A stretch of 47,072 bases of DNA from Candidatus Heimdallarchaeota archaeon (GTDB lineage: Archaea; Asgardarchaeota; Heimdallarchaeia; Heimdallarchaeales; Heimdallarchaeaceae), in contig DXJF01000107.1 in NCBI GenBank assembly GCA_019057375.1, positions 1 through 47,072 on the forward strand, read 5' to 3'. Shown here in pieces: positions 1-47,072 of this stretch (position 1 is its first letter; the number at the start of each line of letters is the position of its first letter). The notes beneath the pieces were generated by a model, which worked only from the letters and a program-made list of their open reading frames with translations, did not search any database and was not told where the DNA came from. The position numbers and the translations under genes are program-made.

Positions 1-180
1 GCTGATTTAAGGGTTAGTTCAAGTGTTGTTGGAAAAGAAGCAGCTTCTTTAATTGAAGTTTCATTCTCTAATATTGTTATTGAGAAAGAAAGTTACATAA
101 TCAAAGAAGGGGAACCTGAGGAAAAAGTTGAAAATCTTTTAGCAAAACTGAAAGAAGATGAGGTAAAATTAGGAGCGTGA
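1..180 (+). CDS. etfB: Electron transfer flavoprotein beta subunit (FixA/EtfB), 3' end only
   Basis: Frame 1 is open from the window edge (ADLRVSS...EGEPEEKVENLLAKLKEDEVKLGA*, TGA 178-180). The C-terminus is EtfB-like and lies directly before etfA. Confidence 0.75.
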   Translation, partial: ADLRVSSSVVGKEAASLIEVSFSNIVIEKESYIIKEGEPEEKVENLLAKLKEDEVKLGA

Positions 181-182
181 TT

Positions 183-1145
183 ATGGTGAAAACATTAGTT
201 TTTGGTCAAGTCAGAGAAGATAATATCGAGGAAAACACTCTTGGAGTCTTAAACAAATTAACAGAGATTTCTGGAATCAGTGAAGTTATAGTTGCCTTAT
301 TCGGTCATCAGATTAAAGATGAATGGATAACAGAACTTGGAAAGCATGGTGCTTCAAGAGTTGTTTCTGTAAAAGCTCCTGAACTAGAAGTCTATCTTAG
401 TAGACCTTATGTTAAAGCAATGCTAGAGGTTATTGAAAAAACTGAACCTAAGTTAGTTATCGCTGCAGGAACTGTATATGGAGAAGATTTAATTCCAAGA
501 CTTGCAGTTCATCATGGAGTTTCATGTGCTCAACGTATCAATGATATTTCAATAGTTGGTGAAGAACTACACTTCCATACTCCAGTTAGAGATGATCAAG
601 CAATGAAAGTTACCAGAATTGAAGGTGCTATTAAGTTCGCAACTTCCAGAGCTGGTGCATTCTTTGTAAATGAAAATCCAACAGGTGGTTCACCAAATGT
701 TGAATCTTTTGATGTTACTTTCAGTGAAGAAGATATGCTTGTAAAGCATATAGAAATCAAGAAAGCTGAGAGAACTGTTAATTTGAAAGACGCAAAGATT
801 ATAGTTGCAGGTGGAAGAGGAGTTGGTGGAAAGGAACAATTCCAGATTATTAGAGAACTTGCTGAGATATTGGGTGGTGAAATAGGAGCAACTCGAGCTT
901 GTACAGATGTTCATTGGATTGAAGAAACATATGAGATTGGTCAAACAGGACAATCAGTTTCACCAGACCTATATATTGCTGCAGGTATAAGTGGCGCTCC
1001 ACAACATGTGAGTGGTATCAAAGCAAAAACTCTGATAGCAATAAACACTGATGAAGGAGCTGCAATCTTTAACTTTGCTGATTATGGTATTGTTGGAGAT
1101 CTTCATGTAATCCTTCCTATCCTTAAGCAAAAGCTTCAAGGATAA
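183..1145 (+). CDS. etfA: Electron transfer flavoprotein alpha subunit (FixB/EtfA)
   Basis: FAD-binding motifs IIVAGGRGVG, GATRA, IGQTGQSVSPDLYIAAGISGAPQH, AINTD. ATG 183 preferred over GTG 177. Confidence 0.95.
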   Translation: MVKTLVFGQVREDNIEENTLGVLNKLTEISGISEVIVALFGHQIKDEWITELGKHGASRVVSVKAPELEVYLSRPYVKAMLEVIEKTEPKLVIAAGTVYGEDLIPRLAVHHGVSCAQRINDISIVGEELHFHTPVRDDQAMKVTRIEGAIKFATSRAGAFFVNENPTGGSPNVESFDVTFSEEDMLVKHIEIKKAERTVNLKDAKIIVAGGRGVGGKEQFQIIRELAEILGGEIGATRACTDVHWIEETYEIGQTGQSVSPDLYIAAGISGAPQHVSGIKAKTLIAINTDEGAAIFNFADYGIVGDLHVILPILKQKLQG

Positions 1146-1147
1146 TC

Positions 1148-1176
1148 TTTTTTCTATCTTGAACAAACTTTAAATA
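1148..1176 (+). promoter_or_regulatory. Oligo-T terminator after etfA (1148-1153) followed by TATA box TTTAAATA (1169-1176) for the downstream orphan gene
   Basis: T6 immediately after the etfA stop. TATA-like box lies ~23 nt before GTG 1199, the usual spacing for leaderless archaeal transcripts. Confidence 0.5.
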
Positions 1177-1198
1177 AAAAAATTGAGTGGTTATTATC

Positions 1199-1885
1199 GT
1201 GAAAGGCTTATTCAGAAATGAACGAATAAATGAACTGAAAAACAATAGAGCTCCTATTAAGATTCCTGAAACAGCAAAGATAGTTTTACATCTTATCGCA
1301 GAGGAATCTTCAACTATCGATAAGAACTACAATATTGAAATTATCTCACGAAATCCAAAATTTCTGAAACCTATCAAATATATAGGAATGGAAATGAGCC
1401 ACACATTCGATGGTTTTCTTACTTATACCACAGATTTATCTGGTGGAGCAAGATCATATGCTCATTTATATCGAAGAGGAATAATAGAAGCTGTAGAAGG
1501 AAGTCTACTAAAACCAATTGTAGAGAAAAAAGAGATTCCTAGTATAGATTTTGAGAGGGAAATAATTACAGCAATTCCAGATTATGTAGAAGTTTTCAAA
1601 CGAATAAATGTTAAACCCCCTTTCAGTTTGTTTCTTTCTCTTGTTGGTGTTGAAGGATATTTAATGAAATTGAATAAAGAGATACTTGGAGCAATTACAA
1701 CACCGATTCAAGAAGATGTAATAAAACTAGATGAAATTTACATTGAAGAATATCCAGAAACAGAAAGTATACCTATTTTAACCCAAACTTGGTTTGATGA
1801 CATTTGGAATGCTTGTGGTATGTTCAAATCCTTTAACTATGATGAAAATGGAAATTGGGGATATGGCTTGAATTCGTCTGAATAG
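1199..1885 (+). CDS. Hypothetical protein resembling the C-terminal domain of Schlafen/AlbA_2 (ATP-binding, HTH-annotated) proteins, without the N-terminal AlbA domain
   Basis: Pattern KIVLHLI...DGFLTY...SYAHLYRRGIIEAV...IPSIDFE...PPFSLFLSLVGVEGY...FDDIWNACG...NYDENGNW recalls that family's C-terminal half. Start is GTG 1199 or 1187. Confidence 0.55.
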   Translation: MKGLFRNERINELKNNRAPIKIPETAKIVLHLIAEESSTIDKNYNIEIISRNPKFLKPIKYIGMEMSHTFDGFLTYTTDLSGGARSYAHLYRRGIIEAVEGSLLKPIVEKKEIPSIDFEREIITAIPDYVEVFKRINVKPPFSLFLSLVGVEGYLMKLNKEILGAITTPIQEDVIKLDEIYIEEYPETESIPILTQTWFDDIWNACGMFKSFNYDENGNWGYGLNSSE

Positions 1886-1908
1886 TACGAATTTGACAAG
1901 TAACATAG

Positions 1909-1918
1909 TTTATAAATA
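1909..1918 (+). promoter_or_regulatory. TATA box of fixC
   Basis: TTTATAAATA ends 23 nt before the fixC ATG (1941). Confidence 0.6.
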
Positions 1919-1940
1919 AATACTTAGAAATCAAATCATA

Positions 1941-3236
1941 ATGTCAGAAGAATTTGATTTTGATGTGGCTATTGTTGGTGCAGGACCTGCTGGTATTTCA
2001 GCAGCTTTAACACTTGCTCAAGCTGGTATCGAAACTGTTGTTTTAGAAAGAGGACAATATTCTGGTGCTAAGAATGTTAGTGGTGCAGCTTTATATGGCC
2101 CCATCCTAAATGAAATAGTCCCAAATTACTGGGAAGATGAGAATTCATTTGAAAGATATCTTACAACCAAAAAAATAACGCTACTCTCAGAGTCTAAAAG
2201 TGTAACAATTGATGCAGATCTTAGGAATTTCGCTCAAGTTCCATACAATGGTGTGACAGTTATAAGACCTAAGTTTGACCGCTGGTTAGCAGACAAAGCA
2301 GAACAAGCTGGAGCTATGATCTTACTAGATACAATGGTAGAAGACTTAGTGTGGAATGATAAACAAGTTATTGGTGTAAAATCAGGAGATGAAGTTCTTA
2401 AAGCGAAACTAGTAATTATTGCAGAGGGTGCAAATAACATACTGGTTGAAAAAGCAAAACTTGCTAAAAAACCAAAAGCTCGTCATTTTGCTCTAGGTAT
2501 GAAAGAGACCTATAAACTACCTAAGAAAAAAATGGAAGAGAGATTTCATTTAGATGATAAAGAAGGTATTAGCAATGAAATTTTAGGGTATTCAAAAGGT
2601 ATTCCTGGTGGAGGGTTTTACTACACAAATCAGGATACTGTTTCTTTCGGACTCATTCTTAATATGGATGTTTTAACCAAGAAAAAACTGGAAGCACCGG
2701 AAGTTTTTGAGGAGTTCAAGGAACATTCCTATATCAAAAAACTGCTGAAAGACGCCGAGATGATAGAATATTCTGCCCATATAATTCCAGAAGGTGGTTT
2801 CAAACACATGCCAAAATTATATGGTAATGGCGTTTTAGTCGTCGGTGATGCAGCTAGTATGGTTTTGAATGCAGGTTTATACATAGAGGGGATAAATTTC
2901 GCCTTAGAATCAGGTAAAGTGGCTGGAGAAGCAGCAATAGAAATATTGCAGACAGATGATTATACTAAAAATCAAACTAAGCTATACAAGAAGAAACTTA
3001 AGGAGAGCTTCGCTTACAAAGACCTTAAAACATTCAGAAGAGCTTCACACTTTCTAGAAAATAAAATGATGTTTACCTATGTTCCTGATTTATTGACAGG
3101 ATTGTTCGAAAAACTATTACGAAATAATGGATATCCAAGGAAGAGAATAGTAAAATCAGCCATAGGATACGTTTTCAAGAAAGGAAAATTGTTTAGATTA
3201 TTTAAACTTCTAATAGGAGCGGTGAGATCATTATGA
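1941..3236 (+). CDS. fixC: ETF:quinone oxidoreductase flavoprotein FixC
   Basis: GAGPAG Rossmann motif, LERG..GAKNVSG, RPKFDRWL, EYSAHIIPEGG, VGDAA; followed by fixX. Confidence 0.92.
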   Translation: MSEEFDFDVAIVGAGPAGISAALTLAQAGIETVVLERGQYSGAKNVSGAALYGPILNEIVPNYWEDENSFERYLTTKKITLLSESKSVTIDADLRNFAQVPYNGVTVIRPKFDRWLADKAEQAGAMILLDTMVEDLVWNDKQVIGVKSGDEVLKAKLVIIAEGANNILVEKAKLAKKPKARHFALGMKETYKLPKKKMEERFHLDDKEGISNEILGYSKGIPGGGFYYTNQDTVSFGLILNMDVLTKKKLEAPEVFEEFKEHSYIKKLLKDAEMIEYSAHIIPEGGFKHMPKLYGNGVLVVGDAASMVLNAGLYIEGINFALESGKVAGEAAIEILQTDDYTKNQTKLYKKKLKESFAYKDLKTFRRASHFLENKMMFTYVPDLLTGLFEKLLRNNGYPRKRIVKSAIGYVFKKGKLFRLFKLLIGAVRSL

Positions 3237-3544
3237 GCAAATCAAACAAACCCAAAACACTAGAGGAAAAACTGGATTTAACAAAAATTACAACCGATCA
3301 TAATTATGCACATATTGAGATAAATCCGGAAATCTGTAAAGCAAAGTGTACAACTTATGAGTGTGTTTATGGATGCCCAGCAAATTGCTACAAATTTACA
3401 GAAGGAGAGGAAATTGAAGGACCTGTTGTCTTTGATTATGTAGCGTGTTTAGAATGTGGGACATGTCGTCTTGTTTGTCCTCATGACAGTGTTGATTGGA
3501 AATATCCTAAAGGTGGATTTGGAGTAGAATTCAAGCACAGCTGA
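3233..3544 (+). CDS. fixX: Ferredoxin-like protein FixX
   Basis: CxxxCxxxxCxxxCPANCY and ACLECGTCRLVCP clusters, W.YPKGGFGV tail, 4-nt overlap with fixC. Confidence 0.92.
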   Translation: MSKSNKPKTLEEKLDLTKITTDHNYAHIEINPEICKAKCTTYECVYGCPANCYKFTEGEEIEGPVVFDYVACLECGTCRLVCPHDSVDWKYPKGGFGVEFKHS

Positions 3545-3621
3545 ATTTATCCAATTTCCTCATTTTCTCCTTTAAATATTCAAATGTGGTTATTTTCTTA
3601 GTAATTATTTGGTACATTTGT

Positions 3622-4896
3622 ATGTTAATTGAGAAATATCAAGCAAAATCACTAATTAGGACATCCAAGAGAAGTCCTCACCATATTCATTTGAATATTT
3701 ATCAAGGATGCTTTCACAACTGTTCATACTGTGATGGAAAATCTGATGAATATTTTATGCATGATGATTATAGCAATAAGATTAGAGCTAAGATTAATGC
3801 ACCAGATTTACTTGAAGAATATCTTATTAACAAAGGTTTTTTACCAATTAATAGAGAAAAAACAAACACACTTTTGGATTTCATGCCTCAATCAAAGAGA
3901 AAAAAAATATCAAGTAATAATCCAAAATTCATCATTAATATTTTTGGCAATATTTGTGATGTTTATCAACCTGCTGAAGCGGAATTAGAAATAACGAAAA
4001 AAGTTCTTCAAATAGCTTATGATTATAGTTTCCCAGTTAGAATATTAACTAAAAGTGCTCTAGTCTTACGAGATATTGATTTGATAAAAAAAATCAATCA
4101 AGATACATTTGCAAGGGTCGCATTTACGATCACCCTCTCTGACCCACATGAACAACTTATTTTTGAACCCAATTCAAGTTCAACAAATGAAAGGCTGTCA
4201 GCACTTAAGAAATTTAGAGAAGAAGGAATTTCTGCAGGGGTTTATATTACTCCCGTAATTCCGTGGATAGGAGATACAAATACAAATCTGATTGAGCTTT
4301 TTCAGCAATTGAAAGATGCAAAAGCAGAATTTGTCATAACTGGAGGATTAACATTAAAACCTGGCAGAAACAAAGAAGATTTTCTGAAAATAATTGATGA
4401 ATATCACCCAGAGTTATTGGTTTTATATGATGAGCTGTATAGAAATAACTCTATTTATGGCCAACCAGAAATGAAAATTTGGGAGAAATACAAATTGCAG
4501 AATCCAATAAAACAAGGCTATCACATGAGTAAGGAATACGGCATAAATTTCTATGAACCGCGTTATATTCCAGAAGGGACAATAAGAACAAATCTTGAAA
4601 TTGCAACTGTACTGTCTAGAATTGCTTTTCTCATGGGGGAAATTTATGAGGAATCTTGGCAAAAAGCATTCGAAATCCGAGAAGCAGCTATTGAATTGGA
4701 AAATTATTCTTCAGACATTAGTCTGATGCAATTTGAAGAAATCCTCTCCCTGCCTTTTGAAAAACATGTTTTTCGACACATAATTGAAATGCTTCAAACA
4801 GGAAAAAGCAGTTATCTAATAAAAAAAGAAGATTATTCTCAGCTTTTTTTCAAAATTGATGATTTTTTTTCTAAAAACTCTTCTTCCTTGCGATAA
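3622..4896 (+). CDS. Radical SAM protein of the spore-photoproduct-lyase-like family, with a C-terminal PolX 8-kDa-like helical domain
   Basis: YQGCFHNCSYC (CxxxCxxC), DVYQPAE, ILTKSALVLRDIDL, EPNSSSTNERL, PVIPWI. ATG 3622 preferred. Confidence 0.85.
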   Translation: MLIEKYQAKSLIRTSKRSPHHIHLNIYQGCFHNCSYCDGKSDEYFMHDDYSNKIRAKINAPDLLEEYLINKGFLPINREKTNTLLDFMPQSKRKKISSNNPKFIINIFGNICDVYQPAEAELEITKKVLQIAYDYSFPVRILTKSALVLRDIDLIKKINQDTFARVAFTITLSDPHEQLIFEPNSSSTNERLSALKKFREEGISAGVYITPVIPWIGDTNTNLIELFQQLKDAKAEFVITGGLTLKPGRNKEDFLKIIDEYHPELLVLYDELYRNNSIYGQPEMKIWEKYKLQNPIKQGYHMSKEYGINFYEPRYIPEGTIRTNLEIATVLSRIAFLMGEIYEESWQKAFEIREAAIELENYSSDISLMQFEEILSLPFEKHVFRHIIEMLQTGKSSYLIKKEDYSQLFFKIDDFFSKNSSSLR

Positions 4897-4933
4897 ATTT
4901 TAAATAAAGACCGTGTATATGTTCTTGAGTTTA

Positions 4934-5797
4934 ATGAGTGAATTGGATAATTTAAAAGATATCATTCCTGATGTAATCTCTGGATTCGTCCGTTATGCAG
5001 ACTTTGATGCTATTCCTGAAACATTTCCTATAAAGAATAAAGAAGTTCTTTTACCCTTACTTAAGAGATTAAAAGAAGCTGGTTCTAATGGATGTTTGTT
5101 CTATCTATATGATGAGGAAATGGTTAATTTTCTTAATGCATTACATTCTGAGATGAAAGATTTCCCCATAATGATTATCGTCCGTTTTGGTGATATTAGT
5201 ACGATCACAACATTGTTACAAGCCTTAGAGTTTAAACCTTTTGTGATTTTCTTAGACTATTCTATTTCTGATCAAAGAGATACTGAGATAGTTCTGAAAT
5301 ATTCTAACTCAGTTTCTAAATTTACAGAACATATAGGGATATTTAGTATTGAACCAATTGGTACTGTTTCATTCTTCATAACAGCAAATCCTGATATCAA
5401 AATCTACCTAATTCCTTTCAATCTGCTTGGTTTTGGTGTTCAAAATAGAAGTTTGCTTGAAATGATAGTCAATTCATCTGAAAATCTTTACATTACAATG
5501 AACCCATTAGCTCAAGGACGAGTAAAATCTCGCCAATCTTTCGATTATATAACGACCCATAAAATTCATGGTGCTCTAGTTGAGATTGGAGAAGCAGAAC
5601 TCAACCTAGAAACAACAAAATTTGCCAAATACTTTTTTGAAACTCATGATTTCCTACAAATTGCTCTTGAGTTTGAAGACCATTCAGAAGTATGTGATAC
5701 ATGCGGTTTAGGCATGTATAGATATTACCCTCCTTCTGGAGGTAGTTGGTTCTATTGTCCTCAATGTCAAGCTAAGAAGGAAATTCCAAAAGGTTAG
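4934..5797 (+). CDS. Hypothetical protein: degenerate aldo/keto-reductase-like TIM barrel plus C-terminal Zn ribbon
   Basis: LIPFNLLGFG...ITMNPLAQGRV resembles AKR-like C-terminal strands. CDTCG...CPQC at the C-terminus. Start (4913/4919/4934) uncertain. Confidence 0.5.
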   Translation: MSELDNLKDIIPDVISGFVRYADFDAIPETFPIKNKEVLLPLLKRLKEAGSNGCLFYLYDEEMVNFLNALHSEMKDFPIMIIVRFGDISTITTLLQALEFKPFVIFLDYSISDQRDTEIVLKYSNSVSKFTEHIGIFSIEPIGTVSFFITANPDIKIYLIPFNLLGFGVQNRSLLEMIVNSSENLYITMNPLAQGRVKSRQSFDYITTHKIHGALVEIGEAELNLETTKFAKYFFETHDFLQIALEFEDHSEVCDTCGLGMYRYYPPSGGSWFYCPQCQAKKEIPKG

Positions 5798-5806
5798 CTT
5801 AGGTAG

Positions 5807-6397
5807 GTGGCTTCAATTAAATCCTGTCCATTTTGTGGAAAAGAGATACTAGACATAAGTTTTTTCTGTTCTTTTTGTGGAAAGAAAGTAAAAGAAGAAA
5901 CAGATGAGAATGAACTCAGGGTATCTGAAAGAGTAGGAAAATCTTTTCAAAAGACAGTTAGTAGTTTTAAGCAGCAAGCAGCAAAATTACTTACAAACTT
6001 AGAGCAGAAAGTGGATAACTCTACATCTTTATCCTTTGTTAATAAACAGAGAATTTCAAATTTACTCAATCAATTTCAAGATAAAGAACAAATTGAACTT
6101 GCTGAAGAAACTCCTGAGATTTCAGAATGGGCTACACTTGTTGAAGAGGCGATATCTGGTAAGAAATGTATAATTTGCTTGCAAGATTTTAAAATAGATA
6201 ATCAAATCGAAACTAAAGTTATCCTATGCCCTGAATGCAACTATGCTGGACATGTAAAACATTTCATTGTTTGGTTGGATAAGAAAAAATCCTGTCCAAT
6301 GTGTAGATCAGAATTAGACAAAAGCAAGTTACTTAGAGGTTTTCTAACAATAAAAGATGGCAAAATGGTATTCTCAAGCTGGGAAAAGAGTGTTTAG
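5807..6397 (+). CDS. Double zinc-ribbon + RING-finger protein (candidate E3 ubiquitin ligase)
   Basis: N-terminal CPFCG...CSFCG. C-terminal CIIC-x16-CPEC-x4-HxxH-x2-WL-x5-CPMCR. Confidence 0.75.
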   Translation: MASIKSCPFCGKEILDISFFCSFCGKKVKEETDENELRVSERVGKSFQKTVSSFKQQAAKLLTNLEQKVDNSTSLSFVNKQRISNLLNQFQDKEQIELAEETPEISEWATLVEEAISGKKCIICLQDFKIDNQIETKVILCPECNYAGHVKHFIVWLDKKKSCPMCRSELDKSKLLRGFLTIKDGKMVFSSWEKSV

Positions 6398-6404
6398 GAA
6401 CAAG

Positions 6405-7217
6405 TTATTTGTTTCTTCGTTGAGTCATCTCTTCTCTAAATCCATTTAGAAGAAGTTTATACTCTTCAGCTTTTTGAACAGAATCATCTGAATAGATAAT
6501 TGGTCCTCCAACTGTTATCAAAGATTTGCTATCATAGTGAAAAATTGTACTTTTTACAATGAGATGCTGTTTACCATACAATGGAACCATTGCAACTACA
6601 TTGTCGCCTATTTTTTCTCTAATTCGTCCGACATCCTTAGAATCTATATGTTCTGCATTACCTATCCAAAAACCGTCAACTTGAGCTTTTTTGCACCGTT
6701 CTGCGATATAAAGATAGATAGGTTTCTCATCTAATTGCGCAATTTTGTAAAAAATAGATTCTGGATTGGAAAGAAGTGTCAAAACTATAATCCCTAAATC
6801 CTTTTGGTGAGCAAGCAAAGAAGCTTTTTCGATATTTGCTCCAAAGGGAGAAAATGTAAAAGCATCAAATCCCTCTTCTTTAAACCAGAAAATTGCTGAT
6901 TCATTAGAGGTATCAATATCACTTAATTTGTGATCAATAATAGATAACATCTCATTTTGATGAATAAGAATATTTAGTGATCTTATTTCATCCGCAGTAA
7001 GACCAATTAAGAACTGCCTATTTATTTTAATTACTGAAGTATGAGGAGCTACATCTTTAATCATGGTTCGCATGAAATCAAGTCTATCATCATCCTTCAT
7101 TGTATATTTACTTCTTTGAGATGGTAGAACAGGATCAAGTCCAACACACAAGATACTATTCTTGTGTGAAACAATCTTCAGATATCTTTGAAGAAATGAA
7201 TTCTGAGATGAAACCAT
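6405..7217 (-). CDS. OMP decarboxylase paralog with a degenerate phosphate-binding site
   Basis: LCVGLDP and DHKLSDI (DxKxxD) retained and full-length homologous to pyrF at 22700. PGVGAQGG is changed to PLYGKQHL and VGRS to VGGP. Confidence 0.8.
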   Translation of the reverse strand: MVSSQNSFLQRYLKIVSHKNSILCVGLDPVLPSQRSKYTMKDDDRLDFMRTMIKDVAPHTSVIKINRQFLIGLTADEIRSLNILIHQNEMLSIIDHKLSDIDTSNESAIFWFKEEGFDAFTFSPFGANIEKASLLAHQKDLGIIVLTLLSNPESIFYKIAQLDEKPIYLYIAERCKKAQVDGFWIGNAEHIDSKDVGRIREKIGDNVVAMVPLYGKQHLIVKSTIFHYDSKSLITVGGPIIYSDDSVQKAEEYKLLLNGFREEMTQRRNK

Positions 7218-7273
7218 GAAAAATGATTCTTGTGAGTATATTTAACAATTTGTTTATTAGAAGTGGTATTAAT

Positions 7274-7289
7274 TTGCATCGTATTGCAA
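7274..7289. promoter_or_regulatory. Putative operator TTGCA-N6-TGCAA in the pyrF-like/pyrB divergent promoter
   Basis: TTGCATCGTATTGCAA. The same motif recurs at 17324 and 17474. It sits about midway between TATA-like boxes at ~7236-7243 (-) and 7323-7330 (+). Confidence 0.6.
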
Positions 7290-7364
7290 TAAATCGGTCA
7301 TTTTCTTAAGGTAAACGTATTGTTTATAATTGATTATTTTCTCACTAATTTGAGAGATAGATAA

Positions 7365-8291
7365 ATGAAAATTGAGCATTTATTTTCAGTTAGAGAAATG
7401 TCAAAAAAGGATATATTCAACACCTTCTCTCTAGCTAGCAAAATTGAACAAAACCCTGAAAAATATTCTAACTCCTGCAAAAACAAAATTTTAGCAGCAC
7501 TTTTTTTTGAATCCAGTACTAGAACTAGATTATCCTTTGAAAGTGCAATGTTGAGACTAGGAGGGCAAATTCTTGGATTTACAAGTGCAAAAGTCAGTAG
7601 TGCAGCGAAAGGGGAGAGTATCACCGATACAATCAGAATGACAAATCATTATGCACACATAGCTGTAATTCGTCACTTCATGGAAGGTGTAGGAGAATTA
7701 GCAAAAGAATTTGCTACAATTCCAATGATTTCAGGTGGAACAGGAACACAAGAACATCCCACTCAAGCTTTGTTAGACCTTTATACAATTCACAAGGAAT
7801 TTGAAGATATTGAGGATTTGAACATAGGTATAATGGGGGACCTCCTTTATGGTCGAACAATTCCTTCTCTTCTTTTTGCTTTATCCAAATTTGAGAATAT
7901 CAAATTACATCTGATTTCACCTCCTGCTTTAAGGATTAGAGACAATGTAGATTTTAGACTAAAAGAGACCAATTTGAACTATTCTGTAGTTGATAATATG
8001 AAGGAAGTTATTGATGAGCTAGATGTTTTATATGTAACCAGAATTCAAAAAGAAAGATTTCCTGATCCAACTGATTATGAAAGATTAAAAGATGTGTACA
8101 ATATCAAATCTTCTGATATTGAAAATGCTAAAGATAATCTAATCATTATGCACCCTCTACCTAGAATTACTGAAATTAGCTATGAAATTGATGCCCTCAA
8201 ACAAGCTAGATATTTTGATCAAGCGAAGAATGGAGTATGGGTTAGAATGGCTCTGATTTTGAAGTTTTTAGGACTTGATATTAATGAATAA
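7365..8291 (+). CDS. pyrB: Aspartate carbamoyltransferase catalytic subunit
   Basis: FFESSTRTRLSF, KGESITDT, HPTQALLD, GDLLYGRT, YVTRIQKERF, MHPLPR. Confidence 0.98.
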   Translation: MKIEHLFSVREMSKKDIFNTFSLASKIEQNPEKYSNSCKNKILAALFFESSTRTRLSFESAMLRLGGQILGFTSAKVSSAAKGESITDTIRMTNHYAHIAVIRHFMEGVGELAKEFATIPMISGGTGTQEHPTQALLDLYTIHKEFEDIEDLNIGIMGDLLYGRTIPSLLFALSKFENIKLHLISPPALRIRDNVDFRLKETNLNYSVVDNMKEVIDELDVLYVTRIQKERFPDPTDYERLKDVYNIKSSDIENAKDNLIIMHPLPRITEISYEIDALKQARYFDQAKNGVWVRMALILKFLGLDINE

Positions 8292-8754
8292 TGAAAAGAA
8301 TAAATTAATAGTAACTAAAATCGAAGACGGAACTGTTATTGATAGAATTCCACCAGGAAAAGCATTACGCGTATTGGAAGTTCTTGGCATTGATTCCAAC
8401 TATCCCTATACTGTTGCATTGGCTATTCGAGTTCGTTCTAAAAAGAGATCCTTAAAGGATGTTGTCAAGATAAAAGGAAAAATACTTAGTGAAAAAGAAG
8501 TTCAAAAAATGTCCTTTATTGCTCCTGGTGCATGTGTAAACATTATCAAGAATTTTGAAGTTGAAGAGAAAATCAAACTAGAAATACCTAATCATGTTGA
8601 GGAATTCATCGATTGTTTGAATCCAAATTGTGTTTCAAATGCAAATGAACCTATAGATTCTTCATTTGATATTGTATCAAAAGATCCTTTGATTCTTCAA
8701 TGTATCTACTGTGATAGAATTATGGAAGAGAAATATCTCAGTGGACAGCTATAG
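8284..8754 (+). CDS. pyrI: Aspartate carbamoyltransferase regulatory subunit
   Basis: KIEDGTVIDRI, KDVVKI, Zn motifs CLNPNCVSN and CIYCDR. Confidence 0.96.
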   Translation: MNNEKNKLIVTKIEDGTVIDRIPPGKALRVLEVLGIDSNYPYTVALAIRVRSKKRSLKDVVKIKGKILSEKEVQKMSFIAPGACVNIIKNFEVEEKIKLEIPNHVEEFIDCLNPNCVSNANEPIDSSFDIVSKDPLILQCIYCDRIMEEKYLSGQL

Positions 8755-10002
8755 AAGAGATCCAATGTCTTTTCTAAAGAATAGTTCGCCTCTAATTTTA
8801 TCTATATTCTGATAAACTTTATCTCTTGCTATTTCGAGACTTTCTCCTTCTTCAACTAATGCTATTGCACGACTAGTTGTAGTTCGTATTTGCTTTTTGT
8901 TACTGTAAACGGATGCAAAATAAAGGTCTGAGGTCAGTGAGGGTTCAATTGTAATTGTTTTATCTTTTTCTGGTTTTGTTGGGTATCCCTTAGGAACCAA
9001 ATATGTACACACTGTTGCTAAGTCTTTAAATTTGACACTTCTTAAGTTACCATCAATTGTCTGTTGTGTGACTTCATTAAAATCAGAATCTAACAATTTT
9101 AGAACATTCATTGCTTCTGGATCCCCAAAACGGACATTGTATTCAATCAAAAATATCCCATCTTCTGTTTTCATGAACTGACCATAAAGAATGCCTTTGT
9201 ATCGAATTCCGTTTTGGTGATTTAGAGCTTCTATTGTGCATTGCATAATATTTAGCGCCTTTTCATATTCTGCTTTATTGAGAAAAGGTAATTTATGTGA
9301 AGGGAGACTGTAAGAACCCATACTTCCAGTATTTGGACCTTGTTCATTCTCATATGCACGTTTATAGTCTCTCACTAAAGGCATAGGAATAATATTTTTT
9401 CCATCAGTAAAAACTTGTAATGAAAACTCTTTCCCTTTTTTCTTCTCTTCAATCAGAAATTCCCCATCTTTTTTTAGTAATTCTTGTACATAAATCTGGG
9501 CTTCAGTTAATTTTTTGAAATGATCACCAGATACTTTGACACCTTTCCCACCAGACAAACCATCAGGTTTTATGACAAAATCCATCCCAAATTCACTAAC
9601 AGCTGTTTCAAGATCTTTAGTTGTTTTTCCAATGACGTAGGGTACATTCCCAGATATATCATAAGCATCTAGAAGCAAACGTGTGAAAATCTTGCTTGTT
9701 TCAATTTTTGCAACTTCTTTTCTCGGACCACAAACAGGGATTTTTAGTTCATCCTCGAGATAGTTTACTATTCCATTTGCTAGAGGATTTTCGGGACCAA
9801 TAATGGCATAATCAACTTTTTTAAATTTCTTAAGCTTATCAAAATTATTGAGATTTCCCAAAACAAATTTCTTTGATATTCTAGCAATTCCAGGATTCTC
9901 TTTTGACATATAAGAATACAATATGCCATTATTATCAACTATCTTTTTTGCAATTGAGTGTTCTCTAGCACCATTCCCAACTAACAATACTTTACAAACC
10001 AC
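8749..10002 (-). CDS. purD: Phosphoribosylamine-glycine ligase
   Basis: GNGAREH, IGPENPL, LETSK-like IETSK, VIKPDGLSGGKGV, GPNTGSMG, EYNVRFGDPE. Converges on pyrI with a 6-nt overlap. Confidence 0.97.
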   Translation of the reverse strand: MVCKVLLVGNGAREHSIAKKIVDNNGILYSYMSKENPGIARISKKFVLGNLNNFDKLKKFKKVDYAIIGPENPLANGIVNYLEDELKIPVCGPRKEVAKIETSKIFTRLLLDAYDISGNVPYVIGKTTKDLETAVSEFGMDFVIKPDGLSGGKGVKVSGDHFKKLTEAQIYVQELLKKDGEFLIEEKKKGKEFSLQVFTDGKNIIPMPLVRDYKRAYENEQGPNTGSMGSYSLPSHKLPFLNKAEYEKALNIMQCTIEALNHQNGIRYKGILYGQFMKTEDGIFLIEYNVRFGDPEAMNVLKLLDSDFNEVTQQTIDGNLRSVKFKDLATVCTYLVPKGYPTKPEKDKTITIEPSLTSDLYFASVYSNKKQIRTTTSRAIALVEEGESLEIARDKVYQNIDKIRGELFFRKDIGSLL

Positions 10003-10004
10003 TT

Positions 10005-11402
10005 TTAGACCTCTTCATAATGACTTCTGTTTTGTAATTCTCCATTTAGATATTTTATCCTAATTTCTTGAGCATAAGATGTGGGATAACTTCCAGATAA
10101 ACATGCAGTACATAAATCAGTGAAACCTATTGATTTCTTAAGTGAATCAATTGTTTGGTAATATAAGCCATCAACATCTAAAACATTCTTGATTTCTTCT
10201 AGATTGTGCCCTGATGCGATTAATTCTTCGTCTGTAGGAAAATCTATTCCATAGTAGCACGCAAATCTGATAGCTGGACAAGTGATAGCAAGATAGATTT
10301 TCTCTGCACCATGCTGTCTTAAATCTTTAATGATTTTTTGACTTGTTAAACCTCGTACAATTGAATCATCAACGACCAAAATTTTCTTTCCTTTGATATA
10401 TTTGGGGGAGTAAAGGAATTTTCTCTTTGCTACTCTAGACCTTTCTTCTTCACTTTTCATTATGAAGGTTCTTTGCAAATACCGATTTTTGATTATCGCT
10501 TCTCTTACTGGAATATCTAAAACCTCTGATAATCCTTGACTGGCTGGTCTTGAAGTATCAGGTACTGGAACAACATAATCAATTTCATGATTCTCATTTA
10601 AAATTCGCTCACCAAGTTCTTTACCTAGATTTAATCTGACTTCATAGACTAATTTTTGTTCAATTATCGAGCAGGGATTAGCGAAATATACATATTCGAA
10701 CATACAATGTGCATGATCTCTCTCGAGTAGCTGATGTTTTTCAATCTCATCATTCTTAAACAATATCAATTCTCCTGATTTTACTTCCTCAAAATTACTG
10801 ATACCTAGATTCTGCAGAACAACTGATTCAGAAGATATAACAGAAACATTAGAATCTTTTCCAAACACTAATGGTCTAATCCCCTTAGGGTCTCTAAAAG
10901 AAAATATCTGATCATTAAAAATGCCTATTATGGAATAACTTCCATCAGCTATTTCCATAAAAGTATTAGTGGCCTTAACTATATCCCCATCATGTTTGTT
11001 TACAAGAGATCCCATTAACTCAACTATAAACTCTGTATCGCTTTCGAACGATTTAGATGATAATGTATGTACATTGGCTATATTTCCGTTATTTACTAAA
11101 GCAATTGATCCATATTTTGTTTTTGCAGTAAACGGTTGAGTATATCGATTTATATTCGAACTTTCAGTTCTTGTACCAAATGTAGGGTATCTTGTAGCTC
11201 CTAATAGTGATTTAGTTACCTGTTTCTCTTCAATCTGTAAAAGATCGGGGTATTTGTCGGTCTTGCTTAGACACATATTTGCAGTTTTACAATCTACCCA
11301 AGCAATGCCACTAGCGTCTTGTCCCCTATGTGTTAGCATCTGTAATAGAATTTTACCCTGAGCTAAGGAAGATGATCCTTTAATTCCTAACACTCCACAC
11401 AT
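10005..11402 (-). CDS. purF: Amidophosphoribosyltransferase (Fe-S type)
   Basis: N-terminal MCG nucleophile, HRGQD, RDPKGIRPL, CMFEYVYF, VPVPDTS, VVDDSIVRG, CTAC. Confidence 0.97.
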   Translation of the reverse strand: MCGVLGIKGSSSLAQGKILLQMLTHRGQDASGIAWVDCKTANMCLSKTDKYPDLLQIEEKQVTKSLLGATRYPTFGTRTESSNINRYTQPFTAKTKYGSIALVNNGNIANVHTLSSKSFESDTEFIVELMGSLVNKHDGDIVKATNTFMEIADGSYSIIGIFNDQIFSFRDPKGIRPLVFGKDSNVSVISSESVVLQNLGISNFEEVKSGELILFKNDEIEKHQLLERDHAHCMFEYVYFANPCSIIEQKLVYEVRLNLGKELGERILNENHEIDYVVPVPDTSRPASQGLSEVLDIPVREAIIKNRYLQRTFIMKSEEERSRVAKRKFLYSPKYIKGKKILVVDDSIVRGLTSQKIIKDLRQHGAEKIYLAITCPAIRFACYYGIDFPTDEELIASGHNLEEIKNVLDVDGLYYQTIDSLKKSIGFTDLCTACLSGSYPTSYAQEIRIKYLNGELQNRSHYEEV

Positions 11403-12008
11403 TTATATCATAATCCTTACATTTCTTCCTGAAATAATTACTTTATTTTGGGATATTAACGAAATTGCCCTTGGTAAGGCTTCATGCTCTTTTGTGAGAA
11501 TTTTTTCAGACAACGATTCTTCTGTCTCTTTCTCAGTTATCTCAATTGTTTCTTGCAAAATTATTGGTCCCGAATCTACTTCAGAATTAACAAAATGGAC
11601 AGTACATCCTGAAACCTTAACTCCATAATCTAATGCCTGTTCCTGAGCTTTTAATCCAGGGAAAGAAGGAAGTAGTGAAGGATGAATATTTATTATCTTA
11701 CCATCATACAGATTTACAAACTCCGTTGATAGGATCTGCATAAATCCTGCAAGTACAATTAAATCAATTTCATTCTCTCTTAATGTTTGTATGAGCTTCT
11801 GTTCAAATTCATTCTTTGTGATAAAAGAATCTCTTGATATTACAACTGATTTTTTATTAAAAATCTCCGAATATTTCAAACCTTCAGCTTCTTTTTTGTT
11901 TGATATAATTAACTGAATTTTAGCTTCTCCAAGCCTTTTCTCTCTTTCTGCGTATAAGATTGCTTGAAGGTTTGATCCTCTACCAGAGATTAATACTGCA
12001 GTATTCAT
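11403..12008 (-). CDS. purN: Phosphoribosylglycinamide formyltransferase (folate-dependent)
   Basis: AVLISGRGSNLQA, LAGFMQIL, INIHPSLLPSFPG, GCTVHFV, DSGPII. Confidence 0.97.
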   Translation of the reverse strand: MNTAVLISGRGSNLQAILYAEREKRLGEAKIQLIISNKKEAEGLKYSEIFNKKSVVISRDSFITKNEFEQKLIQTLRENEIDLIVLAGFMQILSTEFVNLYDGKIINIHPSLLPSFPGLKAQEQALDYGVKVSGCTVHFVNSEVDSGPIILQETIEITEKETEESLSEKILTKEHEALPRAISLISQNKVIISGRNVRIMI

Positions 12009-12012
12009 TTTC

Positions 12013-13050
12013 TCACCTTGTATAAAGAACATCATACAGAGGAATTGTTATTGTAGTGTCATCTGTTATTTCACCTAAGATATAAGAAGGAAAATGCTCA
12101 TTTAGAATCTGAAGAGTTTTTTCTACTTCATATTTTGGAACAATTACAATAAATCCTATTCCCATATTGAAAATTGAAAACATTTCTTGATAAGATATAT
12201 TTCCAATTTTTCTAATTTCATCGAATATTGGGGGGATATCTGGCCATTTTGAGAACTTAAATCCTAAATTTGTTATCCTAAAGAGTTTCTTTATTCCACC
12301 ACCAGTTATATGAGCTAATCCAGTAACTTTGCACTTTTGTAAAAGATGTTGAATTGGGGCCACATAAATTCTAGTAGGTTTGAGAAGCTCATCTCCCACT
12401 TCTATTTTCCAAGGAAATTCTTCATTAAGATCATATTTAACGTCTAGGACTTTTCTTGCAATAGTGAAACCATTTGAATGAATACCGTTGCTTGAAATCC
12501 CTATTATTACATTACTATTTTCTATCTTGCTTCCATCAATTATTTTATCTTCTTTTATTATCCCTAGTGCAGTTCCTGCAAGATCGAAAACATTTTCTCC
12601 TTTAGCCAGAAGATCAGGTATTTTTGCTAATTCTCCTCCAATGAGTGGAATTGAGGATAACTCACACCCCTTGACTAATCCCTTAACAATGTTTTCTATT
12701 GTTCTAACATTGAACTCCGATACTGCTAAATAATCAACAAATGCTTTAGGTGTGACTCCCATTGCTAGTAAATCATTTACATTCATCGCAACGCAGTCAA
12801 TTCCTATGGTATCATACTTTTTCATTTTTTGTGCAACAATCAGCTTGGTACCAACACCATCTGTTGTTAAGGCTAATCCAAAATCACCAAATTTTATCAT
12901 ATTAGCATAGTGGCCTTCTTTGGCTAATACATCCCCGAATTGAAAACTGCTTTTGACTAAGTTGTTTATATTATGTAATATATCTGCTTCATCTCGTAAA
13001 TCAATTCCTACCTCAACATAGGTTGATGGAGTTGTTCTTTCTTTTACCAT
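12013..13050 (-). CDS. purM: AIR synthetase
   Basis: TDGVGTKL, IGIDCVAMNVND, GGELA, SNGIHSNG, LLKPTRIY, AHITGGG, FNMGIG. Confidence 0.97.
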   Translation of the reverse strand: MVKERTTPSTYVEVGIDLRDEADILHNINNLVKSSFQFGDVLAKEGHYANMIKFGDFGLALTTDGVGTKLIVAQKMKKYDTIGIDCVAMNVNDLLAMGVTPKAFVDYLAVSEFNVRTIENIVKGLVKGCELSSIPLIGGELAKIPDLLAKGENVFDLAGTALGIIKEDKIIDGSKIENSNVIIGISSNGIHSNGFTIARKVLDVKYDLNEEFPWKIEVGDELLKPTRIYVAPIQHLLQKCKVTGLAHITGGGIKKLFRITNLGFKFSKWPDIPPIFDEIRKIGNISYQEMFSIFNMGIGFIVIVPKYEVEKTLQILNEHFPSYILGEITDDTTITIPLYDVLYTR

Positions 13051-13064
13051 GATTTCATCTCCCA

Positions 13065-13469
13065 CTAATAATCGTTTAAACTAGTTCCATTTTTCAATTT
13101 CAGAATTCTAATAGCTAGATGTGCAGCATTCTCTCCATTATCAATTCCAACAGTTGCAACAGGAACTCCCTTAGGCATTTGAACTATTGATAGCAGGGCA
13201 TCTAAGCCATTTAAAGCAGCAGAAACAGGAACACCAATTACTGGTTTTTTACTCATTGAAGCTACTACTCCTGGTAACGCAGCAGCTAACCCTGCAATAC
13301 ATATGAAAATATCAGCCTTTGAATTTATTACCTTTACAGCAAGTTTTTCATCATCTCTATGAGCCGAAATATAGCTTATTGTATATGGTATTTGATACTC
13401 ATCTAATACTTTAGTAGTTTTTTTAACAATTTTTTCATCGCTTTTGCTTCCCGCAATAACATCTATCAT
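13065..13469 (-). CDS. purE: PurE (AIR carboxylase / N5-CAIR mutase), short form
   Basis: [49 protein letters not shown] Shine-Dalgarno before ATG 13469. Confidence 0.95.
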
Positions 13470-13470
13470 A

Positions 13471-15645
13471 TTATTCCTCCATAAATCTTGGAATTGCATT
13501 TTTCCACTTTTGTTTCATCTTCCCTATCTCTAAAGTTAAGAAATTTTCAAAGGCAATTATAGGCTCTAAAGTTGTTTCACCTATCACTGTATAGGGGATT
13601 TGCCCTTTCAGAATTTTCTCAACATCTTCCATTTTTGAAGAATCAATCTCAATAAAATATCTTGCAGGAGTTTCAGCGAAGAGAAATTTCTCTAAGGAAA
13701 TCTCTTCTGATGCAAGAAACTTAGCATCTAATTTTATACCTATATTTTTCTGGAATGTCATTTCAATAAGTGAAACTATAGCACCACCATTAGATACATC
13801 ATGACAGCTGGAGATGTAAGAATTTTCATTAAGAGTTTCTATAATCTTAATAGCTATTCTCTCTGAATCAAAGTCATAAGGTGAAATTTTTCCTGCTAAT
13901 ATGTTATGATTGTAGCGCAAGTATTCTGATCCATTTAGATTTCCATCATTTTGACCAATTAGGATTACAATATTCTTTTCTTTTTGAAAATGATTTGGAA
14001 TTATTTTTTGGTAATTTTCTATAATTCCTAGCATACCAATAGTTGGTGCAGGATTGATTCTGTCTGTCTTTCCGCCTATATTGCTTTCATTGTAGAATGA
14101 TACATTTCCTCCCACAATTGGGATTTGAAAATCATTTGAAAATTGCCCTAATCCCTTTACAGATTCCACAAATTGCCAATATGAATCTGGTTTTTCAGGA
14201 TTACCGAAATTTAAGCAATCCACAATAGCTAAAGGTTTAGCTCCAACAGATACGAGATTTCTCATTGCTTCAGCTGCACTATTTGCTGTTCCATTGTATG
14301 AATCCAGATAAACCATAAATGAATTACAATCCAAAGAAAGAGCGATATGTTTACCATTATCTAATCTAAGGACAGCTGAATCTGAACCTGCATCAACTAC
14401 TGTTTGAGTTTGAACATGTTGATCGTATTGTTGATAAACCCAAGCTTTATCACCAATATTTGGGGAAGAAAGAAGTTTCTCTATTTCTTCTCTTAAGTTT
14501 AAATCTGGATTTTGCTCATATTTGGACTGAATCTTAACATAATAGGGTTCTTCTTGAATTCTCTCGGGTTCTGGAAAACCCTCTACAACTAAATTTATTG
14601 GTAACTCAACTACTTTATTACCTTTGAAAAAACCTATGAAGTGGCTATTATCTGTTACTTCTCCTATAACAGAATACATCAAATCGTATCTTTCTAGCAC
14701 CTTGCATACTTTGTCTAGATTTTCTGGACTTACTACTGCTAGCATTCTTTCTTGAGATTCTGATACTAAAATCTCCCAAGGTTTCATAGAAGGCTCTCTA
14801 AGTGGTACGTCTTCTAATCGTATTATGGCGCCAGTTTGTCCTCTTGAGCACATTTCTGTTACAGCACAGCTTAAACCTCCTCCACCTAAATCTTGTAACC
14901 CTTCCAGCAACTCTTTTTCAATAATGTCAAGAGTTGTATCTATCAAGATTTTTTCCATTAAGGGGTCGCCAATTTGAACCGCTGGTCTATCTTGCTCACT
15001 TTTATCATTAAGGTCTTTTGAAGCAAAAGAAACGCCATGGATACCATCTTTTCCAGTTAGAGCGCCATATAAAACGAAGAAATTGCCAGGTTTTTCTGCA
15101 ATGCTTCTAACAAATTTATCTTTCTTAACGACACCTATACACATTGCATTAACTAAACAATTCTCTTCAAAAGCTGAAGCAAATTCTACTTCTCCTCCAA
15201 CAGTTGGTATTCCACAGCAATTTCCATAAAATGAGATCCCTCTGACTACATTTTCAAAGAGATGCTGAGAATGCTGAGAATCCAGATTTCCAAATCTGAT
15301 GGAATCTAGAATTGCTATTGGGCGACAACCTTGTGATAAAATATCTCTAATAATCCCTCCGACACTAGTAGATGCCCCATCATAAGGAGATATTGCTGAT
15401 GGATGATTATGACTTTCTAATCCAAGCCCAACTAATAATCCTTCTCCAAGATCTATTAAACCCGCTCCTTCTCCTATACCAAGTGCAAGGTATGGAGCTT
15501 CTGTATTAAAGTGATGAAACCATCTTTTAGAAGATTTATATGAACAATGCTCCGACCACATAGCTTCAAAAATTGCTAGTTCAGCTTTATTTGGATCCCT
15601 TTGAATATCTGCTTTGATAGTTCCTAATTCTTCAACAGTTAACAT
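13471..15645 (-). CDS. purL: FGAM synthase subunit PurL
   Basis: [70 protein letters not shown]. Confidence 0.98.
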
Positions 15646-16337
15646 TTTAATTCACCTATTAAATTTGTAAAAATCATCTTTCCATCTTCTGAGCTTAAAT
15701 AGTTAAAACTTGCTCTTTCAGGATGAGGCATAAGCCCTAAAACATTTCCTTTTTTGTTTACAATTCCTGCAATATTTTCCAGAGATCCATTCAGATTACT
15801 CTCTTGAGTTGTTGTTCCTTCACTATCACAGTATCTAAAAGCAATTAGTTTACTTTGTTTGAGTTCTTGAATTTTTTCAGGTAAATCATAATATCTCCCA
15901 TCGAAATGTGCAATAGGTATCTTCAGAACTTTATCTTTCATACCAGCTAGAAGAGGACTAGTCGTTTCCTCTGTCATTATGTATACCCACTTACTGATGA
16001 ATCGAGTAGAAGTGTTTGTTGTTAAAATTCCAGGTAGAATATTCGTTTCACATAAAATCTGAAAACCATTACAGATTCCAATTATGAACCTCTCCTTCTC
16101 GACAAAATCTTTCAACTCATTTATTATAGTTGAATGAGCAGCTATTGCGCCTGGTCTCAAATAATCACCATATGAAAAACCTCCAGCTAGCACAATAGCA
16201 TCCATTTCTTGAAAAATCTCAACATCATCTGGAAAAATATATTCATAATCCACTTCTAAGCTCTTTAAAACTCTAGCAACATCAGGTTCGTTGTTAGTTC
16301 CAGGAAACTTTGTAATTCCTATTTTCAGTTGCTTCAC
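15639..16337 (-). CDS. purQ: FGAM synthase glutaminase subunit PurQ
   Basis: FPGTNNE, GGFSYGDYLRPGA, GICNGFQ, IAHFDG, GLMPHPER. Confidence 0.98.
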   Translation of the reverse strand: MKQLKIGITKFPGTNNEPDVARVLKSLEVDYEYIFPDDVEIFQEMDAIVLAGGFSYGDYLRPGAIAAHSTIINELKDFVEKERFIIGICNGFQILCETNILPGILTTNTSTRFISKWVYIMTEETTSPLLAGMKDKVLKIPIAHFDGRYYDLPEKIQELKQSKLIAFRYCDSEGTTTQESNLNGSLENIAGIVNKKGNVLGLMPHPERASFNYLSSEDGKMIFTNLIGELKC

Positions 16338-16341
16338 CTTT

Positions 16342-17319
16342 TTACAAATTATATTTTAATTCTATTTCAAAATCTTCTATGAGTGGATTAGAGAGAATTT
16401 CTGACGATATCCCTTTTATTTCTTTAAGCAAGCTAAAAGACGGAAATTCTGAAAAAATTAGTTTAGCATTTTTTCCAAGCCTTGTTGTTTCAATTGTTTC
16501 ATGTTGATTTCTAGTTAGAGATCTTTGTGTGACAGCTCCAGCTGGATCTAGCACAGAACTTTTTAGGTTGATATTAACATTCGCTTCTGTTTGGGTTTCG
16601 ATATTAGGTAGATCATTAATTGTATTTAATCTATTTAGGATATCTTCATAGTGGTGGATTACTTTGCCTAAGTCTTTCCTGTATCGATCTTTATCTTTTA
16701 TTTCACCAGTTTTCTTTACCCAAAGCCTCATTGTATCTGTAGAAATCTCATCTGCAATTAATAAACATCCATCCTTATTTCTACCAAACTCAAGCTTGAA
16801 GTCGATTAGATCTAGATTAATTAAGTCAAAAACCTCTTTCAGAATATGATTAACAGCTCTAGTGATCACTTCCATAAGCATCGCTTCTTCCGAATTCATC
16901 CACTCCATGTTAACAGCAACCTCTTTGTTAACTAGAGGATCATGCAAATCATCATTTTTCAAGAAGTATTCTATAATTGGTGACTCAAATTTGATTCCTT
17001 GATCAACACCATATCTTCTACAAAAACTACCAGCTGTTTTGTTTCTACAAACTGTTTCAACTGGAATAATTTCTACTCTCTCACAAATCATTTCATCATC
17101 TTTGGAAGAAGAGATGAAATGTGTTTCAAGACCATATTCATGAAGAATCTGAAATAATCTCGTTGAAATTTTACAGTTAATTACACCTTTATTGTCTAAT
17201 TCATTCAATTTCACTCCATCAAAAGCAGAAATTGAATCTCGAAAAATAATTTTTACTTTCTCATCTTCAATAAACTCTATATTTTTTGCTTTTCCAGAAT
17301 ATCCTGCCAACACAAACAC
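16342..17319 (-). CDS. purC: SAICAR synthetase PurC fused to C-terminal PurS
   Basis: PurC motifs: YSGKAK, FRDSISAFDG, ETVCRN..AGS, KNDDLHDP, LIDFKLEFG, LIADEISTDTMRLW, DKDRYR. PurS motifs: NLKSSVLDPAG...RLGK...LSNPLIEDFEI. Confidence 0.93.
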   Translation of the reverse strand: MFVLAGYSGKAKNIEFIEDEKVKIIFRDSISAFDGVKLNELDNKGVINCKISTRLFQILHEYGLETHFISSSKDDEMICERVEIIPVETVCRNKTAGSFCRRYGVDQGIKFESPIIEYFLKNDDLHDPLVNKEVAVNMEWMNSEEAMLMEVITRAVNHILKEVFDLINLDLIDFKLEFGRNKDGCLLIADEISTDTMRLWVKKTGEIKDKDRYRKDLGKVIHHYEDILNRLNTINDLPNIETQTEANVNINLKSSVLDPAGAVTQRSLTRNQHETIETTRLGKNAKLIFSEFPSFSLLKEIKGISSEILSNPLIEDFEIELKYNL

Positions 17320-17323
17320 CGTT

Positions 17324-17339
17324 TTGCAATGATATGCAA
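17324..17339. promoter_or_regulatory. Putative operator TTGCA-N6-TGCAA immediately upstream of the pur operon start codon
   Basis: TTGCAATGATATGCAA (arms extend to TTTGCA/TGCAAA), 4 nt from the purC GTG. Its reverse complement TTGCATatcATTGCAA matches the 7274 site at 13/16 positions. Confidence 0.62.
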
Positions 17340-17473
17340 ATTATCAATCTATTGAAACTGCGAGATTTAATATAGACAATTAATAAATGTTGCTACTAAC
17401 CCCTTTAGTTTCAGCAAGTGTAAGGCAAAGCAAGAAGGTCCGAAAGATGAAACAGTTAGAAGGAGAAGGCTAT

Positions 17474-17489
17474 TTGCAAATCAGTGTAA
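17474..17489. promoter_or_regulatory. Putative operator (1 mismatch) upstream of the HTH-PRT regulator
   Basis: TTGCAAATCAGTGTAA (TTTGCA-N6-TGTAAA), 64 nt before ATG 17554. Confidence 0.5.
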
Positions 17490-17553
17490 ATACCTTTTTA
17501 TTTCTTGAGTATAATAGTAACAAAAATATAGTTGTAATTGTGACGTGTTTCAA

Positions 17554-18333
17554 ATGAGTTCAGCAGAAAGTTATAGAGATGCACAAGAGAAGCTGATGAC
17601 ATTGAATCTTCTTCAGATGGCCTTTAAGGAATTTAATACTCTTGAAAGCATGCGAGCAGCACTTGAAAAAAATGGTGTAGAGGTATCAGTAGCTAATCTT
17701 TCTCGTTATGTCAATGGGAAAGCTATCCCCAAATCGAAGTTAAAAGATAGTCTTTTAAGAGCCCTTACTCAAGATTCTGAATTTGGTTTAACAATTGAGA
17801 GACTGATTAATAAGCACATCATAGATGATGTGGATGAATTTGGTAACATAAAAATCTCTAATCTTTACTTGCTAAATGATTCTAAAGCATTGAAAGCAAT
17901 TCTTTTTCTAGCAATGTACCAGGAAATTATTCCTCTTGATATTGATAAAATAATTACTGCTGAAGTTGATGGTATTCCAATAGCCATGACTTTAGCTCAT
18001 CTACTCAATGTTGACTGTATATATGCTAGAAAGAAGAAACCTCTAGGAGCAGAAAATTTCATCACAGCAGATATTCAAACTGCTTCTCTAGGGAGAGTTG
18101 AGACTATAGGTGTTGATGAAAAATTCATTCGACGTCAAGAAAAAGTGTTAATTGTTGATGATGTAATAAGATCAGGTTCCACTCAAACAGCACTTGTCGA
18201 ACTTGTGAGGAAATGTGGTGCTACGCCAGTAAAAGTTGTTATTATTGCGGGTATTGGGGCTCGTTGGGAAAGGATAACAGAATGGAATAGAGTGGAGCTT
18301 GAAGTATTGAAAGTTTATACAGATAAAAGTTAA
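17554..18333 (+). CDS. HTH + phosphoribosyltransferase-domain protein (PurR-like architecture; probable PRPP-sensing regulator)
   Basis: N-terminal XRE-like HTH (TLESMRAALEKNGVEVSVANLSRYVNGKAIP). Type I PRT domain (ITAEVDGIPIA, YARKKKP, VLIVDDVIRSGST). Divergent from the pur operon. Confidence 0.8.
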   Translation: MSSAESYRDAQEKLMTLNLLQMAFKEFNTLESMRAALEKNGVEVSVANLSRYVNGKAIPKSKLKDSLLRALTQDSEFGLTIERLINKHIIDDVDEFGNIKISNLYLLNDSKALKAILFLAMYQEIIPLDIDKIITAEVDGIPIAMTLAHLLNVDCIYARKKKPLGAENFITADIQTASLGRVETIGVDEKFIRRQEKVLIVDDVIRSGSTQTALVELVRKCGATPVKVVIIAGIGARWERITEWNRVELEVLKVYTDKS

Positions 18334-18348
18334 AAGAAGTGCTAGAAT

Positions 18349-19431
18349 ATGATTCAAGAGATATTGAAAGGTTATAATTTAGAAGATGTTTCAATAGGAG
18401 TAATTGGGTCCCATTCTGCTCTAGATGTTTTAGATGGAGCAAGAAGACTTGGATTCAGAACAATAATTATATGTGAAAAAGGAAGAGAAGAACCATATTC
18501 ACGATTTGATAGAATAATTGATGATTTCATCGTGTTGGATAAATTCTCAGATGTTTTTTCAATACAAGAAGAACTTCAAAAAAAGAACTGTATCTTCATC
18601 CCTAACAGATCATTCGCAGTTTACTGTGGGTATAATAGAATAGAGAAAGATTTCCGAATTCCTCTTTTTGGTAGTAGAGAGCTTTTAAAAGTTGAAGAAA
18701 GAACAGGAAGGCACAATTATTACAAGATACTCGATGAAGCTGACATTAGATATCCAAAAGTTTACAAAACTCCAAAGGATATTGACGGTCCTGTAATATG
18801 TAAAATGCCACATGCTTTACAAAGAATAGAAAGAGGATTTTTTGTTGCAAAAAATAGAGAAGAATTTAAAGATGAATTTGAAAAAAGAGTTGAAAGCGGG
18901 AGTATCAGGAAGGAAGATTTTTTCCATGCGTCGATTGAAGAATTCATTTCAGGTGTTCCCTTCAATTTCAATATATTTTATTCTCCTTTGCTTGACAGTA
19001 TTGAATTACTGGGAATAGATCGTCGTTTTGTAACAAATTTAGATGGTATAACTCGAATGCCAGCAAATCAACAATTGAAACTTGAGTTAGAAGAAGAGAT
19101 GAAGGAAATTGGTAATTACTCTGTAACATTACGAGAATCAATGCTGCGTCACGTTTATCCAATGGGAGATAGATTCGTAGCAGCTTCCAAGCACCTTTAT
19201 CCCCCTGGGATTATTGGCCCTTTTGCATTACAAACAATGATAACAAAAGACTATGAGTTTATTGTGTTCGATATCTCAATGAGAATGGGTGGAGGAACTA
19301 ATAGTTTTATGGGAATCGGGAGTCAATATTCAGCTGTTTATTGGGGAGAACCAGTTTCAGCAGGTAAAAGAGTTTGCATGGAAATAAGACATTCTATTGA
19401 ACAAAATAGATTGCAGTACATTGTAACTTGA
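18349..19431 (+). CDS. purP: 5-formaminoimidazole-4-carboxamide ribonucleotide (FAICAR) synthetase PurP, paralog 1
   Basis: IGSHSALD, IFIPNRSF, FGSRELLKVEER, IERGFF, ELLGIDRR, IIGPFALQ, RMGGGTN. Confidence 0.92.
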   Translation: MIQEILKGYNLEDVSIGVIGSHSALDVLDGARRLGFRTIIICEKGREEPYSRFDRIIDDFIVLDKFSDVFSIQEELQKKNCIFIPNRSFAVYCGYNRIEKDFRIPLFGSRELLKVEERTGRHNYYKILDEADIRYPKVYKTPKDIDGPVICKMPHALQRIERGFFVAKNREEFKDEFEKRVESGSIRKEDFFHASIEEFISGVPFNFNIFYSPLLDSIELLGIDRRFVTNLDGITRMPANQQLKLELEEEMKEIGNYSVTLRESMLRHVYPMGDRFVAASKHLYPPGIIGPFALQTMITKDYEFIVFDISMRMGGGTNSFMGIGSQYSAVYWGEPVSAGKRVCMEIRHSIEQNRLQYIVT

Positions 19432-19442
19432 GAAATAGATTC

Positions 19443-19451
19443 TTTTTTTTT
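19443..19451 (+). terminator. Oligo-T terminator after purP1
   Basis: T9 run starting 12 nt after the stop, followed by an AT-rich 113-nt gap before purP2. Confidence 0.5.
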
Positions 19452-19564
19452 AATTTTCTTATTTATAATCATTTGAGACCTTCTAATCTTTGTTTTACTA
19501 TTTTAATAATGAAGTTGTATCTAAACAATTAAAAAACATTCATTTTCGTACGACTTGAAATATA

Positions 19565-20560
19565 TTGATTATCTCTACAATAGGAAGTCACTCAGCATTA
19601 CAGCTTCTTTATGGTGCAAAGCAAGAAAACCTAAAAACAAAAGTGTACTGTTTGGAAGGCAAAGAAGCACTTTACAAGAGATATCCAGTAGCAGGAGAGA
19701 TAATTACTTTAAGTAGTTATGAAGATTTACTAAACTTGAAACCCGATAGAGACGAGATTTTCATCCCACATGGGACTCTCATAGCAGCTTTAGGAGAAAA
19801 AATCTCTGAGATTCCTTTCAAAATATTTGGTAATCGGGAGGGTATGATTTGGGAAATGCAAAGAGAAAAGAATGTCAAACTGCTAGAGAATGCAGGAATT
19901 AGAACACCCCAAACTCTTTCTCTTAATGAAATCAAGAGTTTATCTATAGTTAAATTTCCCGGAGCTAAAGGTGGAGCAGGTTATTTTCTCTGTTCATCCT
20001 CTGATGAATTTGAGGAAAAGCTTTCAGAACTTCTATCTAGTAAGACTATTACAGAAGAAGATGCTAAAACAATTCAAATCCAAGAATATATCACGGGTGT
20101 TACTATGTATCCACATTATTTTCATTCTTTGATATATGATAGAGTAGAGATGTTAGGAATTGACAGACGCTATGAAACAAATGCGGATGCACTGGGGAGA
20201 CTATCTCAAAATCAATCTTCCATTAATCCTTCTTACAAAGTAGTGGGTAATCAGCCATTAATTGCCAGAGAATCTTTACTCCCACAGATTCTAGATTATG
20301 GTGATAGGTTAATTACAGCTTCACAAAAACTCTTTCCTCCAGGTTTAATTGGTCCATTCTGCATAGAAATGGCTATAACACCTGAAAAAATTATTGCTTT
20401 TGAATTTACGAGCAGGATAGTTGCTGGAACCAGTCTTTATATCAGTGGCTCTCCTTATTCCAAATTTCTATTTGGTGATGAAATGAGTATGGCTAGAAGA
20501 ATTGCTAGAGAATTGAAAATGGCAATGGGACAAAGAAGATTAGAGGAGTTTCTTTCTTGA
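19565..20560 (+). CDS. purP: PurP paralog 2
   Basis: STIGSHSALQ, FIPHGT, FGNREG, GAKGGAGYF, QEYITGV, IDRRYETN, LIGPFCIE, FEFTSRIVAGT. TTG start. Confidence 0.92.
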   Translation: MIISTIGSHSALQLLYGAKQENLKTKVYCLEGKEALYKRYPVAGEIITLSSYEDLLNLKPDRDEIFIPHGTLIAALGEKISEIPFKIFGNREGMIWEMQREKNVKLLENAGIRTPQTLSLNEIKSLSIVKFPGAKGGAGYFLCSSSDEFEEKLSELLSSKTITEEDAKTIQIQEYITGVTMYPHYFHSLIYDRVEMLGIDRRYETNADALGRLSQNQSSINPSYKVVGNQPLIARESLLPQILDYGDRLITASQKLFPPGLIGPFCIEMAITPEKIIAFEFTSRIVAGTSLYISGSPYSKFLFGDEMSMARRIARELKMAMGQRRLEEFLS

Positions 20561-20574
20561 AGAGATGATCAAAA

Positions 20575-22083
20575 ATGGATAGAATAGGGGTTTTTGATTT
20601 CGGAGGTCAATATTGTCACCTAATCGCGAGACGAATTAGGGATTTAGGAGTTTTCTCTGAAATAATGCAAGACCCATCTAACACCTATTCCGGAATCATC
20701 CTCTCAGGAGGACCAGGCAATGTTTATTCAGAAGAATCTCCCCAACTTCCAGAGGATTTTTTCGAAAAAATCGATGTTCCCGTTCTTGGAATATGTTATG
20801 GTCATCAAATGATAGCTCAAGCTTTTGGTGGTGTGGTCCAGAAAGGTATGGAAAGAGAATATGGTAAGAAGATAGCTATGTTGAATAATACTTCACCAAT
20901 TTTCAATGGTTTAGAAAATAATGAACAGGTTTGGATGTCTCATTTTGATCAGATAGTAGAACTACCCCCTTCTTTTGAAAACATTGGATCTACAGATACA
21001 TGCTCTATAGCAGCTTTTCATAATCTCGAGGAAAAACTATTTGGAGTACAGTTTCATCCAGAAGTTATTCATACAACAAATGGTTCTAAAATTCTGGAGA
21101 ATTTCCTTAAAATAACTAATTGCAAAAGAGAATGGAAACTTAAAGATTGGATTGAAAACAAAATCTCTGAATTGAAGCAATTTATTGGACAAAAGCAAGT
21201 TATAATGGCAGTAAGTGGTGGAGTAGACAGTACAGTAGCAGCTATATTGCTTTCAAAAGCAGATGTTAAAGCTCATTTTATTCATGTTGATACTGGCTTA
21301 ATGAGACTAGATGAATCAAAAGAGGTCTCAGAAATTTTTAGAGATTTGGGTGTAGAAAATCTTCATGTAATAAATACAAAGGAGAGATTTCTATCCAAAT
21401 TAAAAGGTATCACTGATCCAGAAGAAAAAAGAAAGATAATAGGGAAGATGTTTATTGAGATTTTTGAAGAAGAAGCTAAAAAATTGGGTGATTTTGATAT
21501 TCTTGTTCAAGGAACAATTTATCCTGATAGGATAGAAAGTGCTCAACCCAGTCAACATGCAACAGTAATAAAGACACATCACAATGTTGGTGGCCTTCCG
21601 GATACAATAGACCTAGACCTTGTTGAACCTCTTAATGATTTATATAAAGATGAGGTTAGACGAATAGGAGAAATTATAGGACTTCCAGAGAAATTTATCA
21701 AAAGGCATCCATTCCCTGGACCTGCTCTGGCAATAAGAATCTTAGGAGAAATAACAATAGAACGTCTTGAAATATTGAGAGAAGCTGATGCAATTGTTAC
21801 TGAGATTATCCAAAAACATAATATTTACGATTCATTATGGCAAGTTTTTCCAGCTTTACTACCTGTAAAATCAGTTGGAGTTATGGGAGATAAAAGAACA
21901 TATGAATATATACTGGCAATAAGAGCTGTTGAGTCGATAGATGCTATGACTGCAGACTGGGCAAGAATTGATTATGATATTCTGGAAGAGATATCGAATC
22001 AGATTGTTAATAAAGTTCATGGAATAAATCGAGTTCTTTATGACATAACAAGCAAACCTCCAGGAACTATAGAATATGAATAA
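20575..22083 (+). CDS. guaA: GMP synthase, fused glutaminase + ATP-pyrophosphatase form
   Basis: DFGGQYCHLIARR, GICYGHQ, VQFHPEV, SGGVDST, DPEEKRKIIG, IKTHHNVGG, HPFPGPALAIR, SVGVMGD, KPPGTIEYE. Confidence 0.98.
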   Translation: MDRIGVFDFGGQYCHLIARRIRDLGVFSEIMQDPSNTYSGIILSGGPGNVYSEESPQLPEDFFEKIDVPVLGICYGHQMIAQAFGGVVQKGMEREYGKKIAMLNNTSPIFNGLENNEQVWMSHFDQIVELPPSFENIGSTDTCSIAAFHNLEEKLFGVQFHPEVIHTTNGSKILENFLKITNCKREWKLKDWIENKISELKQFIGQKQVIMAVSGGVDSTVAAILLSKADVKAHFIHVDTGLMRLDESKEVSEIFRDLGVENLHVINTKERFLSKLKGITDPEEKRKIIGKMFIEIFEEEAKKLGDFDILVQGTIYPDRIESAQPSQHATVIKTHHNVGGLPDTIDLDLVEPLNDLYKDEVRRIGEIIGLPEKFIKRHPFPGPALAIRILGEITIERLEILREADAIVTEIIQKHNIYDSLWQVFPALLPVKSVGVMGDKRTYEYILAIRAVESIDAMTADWARIDYDILEEISNQIVNKVHGINRVLYDITSKPPGTIEYE

Positions 22084-22094
22084 AGGCAAGAAAA

Positions 22095-22694
22095 ATGAAA
22101 CCAAGTAGCAGAGAGTTAACCAAACACATTATTGATAATGGAATTTTGAAATTTGGAGATTTTACATTAAAATCAGGAAAGAAATCTTGGTTTTACATTG
22201 ATCTTCGACTTATCCCCTCTTATCCAGAAACATTTAATTTAGCAATTAGATGGTTCAAAGTGCTATTAGACAAAATAGATGAATGTGATGCTGTAGCTGG
22301 AGTTGCAGTGGGAGGAATTCCTTTTTCATCTGTAATTGGATACAAACTAAAAATACCATCATTAATTGTAAGAACTCATCAGAAAGACTATGGTTTGAAA
22401 AAGAAAGTAGAAGGGATTGCAGAAGCTGGATCAAAGATAGTTTTGATTGATGATCTAATTACCACTGGTTCAAGTAAAATTCCAGGGATTTTAGCACTTC
22501 GAGAGAAGGGTTTCATTCTTGAAAACATGGTTGTTTTGATTGATAGAAGCCAAGGTAATCTTGGACAAATAGAAGAGATAGGTGTCAAACTTCATTCTTT
22601 TGTAACCATTGAAGACATCTTCAATGAATGTCTATCATTAGATGATAAATTAGTTCCTTCAGAAATAAAAGAGACTATTAAGAAAAATCTATGA
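22095..22694 (+). CDS. pyrE: Orotate phosphoribosyltransferase
   Basis: LKFGDFTLKSGKKSWFYIDLR, KDYG, VLIDDLITTGSS, IDR. Confidence 0.96.
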   Translation: MKPSSRELTKHIIDNGILKFGDFTLKSGKKSWFYIDLRLIPSYPETFNLAIRWFKVLLDKIDECDAVAGVAVGGIPFSSVIGYKLKIPSLIVRTHQKDYGLKKKVEGIAEAGSKIVLIDDLITTGSSKIPGILALREKGFILENMVVLIDRSQGNLGQIEEIGVKLHSFVTIEDIFNECLSLDDKLVPSEIKETIKKNL

Positions 22695-22699
22695 TTTCT

Positions 22700-23491
22700 T
22701 CAATCATTTATGTACTTATTGAACATTTTGCAGAATTTTTCTGCTTCCTGTTTAGGATTGGGGGAATAAATTATTGAACGTCCTACATTCACCATGGTTC
22801 TCTTCCCAAACATTTTCAGGATTTCTTCAGCATTTCCTCCTTGTGCACCAACTCCTGGTACAAGAACTAGTATATCGTGCCCTAAAGTAGCTTTTAACTT
22901 ACTCAAATTTTGAAATTCCACATTTCCTGTAGCTCCTACTACACATCCATCTACATTATTTGCTAGACATTGTTGAGCTATGAATAAGTATAGGGGACTT
23001 GATCCAATATGTGCAGTTTTTTGAATAATGGCTTCAGGATTGGACATCAAAGTAAGAACTATTATCCCCAAATCTCTCTCATGTGCAGCTAAGGTAGCTT
23101 CTTTAATATTTCCTGCAAATGGAGAATGTGTAAAAGCATCAAACCCTTCTTTTCTAAACCAAAAAATTGCAGAATCATTAGATGAACCAATATCTCCAAG
23201 TTTATGATCAATAATAGATAACATTCCTTGCTTGTGAATCAAATCATTTAATCCTTGAATTTGTTCAAGATTAAGACCTATGAGATACTGACGATTCATT
23301 TTGATAATGCTAGTGAAAGAAGAAACTTCTTCTATTATTTCTTTCATAAATGATATTCTATCTAAAGTTGGCATTACATAATTATTTCTCTGATTAGGAA
23401 GGGCAGGATCTAAACCCACACATAAGACACTTTTCTTGCTTTCAACTATGTTCTTATACTTTTGAATAAAAGAAGGAAGTTCTGCACTCAT
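22700..23491 (-). CDS. pyrF: Orotidine-5'-phosphate decarboxylase
   Basis: LCVGLDP, DHKLGDIG, VGAT, LVPGVGAQGG, NVGRSIIY. All canonical motifs are intact. Confidence 0.95.
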   Translation of the reverse strand: MSAELPSFIQKYKNIVESKKSVLCVGLDPALPNQRNNYVMPTLDRISFMKEIIEEVSSFTSIIKMNRQYLIGLNLEQIQGLNDLIHKQGMLSIIDHKLGDIGSSNDSAIFWFRKEGFDAFTHSPFAGNIKEATLAAHERDLGIIVLTLMSNPEAIIQKTAHIGSSPLYLFIAQQCLANNVDGCVVGATGNVEFQNLSKLKATLGHDILVLVPGVGAQGGNAEEILKMFGKRTMVNVGRSIIYSPNPKQEAEKFCKMFNKYIND

Positions 23492-23523
23492 CAGGAAATC
23501 GTTTTATAATTTTTATTTAAACT

Positions 23524-24726
23524 TTACATTCGAATTAGAGAATTGTTTTTCACTATATGCTTTATTCTTCCATAAAGAAACAAATTTTCAAAAGGTGACC
23601 ATTTAGCTTTTGATTTAATCCAAGATTTATCTACTCTAAATGGTTCATTAATATCAAGAACGATAAAACTATTTAGAGATTCATCAGTTTCTAAATTTAA
23701 TAGTTTTGAAGGCAAATAATGAAATGCTTCAATGGCTCTATCCCACTCAATTTTCATATTCTTGACTAAAGTAAGTAAAGCTGGAAGCAGTTCTTGAACA
23801 CCTGGCATCCCACTAGGATTCTCTTTTTCTTTTTCTGCTAAAGTATGAGGAGAATGATCTGAACTTATCATATCGACAACACCTGTTGCTAAAGATTCAA
23901 TTAATCTATTGTTGTCACTTATTTTACGTAAGGGGGGATTTACTTTTTTATAAAGCCGAGGGATGTTGGAGTCTTCATTAAGAAAGAGATATCGAGGACA
24001 TGTGTCTGATGTAAGATTAGTAGAATCAATTAAATCTAGAAATTTTAAAGATAGAGAACTACTAATATGTGTCAAATGAAATTTCAGAGAAGGAAAATCA
24101 CTAGCCCATTTTAACACTGCTTGAACAGCAAATGCTTCAGCTTCAGGGGGGCGTTTCTTTGAATGAGTATTTTCTTTTTTGCTTTCTGCTATTGATCTAG
24201 GATCTTCTGCATGGAATATTATCGGTTTACTGGATTCAATACTCTCCAGCTTTACCAATGAATTCTCAATATTCTTATAACTGATACTTAGATTTCCAAA
24301 TGATTCAGACATGAAAACTTTATACGCATCACAGTGTGAATCCAGCCCTTCAATTTCATCAAAGTTATAATTAGTGAGGGCAGCAGCAACAAGTATTTCT
24401 ATCCATTTTTGCTTTGATGAGAGCTCTTTCTTTTGTAAAACAGCTTTAGTTGAATCAGTTATTGGATTAGTATTAGGCATATCTAAAACATGTAAAATCC
24501 CACCATGTAATGCTGCAAATGCCCCTGAATGCATATTTTCTTTATGCTCAAACCCAGGTTCTCTAAAATGAACATGTAAATCAACAGCAGGAGGTAAGGC
24601 AATAAAATTGGAGCAATCGATTTCCTTCTGACCAAGTCCTTCAGTGGTCACATCAACTTCGAAATCCTTAATTTGAAAATCTCTAATCTGATGGTTCCAA
24701 AACTTAAGATTTTGTAGAACTACCAT
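23524..24726 (-). CDS. pyrC: Dihydroorotase
   Basis: VDLHVHFREPG, DMPNTNP, YKVF, FHAED, HLTHISS, KVNPPLR, SSDHSPH. Confidence 0.93.
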   Translation of the reverse strand: MVVLQNLKFWNHQIRDFQIKDFEVDVTTEGLGQKEIDCSNFIALPPAVDLHVHFREPGFEHKENMHSGAFAALHGGILHVLDMPNTNPITDSTKAVLQKKELSSKQKWIEILVAAALTNYNFDEIEGLDSHCDAYKVFMSESFGNLSISYKNIENSLVKLESIESSKPIIFHAEDPRSIAESKKENTHSKKRPPEAEAFAVQAVLKWASDFPSLKFHLTHISSSLSLKFLDLIDSTNLTSDTCPRYLFLNEDSNIPRLYKKVNPPLRKISDNNRLIESLATGVVDMISSDHSPHTLAEKEKENPSGMPGVQELLPALLTLVKNMKIEWDRAIEAFHYLPSKLLNLETDESLNSFIVLDINEPFRVDKSWIKSKAKWSPFENLFLYGRIKHIVKNNSLIRM

Positions 24727-24729
24727 TTC

Positions 24730-25581
24730 TTAGATCCTCTTTTTTTCACCAGTTTCAAGACGTTTATAGACACCAAAATCACTTATTTGCTCTAGTTTTT
24801 CTGTATTAAATACAGGTCCATCTACGCAAATTCTCCAACCTGTTGGATCCACAGCGCAATAAGCACAAGCTCCAAAACCACATCTCATGTATCTATCAGC
24901 TAGACTCATTTGCATATCAACAACTTTAGGATAGTTCTTTCCAATGTCAAAGATTACTTTCATCATTTTTTCTGGTCCTGCTGCATATATTACAGATGAT
25001 GTTTCTGATTCTTGAAGGAATTTTTCTAAATCAATAGTTGGAAAACCTTGGTACCCAAGAGAACCATCATCAGTACAGACATGGAAATTAATTTTACCTT
25101 GATCATGAAAATCTTGCAACCATTCATAATACATTAATCTATTCTTAGATCGGGCACCTTCAAAAACATGGATGGTTTGTTTATTCTCATTAGCTACCAG
25201 TACTTCAGTAAGCAATTTCAAAGGTGTCATACCAAAACCTCCACCAATTAGAAGGTGATTCACATCTTCTGGTGGAGTGAATGGTTTTCCGTAAATACCT
25301 CTGATTCCAACTAGATCACCTACTTCTTTCTTATGCATAGCTTCTGTTCCAGGACCCATTTTAGCTATTCCAACTTCTAGAATACTATCCTTCAATCCTG
25401 CAATACATATTGGGTATTCATCTTCTCTTGGAACCCATAGCATGATAAATTGTCCTGGTTTAGCACTTTGAATCTTAACTGGTAGTTTTATTTTATAGCA
25501 ATAAGTTTCAAAGCACTCTTCCCATTTTTCAACTATTACGCTCATAACTGGTTTATCATTAGAGAGGGTCTGTTTTATCAT
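24730..25581 (-). CDS. pyrK: Dihydroorotate dehydrogenase electron-transfer subunit
   Basis: PGQFIMLW, GIRGIYG, GGGFG, TDDGSLG, AAGPE, MRCGFGACAYC...CVDGPVF [2Fe-2S] motif. Confidence 0.95.
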   Translation of the reverse strand: MIKQTLSNDKPVMSVIVEKWEECFETYCYKIKLPVKIQSAKPGQFIMLWVPREDEYPICIAGLKDSILEVGIAKMGPGTEAMHKKEVGDLVGIRGIYGKPFTPPEDVNHLLIGGGFGMTPLKLLTEVLVANENKQTIHVFEGARSKNRLMYYEWLQDFHDQGKINFHVCTDDGSLGYQGFPTIDLEKFLQESETSSVIYAAGPEKMMKVIFDIGKNYPKVVDMQMSLADRYMRCGFGACAYCAVDPTGWRICVDGPVFNTEKLEQISDFGVYKRLETGEKKRI

Positions 25582-26498
25582 TTATGAGCTCCTCCAGTAA
25601 TTTCACCAATTGAGTCGATCTGTTGTTCTTTCATATATTTCTTTATTTTCATCTGGAAGAATCTAACCATATTTTCAGGATATGCAACGCCTAGAGAAGT
25701 TCCAATTTCTACAGCTGTAGCTCCGGCTAAAAGGTATTCTATTATGTCCTCTCCTTTAAAAATCCCTCCTACGCCTATCAAAGGTATTTCATCCCCAAAA
25801 TGCTCGTAAAGATCATACACATATCTTATTCCAACAGGTTTTATTGCAGCACCAGATAAGCCCCCTTTCTTAAACCCTAGAATTGGTTGTTTAGTGTGAA
25901 TATCAATAACCATAGCTTTCAGTGTATTTATTGCAACTAAAGTATCACATCCTCCTTTAACTGCAGCAGAAGCAATTTCTATTACATCTGATACATTGGG
26001 AGTTAATTTAACCCAGAGAGGTGTTTTGGTTTTTACTCTTAGTTCTTTAACAATTTTATAAACTAAATCAGGATCTGTTCCAATTTGTGCTCCTCCCATC
26101 TCAGTATTAGGGCAACTAAAGTTTAATTCAAAGGCTAGTACAGGAAGATCTTTTAACCCCTCAAGAACTTCTTTAAATTCCTCCTTATTCTCACCAAATA
26201 TTGATACAATGGTTGGAGTAGAGTTCTTCATTAGAATTTCAATGTCTTCTCTAAAGATTTGGTATCCTGGATTTGCTAATCCAACGGAGTTAATCACACT
26301 TCGAATTTCATTTAGTGCAAAAACACTAGGATTAGGATTACCAGCTCTAGATTTAGCTCCAATGCTTTTTGTTATTACTGCTCCAAGACCAGCTTCATAC
26401 ATTCGATTTAGAGTGGAATATGTCGTCCCTAAAACTCCTGAAGCTAATATCATTGGATTTCTAATTGTTACATTACCAATTTTAGTTGCTAAACTCAT
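25578..26498 (-). CDS. pyrD: Dihydroorotate dehydrogenase family 1B catalytic subunit
   Basis: NPMILASG, ITKS, NSVGLANPG, ELNFSCPN, VKLTPN, INT, GGLSG, IGVGGI. Confidence 0.96.
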   Translation of the reverse strand: MSLATKIGNVTIRNPMILASGVLGTTYSTLNRMYEAGLGAVITKSIGAKSRAGNPNPSVFALNEIRSVINSVGLANPGYQIFREDIEILMKNSTPTIVSIFGENKEEFKEVLEGLKDLPVLAFELNFSCPNTEMGGAQIGTDPDLVYKIVKELRVKTKTPLWVKLTPNVSDVIEIASAAVKGGCDTLVAINTLKAMVIDIHTKQPILGFKKGGLSGAAIKPVGIRYVYDLYEHFGDEIPLIGVGGIFKGEDIIEYLLAGATAVEIGTSLGVAYPENMVRFFQMKIKKYMKEQQIDSIGEITGGAHK

Positions 26499-26682
26499 AA
26501 TCATAAGATTTCTACAATCTTGAAAAGTCTTACTGCTTTTCAGAACTATTCTTCTATAGCGTAAATTATATTAATCAATCAATTAAAGCTTTTCAGAGAT
26601 ACCTAAAACTAAAATTTGTTGGTTCAATTATTGAGTAGAACTTAAAAAGTGTTCCAACCTTACTCAATCAGGAGGTCTTTAT

Positions 26683-27387
26683 ATGCCCAGAATCGCTGTA
26701 ATTTCTGATATTCATTCAAATATCTATGCTTTAGAGGCAGTTTTTCAAGACATCCAGAAGAGAAAGAATATCGATGAGATTATCTGTTTGGGTGATACTG
26801 TTGGGTATTATCCGTTTCCAAATGAATGTATTGAGCTAATTAGAGAAGAATGCTCCATTACAATGTTAGGTAATCATGATGCAGGAGTAATTGGAGATGA
26901 ACCTTCTTTTTATTTCAATCCAACTGCATATACAATGATTCAATGGACACAAGAGAACATTCATGCTGATAATAAGAAATGGTTAACCACTCTACCTCGG
27001 AGAAAAACAATTGAAAGAAATGGTAGTAGTATCTATTTAGTTCATGGTTCTCCATTCAAAACTTTTGATTATATGGACACCTATTCTGATAAACAGTGGA
27101 AAACAATGCTTAAGGAAGCATTTGAGATTACAAAAACAGATGTTCTAATGGTAGGACATACACATGTTCCATTTAAAGTCAAAGTTAAAAAACACAATTT
27201 CTTAAATCCTGGTTCGGTAGGACAACCACGTAATGGAAAACCTGGTGCATACTATTCTATTGTGAATACAAGTCCATATAGCGCAACCATGGTTCATCTG
27301 AAGTATGATTACAAACCTATTCAAGAGAAAATGATTAATTTAGGTCTTCCTAAATCCTTGAGCGATAGACTTAACCATGGTTTGTAG
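26683..27387 (+). CDS. Calcineurin-like metallophosphoesterase
   Basis: DIHSN, GDTVGY, GNHD, HG, GHTH, NPGSVGQPR. AGGAGGT Shine-Dalgarno at 26670-26676. Confidence 0.9.
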   Translation: MPRIAVISDIHSNIYALEAVFQDIQKRKNIDEIICLGDTVGYYPFPNECIELIREECSITMLGNHDAGVIGDEPSFYFNPTAYTMIQWTQENIHADNKKWLTTLPRRKTIERNGSSIYLVHGSPFKTFDYMDTYSDKQWKTMLKEAFEITKTDVLMVGHTHVPFKVKVKKHNFLNPGSVGQPRNGKPGAYYSIVNTSPYSATMVHLKYDYKPIQEKMINLGLPKSLSDRLNHGL

Positions 27388-27396
27388 AAAAATAAA

Positions 27397-27783
27397 CTAT
27401 TCATAACGAAAATCTAGATCAATATCTTCATCATCAAGATCCTTTAGTTCTTCTTCTAATTTATCATTATATAAATCGTAAAGAATGACTAAAGCCACCC
27501 CTTCATGTATCCCTGTCTTTATGGATAATTTTGCGTATGAAATTTCTGGATTATCTGGAAGAACATTCTCTCGAACATAGCCCTTAAGATTGTTGTAGTT
27601 TGGAATGGTTCTAATTCCATCAATCAAATCAGATAATCTCCCATCAAATCCGGTAAAATTAACGTTTAAGTGCTTCTGTCTTTTGATTTTGGTAAGAACA
27701 GCATTATAAGATTTTTCTTCCTTTATTCTTTCCTCTTCGACTTTTTTATCTTTATCCCCAATATAATCGTACAGAGTTGTCAA
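27397..27783 (-). CDS. Hypothetical protein with a possible C-terminal HTH and acidic tail
   Basis: 128-aa ORF with TTG start and a purine-rich SD-like upstream sequence. NPEISYAKLSIKTGIHEGVALVIL is HTH-like. Confidence 0.6.
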   Translation of the reverse strand: MTTLYDYIGDKDKKVEEERIKEEKSYNAVLTKIKRQKHLNVNFTGFDGRLSDLIDGIRTIPNYNNLKGYVRENVLPDNPEISYAKLSIKTGIHEGVALVILYDLYNDKLEEELKDLDDEDIDLDFRYE

Positions 27784-28020
27784 CCTTTTACCCCACTCTT
27801 AAGAGTCGCTATTGAGTTATACGATGTCGCTTAAAAAATGTTTTGTAATACGTTTATTAAACAAATAATCAGTTTATTGAAAGAAATTTTAGTTAGTATA
27901 ACAATATATTTGCTGAAGACAAGAATCTTATCCTTTCAGATACGATTGATTTGGTCACTAAGATGATTAATTCTATATTTCATTAAGAGCTTACTAGTAT
28001 AAGTTTACGTTCAAAAGTAT

Positions 28021-28115
28021 AAAAAAACCTTTGAGCATCATAACCTCAGAATAGAAGAGACATAATCAAAGGATGTGAATCCTGGTTTTAAGCCCCTAAT
28101 TACCAGCACATAATA
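28021..28115 (-). ncRNA. Candidate small structured RNA (two hairpins, K-loop-like motif, U7 end)
   Basis: Minus strand: TGTG-CTGGT..ACCAG-(gatt)-CACA, then CCTTTGA..TCAAAGG enclosing CTGA-ggtt-ATGATG, then T7. No long ORF seen in the surrounding 580-bp gap. Confidence 0.3.
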
Positions 28116-28366
28116 GTTTTATGAAAATTCCTACAACTAGAGGTTTAACAGAGTCTTTCTCCAAAATATTTTACTAGCATTTTATCTAGTTTATTAAAAA
28201 CAAATAAATTTTCTTTTGACTCACAGACACATCTAATAGATTAAAGAAAAAGTTAATTTAATCCAATTATGGAATGCAAAATTTACGAATATTGTCGGAA
28301 AACACATTGATTAAAAGAAAACACAATTATTTAGACACAGGATAAGGCAAAAGAAGGGATATTTAA

Positions 28367-29857
28367 CTAAACATCGCTCCAATTCATTGAGCGTTCTAAA
28401 GCTTTTTTCCATGTCTGAAGCAATGAGATTCTTTCATTTTGGTTCATATTAGGTTTGAATTCCTTTTCCAACTGAAAATTTTGACTAATATCATCAAGAC
28501 TAGTCCAGTAATTAACTGCTAAACCAGCTAAATATGCAGCCCCGAGAGCTGTTGTTTCGTTTACAACGGGTTTTTGAACAGCAACATTGGAAATGTTAGA
28601 TTGAAATTGTAATAATGGGAAATTTTTAGTTACTCCCCCATCTACTCTAAGCACATTTATGGATAATCCTGAGTCTTTTTTCATCAGCTCAAAAATATCT
28701 TCTGACTGATAGCAAATTGATTCCATGGCAGCTCTTATTAAATGGTCTCGAGTAGTACCTCTTGTTAAACCAATGATCATTCCACGAGCATATGCATCCC
28801 AGTGTGGTGCTCCTAATCCAACAAAAGCAGGAACAAAGAAAACACCTTCTGTATTTGTTAGCTCATTCATAATTCTCTCAAGGTCCGATTTATTTTCTAA
28901 GATCTTAATTCCTTCTTCTAACCATTGAATGACGGCTCCAGTGATGAAAACGCTACCTTCAAGAGCATATTGAATATCTGAATCTATTTTCCAAGCTATT
29001 GTCGTTAATAATCCACTCTCTGACTTAACTGGTTTTGATCCAGTATTCAGTAACATGAAGTTGCCTGTTCCATAGGTATTCTTAATAGAACCTTCCTTAA
29101 AACAAGTTTGACCGAACAGAGCTGCTTGTTGATCACCTGCAACTCCAGAAATTGGGATTGAGTTTTCAAATATTCCGTCCTTTGAATAACCATAAATTTC
29201 CTTATCACTGCTTGGTCTAACCTCTGGTAAAATATGCAAAGGAATATCTAAAACGTCTAGAAGCTCTTCGCTCCAAAGACCTTTATGAATATCGAATAAT
29301 AGAGTTCTTGATGCGTTTGAATAGTCTGTTAAATTCTTACCAGTTAGGTTCCATATTAACCAACTATCAATTGTTCCTACTGCAAGATCTCCGAATTTTA
29401 ATGCATCTTGAACTTTGGAGGAATTATCTATTAACCATTTAATTTTGGTACCAGAAAAGTATGGATCCAGAACCAGACCAGTTGTACTGTTAAACAGAGC
29501 TGAATATCCATCTTCTTTTAGTTGAGAGCACATATCAGCAGTTCTTCTACACTGCCAAACAATAGCTTTATGCAAAGGTAAACCTGTACTTGTGTTCCAT
29601 GCTACGACAGTTTCTCTTTGATTCGATATTCCAATCGAGCATATCGCTTCAGATGTTATCTTTGCATTATCTAGAGCATTTCTCATAACTATCTTTGTTT
29701 TTTCCCAGATCTCTGTAGGATGATGTTCAACCCAGCCTGGTTTCGGATAAAATTGTTCATGCTCAACATAGTCTTTAGCTATCTCTTCACCACGTTTGTT
29801 GAAAATCATAGCTCTAGTACCAGTTGTACCTTGATCAATGCTCAGAACAAATTTCAT
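28367..29857 (-). CDS. glpK: Glycerol kinase
   Basis: IDQGTTGTR, YPKPGWVEH, ISNQRETVVAW, AIVWQCRRT, LDPYFSGTK, TDYSNASRT, GDQQAALFGQ, KNTYGTG, YALEGS, VDGG, ETTALGAA. Confidence 0.98.
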   Translation of the reverse strand: MKFVLSIDQGTTGTRAMIFNKRGEEIAKDYVEHEQFYPKPGWVEHHPTEIWEKTKIVMRNALDNAKITSEAICSIGISNQRETVVAWNTSTGLPLHKAIVWQCRRTADMCSQLKEDGYSALFNSTTGLVLDPYFSGTKIKWLIDNSSKVQDALKFGDLAVGTIDSWLIWNLTGKNLTDYSNASRTLLFDIHKGLWSEELLDVLDIPLHILPEVRPSSDKEIYGYSKDGIFENSIPISGVAGDQQAALFGQTCFKEGSIKNTYGTGNFMLLNTGSKPVKSESGLLTTIAWKIDSDIQYALEGSVFITGAVIQWLEEGIKILENKSDLERIMNELTNTEGVFFVPAFVGLGAPHWDAYARGMIIGLTRGTTRDHLIRAAMESICYQSEDIFELMKKDSGLSINVLRVDGGVTKNFPLLQFQSNISNVAVQKPVVNETTALGAAYLAGLAVNYWTSLDDISQNFQLEKEFKPNMNQNERISLLQTWKKALERSMNWSDV

Positions 29858-29899
29858 AATTTTAAACATGGACTGGACTTAAAAATTTTTTTAGGTAAA

Positions 29900-31147
29900 T
29901 CAGTCAATTGATTTTTCTATTTGCTTAGCAGTTGGGACTTTCTTATCTGTTAAATCTTTTTTTCCTTCCTTCTTTAGAGTTTCAGTTCCTTGAGTCGAAT
30001 AATATCTACCTTTCCATGAGACTTTCTTACCTCGTAGACCTGCATAAATGGCTACTCCGATTACAATAAAATTAGCTAATTGTGTAATTGGGAAGAACAA
30101 AGCTATATACCACTTAGTATCTCCTCTCTTGTTCCAGTAGAAGTAAATAGTTGCAGCATAAGCTAGATACAATCCTGTATTAACAATAATTCCAATTGTA
30201 TAATCCCAGATAAAATAAGGTCCATTACTGAAGTATGATAGTATCATGAATGTTGGAGCTAATACGAAATAGATCAACCACAGAATCATAAAGAAGATTC
30301 TCCAAGGAGTTAGAGTTACAATACCTCCCCATATAGCTCTTCTAAAGGCTCTGAAATACTGACCAAAGCCATCAGGATACATTCTGGTTTGAACTAATTT
30401 GGTACCGTCAGTATAGCTTAATCCTAATTCTTTTTCTTTAACCAGTTTAGCTAGAGCAACGTCTTCAACTAAAGAACTACTTACCGCTGTATGTCCACCT
30501 AGTTCCTCATATCCCTCTTTTGTGAATAACATGTATTGACCAGAAGCAATAAAAGAATTTTTATTATATCTATTGTTTACATCATCTCTAGGGCCACCAC
30601 AAAGGAAACTAAGGAAATACAAATAGCTTGGAAAGAATTCATAAAATCTATAAGCTTCTAAATAAGGTAACATTGAAAACAACGCAACGTCAGAGCCTAA
30701 TAGATGGGAGACGGTGATTTTAAGAGATTCTGGTGAGTGTTTGGTATCAGCATCTGTGAATAAGATCACATCACCTTTTGCTTCTGCATACCCTACATGA
30801 CAACCGTATGATTTACCAATCCATCCTGTTGGTAGGTTTTCATCTACTAAAACCTTAACTCCATAAGTTTCTGCTATTTCAACAGTTTTATCTTTTGACC
30901 CACCATCGACAACAATGATTTCATAATTAGGGTAATCAAGTTTAGTAACACTTCCTAGGCATTTTGAAATGTTATTTTCCTCTTCTAATGTTGGAACGAT
31001 AATTGATACAAGTGGCAACTCATCATCCTTTAACTCTAGAATCTGCCAACCATTCCTACTGTTTTGGACTAATACAAAGAAGTAAACAAAACAGACAATC
31101 ACCAAGAATAGATATAGCGATTCAATTACCCAATGCACCTTTGTCAC
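29900..31147 (-). CDS. GT2 glycosyltransferase (HpnB/CrtQ-like, lipid acceptor type), copy 2
   Basis: N-terminal TM, VSIIVPTLEEE, VDGGSKDKT, LPTGWIGK, FTDAD, SGQYM, VEDVALA, TRMY, C-terminal TMs, WKGR. Confidence 0.9.
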   Translation of the reverse strand: MTKVHWVIESLYLFLVIVCFVYFFVLVQNSRNGWQILELKDDELPLVSIIVPTLEEENNISKCLGSVTKLDYPNYEIIVVDGGSKDKTVEIAETYGVKVLVDENLPTGWIGKSYGCHVGYAEAKGDVILFTDADTKHSPESLKITVSHLLGSDVALFSMLPYLEAYRFYEFFPSYLYFLSFLCGGPRDDVNNRYNKNSFIASGQYMLFTKEGYEELGGHTAVSSSLVEDVALAKLVKEKELGLSYTDGTKLVQTRMYPDGFGQYFRAFRRAIWGGIVTLTPWRIFFMILWLIYFVLAPTFMILSYFSNGPYFIWDYTIGIIVNTGLYLAYAATIYFYWNKRGDTKWYIALFFPITQLANFIVIGVAIYAGLRGKKVSWKGRYYSTQGTETLKKEGKKDLTDKKVPTAKQIEKSID

Positions 31148-31246
31148 CCAACATCAGTGGTTGCGTTATAATTTAAACAGCTTATTTAAATATTTTATTG
31201 ACAGAGAATAAACGAATATGATGGAATTCGAGAATCTTAGAAATAT

Positions 31247-32413
31247 TCATTTTGAAGAACTCTTTTTAGAATCATAATATCTGTTTTTCCAAGAGAATTT
31301 GATCCCTCTGAAACCATAATAGAAGGACACTAGGATGATTATTAGATTTATGAGCATTGTTATAGGATAAAATAAGAAAATGATGAAATTCCAGCTACCT
31401 TTCTTTCTCCAGTATATAGAGAGAATTGTGGCATAAAGAAGATATAAGACTACATTGACGATTATTCCTATAGTATAATTCCACCACAACCAATTGTCGA
31501 GGATTAGTAAATATCGGATTAAGAAATAAGGAGAAACAAGCATATAGATTATCCAAAAGATAACGAACATTAGTCTAAATTTACTTAATAGCCAAAAACC
31601 TTCATAAATTGTTTTTCTAAACCCTTTAAAGAAATCTGAAAATCCATTAGGATACATACGAGTTGAAACGAGAGATGTTGAATCTTTAAAGTTTAATCTC
31701 ATTTCTTTATCTTTACACAATCGAGCTAATGCTAAATCTTCAACTAAAGATTTACTTACAGCTGCGTGACCACCAATTTTGTTATAGCTTTCCCGTGTAA
31801 ATAGCATATATTGACCGCTTGCCATTACTGAATCCTTTGCATATGGATTATTGATATTGTTAATTGGTCCTCCTCCTAAGAAGCTCAAAAAGTAGAAGAA
31901 ACTGAGAAGGTATTCATACCAACGTTTTGCTTTCTGGTAGGGAAATAATGAAAACAAATCACTCTCAGTTGCTAATAGATGGTTAACCGTTGTTCTTAAT
32001 GATTGAGGAGAATGATTTGTATCTGCATCTGTAAATAGGAGTACATCCCCCTTTGTTTCTTTATACGCAATCTGACATCCATATGATTTACCAATCCATC
32101 CTTGTGGGAGATGAGAATCAATAATGACTTTAACTGAAAACTTCTTTGCTATTTCTACGGTTCTGTCTTGAGAACCACCATCAGACACAATAATTTCCTT
32201 TCTAGGATAGTCTAATTTTAACAAACTTTCAAGGCAACGTTCGATGTTATTTTCCTCTTCTAACGTAGGTACTATTATACTCACTAGTGGAAGATCATCA
32301 TCATTAATCTCAATTGTTTGCCAACCATTCTTACTATTTTGGACTAAAACAATGAAGTATACTACGCAGGCTATTACTAAAAAAAGATAAAGAGATTCTA
32401 ATACAAAAACCAT
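31247..32413 (-). CDS. GT2 glycosyltransferase (HpnB/CrtQ-like), copy 1
   Basis: Same motif set (LPQGWIGKSYGC, FTDAD, SGQYM, VEDLALA, TRMY, WKNR). Tandem paralog of 29900-31147. Confidence 0.9.
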   Translation of the reverse strand: MVFVLESLYLFLVIACVVYFIVLVQNSKNGWQTIEINDDDLPLVSIIVPTLEEENNIERCLESLLKLDYPRKEIIVSDGGSQDRTVEIAKKFSVKVIIDSHLPQGWIGKSYGCQIAYKETKGDVLLFTDADTNHSPQSLRTTVNHLLATESDLFSLFPYQKAKRWYEYLLSFFYFLSFLGGGPINNINNPYAKDSVMASGQYMLFTRESYNKIGGHAAVSKSLVEDLALARLCKDKEMRLNFKDSTSLVSTRMYPNGFSDFFKGFRKTIYEGFWLLSKFRLMFVIFWIIYMLVSPYFLIRYLLILDNWLWWNYTIGIIVNVVLYLLYATILSIYWRKKGSWNFIIFLFYPITMLINLIIILVSFYYGFRGIKFSWKNRYYDSKKSSSK

Positions 32414-32537
32414 TATAGTACACTTCTGATAAAGATGCTTCCAGCTTGTTTATAATTATTTTTCATTGAGAAAAAGTGATAGTTTGGAAATAAGTTTTCA
32501 TTAAAATGGAAATAACTAAAATAAAAAAGAAAGAAAA

Positions 32538-33515
32538 TTAAGTTGTTTGAATAGGACCTTCTGGAGTCATATAAACTGTGTGCTCGTGCTGACTCACAAA
32601 TGAACCTGCAGTATCAGCAAGTACATGATATTGATAAAGTGCTCCTGCTTGAATTAGTTCTCTGATCCCCATTTTAGCTCTTGCTGTACCTATTTCTTTA
32701 TAGATCCATCGTGTAGCTACTGGTAGTCTGAAATATTCTTTATCCAATAATCTCCTTACTTGTTTAGCTGCATCGGTTCTTAATGGAAACCTTCCTTCTG
32801 CTAATCGAACAATGTTTAATTTTGTACGATCTTGATGAGAATCACCTGATCCTGTGGTTGCGAATGTTTCTATAGCAAAGGCTTCATCCTGTAGAACTAG
32901 ATTTCCCTTTCTACCAGATACATTAGGAATTGTTTTAGGTCCATGAACTCTATAAGGCATCAGAAGGTGACCAGAAAGGTCTTTAACAGTTGTAAAACCA
33001 TATCCGGCAATTATGTTCTCAATTAAATCACCAAGTTTGCCAGTATAACCACCAACACGAATTACTTTTACTGCTGTTTCAGTGGCTTCTTTGCTGGCTT
33101 TAATTAGATCCTTATGAACATCATCAAAAGCTACAGTAAATGCGGTATCGGCAATAAAACCGTCATGATGAACACCAACATCAAGCTTTACAACATCACC
33201 TTCTTTGATAATTAATTCATCTTCCCAAGTACAGGCGTAGTGGGCTGCATGATTATTTATAGCAACATTCAGAGGAAATGCGGGTTTCATACCTGCATCA
33301 GCAATCATCTTATCAGCTGTTTCACACAAATCTAAAGCCTTAATCCCAGGTTTAACCATTTCATTTAGTTTATGCAAAATGCTTTTTGCGACTTCTCCAG
33401 CCTTTTTATATTTATCTAGTGGAGTTTCTTCCTTAACTTCTTCTATTTCTTCCTCGACTTTTTCAGGAGTTTCTTTTTTGACTTCCTTTTTAGTCTTTTT
33501 TTCTTCACTAGCCAT
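32538..33515 (-). CDS. map: Methionine aminopeptidase type 2 with a charged N-terminal extension
   Basis: AFPLNVAIN..AAHY, VKLDVGVHHDGFIADTA, LSGH, AIETF, type-2 helical insert, QHEHT. Confidence 0.96.
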   Translation of the reverse strand: MASEEKKTKKEVKKETPEKVEEEIEEVKEETPLDKYKKAGEVAKSILHKLNEMVKPGIKALDLCETADKMIADAGMKPAFPLNVAINNHAAHYACTWEDELIIKEGDVVKLDVGVHHDGFIADTAFTVAFDDVHKDLIKASKEATETAVKVIRVGGYTGKLGDLIENIIAGYGFTTVKDLSGHLLMPYRVHGPKTIPNVSGRKGNLVLQDEAFAIETFATTGSGDSHQDRTKLNIVRLAEGRFPLRTDAAKQVRRLLDKEYFRLPVATRWIYKEIGTARAKMGIRELIQAGALYQYHVLADTAGSFVSQHEHTVYMTPEGPIQTT

Positions 33516-33622
33516 TAATTTCACCAGAATTGAAAAATATTCTAATTCTGTCTTTATAACTCTGACGCTTTATTCACTTTATGTGTAAAAAAGAAAGAAA
33601 AAGAAGAAGATGCATTATCCAG

Positions 33623-35419
33623 TTATGAAATTGGAAAACCATAAAATATACATACAATTGCAGCTATGAATAGTACCCCAGCGATTATCCAACTGAAAAT
33701 ATTTTTATTAGAGCTGAATTTGGTATCACCATCAAGAGTATACATCCTTTTGATCATAACCACAGGCCTTGGTGTTCTTCTATACCAGCCTTCAATTGTA
33801 ACTTGAGAACCAATTAGACGATCGACTCTAAAGAGAGCAGTAATCCATCTCATGAACCCAAATAAAGGATTATAATCCAAAGTTATAATTCCTGAAGGAT
33901 CTTGTAGTACAACATCTTCACTGAAATAGTAACCAGGTTGACCTCGACCTATTATTGTTCCTTGCAATTGAATTGGTTTTCCTCTAAATGGAGATGCCTC
34001 GGCATATCCATCATCTGATACATCAGTAACTGCACCCATTATAGATATGAGAGGTAGTTCTTCACCAAGTCGAGGAAATTTGATTCTTGTTCTCCAAACC
34101 CATAATAATGCAGCTAATGCGAAACCAGATCCAACACCAATCCACATCCAGCTAGAAGTGAAACCAGGGAGTCCAAATGCATAGAAAATTGCAATAATTC
34201 CAGGTAAGATAAAAACCAAAGCTGGGGCAATATACATCAAGAAGAGATCAATTAGAAATTCATCCCATAATGATTCCCTTATTTGATCAGCACCTAAATC
34301 TGGAAATGCTCTTTTCATATTCATTTCTTCAGCTAAATCATCAAGAGCTAGTAATCTTTTGGCAGCAAGTGGATGAGTAGACTGAAGTTCTAAGAAACCA
34401 CCCCAAGGACTTTCTAAATCCCATGCTGCAGCTTTTACAACCATTTCTGGGTCAATATCACCAACTTGAGATTGAGCATAAGCGGTCATTACTAAACCCT
34501 TAGCTGCATTAATATCAAAGATGTTTAATGATCTTGTAGCATTAGTAAAACCATATCTTCTATAAGCTCTGGTTCTAACTCTTCTATCAACTTTTTTATC
34601 ATTCATAGTCTGTGCATATTGAGCTTGAGATTGTACCATACCATAGGCAATCTTTACCAGTGCAGTTGAAAGTGCAGCAGGATTTCTGGTTTCTTGTCCG
34701 GAAAATCTATCTGCGTAATATTCCCTAACTCTACTTAGAAACATAACTAGAAACTGACTGATTATATAAAACAGATAAGAAACAACCATGGTTACTATTG
34801 CAGCTGCAGCAATACCAGCAGCAGCTTTATTATCATCTCCACCTGAGAGTAATCCTGCTCTCATAAAACCTCGTGAAAATATATAGAATGTATAAAGAAT
34901 CATTGGTACTGCGGCAGCAATAGTCATAAAGAGAAAATCTCGATGAGCAATATGACCTAATTCATGACCAACAACCGCTATCTGTTCTTCTGGTGTTAAA
35001 AGATTAATAATACCATCAGACAAAACAAGCCTTGCATTCTTTTTTAAACGTCCATACGTTAGAGCTGTAGGATTTTGGTCGTGTATCATTCCTACTTTTT
35101 TGATTGAAAGCTCTTGCAATTGAGACTGATCTGATATAAATTGTGCCAAATGTGGAGGTAATTGCATAGGATCAATCCATGTCATTTTATGTAACCATCT
35201 GAAACTTAAATCTAGAAGCCATGGAGAGATCAAAAACTGAATAAATATTATTGCAATTGCTATGATTATTGGTAAAAGAACTATTGAAAATGTTTTTGAG
35301 ACTAAAGTTATGTCTCCCACATAGTACGTTATTAGCATTGCTCCAATTGCAACAGCATAAACTAAACCCCAAAGGAAAGCTAAAGTTAACATTCCTCTGA
35401 AAATTATCCTGAATTTCAT
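33623..35419 (-). CDS. htpX: M48 (HtpX-like) membrane zinc metalloprotease with extra C-terminal TM and OB-like domain
   Basis: PTALTYG, AVVGHELGH (HExxH), LSRVREYYAD, L.TALVKI, STHPLAAKRL. Confidence 0.88.
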   Translation of the reverse strand: MKFRIIFRGMLTLAFLWGLVYAVAIGAMLITYYVGDITLVSKTFSIVLLPIIIAIAIIFIQFLISPWLLDLSFRWLHKMTWIDPMQLPPHLAQFISDQSQLQELSIKKVGMIHDQNPTALTYGRLKKNARLVLSDGIINLLTPEEQIAVVGHELGHIAHRDFLFMTIAAAVPMILYTFYIFSRGFMRAGLLSGGDDNKAAAGIAAAAIVTMVVSYLFYIISQFLVMFLSRVREYYADRFSGQETRNPAALSTALVKIAYGMVQSQAQYAQTMNDKKVDRRVRTRAYRRYGFTNATRSLNIFDINAAKGLVMTAYAQSQVGDIDPEMVVKAAAWDLESPWGGFLELQSTHPLAAKRLLALDDLAEEMNMKRAFPDLGADQIRESLWDEFLIDLFLMYIAPALVFILPGIIAIFYAFGLPGFTSSWMWIGVGSGFALAALLWVWRTRIKFPRLGEELPLISIMGAVTDVSDDGYAEASPFRGKPIQLQGTIIGRGQPGYYFSEDVVLQDPSGIITLDYNPLFGFMRWITALFRVDRLIGSQVTIEGWYRRTPRPVVMIKRMYTLDGDTKFSSNKNIFSWIIAGVLFIAAIVCIFYGFPIS

Positions 35420-35470
35420 AGTATCATGGTACTGTATAACACACTAGTATATATTGCTTTATTTTTGAAT

Positions 35471-35508
35471 AAAAAAAGTAAGAAAGAAACTAGTCATTTT
35501 TCTTTCTT
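35471..35508 (-). terminator. Hairpin + U-tract between HAD and htpX
   Basis: 10-bp inverted repeat AAGAAAGAAA (35480-35489)/TTTCTTTCTT (35499-35508), followed on the minus strand by T7. Low complexity, so it may be chance. Confidence 0.3.
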
Positions 35509-35553
35509 CTATAATTTTGTGATAATATATCTCTTTCAACAGAAGGATAGAAA

Positions 35554-36219
35554 TTACTTAAGTTTCTCAACAATTGGGATTAAATCTTTCATGAATTCAA
35601 CAGTATAATCTGGTTTGATTACTTTTCTTCTTGTTCCAGGAGCTCCTTTTGAGCCAAAATAAATAAATTTGACTTTTGCATTTACGGCAGTTTCGGCATC
35701 TATCCAGCTGTCCCCCACAAAAACTACATTGTTATTCTGAGCGGAAAATCTTTTCATCGTTGTTTCCAGACCTTCCGGATGAGGTTTAGTATTTTTTACT
35801 TCGTCTCTTGTAAGAACAAAATCAAAATATTTCTGCAATTTAAATTTCTCAAGACCATAATTTGTTAAATTTCTGGAATTATTTGTAAAAATAGTTAATG
35901 TATACTCTTTCGCCTTAAGGAATTCAAGAGTCTCATAAACATCATCATCGACTCTTGCATCTTCATATCCTTCTTTCTCGCTTTTTTCTATTATTCCCCA
36001 AGCCTGTTTCACTTTTGTATTAGTTTTATCGTTTCTTTCTATTAAATCGACCAGCTCAATAATTGATCTCGGAGAACCTACAATTTTCTCATAGTGATTT
36101 TTACTTACAGTATCTTTCAAAATTTCCCATATTTTCTGCCTTGTACCAAAATAATCAATATTTGATTGAATTATTGTTCCATCCATATCAAAAACAACTA
36201 AAGGAAGTAATTTCACCAT
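35554..36219 (-). CDS. HAD-family hydrolase (phosphoglycolate-phosphatase-like)
   Basis: FDMDGT, FTNN, KPHPEG, VGDSWID. Start is ATG 36219 or GTG 36228. Confidence 0.9.
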   Translation of the reverse strand: MVKLLPLVVFDMDGTIIQSNIDYFGTRQKIWEILKDTVSKNHYEKIVGSPRSIIELVDLIERNDKTNTKVKQAWGIIEKSEKEGYEDARVDDDVYETLEFLKAKEYTLTIFTNNSRNLTNYGLEKFKLQKYFDFVLTRDEVKNTKPHPEGLETTMKRFSAQNNNVVFVGDSWIDAETAVNAKVKFIYFGSKGAPGTRRKVIKPDYTVEFMKDLIPIVEKLK

Positions 36220-36335
36220 TTTTATCACTAAGAGAGTTAATTTGGTATTTTTCTTCCTATTTTTATCTCTTTTTACACGAACAAAACAATAGTTACTTTT
36301 TTATTTTTGTGTTTTATTATTATTTTGGTGTTCCT

Positions 36336-37562
36336 TTGAGTACAAAGAGTCTTGAATTCCAATTTTTACATTATGAACCTGTTTATTCAAATCTAAAAAC
36401 ATCATATAACGAATATTCTAAACTGTATAATGAATTTAAAAAAGCAGGAGAAGATAATGTTGCATTCAAAGTTTTATCATATTATTATGCTGGAATGCTT
36501 TATGTTGTTAAAGGAGATGAATTATTCAGTAAGGATAAGAAAGCTGATGCTCAAAAAAACTATGAAGAATCACTGAAGTTGCTAATAAGAGCAAAAGCTT
36601 CTAGAGGGAGAGAAGGAGATAGAATTTTTGATGAGATGGTTAAATGGATAAATTATGCTGAGGGAATGTGTCGAATTTGCATTTCATTTCTTGAACAAAG
36701 CATAGAAAGTCAAATTCAAGCAGCAAAAGAAGCAATTGGTTTCTTTGAAAAATTTACAGAAAATCGCAAAAGTGACGATAATCAAATTGATGTGAGTGTT
36801 TCAAATTCAAGAATAAGTTATGCCAAATATCTCTATGAGTTAAAGCTTTCTGAATCAATTACAGATAATACAAAAGAGTCAAAGAAACACCTTCTTTATG
36901 CAAGAACAGAATTAATGAAAGCCAACTTTTTATTTAAATCACTTGATGAAGAAATGGAAGATATGCAAAACAAGATAGATGAGATAACTAAATCACATAT
37001 AATAGGGAGAGCTGAATTGTTTTGGGATCAAGGGACAGAGAATATAATCATAAGTAACTTCAATGAAGCTTTAAGGTTTTTTGCAATAGCGTCCAAATAT
37101 TATTCTAGAGCAAGTGTAATTTGCTCTAATTTTATGGAACAACGTCTGTATCTAGCTTTATCTCGAATCACTCAAGCTAGTCAACTTGAATCTGAAGCTA
37201 ATGAGCTCTATAAAAGAAGAGATAATCCAATAGATGCAAGTAATAAGTTTAAAGAAGCAGTTGAATCAGTAGATATTGCTTTAGGTCTTTTATCAAGTAT
37301 CAAAAGCGAATCACTTATCAAAAACATGACTGCTCAACGATCTTTCTATGAAGCATTGGCTTCAGAAACAGAGGGAATTGCTCTTTTTGATCAAGAACAA
37401 TTCAAAGATGCGTTATCAAAATTTGAGGAAGCTATGAAAAGGCTTGAAGAGACTCACATAAGTGCTTCAGAGGGTAATCTTGAACAACTATTAGAGTTTG
37501 TTAGAACTGCAAAAAGTGAAGTTGAAGGATACATTTCAATGGCTCAAGCAATGTCCACATAG
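36336..37562 (+). CDS. All-alpha helical-repeat (TPR-like) protein
   Basis: Repeated A/G..F/Y..A...Y helical patterns. Start moved to TTG 36336 (GGTG SD 5 nt upstream) because the listed 36063 start overlaps the HAD gene. Confidence 0.65.
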   Translation: MSTKSLEFQFLHYEPVYSNLKTSYNEYSKLYNEFKKAGEDNVAFKVLSYYYAGMLYVVKGDELFSKDKKADAQKNYEESLKLLIRAKASRGREGDRIFDEMVKWINYAEGMCRICISFLEQSIESQIQAAKEAIGFFEKFTENRKSDDNQIDVSVSNSRISYAKYLYELKLSESITDNTKESKKHLLYARTELMKANFLFKSLDEEMEDMQNKIDEITKSHIIGRAELFWDQGTENIIISNFNEALRFFAIASKYYSRASVICSNFMEQRLYLALSRITQASQLESEANELYKRRDNPIDASNKFKEAVESVDIALGLLSSIKSESLIKNMTAQRSFYEALASETEGIALFDQEQFKDALSKFEEAMKRLEETHISASEGNLEQLLEFVRTAKSEVEGYISMAQAMST

Positions 37563-37571
37563 TTAGTTATC

Positions 37572-37585
37572 GAAAACTTTAAACC
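37572..37585 (+). promoter_or_regulatory. BRE/TATA for the C/D sRNA
   Basis: GAAAAC-TTTAAACC, ending ~35 nt before the C box. Confidence 0.45.
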
Positions 37586-37615
37586 AAAACCCGATTATTT
37601 TCCTATGAGGAATTA

Positions 37616-37672
37616 GCTAATGATGACACAACGGTCGAGTGAAAACATGATCGCTGATGGGCGGTCTGAGGC
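37616..37672 (+). ncRNA. Dual-guide box C/D sRNA (2'-O-methylation guide)
   Basis: C box ATGATGA 37620-26; D' guide 37627-38; D' GTGA 37639-42; C' ATGATCG 37647-53; D guide 37654-65; D box CTGA 37666-69; short terminal GCT/GGC stem. Guides are complementary to universally conserved rRNA (SSU ACCGCCCGUCA; LSU GACCGUCGUG). Confidence 0.88.
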
Positions 37673-37687
37673 AGTTCTTCATTCTTT

Positions 37688-39382
37688 CTAAGCAACAACC
37701 GTGTTGATAATTTCTTGATATTTATAGAATGAGAGCCTACGATGACCAGTTTGTCCAACTAATCCTAGTGAATTTCCACCTGATAAGTCATCTATTAGTG
37801 AGAAATAATTGAAACCTTTTATCTTGCTTTCTTTTACACATATCTCAAGTAATCTAGCTAAAGCAGCTTCTTGAATTCTTTCACCGTACATAACAGCTGA
37901 TACACCAAATTCACACACCCAGAAATCTTTTGTGTTACTTGTTACATCTTGAAGATAGGGGGCTAAATCAAGATCCCTACCATGAATTATATAAAAGTCG
38001 ATTCCCATGAAATCAAGAGTAGTATTTTCCCATAATTCTTCGAATACACTAGTTTCATAAGAATATTTATCAAAATCATTAAATGAGAGATTTACACCTA
38101 TCTCTGTATCATTTGTAAAAGTTCTAAGATAGCTCAAAGAATCGTTTATAGTAGACGCCCAGATTGCAGGTGTTTGTAACTCTTTAACAAATGCTGAAGA
38201 GAACCCTAAGGGTTCTGGGTAAATAAGTAAGTATTCAGGAGTACAGTTAAGAATCAATGTTTTAGCTTGTTGTTCGATGGCATCAACATAATCAGTGAAA
38301 TTGACCCCCTGATAATTCCATGTTGGAAAACCGTATCCATACGTTGATAACATAATTTTAAAACCATTTGCATGGAGTTGGTCTGTGATATCTACAAGTT
38401 CTGTTAGATTGTTATCAATAATCTCTGCTTTAATATCAATTCTTACAGTGGAAACATTCAGTTCCTTGATTAAAGCTAATTCCTCTTGAAAGAGTTCTTC
38501 ATAATTAGCCAACAGGGTTTGTTGATAAGTAATTGTCTTTAATGATACACTGAATTCAAAATCAGTTCTTTCAAGATATGTAGGTTGATAGTCTGAGCCT
38601 TTAAAATCACTGAATGAAGTGAATGTACCAATATTTAGAAGGCTAAATACTATTAGTAAAATAAATAGAATGGCAAATATTCCTTTTGAACCATTATCTA
38701 GAAAAGAAAGTATTGTTGACCACATTGCAGGTTTCTTCTTTTCTGGAATCACAATCTCTTCTGTAAATACACTCTCTTTTGAATCTTTACCTTGCTTTTT
38801 GGTTTTTTTAGTTGGAGTTTTCTCAGGTTCCGGTTCTGGTTCAGGAGGTCTCATAAATTTTATAGGAGCAGCAAGGGGAATCAAAAGAAGTGCAGGAAAG
38901 AAATAACCTACTGGACCATATAGAAAAGCTTGGAAAGCTGAATATCCAACTGAAGGAATAATCATAATCCACTCTAGAATTCGAGGCAAGCCAAAAATTG
39001 TTTGAGCTTCAATGAAATTTAGTAATAACATAAATGACTGCAATGATAAAACTGTGAAGAAAATATAGTTAGCTTTGCCCCATCTTGAGACTTCAATTGA
39101 ATTTTTGAATGCTAAAATTGTAGCTAATAAGTTGTTTACAAACAGAAGAAAACAACCTACTAGACCCCCCCAAACAAAATCTACTGACAATGAAAAATTA
39201 AACCAAAAGAAGAAAAGAATCGTTCCTACAAAGATTAGTCCGGCAGATGATAAATTCCATGCTTTCCTTTCATAAAGAGGATTTGATAAAGAATTATAAA
39301 TCAACTTAAGTGACAAACCCGCATTATATAACAGTGCGATATAAACAAAAATGAATGAGGCTTCAGGAGTAATAATAGACAT
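37688..39382 (-). CDS. Multi-TM membrane protein fused to a clan GH-A-like TIM-barrel glycoside hydrolase
   Basis: Several hydrophobic N-terminal segments, a PPEPEPEPE linker and one more TM. Then VRID, LIYPEP (acid/base-like), DFMGIDFY, WVCEFG (nucleophile-like), GFNYFSLID. Confidence 0.65.
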   Translation of the reverse strand: MSIITPEASFIFVYIALLYNAGLSLKLIYNSLSNPLYERKAWNLSSAGLIFVGTILFFFWFNFSLSVDFVWGGLVGCFLLFVNNLLATILAFKNSIEVSRWGKANYIFFTVLSLQSFMLLLNFIEAQTIFGLPRILEWIMIIPSVGYSAFQAFLYGPVGYFFPALLLIPLAAPIKFMRPPEPEPEPEKTPTKKTKKQGKDSKESVFTEEIVIPEKKKPAMWSTILSFLDNGSKGIFAILFILLIVFSLLNIGTFTSFSDFKGSDYQPTYLERTDFEFSVSLKTITYQQTLLANYEELFQEELALIKELNVSTVRIDIKAEIIDNNLTELVDITDQLHANGFKIMLSTYGYGFPTWNYQGVNFTDYVDAIEQQAKTLILNCTPEYLLIYPEPLGFSSAFVKELQTPAIWASTINDSLSYLRTFTNDTEIGVNLSFNDFDKYSYETSVFEELWENTTLDFMGIDFYIIHGRDLDLAPYLQDVTSNTKDFWVCEFGVSAVMYGERIQEAALARLLEICVKESKIKGFNYFSLIDDLSGGNSLGLVGQTGHRRLSFYKYQEIINTVVA

Positions 39383-39439
39383 CTTTCTCATGTGAAAAAA
39401 GATGACACGTTTAAATGTCTTACCATTTAAAGTAGAAAA

Positions 39440-40180
39440 TCATCTGAAAATAAGATTATGAAGATCTTCTATTGTACCTCTGTAATCAGGCATAATGTCT
39501 TCTGTCATATTCTCCTTATTTTCAAAAGCGGTCTCCACTAGAAAAGTTTTGTAGCCATACTTCTTAGCTACCATATCCCTATAGCCATCATTTCCTACCA
39601 TTAATGATTTCTGTGGATTTATTGCAGTCTTTTTAGCTATGTTTAACCAATAATTGCTATTATTTTTGCAATAATTAGAATTTTCAGCGTGTGTAATAAG
39701 ATCAAAGACATTTTCAGGAATACCTCCCCATTCCATTCTTTTTCTTACAGCTATGAAAGGAAAAACAGGATTGGTTGCTAAAATCAATTTCTTTTCAGGA
39801 AGGAGTTTCTTAAGATTCTGTAATAAAGTACTAGCACCTTTCATCTTGGAAATTAGTGGTTTTATAGCTTTATATTCAGTATCGTAGAACTGTAAAAATC
39901 TTTTTCGTATAGTCTCATAATCTATATCAAATTTTGGACAGAAATCTTCCATAAAATCAACAAGAGTTGTAGTATTCCCGTTGTCACCATTTTCCATCAC
40001 ATCTGTAGATTTGAGTAATTCTGTGTAAAATGTTTCAGGATTAGGAACTAAATCTATGAAGAACTTCGCAGCTGCTCCTAGATAGGTCTTAATGAAAGAT
40101 TCTGGTTCAAAATATATCAAGGTTCCATCTAAATCAAAAAGTAATGCTTCAAAATTCATTTTTATCACTAGTCTAGTCAT
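39440..40180 (-). CDS. HAD-family hydrolase
   Basis: FDLDGT, LATNP, MVGNDGYRDM. ATGA overlap with the upstream degV. Confidence 0.88.
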   Translation of the reverse strand: MTRLVIKMNFEALLFDLDGTLIYFEPESFIKTYLGAAAKFFIDLVPNPETFYTELLKSTDVMENGDNGNTTTLVDFMEDFCPKFDIDYETIRKRFLQFYDTEYKAIKPLISKMKGASTLLQNLKKLLPEKKLILATNPVFPFIAVRKRMEWGGIPENVFDLITHAENSNYCKNNSNYWLNIAKKTAINPQKSLMVGNDGYRDMVAKKYGYKTFLVETAFENKENMTEDIMPDYRGTIEDLHNLIFR

Positions 40181-41055
40181 TTTAGAAATTTATAATGTGT
40201 ATCCAAACAAATACCGATACAACCAGGACCTGTATGAGTAGTTACAGCCATCCCTAGATCATCTATTGATATGTTGTGTTCCTCAGGCTTAAACCTATCA
40301 ACGATGTGATCTTTCAGTAATTTTGCAGAATCCATATTCTTTGCATGCATAATATAAGCATTAAAAGTATTGGGTCTCCCTGTTTTTTCATAAACATACT
40401 CAAATGATTCAATGACAGCGTTTTCATGACCCTTAACAGTTTTAGCTACATCCATCTTACCATCTTCAAAAACTATTACAGGTTTCCTATCAGCAATTTT
40501 ACCTACCCAGTACTTCGATCTACTAAGTCTACCTCCCCTGTGTAGATATTTTAAATCAGCTACAGTAAAACCAACTGCTAGCTTATCTCTATATTCATCT
40601 AATTTGGGGATTATTTCATCGGCACTTAGACCTTTTTCAGCAAGCTCAGCTGCCATGATTGAAATTATACCTATACCAAAAGTTGCTAGTTTTGAATCGT
40701 AAATAAGAATTTTAGATGGGTTCTTAACCTTCTGTTCATATCTTCTTCTAGCATTAATAGCCGTATTGAAGGAACCAGAAATACCTGAAGAAATGACTAC
40801 ATTTATTACTTCATCCGCTTCCTTTCCTAATTTCTCAAATAATTCATATTGGTGGTAAAGAGTTGAATTAGCAGTTTGAGGGTAGACTTTAGAGGTGAAA
40901 AATTTATCGTAATATTGCTCTAAATCGATATCTATTCCTTCATAGTATATCTCATCCCCAAATCTTATCACTGTTGGAACTAGTGATAGATTGTACTTCT
41001 TGATTAAATCTGGAGTTATATCTGCAGCGCTATCTGTCATTATTCTTACAGTCAT
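40177..41055 (-). CDS. degV: DegV/FakB fatty-acid-binding protein (paralog A, intact)
   Basis: IMTDSAAD, PQTANS, ISSGISGSF, YDSK, LKYLHRGGRL, THTGPG. Confidence 0.93.
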   Translation of the reverse strand: MTVRIMTDSAADITPDLIKKYNLSLVPTVIRFGDEIYYEGIDIDLEQYYDKFFTSKVYPQTANSTLYHQYELFEKLGKEADEVINVVISSGISGSFNTAINARRRYEQKVKNPSKILIYDSKLATFGIGIISIMAAELAEKGLSADEIIPKLDEYRDKLAVGFTVADLKYLHRGGRLSRSKYWVGKIADRKPVIVFEDGKMDVAKTVKGHENAVIESFEYVYEKTGRPNTFNAYIMHAKNMDSAKLLKDHIVDRFKPEEHNISIDDLGMAVTTHTGPGCIGICLDTHYKFLK

Positions 41056-41111
41056 CTGATAAACCTAATGGAAAGAAAAAAAAGTTAAATTTAAACTTTG
41101 CTTGTTTAAAT

Positions 41112-41999
41112 CTAATATTCAAAGTTTTTGGTCATTATTGGAACTATTGTCCTAGGACCAGTATGGGCACTTATTGCTCCACCCATAGTAAATATCTTAC
41201 CAATTTTCATACCAGGATATTGTTCCTCGAATTGTGAGGCATATTCTTTTGTTTCATTGTAAAATGATGCTTGTACGAAATGTAATGTTAATTCACTAGG
41301 GTCAGCTTGCAAATCATCTATCAACATCTCAACGATTGTTTGTATTGTCTTATCTATTCCTGAAGCACTTTTAACAGGTTCAATTTTACCATCGATAAAA
41401 GTGAGAATAGGATTTTTTGAAAGAAGAGAACCTAAAACATACTTGGCTCGACTTAATCTTCCACCATCAAAAAGCCATCTTAAGTCATTCACTGTAAAAT
41501 AAAATGATTCATCTTTAGTTCTCCATTCATCAAGCTTGGGTATAAGTTGGTCAACACTTAAGCCTTCTTTGATAAGATTGGCTGCTTTTAGAACAATTAA
41601 TCATAAAGGTGTACTAGCTTTTCTAGTATCATAAATGTGTATTTTAGCTCCATCCGGATTCTGTTTTTCGTACATTTTCTTAGCCATATTTGCATTAGCT
41701 ACAGCACCACTAACTTCAGCTGAGAGATGCATGGAGATGATATCATCTGCTTTATCTGCGAATTTTTCATAAGCTGCGAGTAAATCTGCTTGAGTAGATT
41801 GAGATGTTGTTGGATGAACATCAGTTTTATTAAGTCGTTCATGTAATTCTGAAGTTTTTAAATCCGTTAGTTCCTTGAAAGCATCAGTTCCAAACATTAC
41901 CTGCATAGGAACCCACTCAATGTCATATTTCTCGTAGAGAGTTTCATCATTTTGTAGGTTTAAATCGGCGCTTGTGTCACATATGATCTTAATTGTCAT
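41112..41999 (-). pseudogene. degV: DegV paralog B1 interrupted by one in-frame TGA
   Basis: 888 nt, the same length as intact B2. The frame is continuous across TGA 41601-41603 (...ASTPL*LIVLKAANL...), aligned to Gly in B2 (SANFGLIALKAANL). Confidence 0.88.
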
Positions 42000-42055
42000 A
42001 GCTGTATTGCAAATAGCTTTTTTTTAAATACTTACTACTTTTATGAATAAATAAT

Positions 42056-42318
42056 AATGACTATATTTATCACTTCATCCGCTTCATTTCCTAATTTCTC
42101 AAATAATTCATATTGGTGGTAAAGAGTTGAATTAGCAGTTTGAGGGAGGACTTTAGAGGTGAAAAATTTATCGTAATATTGCTCTAAATCCATATCTATT
42201 TCTTCATAGTATATCTCATCCCCAAATCTTATCATTGTTGGAACTAGTGATAGATTGTACTTCTTGATTAAATCTGGAGTTATATCTGCAGCGCTATCTG
42301 CATTATTCTTACAGTCAT
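42056..42318 (-). pseudogene. Truncated, frameshifted copy of the 5' end of degV-A
   Basis: About 96% identical (hand count) to 40792-41055. A 1-bp deletion near codon 6 (CTGTCATT to CTGCATT). Ends at the degV-B1 promoter. Confidence 0.88.
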
Positions 42319-42375
42319 CTGATAAACCTAAATGAAAATAAAAAAAAGTTAAATTCAAACTTTGCTTGTTTAAAT

Positions 42376-43263
42376 CTAATATTCAAAGTTTTTTGTAAGC
42401 ATTATACCAATTGTTCCAGGACCAGTATGAGCTGCTATTACACCACCCATAGTGAAAATCTTTCCTTTTTTCAAACCGGGATATTGTTCCTGAAATTGAG
42501 CCGCACAATCTTCTGCTTCAGAGTAAATGTCTGCTTGAGTGAAATGTACTGTCAATTCACTAGGATCAGCTTGCAAATCACTCATCTGCATCTCAATTAT
42601 TGCTTGTATAGCAGCATCCTTTCCTGAAACACTTTTAATGGGTACAATTTTCCCATCTATCATTTGGAAAATGGGTATTTTTGACAATAGAGAACCTACA
42701 ACATACTTTGTCCTGCTCAATCTTCCCCCTTGAAACAGCCATTTTAGGTCTTTTACTGTAAAGTAGAAGGATTGATCTTTTGTTCTCCACTCATCAAGCT
42801 TTGGTATAATTTCTTCAGCACTCAAACCTTCCTTTGCAAGGTTTGCTGCCTTTAAAGCAATCAACCCGAAGTTTGCACTAGCTGTTCTGGAATCAAAAAT
42901 GTGTATTTTTGCCCCATCTGGATTCTGTTTCTCATACATTTTTTTAGCCATACGAGCACTGGCTATAGCTCCACTAATTTCTCCAGAGATATGTATAGAA
43001 ATAATGTCATCAACTTTGTCACCAAATTTTTCAAAAGCAGTGAGTAAATCTGCTTGAGTAGACTGAGAAGTTGTTGGATGAACATCAGTTTTAGAAAGTT
43101 TTTCATAGAATTCTGATGTTTTGATATCTACTAATTCCTTGTAAGCTTCTGTTCCAAACATAACTTGCATTGGAACCCATTCAATGTCATATTTCTGGTA
43201 TAATGTTTCATCATTTTGTAAGTTTAAATCGGCGCTTGTATCACATATGATTTTAACTGTCAT
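42376..43263 (-). CDS. degV: DegV/FakB fatty-acid-binding protein (paralog B2, intact)
   Basis: ICDTSAD, PTTSQS, HISGEISG, FDSR, LKWLFQGGRL, AHTGPG. Confidence 0.93.
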   Translation of the reverse strand: MTVKIICDTSADLNLQNDETLYQKYDIEWVPMQVMFGTEAYKELVDIKTSEFYEKLSKTDVHPTTSQSTQADLLTAFEKFGDKVDDIISIHISGEISGAIASARMAKKMYEKQNPDGAKIHIFDSRTASANFGLIALKAANLAKEGLSAEEIIPKLDEWRTKDQSFYFTVKDLKWLFQGGRLSRTKYVVGSLLSKIPIFQMIDGKIVPIKSVSGKDAAIQAIIEMQMSDLQADPSELTVHFTQADIYSEAEDCAAQFQEQYPGLKKGKIFTMGGVIAAHTGPGTIGIMLTKNFEY

Positions 43264-43439
43264 AGCTGTACTTCATAAAATAGCTTTTTCTTAAACATTT
43301 ACTACTTTTATGAATAAATAATAATGATTTAGATAACAACTGATTAATTTCCGAATGTGAACGAAGAAAGATACAGAAGAGCAAAATATTTAAATTGGCT
43401 GATTCAAGCATGTTTAGAAGATTAAGGAATAAGAAATCA

Positions 43440-44186
43440 ATGATTAAAAGAATCTTTAGATCAGCAACAGTATATCTTACAATTATACTATTTCTAGGCT
43501 TAACTATTTCACACTCATCCACTAATAGTGCAATTGCTCTTAATTCAGAAAACAATATGACTACAACAATAAACAAGACTCTTCAAACATTTAATCAATT
43601 CAATGATTCTTTCCTTGATAGACCCATTCTTGATATTGCTAAAGATGTTAACGATACAGAAATCAATCCAGATATCGAGGAATGGATTTTTGTTAACATT
43701 ACCATTAAGAACATCGGTAACCAAACTGCATATAATCTTACAACAGTTGATCCAAGTTTTTCTGATTGGGCTATTTCTAGTTTAAATCTAACAACCCAAA
43801 AGTATGTAATAGTAGAACCAAATGCAACTATATACTATTACTATTACTTCAAACCTCTTTATGAAGGAAACTTTACTTTGGAACCAACTACTATAGAATA
43901 TTACGGCATTGATGAAACAAAATATGATGCACAGTCACAGAGATTCATCATTTCATCTATTAAGCCTGAGAATATTGTAGTTTTAGATGCAAAGCTCTGG
44001 TTGAATATCTTGTATTATTCATTAGCTATAGTATTTGGAATAGGAGCTCTTGTTTTAATTGATTATCTTGTTTTTAAGAGACCTCGAGAAGTTAAGAAAA
44101 AGAAGGAGAAACAAAGGGATAAAAAAGGAACTGTTACCCAAAAAAGTAAGAAGCAGATTAAAAGAAAAACCAAGAAAAGAAGGTAA
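43440..44186 (+). CDS. Cell-surface protein with signal/TM segment, Ig-like (BatD/DUF11-like) domain, C-terminal TM and basic tail
   Basis: VNITIKNIGNQTAYNLTTVD...G.FTLEPTTIEY pattern, several N-x-S/T sequons, KKKKEK-rich tail. ATG 43440 preferred. Confidence 0.7.
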   Translation: MIKRIFRSATVYLTIILFLGLTISHSSTNSAIALNSENNMTTTINKTLQTFNQFNDSFLDRPILDIAKDVNDTEINPDIEEWIFVNITIKNIGNQTAYNLTTVDPSFSDWAISSLNLTTQKYVIVEPNATIYYYYYFKPLYEGNFTLEPTTIEYYGIDETKYDAQSQRFIISSIKPENIVVLDAKLWLNILYYSLAIVFGIGALVLIDYLVFKRPREVKKKKEKQRDKKGTVTQKSKKQIKRKTKKRR

Positions 44187-44254
44187 TCTTTCCTTTTTCT
44201 TTAAAACGTCAACAAATCTCATATTTTATATATTACCAGAAGCAAGTGATTTTG

Positions 44255-45232
44255 ATGTCTTTAAAAGAAATTACTAACATGGACCTAAAATACATTTTAG
44301 TTGGGGGAAAAGGAGGCGTAGGGAAAACAAGTGTTGCCTCGGCACTAGGAATAGCTTTGGCTGAACTAGGTAAAAGAGTATTAATTATCTCAACTGACCC
44401 TGCACATAGTGTTTCTGATTCGTTTGACATGGATTTCTCCAAGGGTGAAATAACTAAAGTCAAAGGAGTTGTTGGTGACCTATTTGCTCTTGAAATCAAT
44501 CCTGCTGCAGCAGGTGATGAAATATCTAAGGCTATAGGACAACCTGTTGATTCAGATCAATTCTCACAATTTTCGGCTATTCCTGGTTTAGGGGAATTAC
44601 GACAAGGTTTGGGTCAAGATTTACAATCGATTCCTCCTCCAGGTATGGATGAAGCCCTATCTTTTGCAAAAATTCTAGAATATGCTGAGGATGAAATATA
44701 CGACACAGTAATCCTTGATACAGCTCCAACTGGTCACACTTTACGATTATTAAATATTCCTGAGTTCCTTGATTCATTTTTAGGAAGAATGCTTAAAATG
44801 AAAACTTTCCTTTCAAATGCAATGACAATGATGAAATCCTTATTTGGAGGAAGTCAAGAAAAGGACAGAACTGTCGAAACTCTTGAGACTATGAAAGAGA
44901 AGGTTTTGGTTGCGAGAGACAAGTTGATGGATGAAGAACAAACACAATTCATTAAAGTACTAATTCCAACAATGATGAGTGTTTTTGAAACAGAAAGACT
45001 TGCAGAAGAACTAGATCAACATCTCATTTCACATAGATTTGCGGTAGTAAATCAGATAAATCCAGCTAGTGATGTTTGCACCTATTGTATGCATAGACAC
45101 AAAGAGCACATAAAGAATATTAAATATATCAAATCAGCCTTTCCAGAAACAACCATAACTGAAATTGAAGCATTAGATAGAGAAATTAGAGGACTAAATA
45201 TGCTTCAGGTATTCAAAGAAAAACTACTATAG
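44255..45232 (+). CDS. get3: Get3/TRC40-like (ArsA-family) ATPase
   Basis: GGKGGVGKT, STDPAHS, PGMDEA, DTAPTGHTLRLL, Met-rich insert, CTYC. Confidence 0.85.
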   Translation: MSLKEITNMDLKYILVGGKGGVGKTSVASALGIALAELGKRVLIISTDPAHSVSDSFDMDFSKGEITKVKGVVGDLFALEINPAAAGDEISKAIGQPVDSDQFSQFSAIPGLGELRQGLGQDLQSIPPPGMDEALSFAKILEYAEDEIYDTVILDTAPTGHTLRLLNIPEFLDSFLGRMLKMKTFLSNAMTMMKSLFGGSQEKDRTVETLETMKEKVLVARDKLMDEEQTQFIKVLIPTMMSVFETERLAEELDQHLISHRFAVVNQINPASDVCTYCMHRHKEHIKNIKYIKSAFPETTITEIEALDREIRGLNMLQVFKEKLL

Positions 45233-45242
45233 TTGTGATGAA

Positions 45243-46049
45243 ATGTTTTCTCAGACAGACTCCTCAATATTAAACGAAAAAGAATCTGGTACTTCATATG
45301 CAGATGGTCATTGCCATCTGATTACTGATTGGTTTACCATGGAAGATATTGAGATAATTGTCGATAAATCTCAACGAGCAAACGTGAAAGTTATTGTAAA
45401 TAGTGCACTAGAAGAAGAAAAATATCAGTTTGGACTAGAAACCACACAATTCAAAGAAATTTATCTATCAATAGGTGTTGAAACAACAAAAATCTCCCAA
45501 GAGAGATATGATCAATTTGTAAAATTTTTCAATGAAAATGAAGATAACATTGTTGCAATAGGTGAAATTGGTCTTGATTTTCATTGGATAAAAGAATCTG
45601 ATTTGAGAAAACTTCAAGAAAAATACTTTAGAAAATTAATAGATTTTGCTCAAGAACATGATAAACCAATTGTAATCCATTCAAGAGGAGCAGAGGGTAA
45701 AGCAATTGAAATTCTCAAAGAGAAAGGAGCAGAGGATGTTCTTATGCACTGTTTTGGAGGTACAGAAGAGCAAGCTAGTGAAATCTCCAAATTATCATGG
45801 TATATAACTGTTCCAACCAGCGCAGTTTTTAGAAAAAACTTTCAAAATATCCTCAAAGCAACTTCTTTAGACAGTTTAATGTTTGAAACAGACAGTCCAT
45901 TTCATTCATTAGAAAAAGGAGTAAATAATGATCCATCTAGTATTCCAATACTTTGTGATAAAGCAGCTAAGATGCTTGATCTAGATGAGAAACTATTAGC
46001 TGATATAACTTTCAATAACACATGCACATTTTATAGAATCCAATCATAA
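45243..46049 (+). CDS. tatD: TatD-family nuclease
   Basis: DGHCHL, AIGEIGLDFHW, VIHSR, MHCF, FETDSP. Confidence 0.93.
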   Translation: MFSQTDSSILNEKESGTSYADGHCHLITDWFTMEDIEIIVDKSQRANVKVIVNSALEEEKYQFGLETTQFKEIYLSIGVETTKISQERYDQFVKFFNENEDNIVAIGEIGLDFHWIKESDLRKLQEKYFRKLIDFAQEHDKPIVIHSRGAEGKAIEILKEKGAEDVLMHCFGGTEEQASEISKLSWYITVPTSAVFRKNFQNILKATSLDSLMFETDSPFHSLEKGVNNDPSSIPILCDKAAKMLDLDEKLLADITFNNTCTFYRIQS

Positions 46050-46055
46050 TATGGA

Positions 46056-46892
46056 TTAAATAAAAGAAATATCAAATGAATTATCTCCTAACAAATAATA
46101 AGCAACTAGAGAAGGGTTTGTTTCAGTTTTAGGAATTTTCTTCATTTTGCTTAAAGTGGATTTAGTATCTTTTGAAAAATTCTCACTTGATGTGAAAAAC
46201 ACATTTTTCAAATCTTTAGTTTTAATAACAACCTCCAATTTCTCTTGTATTTCGTAAAAAAGTTGTTTTGTGTTTCGACTGTTAGATAGAATTTTCCAAT
46301 TAGTTTGGAAATAATTATACAGATTATATGTTTTGAACGATGTAGTTAAGCTCTTTCTCCAATCAATTTTCTTTAAACCTGTTAAGTTCAAATGTTCATT
46401 CTTCGATATTATGAAGGAATTAATGTGTTTGTCTAAACTTATTGTTTCCTTCCTGATTTCATTAATATTCTTAGCTTCCACGATGAATTTTGATAATTCT
46501 TCAACGAATAAACCAGAAGAAGAACCTAGTGTATGAGTATCGATAATATCAATACTTATTTCAGAAACAAGTTTCTTTGCTACCAAAGCATTCTCAAATA
46601 CAACTGGTGTTGCAAAGGAAGAATGAATACTGATAATAGAATCAAATTCTTCTGAGAGAAAAGTATAAAGCTCAACAAAATCCTTTATACTGGGAGCAAA
46701 AAGCTGTGCATTGGTATCGTTGGAAATTATTGAGAGTAATTTGTTTGTTTGTAATGTTTGAACCTGTGCTCGTTCTTTATGGGTTTCATTGTTAGAATCT
46801 CTTATTACATAACCTAGAGGAAAGATATTGTACTTTGGATACAGCTTCTGAGGTAGTTCAGTAGAACTATCTATAACGATTGCAGGATTCAT
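46056..46892 (-). CDS. Divergent DegV-like protein
   Basis: IVIDSSTELP, IISIHSS, IDTHTLGSSSG resemble DegV. The TSQ, SGS, GGR and HTGPG motifs are absent. Confidence 0.65.
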   Translation of the reverse strand: MNPAIVIDSSTELPQKLYPKYNIFPLGYVIRDSNNETHKERAQVQTLQTNKLLSIISNDTNAQLFAPSIKDFVELYTFLSEEFDSIISIHSSFATPVVFENALVAKKLVSEISIDIIDTHTLGSSSGLFVEELSKFIVEAKNINEIRKETISLDKHINSFIISKNEHLNLTGLKKIDWRKSLTTSFKTYNLYNYFQTNWKILSNSRNTKQLFYEIQEKLEVVIKTKDLKNVFFTSSENFSKDTKSTLSKMKKIPKTETNPSLVAYYLLGDNSFDISFI

Positions 46893-46931
46893 AATTACAT
46901 CCCATTGTAGATTGTAGTTTGATAAATATTT

Positions 46932-47072
46932 CTAATTATCGCTTTCTTGGATGGAAGAATCTTTAAGATGCTCATCAATAAATTCCTTATAATCCTCCAA
47001 CTGTACCTCAACTGGTGTAGGACCTTGCCAATTACATTCTTCATTTGAACAAGTAAAGTGATACATGACATA
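46932..47072 (-). CDS. 3' end of an unknown protein running off the window (CxxxxCxW motif)
   Basis: Open frame YVMYHFTCSNEECNWQGPTPVEVQLEDYKEFIDEHLKDSSIQESDN* from the right edge. Confidence 0.6.
   Translation of the reverse strand, partial: YVMYHFTCSNEECNWQGPTPVEVQLEDYKEFIDEHLKDSSIQESDN

Follow-up and report, generated by a model that had tools for sequence, protein, structure and literature searches.

The window analysed here, a stretch of 47,072 nt from a metagenome-assembled genome (MAG) of Candidatus Heimdallarchaeota (159 contigs, 89% complete), contains a real, unannotated small guide RNA of this Heimdall-group (Asgard) archaeon. With a probability of roughly 80%, we read it as an archaeal box C/D sRNA gene of ∼76 nt (positions 37606–37681) with its own transcription, which is predicted to guide methylation of 16S C1402 in the decoding centre and of the equivalent of 23S 2590 next to the peptidyl-transferase centre. 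Its box anatomy, its complementarity to the organism's own rRNAs, its conservation and covariation among relatives and the genes of the protein machinery are seen directly in the genomes compared, and from these we infer that the RNA would be expressed, assembled into an RNP and used for the methylations.

Genomic locus and box anatomy of the sRNA

The sRNA is placed in a 125-nt gap between two convergent ORFs. An ORF for a weak-TPR protein ends at 37562 on one side of this gap, and on the other side lies the gene of a 567-aa protein without Pfam domains, of which the stop codon occupies 37688–37690. The 567-aa protein (window 37691–39391, minus strand) is ∼93% identical in five other Heimdallarchaeota MAGs, and the sRNA gene adjoins the gene of this protein in four of the five (loci L022–L025).

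From 37616 to 37672 the sequence reads GCUA-AUGAUGA-CACAACGGUCGA-GUGA-AAAC-AUGAUCG-CUGAUGGGCGGU-CUGA-GGC, and both guide spacers (C–D′ and C′–D) are 12 nt long (Table 1). A sequence-only reading of this stretch had claimed C, D′, C′ and D boxes together with two 12-nt guides in exactly this interval, and all of them are found as claimed; the interval is correct for boxes and guides but not for the extent of the gene, because a 12-bp terminal stem enlarges the functional unit to ∼37606–37681. As in archaeal box C/D sRNAs, a box C that fits RUGAUGA lies towards the 5′ end and a CUGA box D towards the 3′ end, and the terminal stem brings the two into a K-turn. It also has internal D′ and C′ boxes, in which both GA dinucleotides are invariant among 25 orthologs, guide spacers of the usual ∼12 nt, and at least 9 bp of complementarity to its own stable RNA with a Watson–Crick pair at N+5, which is G-C in both guides. 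We also weighed whether the true C′ box might be UGAUGG, within the D guide, and rejected this, as the K-turn geometry and the 12-nt C′–D spacing are kept in the orthologs.

Table 1. Features of the box C/D sRNA gene, in coordinates of the window
Feature	Position	Strand	Remark
BRE/TATA-like promoter CGAAAACUUUAAAC	37571–37584	+	22 nt upstream of the first terminal-stem base
Terminal stem, 5′ strand, UGAGGAAUU-A-GCU, A37615 bulged	37606–37618	+	MFE and centroid fold, covariation
Box C, AUGAUGA	37620–37626	+	UGA and final A kept in nearly all orthologs
D′ guide, CACAACGGUCGA	37627–37638	+	N+5 nucleotide G37634
Box D′, GUGA	37639–37642	+	degenerate, GA kept
D′–C′ linker, AAAC	37643–37646	+	gives K-loop
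Box C′, AUGAUCG	37647–37653	+	degenerate; C6 can pair with G1 of D′
D guide, CUGAUGGGCGGU	37654–37665	+	N+5 nucleotide G37661
Box D, CUGA	37666–37669	+	sequence read and orthologs
Terminal stem, 3′ strand, GGCAGUUCUUCA	37670–37681	+	fold, ortholog duplexes, covariation
U-rich tail, UUCUUUCU	37682–37689	+	abuts the convergent gene's stop codon (37688–37690)

At gathering thresholds, Rfam gave zero matches in the window. In a relaxed search, the Pyrococcus-type C/D sRNA models sR20, sR2, sR18, sR41 and sR14 align end to end with 37616–37671, the best of them being sR20 with 26.2 bits (E 6e-4) versus a threshold of 44, and the other four reaching 8–13 bits. In these alignments, the resemblance is limited to boxes and spacing.

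Distribution in relatives and protein machinery

Orthologs were searched by BLAST and with a sequence profile built from 16 orthologs. The sRNA is present in 25 of the 30 genomes of its GTDB family, covering all five genera, so the search in other genomes that the sequence-only reading had proposed was successful within the family. The three other families of the same order gave no match at E ≤ 0.01, and weak matches in other families of the class comprise the D-guide half only. Moreover, the sRNA is also conserved in genomes with different flanking genes. The linker, the box details and the flanks vary among the orthologs, unlike the guide cores; the C′–D spacer is 12 nt in nearly all parsed orthologs (n = 25), and all relatives from which the rRNA targets could be obtained have identical target sequences.

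The same reading had also asked for genes of fibrillarin, Nop5 and L7Ae to be present and for rsmI to be missing. A Nop-domain gene is found at C82:23474–24151 with a fibrillarin gene alongside (C82:24334–24996), the two likely forming a Nop5–fibrillarin operon, and an L7Ae-family gene at C80:14244–14507. No RsmI (TIGR00096) was detected in this 89%-complete genome. Bacteria methylate the ribose of C1402 by the protein enzyme RsmI.

Promoter, terminal stem and internal K-loop

The BRE/TATA element claimed upstream of the boxes is real: the motif cGAAAACyTTAAAC recurs in most of the 25 orthologs at a fixed distance, 22–23 nt from the start of the stem. On the other side, T-rich sequence follows the stem in all orthologs, and the U-rich tail of the window sRNA is likely an archaeal termination signal, which would end transcription. 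Taken together, the conserved BRE/TATA spacing and the U-rich run after the stem fit an independent transcription unit. A weak Rfam match to RAGATH-27 (window 37567–37611; 15.3 bits, E 7) rests wholly on the promoter words UUAUCGAAAACUUUAAAC and is probably just the common archaeal BRE/TATA consensus.

The terminal stem consists of 12 bp and one bulged A in both the MFE and the centroid fold (z = −2.4), and A37619 is unpaired, as expected of the first bulge nucleotide in a K-turn. A terminal duplex of 10–14 bp is predicted in 23 of 23 distinct orthologs, with position −1 unpaired, and this duplex begins immediately behind box D and leaves a single nucleotide between itself and box C, as in a K-turn. 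In this anchored register, 9 of the 12 pairs are changed on both sides among the orthologs, and the covariation score of 0.52 compares with 0.33 for shuffles, none of 500 shuffles scoring as high; all slid registers of the stem have lower covariation scores than the anchored one.

Covariation is also seen between the internal boxes of the 25 orthologs, where a G at D′ position 2 is accompanied by C at C′ position 5 (6/6), a C by A (7/7) and a U by U or G. Most orthologs have a 3–4 bp hairpin between D′ and C′ that leads to a true K-turn, and one compensatory change from U-A to C-G is found in this hairpin in G005. The clade of the window has lost the D′–C′ hairpin, and its AAAC linker gives a K-loop.

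A 12-bp stem followed by a U-rich run, touching the stop codon of the minus-strand gene in a convergent gap of 125 nt, could also be seen as a bidirectional terminator between the two genes, in which case there would be no RNA gene and the box-like words in the hairpin would be due to chance. We consider this so improbable that it deserves hardly any weight. Terminators carry no constraint inside the hairpin loop, which is where the guide cores are conserved; moreover, the element has its own conserved promoter at fixed spacing, its C′ and D′ boxes covary, its complementarity to rRNA (see below) is exact, and it persists where the flanking genes differ.

The D′ guide and its predicted target in 23S rRNA

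The organism's own rRNA genes, one 16S (1511 nt) and one 23S (3578 nt), were found on contig C12. The D′ guide forms 10 consecutive Watson–Crick pairs with positions 3073–3082 of the 23S rRNA, which at this target reads UAGACCGUUGUG and contains GACCGUUGUG, the C-to-U variant that had been predicted for this organism from the guide. The N+5 nucleotide of the guide, G37634, is opposite C3075, the first C of GACC. Numbering in the 23S rRNA was anchored at the A-loop G (E. coli G2553 = yeast G2922); there is no indel on the way, and by this count C3075 corresponds to E. coli 2590 and to yeast C2959. Hence, the own 23S rRNA pairs where the sequence-only reading had placed the D′ target (LSU 2588–2597, with C2590 at N+5), and it does so with 10 consecutive Watson–Crick pairs versus the 9 of 10 that had been claimed.

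Outside the gene's own antisense strand, a stretch of 10 consecutive Watson–Crick pairs for the D′ guide occurs only once in the genome. The duplex energy of −14.0 kcal/mol is unremarkable compared with shuffled guides (85/300), so the D′ guide draws its support from the consecutive Watson–Crick pairs and from conservation instead. Of the 25 orthologs, all except G016, which has UAACGGUC, keep the D′ core CAACGGUC, and changes of A to G and of C to U in the D′ guides of relatives keep the pairing as G-U.

The C–D′ spacer is 12 nt in the clade of the window, in G006 and in G028, and 11 nt in all other orthologs (G008, G012, G002, G005, G014, G023, G020, G001, G027, G030, G029, G025, G021, G026 and others; loci L051–L075). 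With the 11-nt spacer, N+5 moves from the first C of GACC (2590) to the second (2591); under the N+5 rule, the exact methylated base of 23S rRNA would vary across the family and would not be fixed.

The D guide and its predicted target in 16S rRNA

The D guide forms 11 pairs (9 Watson–Crick and 2 G-U) with positions 1348–1358 of the own 16S rRNA, ACCGCCCGUCG, within a target region that reads ACCGCCCGUCGU, and its N+5 nucleotide G37661 is opposite C1352, which is E. coli C1402. The site proposed from sequence alone, SSU A1398–A1408 with C1402 at N+5, is thus the one with which the own 16S rRNA pairs. Two details of that proposal did not survive: the duplex contains two G-U pairs where a single one had been claimed, and the predicted 16S variant CCCAUCA is absent, the own 16S rRNA reading CCCGUCG. 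For the perfect complement, CCGCCCAUCA, the genome has a single match on contig C94 besides the gene's own antisense strand.

Along the duplex, seven Watson–Crick pairs are followed by G-U, two further Watson–Crick pairs and G-U; with seven contiguous Watson–Crick pairs, it falls short of the rule of nine contiguous Watson–Crick pairs used by Lui et al. 2018 (PMC6009581). Three of 300 shuffled guides do as well as or better than its energy of −20.2 kcal/mol. In the genome, the target cores have no second copy, and tRNAs were rejected as targets of the guides, to which they show weak matches only. Among the 25 orthologs, the D-guide core AUGGGCG is kept in all but G028 (ACAGGCG). Where the U at D-guide positions 8 and 11 is replaced by C, as in G028 and for position 11 also in G007 and G004, the replacements turn the G-U pairs with G1405 and G1408 into G-C. 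Moreover, 16S C1402 is the best rRNA target of every D-guide variant in the relatives, including the distant G077 and G053. 16S G1408 is not a eukaryote-like trait, since crenarchaeal 16S rRNAs also have G1408.

In G007 (L073) and G004 (L074), a 3-nt insertion precedes box D (GCGAUGGGCGAA-CGA-CAGA), so that C′ and the box next to the stem are 15 nt apart. As far as can be judged from these two sequences, either the register of the D guide would be shifted or a new ACGA box would be used, and in both genomes the D guide may be in the course of decay.

This insertion, the two G-U pairs of the D duplex, and the mismatches in some orthologs (A-C at position 7 in G028 and G077, or mismatches at positions 1–2 in G023 and G016) raise the question whether only the D′ guide methylates, with the pairing of the D guide to the 1400 region of 16S rRNA being non-methylating (as a chaperone) or in decay. 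In Pyrobaculum sR25 and Thermoproteus sR35, the pairing at the same 16S site has a conserved mismatch at N+5, and the case of sR25 implies that pairing there need not mean methylation. In the window sRNA and in most orthologs, however, a G-C pair lies at N+5 with six further Watson–Crick pairs around it, and the D-guide core is kept across five genera and even in the weak relatives from two other families. The same ribose is methylated in bacteria, by RsmI. It is methylated in eukaryotes as well (PMC8817022). We therefore regard a D guide that does not direct methylation as very improbable.

The second-best rRNA site of the D guide is UUCGCCCAUUAA, at positions 3039–3050 of the own 23S rRNA in the 3′ strand of helix 92, where N+5 falls on C3043, the equivalent of E. 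coli C2558, 32 nt upstream of the D′ target. The RNA could thus be a real C/D sRNA of which the D guide acts instead, or also, on 23S rRNA near the D′ target, the guides serving for methylation or as a folding chaperone. The pairing at this site (8 Watson–Crick and 2 G-U pairs, −15.9 kcal/mol, Watson–Crick at N+5) is not matched within 50 nt of the D′ target by any of 2000 shuffled guides, at each of the four transition differences between the 16S and 23S sites a guide G or U pairs with both, and double guides to closely linked sites are a known archaeal pattern (PMC7994747; PMC6009581). The 16S duplex is, however, better by 4 kcal/mol, and the two sites are intrinsically alike (CGCCCGU vs CGCCCAU). 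A C at guide position 8 and/or 11, found in G028, in G007 and G004 and in the family-f7 relative G077, improves pairing with G1405 and G1408 of 16S rRNA and mismatches the 23S site, and the change from U to A that G001, G020 and G023 carry in the 23S site is uncompensated in their guides. The same GAUGGGCGG guide, with U opposite G1405, is present in Sulfolobus sR122 beside an unrelated second guide, which makes the wobble old and independent of this 23S pairing. Given the sR122 wobble and the loss of the 23S match in C-bearing orthologs, selection on U8 and U11 of the D guide for a second 23S target is largely rejected, and we consider an action of the D guide on 23S rRNA unlikely. The preferred reading remains a double guide, with 16S C1402 as the target of the D guide and the equivalent of 23S 2590 as that of the D′ guide.

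Proposed mechanism

In the mechanism that we propose, transcription would start ∼22 nt downstream of the BRE/TATA element and end in the U-rich tract. The RNA ends would pair as the 12-bp stem that closes the C/D K-turn, and GUGA and AUGAUCG would form the internal C′/D′ K-loop. L7Ae would bind the K-turn and the K-loop and recruit Nop5–fibrillarin dimers, as in the known mechanism. Each guide would then form ∼10 bp with rRNA, and 2′-O-methylation would follow on the nucleotide that faces guide position five, counted from D or D′. The D′ guide, on the 5′ strand of 23S helix 93, would bring fibrillarin to the ribose of C3075 (E. coli 2590), a predicted site that matches yeast Cm2959 and human Cm4506; the D guide, on 16S 1398–1408, would bring it to C1402 (own 1352), which would match yeast Cm1639 and human Cm1703.

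Comparison with known guide RNAs

The Heimdall RNA shares with the archaeal double-guide C/D sRNAs (Omer et al. 2000; Gaspin et al. 2000; PMC4644070; PMC7994747) the C/D′/C′/D boxes, two 12-nt guides, the N+5 rule, L7Ae, Nop5 and fibrillarin, and targets in functional centres of rRNA. Those sRNAs usually have 50–70 nt and short stems, whereas the Heimdall RNA has ∼76 nt and a 12-bp covarying stem; its C′ and D′ boxes are degenerate, and it belongs to no Rfam family at threshold.

For the 23S site, Dennis et al. 2015 (PMC4644070) predicted C2864, in the numbering of their pan-archaeal alignment, for several sRNAs, including an sR30 that we assign to Pyrobaculum calidifontis; C2864 was converted to E. 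coli 2590 by offset arithmetic from C2880 = E. coli C2606. The D′ guide of this sR30, AAAAACGGUCUG followed by GCGA, addresses the same 23S base from the same half of the RNA as the Heimdall D′ guide, and its D′ and C′ boxes (GCGA, AUGACCG) resemble those of the Heimdall orthologs G027 and G030 (GCGA, AUGAACG). It differs in that its D guide is directed to 23S C2880 (E. coli 2606), with no 16S target, and in being a short-stemmed RNA of a hyperthermophilic crenarchaeon; the likeness is one of sequence, and common descent would be conjecture. The crenarchaeal predictions show the same ambiguity, 2864/2865, as the Heimdall family at 2590/2591.

For the 16S site, Dennis et al. 2015 (PMC4644070) listed C1389* (= C1402) for an sR25 and an sR35, which we assign to Pyrobaculum and Thermoproteus, respectively; the asterisk apparently refers to the conserved mismatch at N+5 that Lui et al. 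2018 (PMC6009581) described. The guides to the 16S-1400 region in sR12, sR25, sR35 and sR122 pair with ACCGCCCGUCG in the same register as the Heimdall D guide, with N+5 on C1402; sR25 and sR35 differ from it by the conserved mismatch at N+5, and the partner guides of all four are unrelated to that of the Heimdall RNA. Hoeppner and Poole 2012 (PMC3511168) named sR12 of Pyrococcus and Sulfolobus as the counterpart of snR70/SNORD43 and left homology versus convergence undecided. The sR122 of Sulfolobus acidocaldarius is given with no predicted target (NP) in Additional file 1 of Dennis et al. 2015 (PMC4644070). In our own reading, its D′ guide GCGAUGGGCGGC, followed by UUGA, forms 10 Watson–Crick pairs and one G-U pair with Sulfolobus 16S CCGCCCGUCGC, with N+5 on C1402. 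This guide is nearly identical to the Heimdall D guide, including the U opposite G1405, whereas in sR122 the element is a D′ guide with an unrelated partner and in the Heimdall RNA it is the D guide.

In eukaryotes, Cm1639 guided by snR70 equals Cm1703 guided by U43, and Cm2959 guided by snR73 equals Cm4506 guided by U35, both being kept as far as plants and Dictyostelium (PMC8817022); the eukaryotic equivalents given by the sequence-only reading (Cm1639/snR70/SNORD43 and Cm2959/snR73/SNORD35) are correct by the table in that paper. The rRNA nucleotides are equivalent, as checked by offsets on the sequences, and the mechanism is the same, but eukaryotes use two separate, mostly single-guide snoRNAs, whereas the Heimdall archaeon has both guides on one RNA. 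The SNORD43/snR70 and SNORD35/snR73 families, like all other eukaryotic families, were absent among Rfam matches of the window sRNA up to E = 10. Since, in addition, the likeness is limited to the part imposed by the target, homology to SNORD43 and SNORD35 is unproven. The proposal that one RNA guides two sites shared with eukaryotes is supported for both guides. The sites are nevertheless not peculiar to Asgards and eukaryotes, because crenarchaeal sRNAs are predicted for 16S C1389 and 23S C2864. The same two guides paired in one RNA were not found elsewhere in the literature compared, and our literature search returned no paper on Asgard or Heimdall C/D sRNAs.

Implications for core rRNA methylations

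As the kind of RNA, its mechanism and both targets are already known or predicted in other archaea, the present find is solid and fairly ordinary, and it leaves the known mechanism of C/D sRNAs unchanged. With it, the sparse Asgard record gains a well-supported C/D sRNA that is conserved family-wide. The predicted sites are common to all eukaryotes, Crenarchaeota and Heimdallarchaeia, and bacteria methylate C1402 too, through a protein enzyme, which supports a small and very old core of ribose methylations in the decoding and peptidyl-transferase centres. The sRNA is chiefly of value as a single data point on how core rRNA methylations continue from archaea into eukaryotes. Moreover, the family offers natural test material: with the 11/12-nt spacer polymorphism, the methylated base should move by one nucleotide, and the switch from K-turn to K-loop at C′/D′ and the unusually long terminal stems could be used likewise.

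Other sequences in the genome

Three home-made scans for C/D sRNAs were applied to the genome, based on strict boxes with 9 Watson–Crick pairs, on long stems and on tRNA targets. Real and decoy rRNA gave 38 and 29 matches, respectively, and 8 and 5 at score 9; with counts so similar, the scans provide no census, and only the window sRNA and an RNA on contig C63 stood out. This second strong C/D sRNA is located at G000:C63:32516–32566 (plus strand; locus L081:137–187) and has box C AUGAUGA and box D CUGA. Its D guide UCCUAGCUCACU forms 9 Watson–Crick pairs and one G-U pair with the own 23S rRNA (−18.7 kcal/mol), with A3062 at N+5, the equivalent of E. coli 2577 and of yeast Am2946 (snR71, human U29). 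An 11-bp stem (GAGAAUAGCG/CGUUAUUCUC) flanks this sRNA, which is conserved in 14 of 20 genomes of the genus. The core of its D′ guide, ACAACC, faces the A-loop GGUUGU with 6–7 bp only and puts N+5 on the equivalent of U2552, which is a weak assignment.

The guide modules of the window and C63 sRNAs might be direct ancestors of snoRNAs of LECA, from C1402 to SNORD43/snR70, from 2590 to SNORD35/snR73 and from 2577 to SNORD29/snR71, a possibility that we find doubtful and offer tentatively. A mesophilic Asgard lineage with very few C/D sRNAs would then have kept only the core sites inherited by eukaryotes, and eukaryotes would later have split the double guides into single-guide snoRNAs.

A weak profile match (21.6 bits) lies at G000:C54:52682–52737 on the minus strand, where GAUACAACGGUCUAUG represents 16 nt in common with the D′ guide region of the G008 type. 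Lacking C and D boxes, it is either a chance match or a decayed fragment.

The 16S (C12:94353–95863) and 23S (C12:79333–82910) rRNA genes, both on the minus strand, are unlinked and 11.4 kb apart. The own 23S rRNA has 3578 nt versus 2987 positions in the archaeal model, and this length is consistent with the large Asgard rRNA expansion segments that a passage of PMC10134959 reports with reference to Penev et al. 2020.
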